Shown: positions 1-27,029 of the stretch, in pieces
How the letters are laid out: every line of letters begins with the position of its first letter
Position numbering within the stretch: the stretch's first letter is position 1
Source: a virus
Lineage: Duplodnaviria > Caudoviricetes
IMG/VR virus record: IMGVR_UViG_3300012952_000105
Coordinates: 1 to 27,029 of that record
DNA length: 27,029 nucleotides
Direction: 5' to 3' (one strand)
Notes under the pieces: generated by a model
Database searches by the model: none
The model's input: only the letters and a program-made list of their open reading frames with translations
What the model was told of the DNA's origin: nothing
Position numbers and translations under genes: made by a program

Positions 1-957
1 AATGAATATGATCCTGTAAAACTTTATCTTGATCATTGCTACAACGAAATCCAACCAGCTTATATTGAATCTTTAGCCTCAACATATCTACGGCCACAGG
101 ATCAAAACCTGACCGAGCCGACAATATATGACACCATGCTGAAACTAACTTTAATAAACGCAGTAAGGAGAGTTTATATTCCTGGGTGCAAGCATGACAC
201 CGCCACTGTCTTACAAGGTTCACAGGGAATAAAAAAATCATCATTTTGGCAGACACTGTTCGGCCCTTTTTTCTCAGATGCTCTTGGTGATATTTCCTCC
301 AAAGATGATCTTCTCGTTCTTCACCGTTCATGGGGAATGGAATGGTCCGAAATTGATGGTGTAACATCCAGAAAACACGCAGGAGTGGTAAAAGCTTTTT
401 TATCTCGTGCCACTGATCTTTTAAGAGTTCCTTACGGAAAGGCCGTAGAAGAATGGCCCAGACGTGGGATTATTTGTGGAAGTACAAATAAAGAATCAGG
501 GCTGCTGATAGATGATACAGGCAACCGAAGATTTCATATAATTCCCTGCACTGCAAAATCTATTGATCTTGATTCTTTACAACTGGAAAGAGACAGTTTA
601 TGGAGCGGTGCGGTTCATGCTTTTAAAAATAAAGAACAGCATTTTTTATCGACTGAACAGGAAAATCAGATCGAAAAAGAAAACCTTGGATATATGGTGG
701 ATTCTCCTTGGCTTTCAGTAATAACTAATTATCTAAACGACCCAGCTAACGCTGTAAAAGATATTACTATTGAGCTTTTATTAACTGATGCTGTAGAAAA
801 ACCTATCGAAAGACAAACAAAATCTGACATTATGACTGTCTCATCAATTCTCAAATCCTTGCATTATGAACGTAAAAGAAAACGATTAATGGGAACACCT
901 AAATGGGTTTGGTTCCCACCTGTTCTTACCCCTGTTCTCACTACCGAGAACGCTTAA
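1..957 (+). CDS. VapE-like primase-helicase ATPase, C-terminal part (5'-truncated)
   Basis: Frame is open from base 1 (NEYDPVKLYLDHC...), so the ATG at 136 is probably internal. P-loop-like GSQGIKKS, Walker-B-like MEWSEID, and RVPYG and DDTGNRRF motifs typical of VapE domains. Confidence 0.85.
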   Translation, partial: NEYDPVKLYLDHCYNEIQPAYIESLASTYLRPQDQNLTEPTIYDTMLKLTLINAVRRVYIPGCKHDTATVLQGSQGIKKSSFWQTLFGPFFSDALGDISSKDDLLVLHRSWGMEWSEIDGVTSRKHAGVVKAFLSRATDLLRVPYGKAVEEWPRRGIICGSTNKESGLLIDDTGNRRFHIIPCTAKSIDLDSLQLERDSLWSGAVHAFKNKEQHFLSTEQENQIEKENLGYMVDSPWLSVITNYLNDPANAVKDITIELLLTDAVEKPIERQTKSDIMTVSSILKSLHYERKRKRLMGTPKWVWFPPVLTPVLTTENA

Positions 958-1160
958 AATCCCCTCTATAACTATCTTCTATATATATGTTCTCTATGTT
1001 CTCTATGTTTTATATATAAATATAATGATAGGTAATATAGGGGTAATATAGGGGTTAGGTAACTCTTAAGCATTTATGGGAACACTTGGGAACTTGGGAA
1101 CACCCCTCAGTCTCAAATGAGTCTCAAAATTAAGAAATATTCATATTCTCTCATTTGAGT
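889..1160. repeat. Iteron-like repeat cluster with AT-rich core; candidate replication origin
   Basis: TATGTTCTC x2 plus a partial copy (986-1010); palindrome TTTATATATAAA (1009-1020); GGTAATATAGG x2 (1031-1052); TGGGAAC(AC) x3 (1077-1103) plus a copy at 890-898; AGTCTCAAA x2 (1109-1128). Confidence 0.65.
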
Positions 1161-1174
1161 GTAACATCTATGTA

Positions 1175-1495
1175 ATGGCTAAAAAAGGTACAAAATTAGA
1201 AACAATTATTAGATCACGCAAACTTGGCGAGATTATTGCCAAAGGTGGTCGTAGATCTGATTGCGTTAGATATGCTTTGAAAAACTGGGGGGTCAGTTCT
1301 ACAACAGCAGATAAATATTTAGAGATTGCTAGAGCCGAGATGAAAGCTGATTGGGATTTGGAAAGACCTGAAATGGTGGCAAATCTTTTATCACAAGCTG
1401 CAACGTTACAAATGGAAGCAAGAGAAAAAGGGCATTTACATATTGCTCTTGGTGCTATCAATACAGCAGCTAAACTTGCACAGATTATTTCGTGA
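1175..1495 (+). CDS. Putative terminase small subunit
   Basis: 106 aa, probably helical, directly upstream of TerL and overlapping it (GTGA). Call rests mainly on position. Confidence 0.6.
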   Translation: MAKKGTKLETIIRSRKLGEIIAKGGRRSDCVRYALKNWGVSSTTADKYLEIARAEMKADWDLERPEMVANLLSQAATLQMEAREKGHLHIALGAINTAAKLAQIIS

Positions 1496-2838
1496 GCATT
1501 TTAGATACAGTTCAACCTGGAAAAGTTTTATATCAGATAGGGGCATTTGATTTGCCGACAGCACAACAAACAATAGATCGTATTAATCAAGATTTATTAC
1601 CTCATCAAAAAACCTTTTGTGATGACATGGAGCATCGCAAGCTTGCATTAGTTTGTGGGTTTGGTGCAGGTAAAACTTATGCTTTATGTTCTAAAGCTGT
1701 GATGCTTGCCTGTTTAAATATTGGTCATGTATCTGCTGTTTTTCAGCCAACAGCACCTATGCTTCGGGATATTTTAATTCGTACATTTAATGAACTATTA
1801 GACGAATGGCAAATACCTTATACTTTTAGAGCATCACCTTTACCTGAATACCAACTTTCTTGGGAGGAAGGAACACATACAATCTTACTTAGAACAATGC
1901 TTACTTATCAAAGATTACGAGGTCAAAACCTTTGTGCAGTGGGATTTGATGAGGCAGATACTATTCCAAAACGAGACGCAGAAGCTGCTATGAACATGGC
2001 ACTTGCAAGACTTAGATCAGGTAATATTCAACAGTTTTATGCAACTACAACTCCCGAAGGTCATGGCTGGGCATTTGAAACATTTGAAAAAAATAAAAAA
2101 TCTGATACAGCATTAATACAAGCAAAAACGGCTGATAACCCTTATCTTCCAGATTCATTCATTCCGTCTTTGTATGAGAATTATCCACCGCAGTTAATAA
2201 AGGCTTATCTTCTTGGACAATGGGTCAACCTTACTCAAGGGCAAGTTTATGACAGGTTCTCTAGGGCAGATCATGTCATCGACAAAATACCGTTTGATAT
2301 CAAGATGGAAACTCTTTTAATAGGAGTCGATTTCAACGTAATGAACTGCAACGCAGTGGTTGGGATAAAAGATGGTAATAAGCTGATGATCATTGATGAG
2401 ATATCAAAACAAAATGATACAGATGCGTTGGCACAGGAAATACGCAGACGTTATAGTTCAAACAGAATATTAGTTTATCCAGACGCTAGTGGTTCAGCAC
2501 GTTCAACAATCAATGCCTCTAAAACAGACATCGCAATCTTGCAAAGTTACGGATTCAGTTCAATGGCTCTCAAGAGCAACCCCTTTATCAAAGATCGAGT
2601 TGCAACCGTCAATGCGTTATTACAAAACGGCAAAGGGGAAAGACGTTTGGCGATTCATGCCAGTTGCACTCGTCTGATTGAATGTTTAGAATTGCAAAGT
2701 TATGACGAAAAGACAGGAGATCCCGATAAACAGAATGGCTATGACCATCATGTTGATGCACTTGGTTATTTAATTTATCGTGAATTTAATTTATTATATT
2801 TCCGTTCAGGTAAGAGTACTGGAATTAGGCTTTATTAG
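1492..2838 (+). CDS. terL: Terminase large subunit
   Basis: Walker A GFGAGKT, Walker B VGFDEAD, TTTPEG coupling motif; RNase H-like nuclease motifs IGVDFN, YPDASG, DHHVDALGY; GTG start. Confidence 0.95.
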   Translation: MSILDTVQPGKVLYQIGAFDLPTAQQTIDRINQDLLPHQKTFCDDMEHRKLALVCGFGAGKTYALCSKAVMLACLNIGHVSAVFQPTAPMLRDILIRTFNELLDEWQIPYTFRASPLPEYQLSWEEGTHTILLRTMLTYQRLRGQNLCAVGFDEADTIPKRDAEAAMNMALARLRSGNIQQFYATTTPEGHGWAFETFEKNKKSDTALIQAKTADNPYLPDSFIPSLYENYPPQLIKAYLLGQWVNLTQGQVYDRFSRADHVIDKIPFDIKMETLLIGVDFNVMNCNAVVGIKDGNKLMIIDEISKQNDTDALAQEIRRRYSSNRILVYPDASGSARSTINASKTDIAILQSYGFSSMALKSNPFIKDRVATVNALLQNGKGERRLAIHASCTRLIECLELQSYDEKTGDPDKQNGYDHHVDALGYLIYREFNLLYFRSGKSTGIRLY

Positions 2839-2883
2839 TATTATTCTTTAAACTATAGTTAACAGTATTAATGGACTCTTAAA

Positions 2884-4293
2884 ATGTACTCAGGATATAA
2901 CCATTACAACAGAGAAAAATCAGCGACAGGCACTACAATTATAGACCCTAACAGTGCATGGTTTGCTCAAGAACCTCACTGGCCGCTTATTGAAGATCTC
3001 CTTGGTGGTACATACCAGATGAGAAGTCGTCACCGAAAATACTTGCCGCAAGAAGTAAGAGAACTTGATGAATCTTATGACAACCGTTTGGCAAGATCAG
3101 TTTGTCCACCATATTTTGTAAGATTGGAAAGAATGATGGCAGGGATGTTAGTAAGAAAGCCTGTAAGGTTAAATGATACGAGTGACGATATAAGACTTCA
3201 TATGTTTGATGTTGATTTGGAAGGTAATGATCTCAATGTATGGACTTATGAAACTGCAAGAAAAATAATCCGTTATGGGCATTGTGGTGTTCTTGTGGAT
3301 GCACCTGCGGCAGGTCAAGCTGGTAGACCTTATTGGATTACCTACACGCCAAGAGAAATATTGGGCTGGAGAACAGAAATGATTGACGGTAAATTAAAAT
3401 TTACACAACTGAGGTTATTAGAAAAAGTATTTGAACCTGATGGTTTATATGGTGAAAAGGTAGTAGAGCAGGTAAGGTTATTAACCCCTGGAGCTTATGA
3501 AATTCATAGGAAAGGCAAAAATAATGAATATGTAAAGTTTGATGAGGGAACAATGAGTTTACCTGAAATACCTTTTGCTGTTGCATATTCCAACAAGATA
3601 AACTTTATGGAATCAAGGCCACCGATGGCTGATATTGCAGAATTAAATTTAAAGGCATATCAATTACAATCAGACTTATCAAACCAGTTGCATATATCTA
3701 GTGTACCAATGCTTGCTTTCTTTGGTTTTCCACAAAGCAGTGAAGAAGTAAGTGCAGGTCCAGGGGAAGCGATTGCATTTCCAGCAGAAGGCCGAGCAGA
3801 ATATATCGAACCTAGTGGCAATAGCTTTGAGGCACAATTTAAACAGATAGATCGTGTTGAGAAACAAATTAATGAACTGGGATTGGCGGCAGTACTGGGT
3901 CAAAAATTAAGTGCAGAAACAGCAGAATCTAAAAAAATAGATAGAAGCCAAGGCGATAGCACGATGATGGTAATTGCCCAACAGATGCAAGATATGATTG
4001 ATAACTGTCTTACGTTTCATGGTCAATATTTAGGAAGTGATGGCGGTAGTTGTTTTGTTAACAGAGATTTCGTGGCACAAAGATTAGAACCTCAAGAGAT
4101 CCAGTCATTATTACAGCTTTATACAGCAGGTACGATCACCCAAGAAACATTACTTACTCAATTACATGAAGGAGAAGTTCTTGGTGATGAATTTGAAGTG
4201 GAAGAAGAAATCGAGGCAACAGAATCTGGTGGGTTAAGAGAAATATCAGAACCTATAGCGGAGGCAGATGAATCAATGCCAGCAGATGAATAA
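2884..4293 (+). CDS. Portal protein (DUF4055-like)
   Basis: 469 aa following TerL; YLPQ...Y.NRL, DVDLEG, YGHCGVLVD and ETAES motifs; acidic C-terminal tail. Confidence 0.88.
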   Translation: MYSGYNHYNREKSATGTTIIDPNSAWFAQEPHWPLIEDLLGGTYQMRSRHRKYLPQEVRELDESYDNRLARSVCPPYFVRLERMMAGMLVRKPVRLNDTSDDIRLHMFDVDLEGNDLNVWTYETARKIIRYGHCGVLVDAPAAGQAGRPYWITYTPREILGWRTEMIDGKLKFTQLRLLEKVFEPDGLYGEKVVEQVRLLTPGAYEIHRKGKNNEYVKFDEGTMSLPEIPFAVAYSNKINFMESRPPMADIAELNLKAYQLQSDLSNQLHISSVPMLAFFGFPQSSEEVSAGPGEAIAFPAEGRAEYIEPSGNSFEAQFKQIDRVEKQINELGLAAVLGQKLSAETAESKKIDRSQGDSTMMVIAQQMQDMIDNCLTFHGQYLGSDGGSCFVNRDFVAQRLEPQEIQSLLQLYTAGTITQETLLTQLHEGEVLGDEFEVEEEIEATESGGLREISEPIAEADESMPADE

Positions 4294-5468
4294 TGGCAAC
4301 ACCAGAATCATTTTATAGAGAAGCTATTGATTTAAATAGGTATAGCAATCGAGTCGCTAGAGAAATTGTAACGAATTACAACAATGTAATTTTAGATTTA
4401 ACTAATAAGCTGGCGACCATTGATGAAGTTACAGCACCAGCAACGGTGGCAAGAATTAGGGCGATGCTTGTACAAATGAAAGAAAGCTTAGAAACATGGT
4501 CAACAGGAAGTAGTGCTTATATGATTGATGAATTACAAAGCTTGGCAGTATTTCAATCTGGTTTTATTGCTGATGAATTACAGAAAGTTTTACCAGTAGG
4601 GGCTACTGGTGTTAACAGTGTAAAAATATCTCCTGATTTTGCAAGAAGTATTGTTATGACTGACCCGACAGAAGTAAATATATTAACGCTGCCAAATAAC
4701 TTAGAACCAATTGTCCAAAGAACATTTAATTTAACGGCTGCCAAAGGTTCTGCCATTACTTTGCCTAATGGTGAAGTTGTTGCTAAAGCTTTCCGTGGCA
4801 TATCTACTAAACAGTCAGAATTAATTTCTAGTCAGATTCGTATTGGTATTACAGAAGGAGAATCCATACCAAAGATCGCAAAAAGATTAAGAGGCCGTTT
4901 GCAATTTGGTCGTAATCAAACGATGACGGCAAAAGCACAAAGATTAGCTGCTGGCGATGGAATGAAATTAGCTAACAATCAAGTGATGACTATTGTTAGA
5001 ACTTCTGTTAACCAAGTACAAAATGCTGTGAGTCAGTCAACTTATGCAGCTAATCAAGATGTAACCCAAAAGTATGAATATGTTGCAACTTTAGACGCAA
5101 GAACAAGCACAATTTGTGGCAGTTTAGATGGACAAAGATTTAATTATAACGAAGGACCATTACCACCTCAGCATTTTAATTGCAGGTCTACCACTGTACC
5201 AATAATTGATGATGAAGATTTAAGACGAAAGTTTCCTAATACTAGACCAAGTGCAACTGGTAGAGTTCCTCAAGATACCAATTACGCAACGTGGTTAAAA
5301 GATAATCCCTCTATTCAAGAAAAAACATTAGGAAGTAAAAAGAAATTTTTTAATTATTTAATTAATAAGAAAAGAAAAAGTCCTAAACAAGCTCTGCGAT
5401 TAATTATAAAAGAAGATGGAACCGAACTTACTTTAAAAAATCTAATTGAAAAATACCCTAAAGCGTAA
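4293..5468 (+). CDS. Minor head / head morphogenesis protein (SPP1 gp7 / Mu gpF family)
   Basis: ATLDARTSTICGSLDG...PPQHFNCRST signature; follows the portal with a TAATG overlap. Confidence 0.9.
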   Translation: MATPESFYREAIDLNRYSNRVAREIVTNYNNVILDLTNKLATIDEVTAPATVARIRAMLVQMKESLETWSTGSSAYMIDELQSLAVFQSGFIADELQKVLPVGATGVNSVKISPDFARSIVMTDPTEVNILTLPNNLEPIVQRTFNLTAAKGSAITLPNGEVVAKAFRGISTKQSELISSQIRIGITEGESIPKIAKRLRGRLQFGRNQTMTAKAQRLAAGDGMKLANNQVMTIVRTSVNQVQNAVSQSTYAANQDVTQKYEYVATLDARTSTICGSLDGQRFNYNEGPLPPQHFNCRSTTVPIIDDEDLRRKFPNTRPSATGRVPQDTNYATWLKDNPSIQEKTLGSKKKFFNYLINKKRKSPKQALRLIIKEDGTELTLKNLIEKYPKA

Positions 5469-5503
5469 AACAAGTTATTATTGAAATAGTTACGTTGAAA
5501 ATT

Positions 5504-5563
5504 ATGCCAGGCTATCATGGTTCAATGAAACCAAAAAAGAAAAAAAAGAAAGGTAAAAAATAA
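5504..5563 (+). CDS. Tiny Lys-rich peptide MPGYHGSMKPKKKKKKGKK (19 aa; not in ORF track)
   Basis: Hand-translated; its stop overlaps the next ATG (TAATG), consistent with translational coupling. Confidence 0.5.
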   Translation: MPGYHGSMKPKKKKKKGKK

Positions 5564-5727
5564 TGTATGTATTTAAAAAAGAAGGAGAAGAGACAACTCC
5601 TGTAACAGATTTTTCTAAGATGTCTAAAGGTCAGCTAGAACAACATGGCAGAACTCTTGGCATTGAGCTTGATAAAAGGTTAAGCAAGTCAAAATTAATT
5701 GAACAATTAGAGGAAATTTCAAAATGA
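5563..5727 (+). CDS. 54-aa protein with Rho-N/HeH-like helical motif (not in ORF track)
   Basis: MYVFKKEGEETTPVTDFSKMSKGQLEQHGRTLGIELDKRLSKSKLIEQLEEISK; coupled at both ends (TAATG, ATGA). Confidence 0.7.
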   Translation: MYVFKKEGEETTPVTDFSKMSKGQLEQHGRTLGIELDKRLSKSKLIEQLEEISK

Positions 5728-5951
5728 AAAAAGGATCTAGAGTTAGCTGGATGTATGGCGGCAAAAGAACTTATGGCAAAGTTACAGGAAGTGGAGGAAC
5801 AAGGGCATCAATAAAAGGTCCATCAGGAGGTACTGTTACAAGAGTTGGAACTAAAGAAGACCCTGTAATAAAGATTGTATCTGAATCAACTGGTAATGCT
5901 GTGTTAAAAAAAAGATCAGAACTTAAGGCAGCACCTAAAAAGAAAAAGTAA
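5724..5951 (+). CDS. Small basic protein, DUF2945/Hva1-TUDOR-like
   Basis: KKGSRVSW...GKVT...GTKEDP..KIVS..TG...LKK.SEL pattern; coupled at both ends. Confidence 0.6.
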   Translation: MKKGSRVSWMYGGKRTYGKVTGSGGTRASIKGPSGGTVTRVGTKEDPVIKIVSESTGNAVLKKRSELKAAPKKKK

Positions 5952-6229
5952 TGGCTATTACTAGAGGAGGCCATACATTTGACGGTGTTGATAAACCCAT
6001 AAGAACCCCAGGCCATTCAAGTGGTAAATCTCATGCGGTTGTAATAAAACAAGGTGATGGTTATAGGATTATAAGATTTGGGATGCAAGGTGCAAGAACA
6101 AAACCACCAAGGAAAGGCGAATCGGATGCAGATAAAGCAAAACGCAAAAGTTTTAAGGCACGTCATGCAAAAAACATTGCAAAGGGAAAAACAAGTGCGG
6201 CATATTGGTCTAATAAAATTAAGTGGTAG
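5951..6229 (+). CDS. Small basic phage protein of unknown function
   Basis: KSHAVV...IRFG...RKSFKARH...SAAYWS pattern, which I recognise from phage hypothetical proteins; coupled to the upstream ORF. Confidence 0.7.
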   Translation: MAITRGGHTFDGVDKPIRTPGHSSGKSHAVVIKQGDGYRIIRFGMQGARTKPPRKGESDADKAKRKSFKARHAKNIAKGKTSAAYWSNKIKW

Positions 6230-6267
6230 GTTTGAGCAGATAGTGTAAAATGGTGATATAACTTAAT

Positions 6268-6321
6268 TAAGGCTACGCTTTATTTTTATGGCAGACGAAA
6301 AAGAAACAGTGGCTACGCCAC
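6268..6321 (+). promoter_or_regulatory. Pair of G-CTACG-C hairpins flanking the scaffold start codon
   Basis: TAAGG-CTACG-CTTTA (6268-6282, one G-U pair) and GTGG-CTACG-CCAC (6309-6321); the ATG is at 6288. Confidence 0.5.
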
Positions 6322-6980
6322 CAGTAAACAATGCAGAACTTGAAGCATTGAAAGAATCAGTAAAAAGGTTAGAGGCTAAAAATTACGAACTGATTGGTAA
6401 GTTAAAAAACCAAAAGGAAGAGAAGACAGTTCCTGATGATTATGATGCTCTTTTATCTTTTAAACAAAAGAAAGATCAAGAAGATTTAGAAAAAGAAGGT
6501 AAGTACACAGAAGCAACGCAAGCATTAGAACAGCAGTACAGAGATAAATCATCTGCTGACAAACAAAAGATAGAAGATTTAGAAAAACGTAATCGAGAAC
6601 TGGAATTAATTGCACCAGCTATACAAGCATTATCAGATGTGACGCATGATCCAGAACTTGTCTTAAATAATTTTGTACCAAAAGAACAAATCCAGATAAA
6701 GGAAGGCCGTCCAGTTGTGGTTGATGGTTATGAACAATTACCAGTAGCAGAATATGTGAAGGCAAAATTAGAAAAAGAAAAGCCATATTTATTAAAAAAA
6801 TCACCAGCGATTGGTGGTGGAGCACCCATTTCAAGACCATCTGGAGGTGGTGAAATGTCAGAAGAAATGATCAAGCCATTTTTAAAAAACTCAGAAAATC
6901 TTACAGAACAATCAAGAATCTTTAAGGTTTATGGTGTAGATACATGGAAAAAGTTGCGAGATATTGCAAAAACTCGCTAG
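6288..6980 (+). CDS. Capsid scaffolding protein
   Basis: Charged coiled-coil-like N-half, KPYL..GGGA linker, position immediately before the major capsid gene; no prohead protease in the window. Confidence 0.8.
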   Translation: MADEKETVATPPVNNAELEALKESVKRLEAKNYELIGKLKNQKEEKTVPDDYDALLSFKQKKDQEDLEKEGKYTEATQALEQQYRDKSSADKQKIEDLEKRNRELELIAPAIQALSDVTHDPELVLNNFVPKEQIQIKEGRPVVVDGYEQLPVAEYVKAKLEKEKPYLLKKSPAIGGGAPISRPSGGGEMSEEMIKPFLKNSENLTEQSRIFKVYGVDTWKKLRDIAKTR

Positions 6981-6992
6981 AATATAGATTAA

Positions 6993-7029
6993 ATTCTGTT
7001 ACGCAGAATAAATATTTAGGGTTACGCCC
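6993..7029 (+). promoter_or_regulatory. Pair of G-TTACG-C hairpins in the major capsid leader
   Basis: ATTCTG-TTACG-CAGAAT (6993-7009) and GGG-TTACG-CCC (7019-7029). Confidence 0.55.
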
Positions 7030-7057
7030 ACACCGTTTAAATTTATTTTAACAAAAC

Positions 7058-8089
7058 ATGGCTGTTTTAAGGAGTGACATCATCATTCCAGAAGTATTTA
7101 CGCCTTATGTTATAGAGCAAACAACCGCCAGAGATGCGTTTCTCGCAAGCGGTGTGGTAGCACCTATGGCAGAGCTAAATGCAACTGAGGGTGGAGATTT
7201 CGTTAATGTGCCTTTCTTTTCCGCAAACTTAAGTGGAGATTTTGAGGTACTTTCAGATTCAAGTTCATTAACACCAGGCAAGATCACCACTGATAAACAG
7301 GTGGGCGTTATTTTGCATAGAGGTCGTGCATTTGAATCAAGAGACTTAGCTGCATTAGCAGCAGGGTCAGACCCAATGGCGGCTATCGGTCAGAAGATCG
7401 GTGCTTACATTGCAAACCAAAGACAAAAAGATTTACTTTCTTGTCTTGATGGAGTATTTGGTTCTGTTAATACAACAGACTCTAACGCTGCATTTTTTGG
7501 ACTAACCATTGATGGTGGTTCTGGTGATACACCTACAGGTTTATCTCCTAGACACGTTGCAAAGGCAAAAGCATTATTGGGCGACCAAGGTGACAAGCTT
7601 GCAGCCGTTTGTATGCACAGTGCTATTTACTATGATCTCGTCGAGAGAAAAATGGTGGATTATGTATTAGCAACAGATGGTAATGGTGGATCTGCTACAG
7701 CATCTGGCGGTACTATTGCCCCTGCTTATGGCGGTGGAAACGATACAGTTCCTACATACTGTGGTCTAAGAGTTATCGTTTCAGATGACGTAACTACTAC
7801 AGGTTCTGGTGCTTCTAAAGAGTACAGTACATACTTCTTTACTCAAGGAGCAGTAGCAAGTGGAGAGCAAGCTGGGCTAACAACAGAAACAGACAGAGAT
7901 ATTCTGGCTAAATCTGATGCAATGTCTATTGACCTTCATTACTGCTATCATCCTGTGGGAGCAAAATGGGCTGTTACTACAACAAACCCAACACCTGCAC
8001 AACTACAAACCGTAAGCAACTGGTCGAAAGTTTACGAAACTAAGAACCTAGGAATCGTCAGGTCAACTAACGTTTCAACAATGGATTAA
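7058..8089 (+). CDS. Major capsid protein, SPP1 gp13-like (HK97 fold)
   Basis: SDIIIPEVFTPYV...AFLASG, RGRAFESRDLA...GSDPMAAIG..IGAY closely match the SPP1 gp13 N-terminal pattern as I recall it. Confidence 0.9.
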   Translation: MAVLRSDIIIPEVFTPYVIEQTTARDAFLASGVVAPMAELNATEGGDFVNVPFFSANLSGDFEVLSDSSSLTPGKITTDKQVGVILHRGRAFESRDLAALAAGSDPMAAIGQKIGAYIANQRQKDLLSCLDGVFGSVNTTDSNAAFFGLTIDGGSGDTPTGLSPRHVAKAKALLGDQGDKLAAVCMHSAIYYDLVERKMVDYVLATDGNGGSATASGGTIAPAYGGGNDTVPTYCGLRVIVSDDVTTTGSGASKEYSTYFFTQGAVASGEQAGLTTETDRDILAKSDAMSIDLHYCYHPVGAKWAVTTTNPTPAQLQTVSNWSKVYETKNLGIVRSTNVSTMD

Positions 8090-8104
8090 TCGAGGTAAAT
8101 TATT

Positions 8105-8470
8105 ATGCCATCTTTATTTGAAGCTGCTGCTGGCTCTGCTTTAGGAGTTGTAACAGCACAAACAGGTTCTGTGACCCAAGCAACCAGTAAAGCTACTGGT
8201 GTGACATTAAATAATGTTGCTGGTGCGATCACAATGAACAATGCTGCATTAGCTGCGGCTGCTGAAGTTACTTTCACAGTTACTAACTCAAAAGTTAGTG
8301 CTGGTGACGTAGTTTTAGTGAATCATGGCTCTGTTGGAACAGCCGGCACTTATTTATGCCAAGCTAATACTATTGCTGATGGATCTTTTAAGATTTCTCT
8401 CGGTAACGTATCAGGGTCTTCAGCTAGTGAAGCTATCGTCTTGAACTTTATGATTTTCAAGGCAGGTTAA
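8105..8470 (+). CDS. Putative capsid decoration/cement protein
   Basis: Ala/Thr/Val-rich 121-aa protein right after the capsid gene; GAGGT SD-like site upstream. Confidence 0.6.
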   Translation: MPSLFEAAAGSALGVVTAQTGSVTQATSKATGVTLNNVAGAITMNNAALAAAAEVTFTVTNSKVSAGDVVLVNHGSVGTAGTYLCQANTIADGSFKISLGNVSGSSASEAIVLNFMIFKAG

Positions 8471-8613
8471 TGGGAATGTTTGCTTTTAAGCGAATGAGAG
8501 AACAAGAAGCTGCCAAAGCGGTGGCTTCTGTTCAACCCACTAAAAAACGTAAACGCAAGCCAAAAACTAATGGCAGTAACGATACACACAACAGTCGGGA
8601 GCAGCATAGCTAA
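8470..8613 (+). CDS. 47-aa basic protein (not in ORF track)
   Basis: MGMFAFKRMREQEAAKAVASVQPTKKRKRKPKTNGSNDTHNSREQHS; TAATG coupling to the decoration gene; fills the 8471-8569 gap and overlaps the next gene by 44 nt. Confidence 0.55.
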   Translation: MGMFAFKRMREQEAAKAVASVQPTKKRKRKPKTNGSNDTHNSREQHS

Positions 8614-9130
8614 TAGCTATATCAGTCTTCAAGAAGCCCAAGATATTATTGATGGCTTAATTGAGGATGATGATGTAACAGCATGGGCTAGTGCTACAAC
8701 TGACCAAAAAAACCGAGCATTATTTACCTCTACGCAAAGAATTGATAGAGAACGATTTTTAGGTGCAAGAGTAAACGATACACAAGGATTACAATGGCCG
8801 AGAACAGGCGTAAGAAAACCTGATACATATATCAATACTTATGCTATTGGTTTTCCTTTTCGTATATCAACTGATTATTACACTGATACCGAGATACCAG
8901 ATCAGGTAAAAAAAGCAGAAGCAGTATTAGCTGTTTATTTAAATAATAATAAAGATGGATTAGGATTAAGTGGCTTAGAAGATTACAAACGTGTAAAACT
9001 TGGTAATCTAGAAGCAGAGCCAAACTTTTATGGTTCTGTCGGTGCTGATCGAGTACCTCCATTATTTGAACGCTATTTTACTGGCTTACGAATTAGTGGA
9101 CCAGGAAACGTAGCAATCAAAAGGAGCTAA
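8570..9130 (+). CDS. Head-tail adaptor (DnaT-like phage family)
   Basis: ANSYISL.EA, RAL..ST..ID, QGLQWPR and IPDQVK.A motifs; position after the capsid genes. Confidence 0.75.
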   Translation: MAVTIHTTVGSSIANSYISLQEAQDIIDGLIEDDDVTAWASATTDQKNRALFTSTQRIDRERFLGARVNDTQGLQWPRTGVRKPDTYINTYAIGFPFRISTDYYTDTEIPDQVKKAEAVLAVYLNNNKDGLGLSGLEDYKRVKLGNLEAEPNFYGSVGADRVPPLFERYFTGLRISGPGNVAIKRS

Positions 9131-9133
9131 CCA

Positions 9134-9352
9134 ATGTATTATTCCAAAGCAAAAATCATCACTAACACAAATACTCATTCGGGGAGGTTTGTAAAAATCG
9201 TAGCCTTAGTTGATACTGTTATTAATACATTAACTTCAGATGTTATTACAGGTACAACAACTTCAATAACTTTAAAACACAATGTTTCTTTAGAAGTAGA
9301 TTGTACTGCTATAAAACTTGATAGCGGTGCTGTTATTGCCTATACAATCTAA
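9134..9352 (+). CDS. Small virion-associated hypothetical protein
   Basis: 72 aa, Thr/Ile-rich, coupled to the next gene (TAATG). Confidence 0.6.
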   Translation: MYYSKAKIITNTNTHSGRFVKIVALVDTVINTLTSDVITGTTTSITLKHNVSLEVDCTAIKLDSGAVIAYTI

Positions 9353-9708
9353 TGGGTTTAGCATCTTCTTTAAAAAAAGTTAGTAATAAAACACTAATGA
9401 AGTTTGGTGGCGATATAACTATAAAGAGAACCACTCAAAGTGCTTACAATGTTACAGATGGCACTGTTGTTAAGGCACAGACTTCTGTAACTATAAAAGG
9501 TTTTTTAGAAGGTGTTACAAGTCGTGAGGTAAATGATTTAGTTTCTCAAAATGATAAAAAAGTAATGGTATCAGCAGGTGCTATAACATTTACCCCTACC
9601 ACTAAAGATAAAGTTATTATCAGTTCTATAGAATATAAAATCATTCAAATAGATAAAGAGGAACAAAATAATATAGATATACTTTATGTAATTTATTTGA
9701 GGGCATAA
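9352..9708 (+). CDS. Putative head closure/stopper protein
   Basis: 118 aa; KFG..ITI...D.V.I....YKI pattern and neck-region position. Confidence 0.6.
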   Translation: MGLASSLKKVSNKTLMKFGGDITIKRTTQSAYNVTDGTVVKAQTSVTIKGFLEGVTSREVNDLVSQNDKKVMVSAGAITFTPTTKDKVIISSIEYKIIQIDKEEQNNIDILYVIYLRA

Positions 9709-10046
9709 TGGCTAGAGAAATAAATTTATCAAGCATAGGTAAACACTTTGAAGATAAAGTGATTCGTACTGTTAAGAAAGCCACTTTCAAAGCAGAAGTT
9801 GACATGAAATTTTTTACTCCAGTTGATACTGGTAATTTAAGAGAATCATTCGACAGAGAGACAAAAGATTTTATTGGAATAGTTTTTACAAATGTAGAAT
9901 ATGCTGAACCAGTTGCTTATGGAACAAATCTCCCTCCAAGTTGGGGTGGTCAATACAGGACAACAAAGCAAACTATAAAAGGATACCCAGAGATGATTGC
10001 AAAACAACTAGAACAATATATAGTTGATGAGTTTAGGAAGGCATAA
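9708..10046 (+). CDS. HK97 gp10-like tail completion protein
   Basis: TPVDTGNLRES and NVEYA..V.YGT signatures. Confidence 0.85.
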   Translation: MAREINLSSIGKHFEDKVIRTVKKATFKAEVDMKFFTPVDTGNLRESFDRETKDFIGIVFTNVEYAEPVAYGTNLPPSWGGQYRTTKQTIKGYPEMIAKQLEQYIVDEFRKA

Positions 10047-10468
10047 TGGCAGCAATAGATTTAAACACAGTTCGTCAAACAATAGAAGAGAGGCTTATTA
10101 CAGAATTAGATGACACCCCACCTATTTCTGTTGTGTTAAACAATATGCCTTTTGATGCTAGTTCTAAAGATACATTTGTTCAGTGCCTTACAAGTTTTGG
10201 TTCTGGAAGTTATCTGACTATGGGAGGCACAACAAATTCTACAAATAGTGTTGTTGGGTTGATTGTCTTAAATATATTTACTGAAGAAGGTTTAGGCAGT
10301 GGGGCAAATTTTGTAATTGGCAAAAGACTTAGAGACTTATACAATAGAAATACAGTTTCTAATGTGATCTTTGATTCTCCGATAGGACCAGAAGTTTTAA
10401 CGCCAAGTCCTGAAGGAAAATTCCAAACACAACTAAGGATTACATTTGAAATATATGAGGATCTTTGA
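10046..10468 (+). CDS. Putative tail terminator protein
   Basis: 140 aa between the gp10-like gene and the tail tube; N.PF and G....NIF...G.G pattern. Confidence 0.7.
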   Translation: MAAIDLNTVRQTIEERLITELDDTPPISVVLNNMPFDASSKDTFVQCLTSFGSGSYLTMGGTTNSTNSVVGLIVLNIFTEEGLGSGANFVIGKRLRDLYNRNTVSNVIFDSPIGPEVLTPSPEGKFQTQLRITFEIYEDL

Positions 10469-10470
10469 TT

Positions 10471-10623
10471 ATGCCAAAACTTGAAATTACAGAAGAAATG
10501 CTTGACGTTATAGAAAAAGTAAAAGGAAGAAGAGAGGCAAACTACTGGGATCCAGAATGTAGAAAATATTATGAGGCACAACAAAATTCAAAAAAAGATG
10601 TGAAAAAGTCAGAAAAAGGTTAA
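10471..10623 (+). CDS. 50-aa hypothetical protein (not in ORF track)
   Basis: MPKLEITEEMLDVIEKVKGRREANYWDPECRKYYEAQQNSKKDVKKSEKG; starts 2 nt after the upstream stop and fills most of the gap. Confidence 0.65.
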   Translation: MPKLEITEEMLDVIEKVKGRREANYWDPECRKYYEAQQNSKKDVKKSEKG

Positions 10624-10649
10624 TATAAAATAAATACTTTCTTTTTGTT

Positions 10650-11066
10650 ATGGCTGTAAAAGGTGATGTTGGAAAAATTATGTTCCATAATGCTGCTGGT
10701 ACTGAGGCAGATGTAAGTGATTTAAGATCATGGTCTTTATCTATAACAAAAGACTTAATAGAAACCACAAAAATGGGCGACACCTTTAAAAGTAATGTAG
10801 GCGGTCTTATTTCTGGTACAGGTTCTGCAACTTTACTTTATAATCCTTCAGGCAACTCAGATTATCAGTCATTTATTGATGATGTTTTAACAACAGGTGA
10901 TGCAGGTGATGCTTTGATAGAATTATTTCCTGATTCTGCAACTTCAGCTAAAAAAATCAGTTCAAGCATAATTATAGATAGTGCTGATTATTCAGCAACT
11001 CTTGGTGAAATAGAAGAAATTGCCATTACATTTACAACAACAGGTACTATAACTTCAGCTATATAG
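10650..11066 (+). CDS. Major tail tube protein
   Basis: 138 aa; SWSLSI..D..ETT.MGD...GL.SGTGS pattern; followed by the chaperone and tape measure genes. Confidence 0.8.
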   Translation: MAVKGDVGKIMFHNAAGTEADVSDLRSWSLSITKDLIETTKMGDTFKSNVGGLISGTGSATLLYNPSGNSDYQSFIDDVLTTGDAGDALIELFPDSATSAKKISSSIIIDSADYSATLGEIEEIAITFTTTGTITSAI

Positions 11067-11095
11067 TATATTTTAAATAACAACCCCAATTTAAT

Positions 11096-11449
11096 ATGGC
11101 GACAAAAAGAACCGTAGACCTCATTACTGAAGCTTTTAGTGATGTAATGAATAACAGAAGAAAGTTTGAATTAAAAAAACCAAACGGAGAATTATTAAAA
11201 GAAATATTTTTTCCACCTTTAACTAGGTATGACAGAATACAAGCACAAGCTGCGGCTGGTTCTGATGAAGCATTAGCTGTCTCGACACGACTACTTTGCC
11301 AACTTGCACAAAACGAAGATGGGACAAGAGCATTTGCCTCTGCTGATGCCGAAAACCTAAAAAGATTTTTACCTGAAACAGTTTTAAATGATCTTGAATT
11401 ATTTATGATGGATATTCAAGTTGATATTAATACAGCAAAAAACGAATAA
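11096..11449 (+). CDS. Tail assembly chaperone (lambda gpG analogue)
   Basis: Lies between tube and tape measure genes; ends just after the slippery heptamer A AAA AAC (11437-11443). Confidence 0.8.
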   Translation: MATKRTVDLITEAFSDVMNNRRKFELKKPNGELLKEIFFPPLTRYDRIQAQAAAGSDEALAVSTRLLCQLAQNEDGTRAFASADAENLKRFLPETVLNDLELFMMDIQVDINTAKNE

Positions 11450-11625
11450 AGCGAGATAACTGGTTAAATTTTGAGTTTTTTCTCGCAACAGAACTGGGTA
11501 AGACATTACAAGAATTAAGAAAAACAATTACAGAGGAAGAATTAATATATTGGGTTGCCTACTATGAAGTAAAAAATGAAAGAGAAAAACAAGAAATAAA
11601 TCGTCAAAAGAACAAAACAAGGTAA
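11096..11625 (+). CDS. Tail assembly chaperone frameshift product (gpGT analogue, about 176 aa)
   Basis: The -1 frame after the heptamer is open to TAA at 11623-11625 and has no ATG: RIKRDNWLNFEFFLATELGKTLQELRKTITEEELIYWVAYYEVKNEREKQEINRQKNKTR. Confidence 0.8.
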
Positions 11626-11650
11626 GATATAATAAAGGTTATTTGTATTT

Positions 11651-13333
11651 GTGGCACAATCAACAGTAAAACTAATAGTTGATGCACAGAGTGCAATAAG
11701 ACCTTTACAGCGAACGAATGACGCTACGAAAGCTTTAAGCAGTAGTACAGATAAATTAAAAGGTAGATTAAATAAAAGTAATAGGTCTTTAAGAAATACA
11801 GGCAGAGCAGCAAAAAGTTCAGCAGGGGGTGTAAGAACATTAACAGGAGCTTTAGGACCATTATTAAAAGCATTAGCATTAATTGGTGCGGCAAGATTTG
11901 TATTTGTACAGAGTGCTGAATTAGAAACTCAAAGAAAAAGCTTAGAAGTTCTTACTGGTTCATTATCAAAAACAAATTCTATAATTCAAGAATTACAAGC
12001 ATTTGGTGCTGTTACACCATTTACAAGTAGTGAATTAATAGAACAGACAAAAAGGTTAAAAGCATTTGGTTTTGAAACCAGTGAGTTAGTTGATACCACA
12101 AAACGATTGTCTGATGTAGCTGGTGCTACTGGTGCTGACCTTACAGGGATTGCTACAGCCTTTGGACAGATAAGAGCAAAAGGCAAATTACAACAAGAAG
12201 AAAATTTACAGCTATTAGAAAGAGGAGTAGATATTACAACCGAATTAAAAAATATAACAGGAAAACAAGGAGAAGAATTTGAATCAATGATGAGAAAAGG
12301 ACAGATAGGTGCTGATCTTGTTAACCAAGCATTAATAAATCTTACGAATGAAGGTGGTGCTTTCTTTGGTGGTGCTACGGCACAAGCTGAAACTTTAAAC
12401 GGAAAACTTTCTACATTAGTTGATTCTATTCAGAGTCTTGCAAGAACTATTGGAGAAGTTTTAGGTCCAGCAATCAAATTTGTTTTAGACCAAGCAACTA
12501 AAGCGGTACAGGCAATAGACAATGTGTTTAAAAGATTTCAAAATATAGGTAAGATAGGTTTTGGTAATGTTTTAGATGCTGAAAATAAAGCACGAACTGA
12601 TGCAGAAAGACTTACAAAATTAAAATTTGGGGATGATGTAAACCTTGGGTTGTTTGGTAATAAAGAAGCAAAAAAATTTTTAGAAGATCGAACAAAAGAA
12701 CTTATAAAACAAAATGTAGAAACAGAAGCATTAAGACAAAAAGATTTTGAGCATAATGAAGAAAAAAAATCAGCAGCAGTTATACAAGCACAAAAAGCAG
12801 CAGAAACAAAAAAAATAGTAGAAGGTACTACTACTGCTGCAAAGGCTTTAAATGATGAAACAAAAGATATTGCAAATTCTTTTGCCGAGATAGGTGATAC
12901 TATAGGAAGTCAAATATCAGATGCTTTGGTTGGTGCAATAAACGGTACAAAGTCATTAGGTGAAGCAGCTAAAAATATTATTAACGATTTAGCAAATTCA
13001 TTATTAAGACTTGGTATTAACACTCTTTTAAAAAGCACAGGTTTTGGTATTTTTTCTAATTTACCTGGATTTGCAAATGGTGGCAGACCTCCTGTTGGTA
13101 GACCCTCGATTGTAGGAGAACGTGGCCCAGAATTGTTTACGCCTTCTGTTTCTGGGACAATTACACCAAACCATGCACTTGGAGGATCAACAAACGTAGT
13201 AGTAAATGTAGATGCTTCTGGTTCTTCTGTTGAAGGTGATGAAGATAGAGGTAGAGAACTTGGCCGTCTTATATCTGTAGCAGTACAATCTGAATTAGTA
13301 ACACAAAAGAGACCTGGAGGTTTACTTGCATAA
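11651..13333 (+). CDS. Tape measure protein
   Basis: GTG start; TPF...L and FGQI.AKGKLQ.EE..QL.ERG tape-measure motifs; lambda-like C-terminus FANGG...VGERGPELF...RPGGLL. Confidence 0.92.
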   Translation: MAQSTVKLIVDAQSAIRPLQRTNDATKALSSSTDKLKGRLNKSNRSLRNTGRAAKSSAGGVRTLTGALGPLLKALALIGAARFVFVQSAELETQRKSLEVLTGSLSKTNSIIQELQAFGAVTPFTSSELIEQTKRLKAFGFETSELVDTTKRLSDVAGATGADLTGIATAFGQIRAKGKLQQEENLQLLERGVDITTELKNITGKQGEEFESMMRKGQIGADLVNQALINLTNEGGAFFGGATAQAETLNGKLSTLVDSIQSLARTIGEVLGPAIKFVLDQATKAVQAIDNVFKRFQNIGKIGFGNVLDAENKARTDAERLTKLKFGDDVNLGLFGNKEAKKFLEDRTKELIKQNVETEALRQKDFEHNEEKKSAAVIQAQKAAETKKIVEGTTTAAKALNDETKDIANSFAEIGDTIGSQISDALVGAINGTKSLGEAAKNIINDLANSLLRLGINTLLKSTGFGIFSNLPGFANGGRPPVGRPSIVGERGPELFTPSVSGTITPNHALGGSTNVVVNVDASGSSVEGDEDRGRELGRLISVAVQSELVTQKRPGGLLA

Positions 13334-13680
13334 TGGCTACTTTTCCTTCAATAACTCCTACTTACGGAGTACAAAAAAGATCCGCACCAAATACTAGAAC
13401 TGTTCGTTTTGCTGATGGCTATGAACACCGCATAATTTTTGGCCTCGCAGAAAATCAAAACCCTAAAATTTATAATCTTACTTTTGAAGTATCAGAAACA
13501 GATGCAGATACTATAGAAACATTTTTAGATGCAAGAGCAAATGATAGTGCCAGCTTTACATTTACTCCTCCAGGAGAATCTAGTGCTTCACAATATGTAT
13601 GCGAAGCGTGGAATAAATCTATACCTTATGTAAATAGAGCAAGAGTACAAGCCACATTTAGGGAGGTATTTGAACCATGA
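13333..13680 (+). CDS. Minor tail protein, lambda gpM-like (distal tail)
   Basis: VRFADGYE.R...G, FL......F.FTPP and ATFREVF signatures. Confidence 0.88.
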   Translation: MATFPSITPTYGVQKRSAPNTRTVRFADGYEHRIIFGLAENQNPKIYNLTFEVSETDADTIETFLDARANDSASFTFTPPGESSASQYVCEAWNKSIPYVNRARVQATFREVFEP

Positions 13681-14429
13681 CTGTTGCTAGTCCTTGGACA
13701 GCAGGTGCATCAAAAAATGCTGGTAATATTGTATGCCCTACAAATGGTGTAGCTGGTATGTTTTTTCGTGTTACTACACCAGGTACTACTGGTAGTAGTG
13801 AACCATCATGGACAAACATCATTGGTGAAAGTGTTTATGACAATAATATTGTTTACGAGGCTTTTAGTAGTATTTTTGATGATCTATCTAAAATAAATCC
13901 CACTTCTGTTATTGAATTATTTACCCTTACTTTAAAAACAGCTTTACATGGTGCTAACACAGTATATAGATTTCATTCTGGCACGAATCAAGTAAATCAA
14001 AATATAGTTTGGGCTGGTAATTCTTATACAAGGTTTCCAATAGTAGCTGAAGGTTTTGCTTTCCAAAGAGGTCAATTACCAAGACCTAAATTAATTGTAA
14101 GTAATGCATTAGGAACAATATCTGCCATTCTTCAGTCAGTAAATACTACAACTGCTGGTAATGATCTTACAGGTGCTACTGTCACAAGAATAAGAACATT
14201 GGCACGTTTTATTGATAACGGTAATTTTACAGGTAACAACCCTTTCGGTACTCCTGATCCTAATGCAGAGTTTCCAAGAGAAATCTATTCAGTAGATCGT
14301 AAGTCAGCAGAAAATAGAGAGGTTGTTGAATTTGAACTAGCAGCAGTATTTGATTTAGCTGGAATCAGAGTACCTAAACGTCAATGCACTAGAGATTTAT
14401 TCCCTGCTATTGGTACGTTTGTTCAATGA
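13677..14429 (+). CDS. Minor tail protein, lambda gpL-like, with extra N-terminal module and shortened C-terminus
   Basis: IELF.L, IVW.GN.Y..FPI..EGF, PRPKL.VSN, GA.VTR.RTLARF.D..NF and VEFELA motifs; only two Cys in the whole protein. Confidence 0.85.
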   Translation: MTVASPWTAGASKNAGNIVCPTNGVAGMFFRVTTPGTTGSSEPSWTNIIGESVYDNNIVYEAFSSIFDDLSKINPTSVIELFTLTLKTALHGANTVYRFHSGTNQVNQNIVWAGNSYTRFPIVAEGFAFQRGQLPRPKLIVSNALGTISAILQSVNTTTAGNDLTGATVTRIRTLARFIDNGNFTGNNPFGTPDPNAEFPREIYSVDRKSAENREVVEFELAAVFDLAGIRVPKRQCTRDLFPAIGTFVQ

Positions 14430-15133
14430 GTTGGCAGGATGATGCATTGGTTCATGCGAAAGACCAAGATCCAAAGGAATCAGTGGGTTTATTATTAAAC
14501 GTAAGAGGTAAAGAAAGATATTATCCATGCCAGAATCTAGCAATTACATCACATCAACATTTTATTTTAAACCCAGAAGATTATGTAAAGGCAGATAAAT
14601 TAGGAGAGATAACTGCTGTAGTTCATAGTCACCCAACTTCAAATCCAGAACCTAGTCAAGCAGATAAAGTAAGTTGTGAACAAAGTAAATTACCTTGGCA
14701 TATTGTTAATCCAAAAACAGAACAATGGGCTTATGTCGAACCAACAGGATACGAAGCACCATTATTGGGTCGTGAATGGGTTTGGGGTGTTACAGATTGC
14801 TGGAGTTTAGTCGTTGATTACTATAAACAAGAAAAGCAGATTATTTTAAAAGACTACGAAAGAACGATGACAGCAGATGAGTTTTTATTCGATCCATTGT
14901 TTGAAAGTTATGCTACACGAACAGGGTTTAGAGAATTAAGACCGAATGAAAGGTTAGAAGAGGGGGATGTATTGTTGATGTCTATTATGTATCCAACTTT
15001 AAATCATGTGGCGATTTTCTTAGGAGATATGGTTTTACACCATTTAGCAGATAGACTATCTTGTAGAGAGCCTTACTCTGAATGGTTGTTAAAATGTACT
15101 GGTAAGAGGTATCGCTATGCTCAAGAAAGTTAA
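14426..15133 (+). CDS. Tail tip assembly protein, lambda gpK-like (JAB/MPN + NlpC/P60)
   Basis: P.ES.G, HSHP...PS.AD (JAB) and DCW...HVAI...HH (NlpC/P60). Confidence 0.92.
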   Translation: MSWQDDALVHAKDQDPKESVGLLLNVRGKERYYPCQNLAITSHQHFILNPEDYVKADKLGEITAVVHSHPTSNPEPSQADKVSCEQSKLPWHIVNPKTEQWAYVEPTGYEAPLLGREWVWGVTDCWSLVVDYYKQEKQIILKDYERTMTADEFLFDPLFESYATRTGFRELRPNERLEEGDVLLMSIMYPTLNHVAIFLGDMVLHHLADRLSCREPYSEWLLKCTGKRYRYAQES

Positions 15134-15749
15134 ACCTTATGGTGAACTAGCTGACTTTGTAGGTCATAAAGAATTTGATGCTGTAATAAATTCTACTGCT
15201 GATGCCGTTAAATTTTTAGTAAGTAACTTTCCACAGTTAGAAGGTCATATGAACGATAGACATTATCAAGTTATTGTTAATGATTACGATATTGGAGAAG
15301 ATGAATTACATAATCCTATAGGCAGTGAAGGTGTAAGTATTGTACCTGTAATAAGTGGTGCTGGAGGTAGAGGATTAGGTAAAATTTTATTAGGTGCAGC
15401 TTTGATTGGAGGGGCTTTTTTATTTAACCCTGCTTTATCTTTTTCTTTTAGTAAAGGTGTTACTGGTTTTGGTGCATTAACAGGTGTATCAGGAGCAATT
15501 ACAAAAGGTGCGATATATCTTGGTGCTTCTTTAGTTTTGCAAGGTGTATCAGATATGTTGTTTCCTTTACCTCAACAAAAAGATTTTAGCAATGAAGAAG
15601 ATCCACGAATATCATTTAGTTTTTCAGGGGTGCAAAATACTGACAGGGCTGGAACCAGCATACCTTTATGTTACGGAGAAATCACAACTGGATCTGTAGT
15701 CATATCAGCAGGTATTGACACACAACAAGTCGTGGCAGGTGAAGCATAA
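15117..15749 (+). CDS. Tail assembly protein, lambda gpI-like
   Basis: YGEL, IVPVISGAGG, central hydrophobic Gly-rich stretch, SFSFSG..NT...G..IPL.YGE...GS.VISAGI. Confidence 0.88.
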   Translation: MLKKVKPYGELADFVGHKEFDAVINSTADAVKFLVSNFPQLEGHMNDRHYQVIVNDYDIGEDELHNPIGSEGVSIVPVISGAGGRGLGKILLGAALIGGAFLFNPALSFSFSKGVTGFGALTGVSGAITKGAIYLGASLVLQGVSDMLFPLPQQKDFSNEEDPRISFSFSGVQNTDRAGTSIPLCYGEITTGSVVISAGIDTQQVVAGEA

Positions 15750-18700
15750 TGGGTAAAATTATAAGAGGTTCTAAAGGGCCACCAGCACCTAGAGAACCAG
15801 TAAGAGCCGAAGATACTCTTAACAGTAAAGAGTTTGCAACGATCCAAGATCTATTATCTGAAGGTGAGATCGAAGGTTTTGCAACACCATCTAAAAAAAG
15901 TATTGCTCGTAATAATGCAAATTATAATAATGCTTGTTTAGCTGATATTTTTTTAAACAATACTGCTGTTTTAAATGTCAGTCCAGACGACACTAACTTT
16001 ACAACAAAATTAAGTAGCTTAACTGACTCAGATTTTAGTTTTGAAGATGTTACTTTTATTCCTAAATTTGGAGAAAGTAATCAAAAAGCAGTAGCAAATT
16101 TAGAAAATGCAAATCTACAAAAAACATCTAATACTGTATTAACAAACTCTGCTGTTGTTACTACATCATCATTTGTAGATAGCCCTGATCTTGCTACAGA
16201 ACAACACGCAGCAGAAGTAACAATACAATTTTTAGCATTACAGAAATTTGAAACTAATGGAGACGTTTTAGGAACAGAAGTTAATTATCAAATACAACTA
16301 CAAACAAACAATGGAAGTTTTACCACAATAGTAGATGAAACAATTACTGGTAGAAGTAAAGATTCATATTCAAGAGAACATACAATTAATTTACCTAATG
16401 ATACTTTTGGTAATGCAAATTATACACAGGCAAAAATCAGAGTAAAAAGAATTACTGCTGATAGTGATCCAGATGTAATTCAAGACACCTTTGGAGTTTC
16501 AAGAATAGAAGAGGTTGTATATACTCCACAGGAATATAAAAATTGTGCATATTCAACGTTAAGAGTTAGTTCTGAGCAATTTAGTTCTGTACCACAAAGA
16601 GCATTTCGTATTCGTGGAATTAAAGTAAAAATTCCGGGTGCAGGTGCAAATAGTTCTGGAACCCCAACGGTAGATATAAATACAGGCAGAATACAATATC
16701 CCGACAACTATATATTTAATGGAACGATGGGTGCTGCTGTTTGGTGTACTTGCCCTGCAATGATATTGCTAGACGTTTTAACAAACCAAAGATATGGATT
16801 AGGTGTTCACATATCACCAGATCAATCTACCGATGCAAAGACATATGAAAGTATTGATTTGTTTAGTTATGTACAGGCATCTAGATACGCTAATGAAGAG
16901 GTAACATTAGATGATGGAACGAAAGAAGCTAGGTTTGCTTGCAATGCTTCTATTCAAGGAACAGTAGAAGCATATACCTTAATAAATGAATTAGCTGGTG
17001 TTATGAGAGGTTTTCCGATATGGCAAACTGGTTCAATAACACTTACTCAAGACAGGCCGACAGATTCTAGTTATTTATTTAGTTTGTCTAATGTAGGTGA
17101 AGGTGGGTTTTCATATTCTGGTAGCAGCTTAAAACAAAGACATTCTGTAGTTTCTGTAAGTTATTTCAACATGGATAGCAGAGAAATAGATTATGAAATT
17201 TTTGAGGATACTGCTGCTATAGCAAAGCTAGGAATTATTAAAAAGACAGTAAAAGGTTTTGGCTGCACATCAAGAACACAAGCTATTAGATTAGCAAAGG
17301 CAATACTCTTCAGTGAGCAACAAGAATCTGAAATTGTTAGCTTTACAACTTCGATAGATGCTGGTGCAATAGTAAGACCTGGAAGTGTGATTTCTATAAA
17401 CGATCCAGTGCGTAGTGTTGAAAGAAGGTCAGGGAGGGTAAAAAGTGCAACGACTACTGTCATTACTGCTGATAGTAGTCAAGACTTATCTACTTTGCAA
17501 GGTACAAATCAAACTTTGAGTGTGATGTTACCTGATGGGAAAGTAGAAACAAAAACACTTGCTGCTGGTAATAGTATTACAAATAATGTTATTACTTTAA
17601 GCTCTGCACTATCACAAGTTCCAAGTGCAAATGCAATATGGATGTTGTCTAGTTCTGGAACTGGTGGTGTCGAACCTCAAACATTTAGAGTTATATCTGT
17701 AGAAGAACAAGATGGTGTAAATTATGCAATCACAGCATTAACTTATATTGCTGGTAAATATGCAAATATCGAACAAGATGAACCCTTACCTGTAAGAAAT
17801 TTATCTTTGTTAAATCAGCCTAAATCCCCACCATCAGGTTTAGTTGCAGAAGAAAGAATTATTGTAAAAAACAAACTTGCAATAGTAAAAATAATTTTAT
17901 CTTGGGTAGCAGTAACAGGTGTAAGTCAATACCAAGTCCAATACAGATTTAATAATGCAAACTGGGTAGTACAGGATGTATTTAGACCTGACTTTGAGTT
18001 AGAAGGTACTGAAGCTGGAACGTATGAATTTAGAGTATTTTCATATAATGCTGCTTTAAAAATTTCACTCACGTCAACAGACTTGACATTTGATGCTGCC
18101 GGTAAAAATGCACCTCCAGCAGATGTACAAAATCTACAAATGGAACCTGTAGATGTTAAAAATGTAAGATTAAAATGGGATCAATCAGTTGATCCAGACG
18201 TTTTACATGGTGGAAGAGTTTATGTAAGACATAGTTCTGTGACTGACGGCACTGGTACGTTTAATAATGCGATTGATCTTGTAAATGCTCTAGCTGGTAA
18301 TAGTACAGAACAAATCGTACCCGCATTAGAAGGAGAATATATTCTTCGTTTTCAAGACGACCAAGGTAATTTTAGTACTGGATCAGCAAGTGTTCTTGTA
18401 GATTTACCAGATGTTCTAGATACACAAATCATTTTAGATAGTGGATCAAGACAGGATTTGTTATCTTATAGCGGTAGAAAAATAAATACTGAGGTTGATA
18501 GTACTAATTTAAGAATTATACAAGCCACTGGAGTAACTGATGGTGTGTATATTTTCCAAGACGGTAGTGCTATGGGTGCTACTTTTGATTTAGGTAGAGT
18601 TTATTCTTTAGATCTTAAAAGATTTATTAAGTCTGTTGGAGTTCAAGTACAATTACCCCCTCGACAATATCAAAACGCTTATTTAAACAATACAACAAGC

Positions 18701-19783
18701 ACACAAACCGTAGCTGGTAGATCAATACCAGCTTTGACAATTGAAATTTATGTTGGTAGTGGACATAATTTAAGTGTAGGAGATCCTGTACAGCTTTCTA
18801 TTAGTACTAATAATCCTTTAAATGGTATTTATACTGTTTCTGGAGTAGTTGATGCAAACTTTTTTCGAGTATCATTACCTTCTGTACAAAGTGGTGCTCC
18901 AACATTTTATTACGGTTCTGGACTTTTTCAGAAACAGACTTTTTTAGATCAACTTATACCAACAGGATCTTTTTGGGATGATTATGCAACTGATGGAAAT
19001 TTTGATGGTACTTCAGCAGATACAGTAAATTGTAAAATGTTAGTAGCTTCAATAGATATAGACCCTGTTTATAGTTCTTTAAATTATACCAATGGAACAA
19101 GTTTTACTTACGTTCAAGATGACGGTAGCGAAGATGGTACTACGACTGGAACTGTAATAACTGCCACTGCAACAGGCCATGGTCTTGCAGTTGGGGACAA
19201 TATTAGAGCAAGTTTTGGTAGTTCAAATAATGCAAATACTTTTTACACAATTAAAACAGTGCCAAATGCAAATAAATTTACTATAACTTCTCTCGTAAGT
19301 CAGGCTCTTACTAATAATTCAAATACATTTTTAAAATTCACAAAATTTGTCGGACTATCTAATGGTACTTTTAAGGGTAGAGCTTTTGCTTTTAAACTAG
19401 AATTAACAACTGGTAAACCTTTAGTTGAAAATATTAATATACAACAAGCAGGTATTGTAGCTTCGTTTACTGCAAGAACAGAAAATTCTTATCTAACAGG
19501 TAATGCAAGTAATCCAGTATCAATGGCTGCCCAACAGTCAGGCACATCACAAAAAAATATTACTTTTGCTAGACCATTTTTTACAGGTACATCAAGTCTT
19601 GGTGGTGCTAATGCCTTTAAACCAAATGTAGGTGTTACAGTTCAAAACTTATTATCAGGTGAATACGTTACATTATCTAGTATAAGTGGAACTGGATTTA
19701 CTATATTAATAAGAGACTCAGGTAATTCACCTGTTGATAGAAGTTTTACATTTACGGCTGTCGGTTATGGTAAAGGAGTGTAA
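15749..19783 (+). CDS. Tail tip / host specificity protein, lambda gpJ-like
   Basis: DLLSEGEIEG, RGIKVKIP, RYGLG, EARF.CN and FGCTSR.QA.R motifs; FnIII-like repeats; 1344 aa. Confidence 0.92.
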   Translation: MGKIIRGSKGPPAPREPVRAEDTLNSKEFATIQDLLSEGEIEGFATPSKKSIARNNANYNNACLADIFLNNTAVLNVSPDDTNFTTKLSSLTDSDFSFEDVTFIPKFGESNQKAVANLENANLQKTSNTVLTNSAVVTTSSFVDSPDLATEQHAAEVTIQFLALQKFETNGDVLGTEVNYQIQLQTNNGSFTTIVDETITGRSKDSYSREHTINLPNDTFGNANYTQAKIRVKRITADSDPDVIQDTFGVSRIEEVVYTPQEYKNCAYSTLRVSSEQFSSVPQRAFRIRGIKVKIPGAGANSSGTPTVDINTGRIQYPDNYIFNGTMGAAVWCTCPAMILLDVLTNQRYGLGVHISPDQSTDAKTYESIDLFSYVQASRYANEEVTLDDGTKEARFACNASIQGTVEAYTLINELAGVMRGFPIWQTGSITLTQDRPTDSSYLFSLSNVGEGGFSYSGSSLKQRHSVVSVSYFNMDSREIDYEIFEDTAAIAKLGIIKKTVKGFGCTSRTQAIRLAKAILFSEQQESEIVSFTTSIDAGAIVRPGSVISINDPVRSVERRSGRVKSATTTVITADSSQDLSTLQGTNQTLSVMLPDGKVETKTLAAGNSITNNVITLSSALSQVPSANAIWMLSSSGTGGVEPQTFRVISVEEQDGVNYAITALTYIAGKYANIEQDEPLPVRNLSLLNQPKSPPSGLVAEERIIVKNKLAIVKIILSWVAVTGVSQYQVQYRFNNANWVVQDVFRPDFELEGTEAGTYEFRVFSYNAALKISLTSTDLTFDAAGKNAPPADVQNLQMEPVDVKNVRLKWDQSVDPDVLHGGRVYVRHSSVTDGTGTFNNAIDLVNALAGNSTEQIVPALEGEYILRFQDDQGNFSTGSASVLVDLPDVLDTQIILDSGSRQDLLSYSGRKINTEVDSTNLRIIQATGVTDGVYIFQDGSAMGATFDLGRVYSLDLKRFIKSVGVQVQLPPRQYQNAYLNNTTSTQTVAGRSIPALTIEIYVGSGHNLSVGDPVQLSISTNNPLNGIYTVSGVVDANFFRVSLPSVQSGAPTFYYGSGLFQKQTFLDQLIPTGSFWDDYATDGNFDGTSADTVNCKMLVASIDIDPVYSSLNYTNGTSFTYVQDDGSEDGTTTGTVITATATGHGLAVGDNIRASFGSSNNANTFYTIKTVPNANKFTITSLVSQALTNNSNTFLKFTKFVGLSNGTFKGRAFAFKLELTTGKPLVENINIQQAGIVASFTARTENSYLTGNASNPVSMAAQQSGTSQKNITFARPFFTGTSSLGGANAFKPNVGVTVQNLLSGEYVTLSSISGTGFTILIRDSGNSPVDRSFTFTAVGYGKGV

Positions 19784-19805
19784 TATGGAGGAAAAGATTT
19801 TTTAA

Positions 19806-20933
19806 ATGTCTCAGGTATCAGACTACGATATTGCTAATGCTTCGGGTGCTGCGGTTCGTTCCGACATAAACTTAGTTTTTGATGCGATAAAAACTTTAAA
19901 TAGTGGCAGTGGAGATCCTACTGGTGCTGTTGCATTTATGTTATATGGTGATACTTCAGATAATATTTTAAAAGTAAGAAACTCTGCAAACTCTTCTTTC
20001 ACTGAAATTGGTAGTATTAACGAGGCAAATTTAGGTTTATTACCTATAAATGGTAATACTGCTATGACAGGTGGATTGCAGTTAAGAACAACAGGTTCTG
20101 CAACTGATTTACCTGTGAAATTTAGTAGTGATACTGATACTGGATTTGGTAGGTTTGCTTCAAATACACTTAATTTTGTATGTGGTGGCACTGAAAAATT
20201 AACTCTTACTGCAACTACCTTAGAATTAGGTGATAATGTAGACCTTAAATTAAAAAATGGTTCAGTTGCCATTAAGTTTGAATATGAAGGTAGTGGTAAT
20301 TTAAATTTTGCTCTCCCAGTGGCAGATGGGGCTAATGGAAGTGTTTTACAAACAAATGGCTCTGGAACGTTATCTTTTGTAGCAATACAAGGTGTACCGA
20401 CTGGAACTATATTTTGTTTTGCTGTTGCCTCTGTACCGACAGGTTATTTAGAATGTAATGGTCAATCTACAACTGGTTTTACTGCTTTGGCTGCTCTTGT
20501 AGGTGCTACTGTACCTGATCTTAGAGGTGAATTTGTTAGGGGTTGGGCTAGTAATACGACTGATTCAACAAGAGATCAAGGTCGACAAATTGGACAAGGT
20601 CAATCAGATGATATAACAAGCCATACGCATACTGCCAGTGGTACGGCTAGTGATCATAGACACACTTATGCTTTTGGACAAGGTAGTGACGCTGCTATAG
20701 GAGCTAATTTTGGTGGATCAGGAATTGCAAGTGTTAACTCAAGTGGAGGTCAAATAGCAGAATTAGAACAATCTGGTAGCCCTGATGGTCAACATTTTAA
20801 AGGTTTTACTGCACAGACTGGAGGAACAACAAACTCAGGAGGAACTGTACCGTTAACTGTTACTAACTCACCTACTGGAGGCACTGAAACTAGACCTCGT
20901 AACGTAGCATTAATGTACATAATAAAAACTTAA
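19806..20933 (+). CDS. Tail fibre with phage tail collar domain
   Basis: VPTGTI..FA...PTGYLECNG...PDLRGEFVRGW and C-terminal ETRPRNVALMYIIK; GGAGG upstream. Confidence 0.85.
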   Translation: MSQVSDYDIANASGAAVRSDINLVFDAIKTLNSGSGDPTGAVAFMLYGDTSDNILKVRNSANSSFTEIGSINEANLGLLPINGNTAMTGGLQLRTTGSATDLPVKFSSDTDTGFGRFASNTLNFVCGGTEKLTLTATTLELGDNVDLKLKNGSVAIKFEYEGSGNLNFALPVADGANGSVLQTNGSGTLSFVAIQGVPTGTIFCFAVASVPTGYLECNGQSTTGFTALAALVGATVPDLRGEFVRGWASNTTDSTRDQGRQIGQGQSDDITSHTHTASGTASDHRHTYAFGQGSDAAIGANFGGSGIASVNSSGGQIAELEQSGSPDGQHFKGFTAQTGGTTNSGGTVPLTVTNSPTGGTETRPRNVALMYIIKT

Positions 20934-20935
20934 TT

Positions 20936-21280
20936 ATGGCAATCGAACCTGGTATATACAACTTCACGCTCCAACGAAGATCGGATCATACGATTCCGCT
21001 TATTTTTAAGGATTCTAATAATGCTGCAATAAATTTAACTGGATTTACAGTAGCAGCACAGGTTTGGGAGCAAACACGCACCACAAAATATGCTGATTTT
21101 GCTGTTACCTATACCGATAGGACTGCTGGATCTGTCAGCATTACTCTTACAGATACTCAAACTGCTACGTTTACTCCTGATATTTTAAGATATGACGTTT
21201 TAATAATTGATGCAGGTGGGTCTAAAGAATATTATTTAGAAGGTACAATATATATGAGTGAGGGCTATACAACAACATGA
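20936..21280 (+). CDS. Putative fibre adaptor (small beta-sandwich-type protein)
   Basis: INLTGFTVAAQV...G..S.TLT..QT...YDV...YYLEG.I pattern within the fibre module. Confidence 0.55.
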   Translation: MAIEPGIYNFTLQRRSDHTIPLIFKDSNNAAINLTGFTVAAQVWEQTRTTKYADFAVTYTDRTAGSVSITLTDTQTATFTPDILRYDVLIIDAGGSKEYYLEGTIYMSEGYTTT

Positions 21281-21513
21281 CTTCAGTAAACATTACAACT
21301 GAAAGAAACACTGTCACTGTTAATGGTGATACTAATGTTGTTACAGTTGCAACGCAAGGTCCACAAGGTCCACAGTTTAGTAGCACAAATTCTTTATTGG
21401 TAGACAACAATAAAGTAAACAACTCTGTAGTGTATTTTGACCAAAGTAGTGGTACATTTAAAGCAGATCAAACTCGCACCGTTGAAAATCTCGTAGACGG
21501 AGGAAACTTTTAA
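21277..21513 (+). CDS. Short fibre-associated protein with a collagen-like GPQGPQ and C-terminal VDGGNF
   Basis: ATGA overlap upstream; 9-bp tandem CAAGGTCCA near 21355-21372. Confidence 0.6.
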   Translation: MTSVNITTERNTVTVNGDTNVVTVATQGPQGPQFSSTNSLLVDNNKVNNSVVYFDQSSGTFKADQTRTVENLVDGGNF

Positions 21514-22686
21514 ATGGCAAACACCCTAAGAATTAAAAGATCTACTGGATCGTCAGCACCTACTTCATTAGCTAACGCAGAACAAGCGTTTACAGAAGGA
21601 ACTGAAACCCTGTTTATTGGTAAAGGAACGGGTGGTGCTGGAGGTTCAGCTACAAGTGTTATAAAAATTGGTGGTAAAGGTGCATTTTTTGATAAAGATA
21701 CCGTAAGAAGTGCAAATGCAGTTTTATCTGGTCCTACTACTGGAAGTGACGCTGCTCCTACATTTAGAGCATTAGTAGCTGCTGATATTCCAACGATTGC
21801 ACATACAAAAATATCTGACTTTGATACAGGAGTTAGAACAAATACTTTAAACCAAATGGCTGCTCCTACTGGTGCAGTTTCATTAAACTCCCAGAAGATA
21901 ACAGGATTAGCAGATCCTACTGCTGATGCTGATGCTGCAAATAAAGGTTATGTGGATGGAGTCGCACAGGGATTAGATGTCAAAGATTCTGTGGTCGCCA
22001 CAACTACTGCGAATGGTACACTATCTTCTGCGTTTGCTAATGGTCAATCTATAGATGGTGTTACTTTACAAACTGGTGATCGAATATTAATTAAGAACCA
22101 AAGTACAGCATCACAGAATGGTATTTATAATGTTCAAGCATCTGGAGCACCATCAAGAGCTACAGATATGGCTACAGGAGCTAATGCTGCTGGTGCTTTC
22201 GTCTTTGTAGAACAGGGAACAGTAAACGCAGAAAACGGATTTACCTGTACTTCTGATACTGGATCTGCTGTTGTTGGAACGAATAACCTAACATTTGCAC
22301 AGTTCTCTGGTGCTGGTCAGATAATAGCTGGTGATGGTCTTGATAAATCTGGTAATACTTTATCTGTTGATCTGAAAGCTAATGGTGGTCTTGTAATTGA
22401 ATCTACAGAAATTGCTGTAAAATTAGACGCTAGTTCAATCACTGGAACGCTTGCTATAGGAGATGGTGGAACAGGAGCTACAACAGCCACAGCAGCCCTT
22501 ACAGCACTTGGTTTATCTAACTATGCAAAGACATTGATAGATGATGCGGATGCTGCTGCTGCCCGTACAACACTAGGATTAGGCAGTATTGCTACACAAG
22601 CTGCCAACTCTGTTGCAATAACAGGTGGTTCGATCACAAACCTAACAACATTTGATGGTATAACCGTTGACGGTGGTAGCTACTAA
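21514..22686 (+). CDS. Tail fibre protein
   Basis: N-terminal MAN..RIKRS...P..L...E; KITGLADP....DAANK.YVD; GDRILIKNQ....QNGIY; GGTGATTA repeats. Confidence 0.8.
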   Translation: MANTLRIKRSTGSSAPTSLANAEQAFTEGTETLFIGKGTGGAGGSATSVIKIGGKGAFFDKDTVRSANAVLSGPTTGSDAAPTFRALVAADIPTIAHTKISDFDTGVRTNTLNQMAAPTGAVSLNSQKITGLADPTADADAANKGYVDGVAQGLDVKDSVVATTTANGTLSSAFANGQSIDGVTLQTGDRILIKNQSTASQNGIYNVQASGAPSRATDMATGANAAGAFVFVEQGTVNAENGFTCTSDTGSAVVGTNNLTFAQFSGAGQIIAGDGLDKSGNTLSVDLKANGGLVIESTEIAVKLDASSITGTLAIGDGGTGATTATAALTALGLSNYAKTLIDDADAAAARTTLGLGSIATQAANSVAITGGSITNLTTFDGITVDGGSY

Positions 22687-22706
22687 TCTTAAGGAGGTTA
22701 TAGCTC

Positions 22707-24719
22707 ATGGCTAACGTAATAAAACATAAAAGAGGTTCTGGTAGCGATCCAGCAGCTAGTGATCTTGTTGTCGGTGAAGTAGCGATAAGAACTGATGTTG
22801 GTAAGTTATTTACCAAGATGGATAATGGATCTGTTTCTGAAATAGCTGGTGGTGGTAGCGATATTATTATCAATACACTTAGTTCATCTTCTGCAACTGG
22901 TGGAGGTAGTGCAACATTTAATGGATCGGCATATAGATTTACATTAAGCCAACCTCCTTCTGTATCAGCACAACAATTATTGGTAAGTATTAATGGTGTC
23001 ATCCAAAAGCCAGTAGCAGGAACAGGTCAGCCAAGTGAAGGTTTCAGTGTTAGTGGTAATGATATTATCCTGGGTGACGCTCCAGCAACAGGAGCAGACT
23101 TTTTTATTCTTACATTTAAGAGTCTTGGAGTAAGTGAACCAGCAGACAATAGCGTTACGAGTGCCAAGATAGTAGATGGGGCGATTGTAAATGCTGATAT
23201 AAACGCAAGTGCAAATATAACAGGCACAAAAATTTCTCCTAACTTTGGATCGCAAAATATATTAACTACAGGAAAATTAGGTGTAGGAACCACAAGTTTA
23301 AACAGTGTATTTCCTGTTACTATTCAAGCTCAATATCCAGGAATACAGTTTTTAGATGCACAGGGAACTGATAGTTTTGGAATAAATGCAGATGGTGGTG
23401 TTTTAAAATTACAAGTTGGCGTAGGAGGATCTGGGCCTACACAGATATTGCAAATAGCAACTGCTTCAACAACAATAACAAATAATTTAAACGTTAGTGC
23501 TGGTATTGACGTAACAGGAAATATCACTGCAACAGGAAGCCTATCTATTACAAGTGCTGCACCAGAAATATTTTTAACTGATTCTAATGCTAATTCAGAC
23601 TTCAGTATTGTTGTTAATACTGGTCAATTTAGAATAAGGGATGAAACAAATAGTGCAAATAGACTTGCTGTTAACAGTGATGGTCACGTTGATATATATG
23701 AAAATTTAGAAGTTGGTGGAAATATAGAAATTAATAATGCACCACCTTGGAGTGTAGCTGGTGGTAATTACGCAAATATTTCTCTATCAGGCAACGATGG
23801 CTCTTCATCTGGTTTTATTTATATGGGTAGTGGTGCTGCTACTACTAATGCTGATTTTGATTTAGGTCGAATTAATTTTTTAAATAATACAACAATTACG
23901 GCTCAAATTACAGGTACTACACACACAAGTGCTAATGATGATGGAAGACTTGTTTTTTATACAAAAGAAACTGGTCAGACTATGGCAGAACGCCTCCGTA
24001 TTACGTCTACTGAAGCTACTTTTAGTCAAAATATATTACTTGAGGGAGGTAGTGCACACGCATATCCACATATTAGATTACATTCAAGTGCTGCTAATGT
24101 AAGAAAATGGACTATCTATAATGGTCAAAGTTGGAATCCTGATGCACTATTAATTTATGATACAGATGCGGATTCTACAGCACTAACAATAGAAACTAAT
24201 AAATTAGGTGTTAATAAAGGAGCAAGCAGTTTAACGGAGACTTTAGAAGTTGGTGGTAATGCCTCTATCACAGGAAACTTAAAAATAGCGACTTCTGGTA
24301 ACGGTATTGACTTTAGTGCTGTATCTGATGGATCTAGATCCGTTTCTAGTAATTTATTAGAGGACTATGAAGAAGGCACTTTTATACCAACTTTAGGTTG
24401 GGGTTTAACCCCTACTACAGCAACAGGTCGTTATACAAAAGTAGGGCGTTTGGTAACTTACACACTTCAGTTAATCTGGCCGACAAACACTAATGGTAAC
24501 TATGTTTTGATGGGCAGTTTACCGTTTAGCGGAATGGCTGGTGGTAATGCTGGTGGTGGTTTTATTAGATATACAAATTACAGCGGTGGAAGTGACCTTT
24601 CATTTCATCAAAATTCTAATAACACTATTACTATCTATAACGACAGTGGAACTACTATTACGAACCAAACACTTTCTGGTAAGAGAATTGATTTAGTTGG
24701 TTTTTACTATGTTGCCTAA
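22707..24719 (+). CDS. Tail fibre / receptor-binding protein
   Basis: N-terminal MAN.IKHKRG...L..GE.A; LLVSINGVIQKP; ERLRI-type repeats; C-terminal GIDFS...DYEEGTF.P...GRYTKVGR.V domain; AAGGAGG SD. Confidence 0.85.
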   Translation: MANVIKHKRGSGSDPAASDLVVGEVAIRTDVGKLFTKMDNGSVSEIAGGGSDIIINTLSSSSATGGGSATFNGSAYRFTLSQPPSVSAQQLLVSINGVIQKPVAGTGQPSEGFSVSGNDIILGDAPATGADFFILTFKSLGVSEPADNSVTSAKIVDGAIVNADINASANITGTKISPNFGSQNILTTGKLGVGTTSLNSVFPVTIQAQYPGIQFLDAQGTDSFGINADGGVLKLQVGVGGSGPTQILQIATASTTITNNLNVSAGIDVTGNITATGSLSITSAAPEIFLTDSNANSDFSIVVNTGQFRIRDETNSANRLAVNSDGHVDIYENLEVGGNIEINNAPPWSVAGGNYANISLSGNDGSSSGFIYMGSGAATTNADFDLGRINFLNNTTITAQITGTTHTSANDDGRLVFYTKETGQTMAERLRITSTEATFSQNILLEGGSAHAYPHIRLHSSAANVRKWTIYNGQSWNPDALLIYDTDADSTALTIETNKLGVNKGASSLTETLEVGGNASITGNLKIATSGNGIDFSAVSDGSRSVSSNLLEDYEEGTFIPTLGWGLTPTTATGRYTKVGRLVTYTLQLIWPTNTNGNYVLMGSLPFSGMAGGNAGGGFIRYTNYSGGSDLSFHQNSNNTITIYNDSGTTITNQTLSGKRIDLVGFYYVA

Positions 24720-24762
24720 TAGACCGCAGCTACGTCTTAAAACTAAGCACCATAAACCTGTT

Positions 24763-24777
24763 AAGTCTGGAGGACTT
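24763..24777 (+). promoter_or_regulatory. Hairpin containing the SD (GGAGG) of the 94-aa gene
   Basis: AAGTC-TGGAG-GACTT; GGAGG at 24769-24773, ATG at 24784. Confidence 0.4.
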
Positions 24778-24783
24778 TCCTAA

Positions 24784-25068
24784 ATGGCATTATCTGAATC
24801 AATCGAATACGACAAAATAGAGGTCGTGGGCATCTATAAAGCGGTGCAGGTAAGAAAAGCGACAGTCATCAAAAAAGATGGTGTAGAACTTGCAAGATCT
24901 TTTGAAAGATATGTATTGCAAGCTGGTACGTTAGATGCTTCAGATAATTTAGTAGATACAGATTTATCAAGCGAACCAGCAGAAGTTTCAGTAATTTGTA
25001 ATGCTGTATGGACTACTGATGTAAAAGCTGCGTGGAAAGCTAAACTAATAGCAGATAAGGTTGTATAA
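24784..25068 (+). CDS. Small fibre-associated protein (possible fibre chaperone)
   Basis: DKIEVV...VQVR.ATVI..DG.E..RSF.R.V...ICNAVWT pattern; sits between two fibre genes; strong SD. Confidence 0.65.
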   Translation: MALSESIEYDKIEVVGIYKAVQVRKATVIKKDGVELARSFERYVLQAGTLDASDNLVDTDLSSEPAEVSVICNAVWTTDVKAAWKAKLIADKVV

Positions 25069-25070
25069 AA

Positions 25071-27029
25071 ATGGCACTTACACAAGTCAGTACAGGTGGA
25101 GTAAAAGACGGCACTATATTAAATGCTGACTTAAATGCTAGTGCAGCAATAGCTGGAACGAAAATTTCTCCCTCATTTGGTAGCCAAAATATAAGTACTA
25201 CAGGTACTACAAGTATTGGTGGAGCTACAAGTGTCGGTACTAAATTACATATTGAAAATGCCAGTGGTGATGCACATATTAGGTTACGAGGCAGTGCTAA
25301 CTACGGTATTTTATTTACAAGACATTCTGATGCTGCGTTAACAGGATATGTAGGTAGTGGTAATGCTGTTAATTTAGGAACCTCAAATGTAGCTCTATCT
25401 GCACCTTTATCTGGCGGTGATATTATTTTCCAGACAAATGGAACTGCTGCTACTGATGAGAAGATGCGGATTCAAGATGATGGGAAAATTGGAGTAAATA
25501 CCACCGCACCTTCAGAGTTGTTTACGATAAATGGAGCAGACCAATCAGCATTAATACGAACTTCAAATGCAGTTGGTACGGCTAAATTAAAATTTGAAGC
25601 AGACGGTACAAATTACGCTGGTATTGGGTTAGAAAATACAACTCTTGTTTTAAGATGCGGTAATAGTTCAAGTCCAAGTAGCCGTTTAAGACTAGGTGCG
25701 GATGGTGTTATAGTCTCTAGTGGTAATATGAGAGTTAATATAAGCACTGCTGTAGATGGAATATTAGGACAAGCATATAGTGGTTATTTTGGTCTAAAAC
25801 ACGCAGATCAAACTTTAAGTTCTGAGTACATGATCATTAGTAATGATACCGATACTTTTATTAGTTGTTCTGCTGGTTCTTCGGTAAGAATAAGACCAAG
25901 TGCCAATAACTCCTCACATGAATTACTTGTAACAACAAACATTACCTTAGCTAAAGGAGCTTTTGGTGCTGGTACAACAGCTATTGATCCTGATTCATAT
26001 ACTGATTATTCGGGTGGTTTTGGAAGTGTTGCTGATGGAAGTGGTTGGGGAGGAAGAGGATTGTGGATTCAAGCTGGCGGTATAGGTCGTGCTGCTGCAA
26101 TAGCACATAACGGAGCTAATTTATATTTTGGAATACAAAATGGTAGTAATCAAAATACTATGGGTACTTATATGATGATTGAACCGACAGGTGATATAAC
26201 TTTGGAAAAAGACTTAAGGTTTATTAGTAAAAGAATAAAAAGGGAAGGTTTTCAATATGGATATTTAGAAGGCGGTCAGAATAATATTGGTGCTAGCGAT
26301 CAATATACAAATCCTATTTTTTCAATTGGTTCAGCCCATAGACCTACTGCTACTGCTTTAGTTGATATGTATGGAATTGGTTTTAGCCATGGTAATGCTT
26401 CCTTTACACCTACTGGTGCTGGGTGGGGGTTGTATGCGTGTGCTGATGGAGATACAAGAATATATTTGGATGCTTCAAATGCAAGAGTATATTTAGATTC
26501 AACCCTTGATAGCAATAATACAGATGCTATGTATTTAGCACCGACCACTGGTAATTATGGGTCAATTCAAATAAATGGAGGTACAACTGGAGGCTGGAAA
26601 GGGTATTCAATAGATGGTCATAGTGTATTTATGAGTAATGGTACTACTGCTGTTTCTAATTATATAGGTATATATGATGACAACGTAAATCAATGGGCAT
26701 TGCTACATGCACGTACAGCTTGGGTACGGTTGTACTATGGAAGCGGTCTTAAACTTGAGACAACAAATGCAGGGGTATATATAACTGGTACATTAACTGC
26801 TTCAGGTACAAAATCATTTAGAATTTCTCATCCACTTAGTAATTTATCTGAAACAAAAGATCTTGTTCATGCTGCAATAGAAGGCCCACAGATGGATCTT
26901 ATGTATCGTGGTAAAGTTGATTTAGTAAATGGTACAGCAACAGTTAATATTGACACTAAATCAGGTATGACAGAAGGTACATTTGATGTTTTAAACAGAG
27001 ATGTGCAATGTTTTACTACAAATGAGACA
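25071..27029 (+). CDS. Tail fibre / receptor-binding protein, 3'-truncated (at least 653 aa; not in ORF track)
   Basis: Hand translation is open to the window end: MALTQVSTGGVKDG...EKMRIQDDGKIGVNT...KSFRISHPL...LVHAAIEGP...YRG...NRDVQCFTTNET. Confidence 0.85.
   Translation, partial: MALTQVSTGGVKDGTILNADLNASAAIAGTKISPSFGSQNISTTGTTSIGGATSVGTKLHIENASGDAHIRLRGSANYGILFTRHSDAALTGYVGSGNAVNLGTSNVALSAPLSGGDIIFQTNGTAATDEKMRIQDDGKIGVNTTAPSELFTINGADQSALIRTSNAVGTAKLKFEADGTNYAGIGLENTTLVLRCGNSSSPSSRLRLGADGVIVSSGNMRVNISTAVDGILGQAYSGYFGLKHADQTLSSEYMIISNDTDTFISCSAGSSVRIRPSANNSSHELLVTTNITLAKGAFGAGTTAIDPDSYTDYSGGFGSVADGSGWGGRGLWIQAGGIGRAAAIAHNGANLYFGIQNGSNQNTMGTYMMIEPTGDITLEKDLRFISKRIKREGFQYGYLEGGQNNIGASDQYTNPIFSIGSAHRPTATALVDMYGIGFSHGNASFTPTGAGWGLYACADGDTRIYLDASNARVYLDSTLDSNNTDAMYLAPTTGNYGSIQINGGTTGGWKGYSIDGHSVFMSNGTTAVSNYIGIYDDNVNQWALLHARTAWVRLYYGSGLKLETTNAGVYITGTLTASGTKSFRISHPLSNLSETKDLVHAAIEGPQMDLMYRGKVDLVNGTATVNIDTKSGMTEGTFDVLNRDVQCFTTNET

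Follow-up and report, generated by a model that had tools for sequence, protein, structure and literature searches.

The starts of the head scaffolding and capsid genes of a siphovirus, kin of the cyanophages KBS-S-2A and MED4-184, carry four small hairpins that comparison with relatives marks as a real, uncatalogued RNA element, and the same comparison makes a strong case for the scaffold as its reader, with a residue-to-base code that can be tested. In about 240 scaffolds a change of loop letters goes together with a change at two scaffold residues, which suggests that the scaffold likely binds the hairpins as RNA, so as to balance how much is made of the two main head proteins. The reading we prefer, and which we consider probable from the comparative data, is that a conserved and covarying Y-NNN-G element is bound as RNA by the N-terminal helix of the scaffold, with scaffold synthesis repressed and capsid output likely coupled.

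The window and its relatives

The window is the whole stretch of DNA analysed, a 27-kb virus record (27,029 nucleotides) that is 69% complete and contains terminase, portal, head morphogenesis, scaffold, capsid and lambda-like tail genes. The features used below are the following.

6268..6282, + strand: hairpin S1, in the ribosome-binding region, its CUACG loop spanning -15 to -11 relative to the scaffold AUG
6288..6980, + strand: head scaffolding protein of 230 aa, the candidate RNA reader (phrog_206, E 2.2e-19)
6309..6321, + strand: hairpin S2, within codons 8-12 of the scaffold coding sequence, loop at +25
6348..6410, + strand: scaffold codons 21-41, leucine-zipper-like helix (heptad pattern, alignment, AlphaFold2), with the proposed specificity residues E29 and K38
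6954..6983, + strand: promoter-like TTGCGA-N18-TAGAAT, a consensus match only, its -10 box starting at the scaffold stop codon
6993..7009, + strand: hairpin C1, loop UUACG at -59 relative to the capsid AUG
7019..7029, + strand: hairpin C2 (GGG-UUACG-CCC), its loop at -36 relative to the capsid AUG
7034..7041, + strand: window variant of a YGUWAA-like element, reading CGTTTAAA
7058..8089, + strand: major capsid protein, SPP1 gp13-like (PF20036 (Gp13-like), phrog_247)

The capsid protein is 79% identical to that of KBS-S-2A, 73% to that of S-H1, 65% to that of MED4-184 and 35% to SPP1 gp13, and from these relatives we infer a marine cyanobacterial host. Among GTDB genomes no more than 4 loci turned up, all in MAGs spread over mixed taxa, and these were left out of the host assignment. 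The sole family match of the window scaffold is phrog_206. Two small basic ORFs precede its gene, an Hva1 Tudor ORF (PF11160) at 5724-5951 and a phrog_7595 ORF at 5951-6229; both are patchy among the relatives and vary independently of the adjoining genes.

For the comparison 345 loci were fetched, and 322 loci, counting the window, had a complete scaffold ORF. Nine of these ended too early on the downstream side. The strict form of C2 is present in 309 of the 313 loci with enough sequence and missing from 4; the 309 that were kept hold 192 distinct scaffolds.

Placement, loop types and covariation of the hairpins

A sequence-only reading of the window had proposed the four hairpins, and all of them are found where it placed them. 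It had seen GYTACGC nowhere else by eye, and the exact count over both strands of the window is indeed 4 (6272, 6312, 6998 and 7021, all on the + strand). We do not use this count by itself as evidence, because it lies within chance: shuffled sequences hold 1.96 on average and 12 of 100 shuffles reach 4. The clustering of the hairpins is unusual, as four YTACG hairpins with a stem of at least 3 fell within 800 nt in none of 300 first-order Markov simulations. Weaker YTACG hairpins, which lack the G-C closing pair, occur at 5490 and 25522 on the + strand and once on the - strand. In all four hairpins ViennaRNA predicts that the loop Y pairs with the loop G to leave a UAC triloop, with the pentaloop as the alternative.

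Relatives retain both pairs, S1/S2 around the scaffold AUG and C1/C2 in the capsid leader, where the second pair had been located from the window. Across them the S1 loop falls between -15 and -8, and S2 between +22 and +37, a conserved position at the initiation region. The distance of 40 nt between the S1 and S2 loops, to which the earlier reading drew attention, is exact in the window and relaxes to 33-44 nt in all but one locus among the relatives. C1 and C2 are spaced by 14-27 nt, and for 68 of 70 representatives the capsid AUG follows C2 at a distance of 33-44 nt. C1/C2 is the better-kept pair: S1/S2 are retained in about 93% of loci and both are absent from 10 of the 192 scaffolds, including those of the cultured KBS-S-2A and MED4-184, which carry C1/C2 only, while the cultured S-H1 carries all four sites. 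Three loci without S1/S2 (L029, L033 and L373) have three hairpins rather than two in the capsid leader.

Among the 192 distinct scaffolds the triloop is UGC in 93, UAC in 66, UGU in 18, CGU in 10 and UAU in 5, and the sites of one genome switch loop type in concert. The C1 loop equals the C2 loop in 190 of 192 (the remaining two also have a matching C1), the S1 loop equals it in 178 (3 differ, 11 are absent) and the S2 loop in 179 (1 differs, 12 are absent). S1 differs in L115 and L139. In L132 and L409 the helix and the S sites belong to one type and the C loops to another; these loci are either recent recombinants or assembly chimeras. L396 and L399 show a sixth loop, AAC, at S1, S2 and C2, with UAC still at C1 and L at residue 37, which looks like a switch caught midway. 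The constancy of the loop, which was claimed from the window, holds inside a genome and gives way across the family to a Y-NNN-G form with several triloops. The claimed G-C closing pair stands at C1 and C2, where it was also the search anchor, and falls at S1 and S2: among 42 S1 closing pairs 26 are CG, 8 GC, 6 UA and 2 other, and that of S2 is also variable. Since loops and closing pairs vary, a constant pentaloop with an invariant G-C closing pair was rejected at the family level.

S1 sites for the covariation analysis were picked on loop letters alone, which gave 38 distinct sequences with five pairs each. In these stems 98.4% of cells are paired and 47 cells are altered on both sides; the covariation score is 0.776 against 0.253 when shuffled, none of 500 shuffles (which ignore kinship) reaching 0.776, and slid controls pair in at most 58.9%. 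For S2, taken blind to its stem, the first three pairs form in 61/61, 61/61 and 50/61 sites, well above shuffles, though the hairpin lies in coding sequence. Loops of a genome's own type that occur elsewhere have a stem of at least 3 in only 38 of 803 cases. On the + strand G-U outnumbers A-C in the stems by 114 to 9, an excess that arises partly through the selection of sites and that fits + strand RNA. The C2 stem is GGG/CCC in 70 of 72 distinct sites and, being nearly invariant, gives no covariation. The argument that differing stems which still pair are a mark of selection is thus borne out at S1 and S2, which covary, and does not carry over to C2. Taken together, stem covariation, fixed placement and concerted loop switching agree on a selected RNA structure.

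Several further elements accompany the hairpins. In many relatives (L002, L010, L064, L068 and others) the C1 stem holds a purine-rich 3x3 internal loop beside the closing G-C pair, which is compatible with tandem sheared G-A/A-A pairs. In 58 of 71 representatives the C2 loop is followed, after 5-10 nt, by a conserved YGUWAA-like element that is the same whatever the loop type, so that pairing of the loop with this downstream element was rejected. Loop-loop kissing between the sites was likewise rejected on inspection, as the loops are identical, not complementary, and UACG is not self-complementary. In the GC-richer relatives L074, L101 and L123 a predicted hairpin recurs right behind the capsid AUG, within codons 1-7, and may reflect a conserved peptide only.

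Loop letters and residues of the scaffold helix

AlphaFold2 models residues 15-45 of the scaffold as a helix (mean pLDDT 76.8, pTM 0.36); a fold search with this model found no similar structure at an E value of 0.001 or below. The heptad d/a positions are L21, V25, L28, N32, L35 and L39, all hydrophobic except for N32, which is invariant, while residues 24, 31 and 38 fall at heptad g and residue 29 at e. Asn at a heptad a position favours parallel dimers, and residues at e and g flank the groove. From this heptad pattern we infer that the helix forms a parallel dimer.

Loop letter 3 tracks residue 29, where D/E goes with C and R/K/Q with U, and the adjoining residue 24. Letter 2 tracks residue 38, where K goes with A and D/E with G. 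Letter 1 tracks residue 37 less cleanly, the window having G37. We condensed this into a two-residue rule, in which letter 3 is C where residue 29 is acidic and otherwise U, and letter 2 is G where residue 38 is acidic and otherwise A. The rule is correct in 191 of the 192 scaffolds that form its training set. All four combinations of residues 29 and 38 exist, every one with the predicted loop, and the rule also fits the C loops of the 10 scaffolds that lack S1 as well as S2, and near-identical pairs such as L334/L336. A held-out set was built from 80 metagenome loci fetched later, 26 of which were dropped (15 already known, 5 without a stop, 3 short and 3 without the helix). The rule was right in 50 of the 54 that remained, wrong in 1, and 3 had no strict C2, which makes 50 of 51 scorable loci; among held-out loci less than 90% identical to the training set it was right in 23 of 24, and in two loci the pattern took C1 instead of C2. 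Carboxylates serve as hydrogen-bond acceptors towards C and G, and Lys, Arg and Gln can act as donors towards U and A. We find it quite likely that the helix reads the loops as a parallel dimer, acidic side chains reading C/G and basic or amide side chains reading U/A.

Independent loop changes were counted on a tree of the scaffold core from 71 representatives. Letter 3 changed 15 times and 7 independent pairs agree with residue 29 (median p 0.016); letter 2 changed 4 times and 3 of 3 independent pairs agree with residue 38 (p 0.25). Crossed residue-letter controls on the same tree gave no such agreement. The contrast between L068 and L070 is instructive: their scaffold cores are 93% identical, the C-termini 100%, the loop-masked leaders 95% and the capsids 98%, the helices only 38%, and all four loops differ. 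This suggests that the C loops follow the helix, some 600 nt away, and not their own flanks.

Translation starts and transcripts

A Shine-Dalgarno-like word is absent 5' of the scaffold AUG in 70 of 71 representatives. At the other end of the gene, 60 of 71 representatives have a TAnnnT whose first base is that of the scaffold stop codon; matches to the promoter consensus number 3 in the window against 8.2 expected. The capsid transcript is predicted to begin near 6990. The RNA runs are present as contigs only, which carry no strand, start or level. Contigs of three RNA runs from one study end at about 6988-6992, a run of unrecorded type continues through, and the RNA contig X2 from another study spans 6992; as one RNA contig crosses this point, the contig ends are only a weak hint of a transcript start. 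Contigs in X4 and X5 extend upstream of 6269, and no start at S1 is seen in them.

A model for scaffold and capsid synthesis

Because S1 and S2 bracket an AUG that has no Shine-Dalgarno-like word, a bound scaffold would likely block initiation. Provided that binding holds, we think it likely that scaffold at S1/S2 blocks initiation as unassembled scaffold accumulates. A free scaffold dimer would bind S1/S2 and repress its own translation, and would bind C1/C2 and couple capsid output to the amount of free scaffold. C1/C2 lie farther from the capsid AUG, directly 3' of the -10-like hexamer and where the capsid transcript is predicted to have its 5' end, which favours a positive role there: binding would leave the capsid start free, and the message would be stabilised or activated. 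This sign of the effect at C1/C2 is the least certain part of the model. Free scaffold would in this way be a signal of capsid shortage that turns its own synthesis off and favours capsid synthesis. Autorepression through S1/S2 would not be universal, given the 10 of 192 scaffolds without both sites.

The main rival is tethering for co-translational assembly, in which the scaffold binds chiefly for assembly, C1/C2 holding it on the capsid mRNA to catch nascent capsid and S1/S2 serving as optional feedback. The persistence of C1/C2 where S1/S2 are lost, the third C hairpin of the three loci noted above and the position of the C sites outside the capsid start region all speak for it, as does the case of SPP1, where gp11 chaperones polymerisation of the gp13 capsid protein (PMC6316719). 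Tethering as the chief function nevertheless seems unlikely to us: S1/S2 occur in most loci at a position suited to repression, and the distant loci L433-L435 have Y-nGA-G hairpins 5' of the scaffold gene only.

Beyond the model of scaffold repression and capsid coupling, we would tentatively entertain a bolder one, of which we are doubtful as a whole. The short coiled coil of phrog_206 scaffolds would be a modular RNA code, residues 37, 38 and 29 setting the three loop bases, with at least six natural, mutually orthogonal protein-hairpin pairs; through these the scaffold would both shut down translation of its own gene and attach to the capsid mRNA, and the capsid protein would then be produced and chaperoned at the places where free scaffold is present.

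Other candidate readers of the loops

The sequence-only reading had named free scaffold, capsid or a neighbouring basic protein as possible readers. Comparative data favour the scaffold, by its N-terminal helix, and the capsid and the basic neighbours track the loop less well. When loop type is predicted from the nearest neighbour, the helix is right in 68 of 71 cases, the scaffold core in 51, the C-terminus in 48 and the leader flanks in 60, and among the other proteins the capsid is right in 49 of 63, the phrog_7595 protein in 42 of 54 and the Tudor protein in 12 of 22. Prediction of shared loops over all pairs gives an AUC of 0.833 for the helix and 0.836 for the core, so that here the helix is no better, and in the training set a column of the scaffold core (0.995) and a Tudor column (1.0, 71 sequences) do about as well for letter 2. 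The codons of the helix, at 30-100 nt from S2, travel together in haplotype blocks, which keeps the effects of residues 24/29 and of 37/38 from being told apart completely.

The same adjacency is what could be said for another protein as the reader, of the host or encoded by the phage beyond the flanks that were fetched, with the scaffold helix merely linked to S2: helix and S2 adjoin and recombine as one block, and the gene comparison covered flanks of 1.5-4 kb only. We hold this to be improbable, as the rule holds at the C sites in the 10 scaffolds without S sites and in near-identical pairs, the new AAC loop comes with L37, and a host factor changing its specificity 15 or more times appears unlikely.

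It is very improbable that the elements work through antitermination of transcription or as DNA, be it as hairpins of a promoter or as palindromic operators. C1 does come directly after a -10-like box, which would suit such a role. Against it, the arms are free to vary while the loop is constrained, G-U is favoured on one strand, and neither in the window nor in L074 does a terminator-like + strand site overlap a hairpin. Least probable of all is a reading by the capsid protein or by the Tudor or phrog_7595 neighbour, for although the two neighbours are small basic proteins, one of them with a Tudor fold, Tudor was found in 70 and phrog_7595 in 143 of 177 loci with at least 900 nt upstream, all 34 loci without phrog_7595 retain S1 and S2, all three proteins follow loop type less well than the helix, and capsids 98% identical go with different loops.

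Distant scaffolds and significance

A profile search gave 349 scaffold relatives at E up to 0.001. The K-N-x-x-L helix is kept in 45 of the 67 listed matches of 200 aa or more, and 10 of 10 distant relatives tested were assigned to phrog_206. The retention of the helix motif in distant scaffolds suggests that the principle may be wide. L433-L435, distant members of phrog_206 with a K-N-x-L-L-G-E helix, place their two Y-nGA-G hairpins at about -37 and -15 from the scaffold AUG, and no such hairpins were found in their short capsid leader. The cultured YuA-like phages YuA, Epa19, Xoo-sp2, RcRudolph, Mallos and Bosa (L427-L432), whose scaffolds are without the K-N-x-E-L helix, have repeated G-NGA-N-loop hairpins 5' of the scaffold gene; the loops are mostly GUGAU, and the capsid leaders of L427, L428 and L430 carry them too. 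We regard these as an analogous element in tractable phages.

The ratio of scaffold to capsid decides proper head assembly, and this locus offers both a candidate RNA target and candidate contact residues, with predictions for swaps of a single residue and a single base. Cultured relatives exist, such as S-H1 with all four sites. If our reading is true, a leucine-zipper-like helix that carries a code for reading bases would bind RNA in an unusual mode and be a source of small orthogonal translational switches.

Relation to known systems

The hairpins had not been recognised from the window as a described motif, and the searches agree with this. Rfam 15 at the gathering threshold returns 0 families in the window and likewise 0 in 7 related loci; with E up to 10, the region 5900-7200 gives 3 chance matches, none on the + strand hairpins. 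GP20-a (RF02991) and GP20-b (RF03003) are uncharacterised RNA motifs that take their name from a phage GP20 gene and occur 5' of genes of the scaffold type. The GP20-a model has no match in the window, and that of GP20-b has one chance match at 8477-8551, of 11 bits against a cut-off of 36.2, and none at the hairpins. A literature search found neither a description of the motif, which the supplements of PMC5737381 and PMC10690425 may hold, nor an RNA target or contact residues named for any phage scaffold. The main texts contain no passage on GP20, capsid or scaffold (PMC5737381) and name no scaffold (Fremin and Kyrpides 2023, PMC10690425; 10,006 candidates), and four spellings of the motif are absent from the 6 files of PMC10690425 that were searched.

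ANTAR proteins offer a likeness in paired small hairpins, together with our proposed reading by a coiled-coil dimer: in PMC8934654 a coiled-coil-containing dimer such as EutV reads such hairpins through their loop bases. The loops described there have six bases, with positions 1 and 4 conserved, and overlap a terminator, whereas those of the Y-NNN-G element have 5 nt or 3 nt. EutV, according to that source, cannot hold both loops of a single RNA simultaneously, which advises caution towards a picture of one dimer per hairpin pair. No match to the ANTAR domain was found in the 29 window ORFs, from a record 69% complete, or in 68 scaffolds.

In phage P22, unassembled scaffold limits its own synthesis post-transcriptionally. 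The P22 scaffolding protein gene was reportedly found to be autoregulated by Wyckoff and Casjens in 1985. The likeness lies in the proposed logic, in which free scaffold would curb its own synthesis. The proteins differ, the scaffold here being phrog_206 and the capsid SPP1 gp13-like, with no homology to P22 scaffold or coat found, and the repeated hairpins, the second pair in the capsid leader and the candidate specificity residues belong to the family of the window. The link to P22 is one of analogy only and not of homology.

Phage proteins that read a small hairpin in their own message are familiar from the MS2 coat hairpin and from T4 gp32, gp43 and RegA, and lambda N uses an alpha-helix on the pentaloop of boxB. 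The present case resembles these in pairing a phage protein with a small hairpin, and resembles N in the alpha-helix as reader, though other proteins and other loops are involved. We know of no autogenous operator or N-boxB case in which four sites switch with two residues of a leucine-zipper-like helix. As in an autogenous operator, a conserved and covarying structure lies over the initiation region of the candidate regulator's own gene, and it is the residue-to-base covariation that makes the scaffold a candidate for direct binding.
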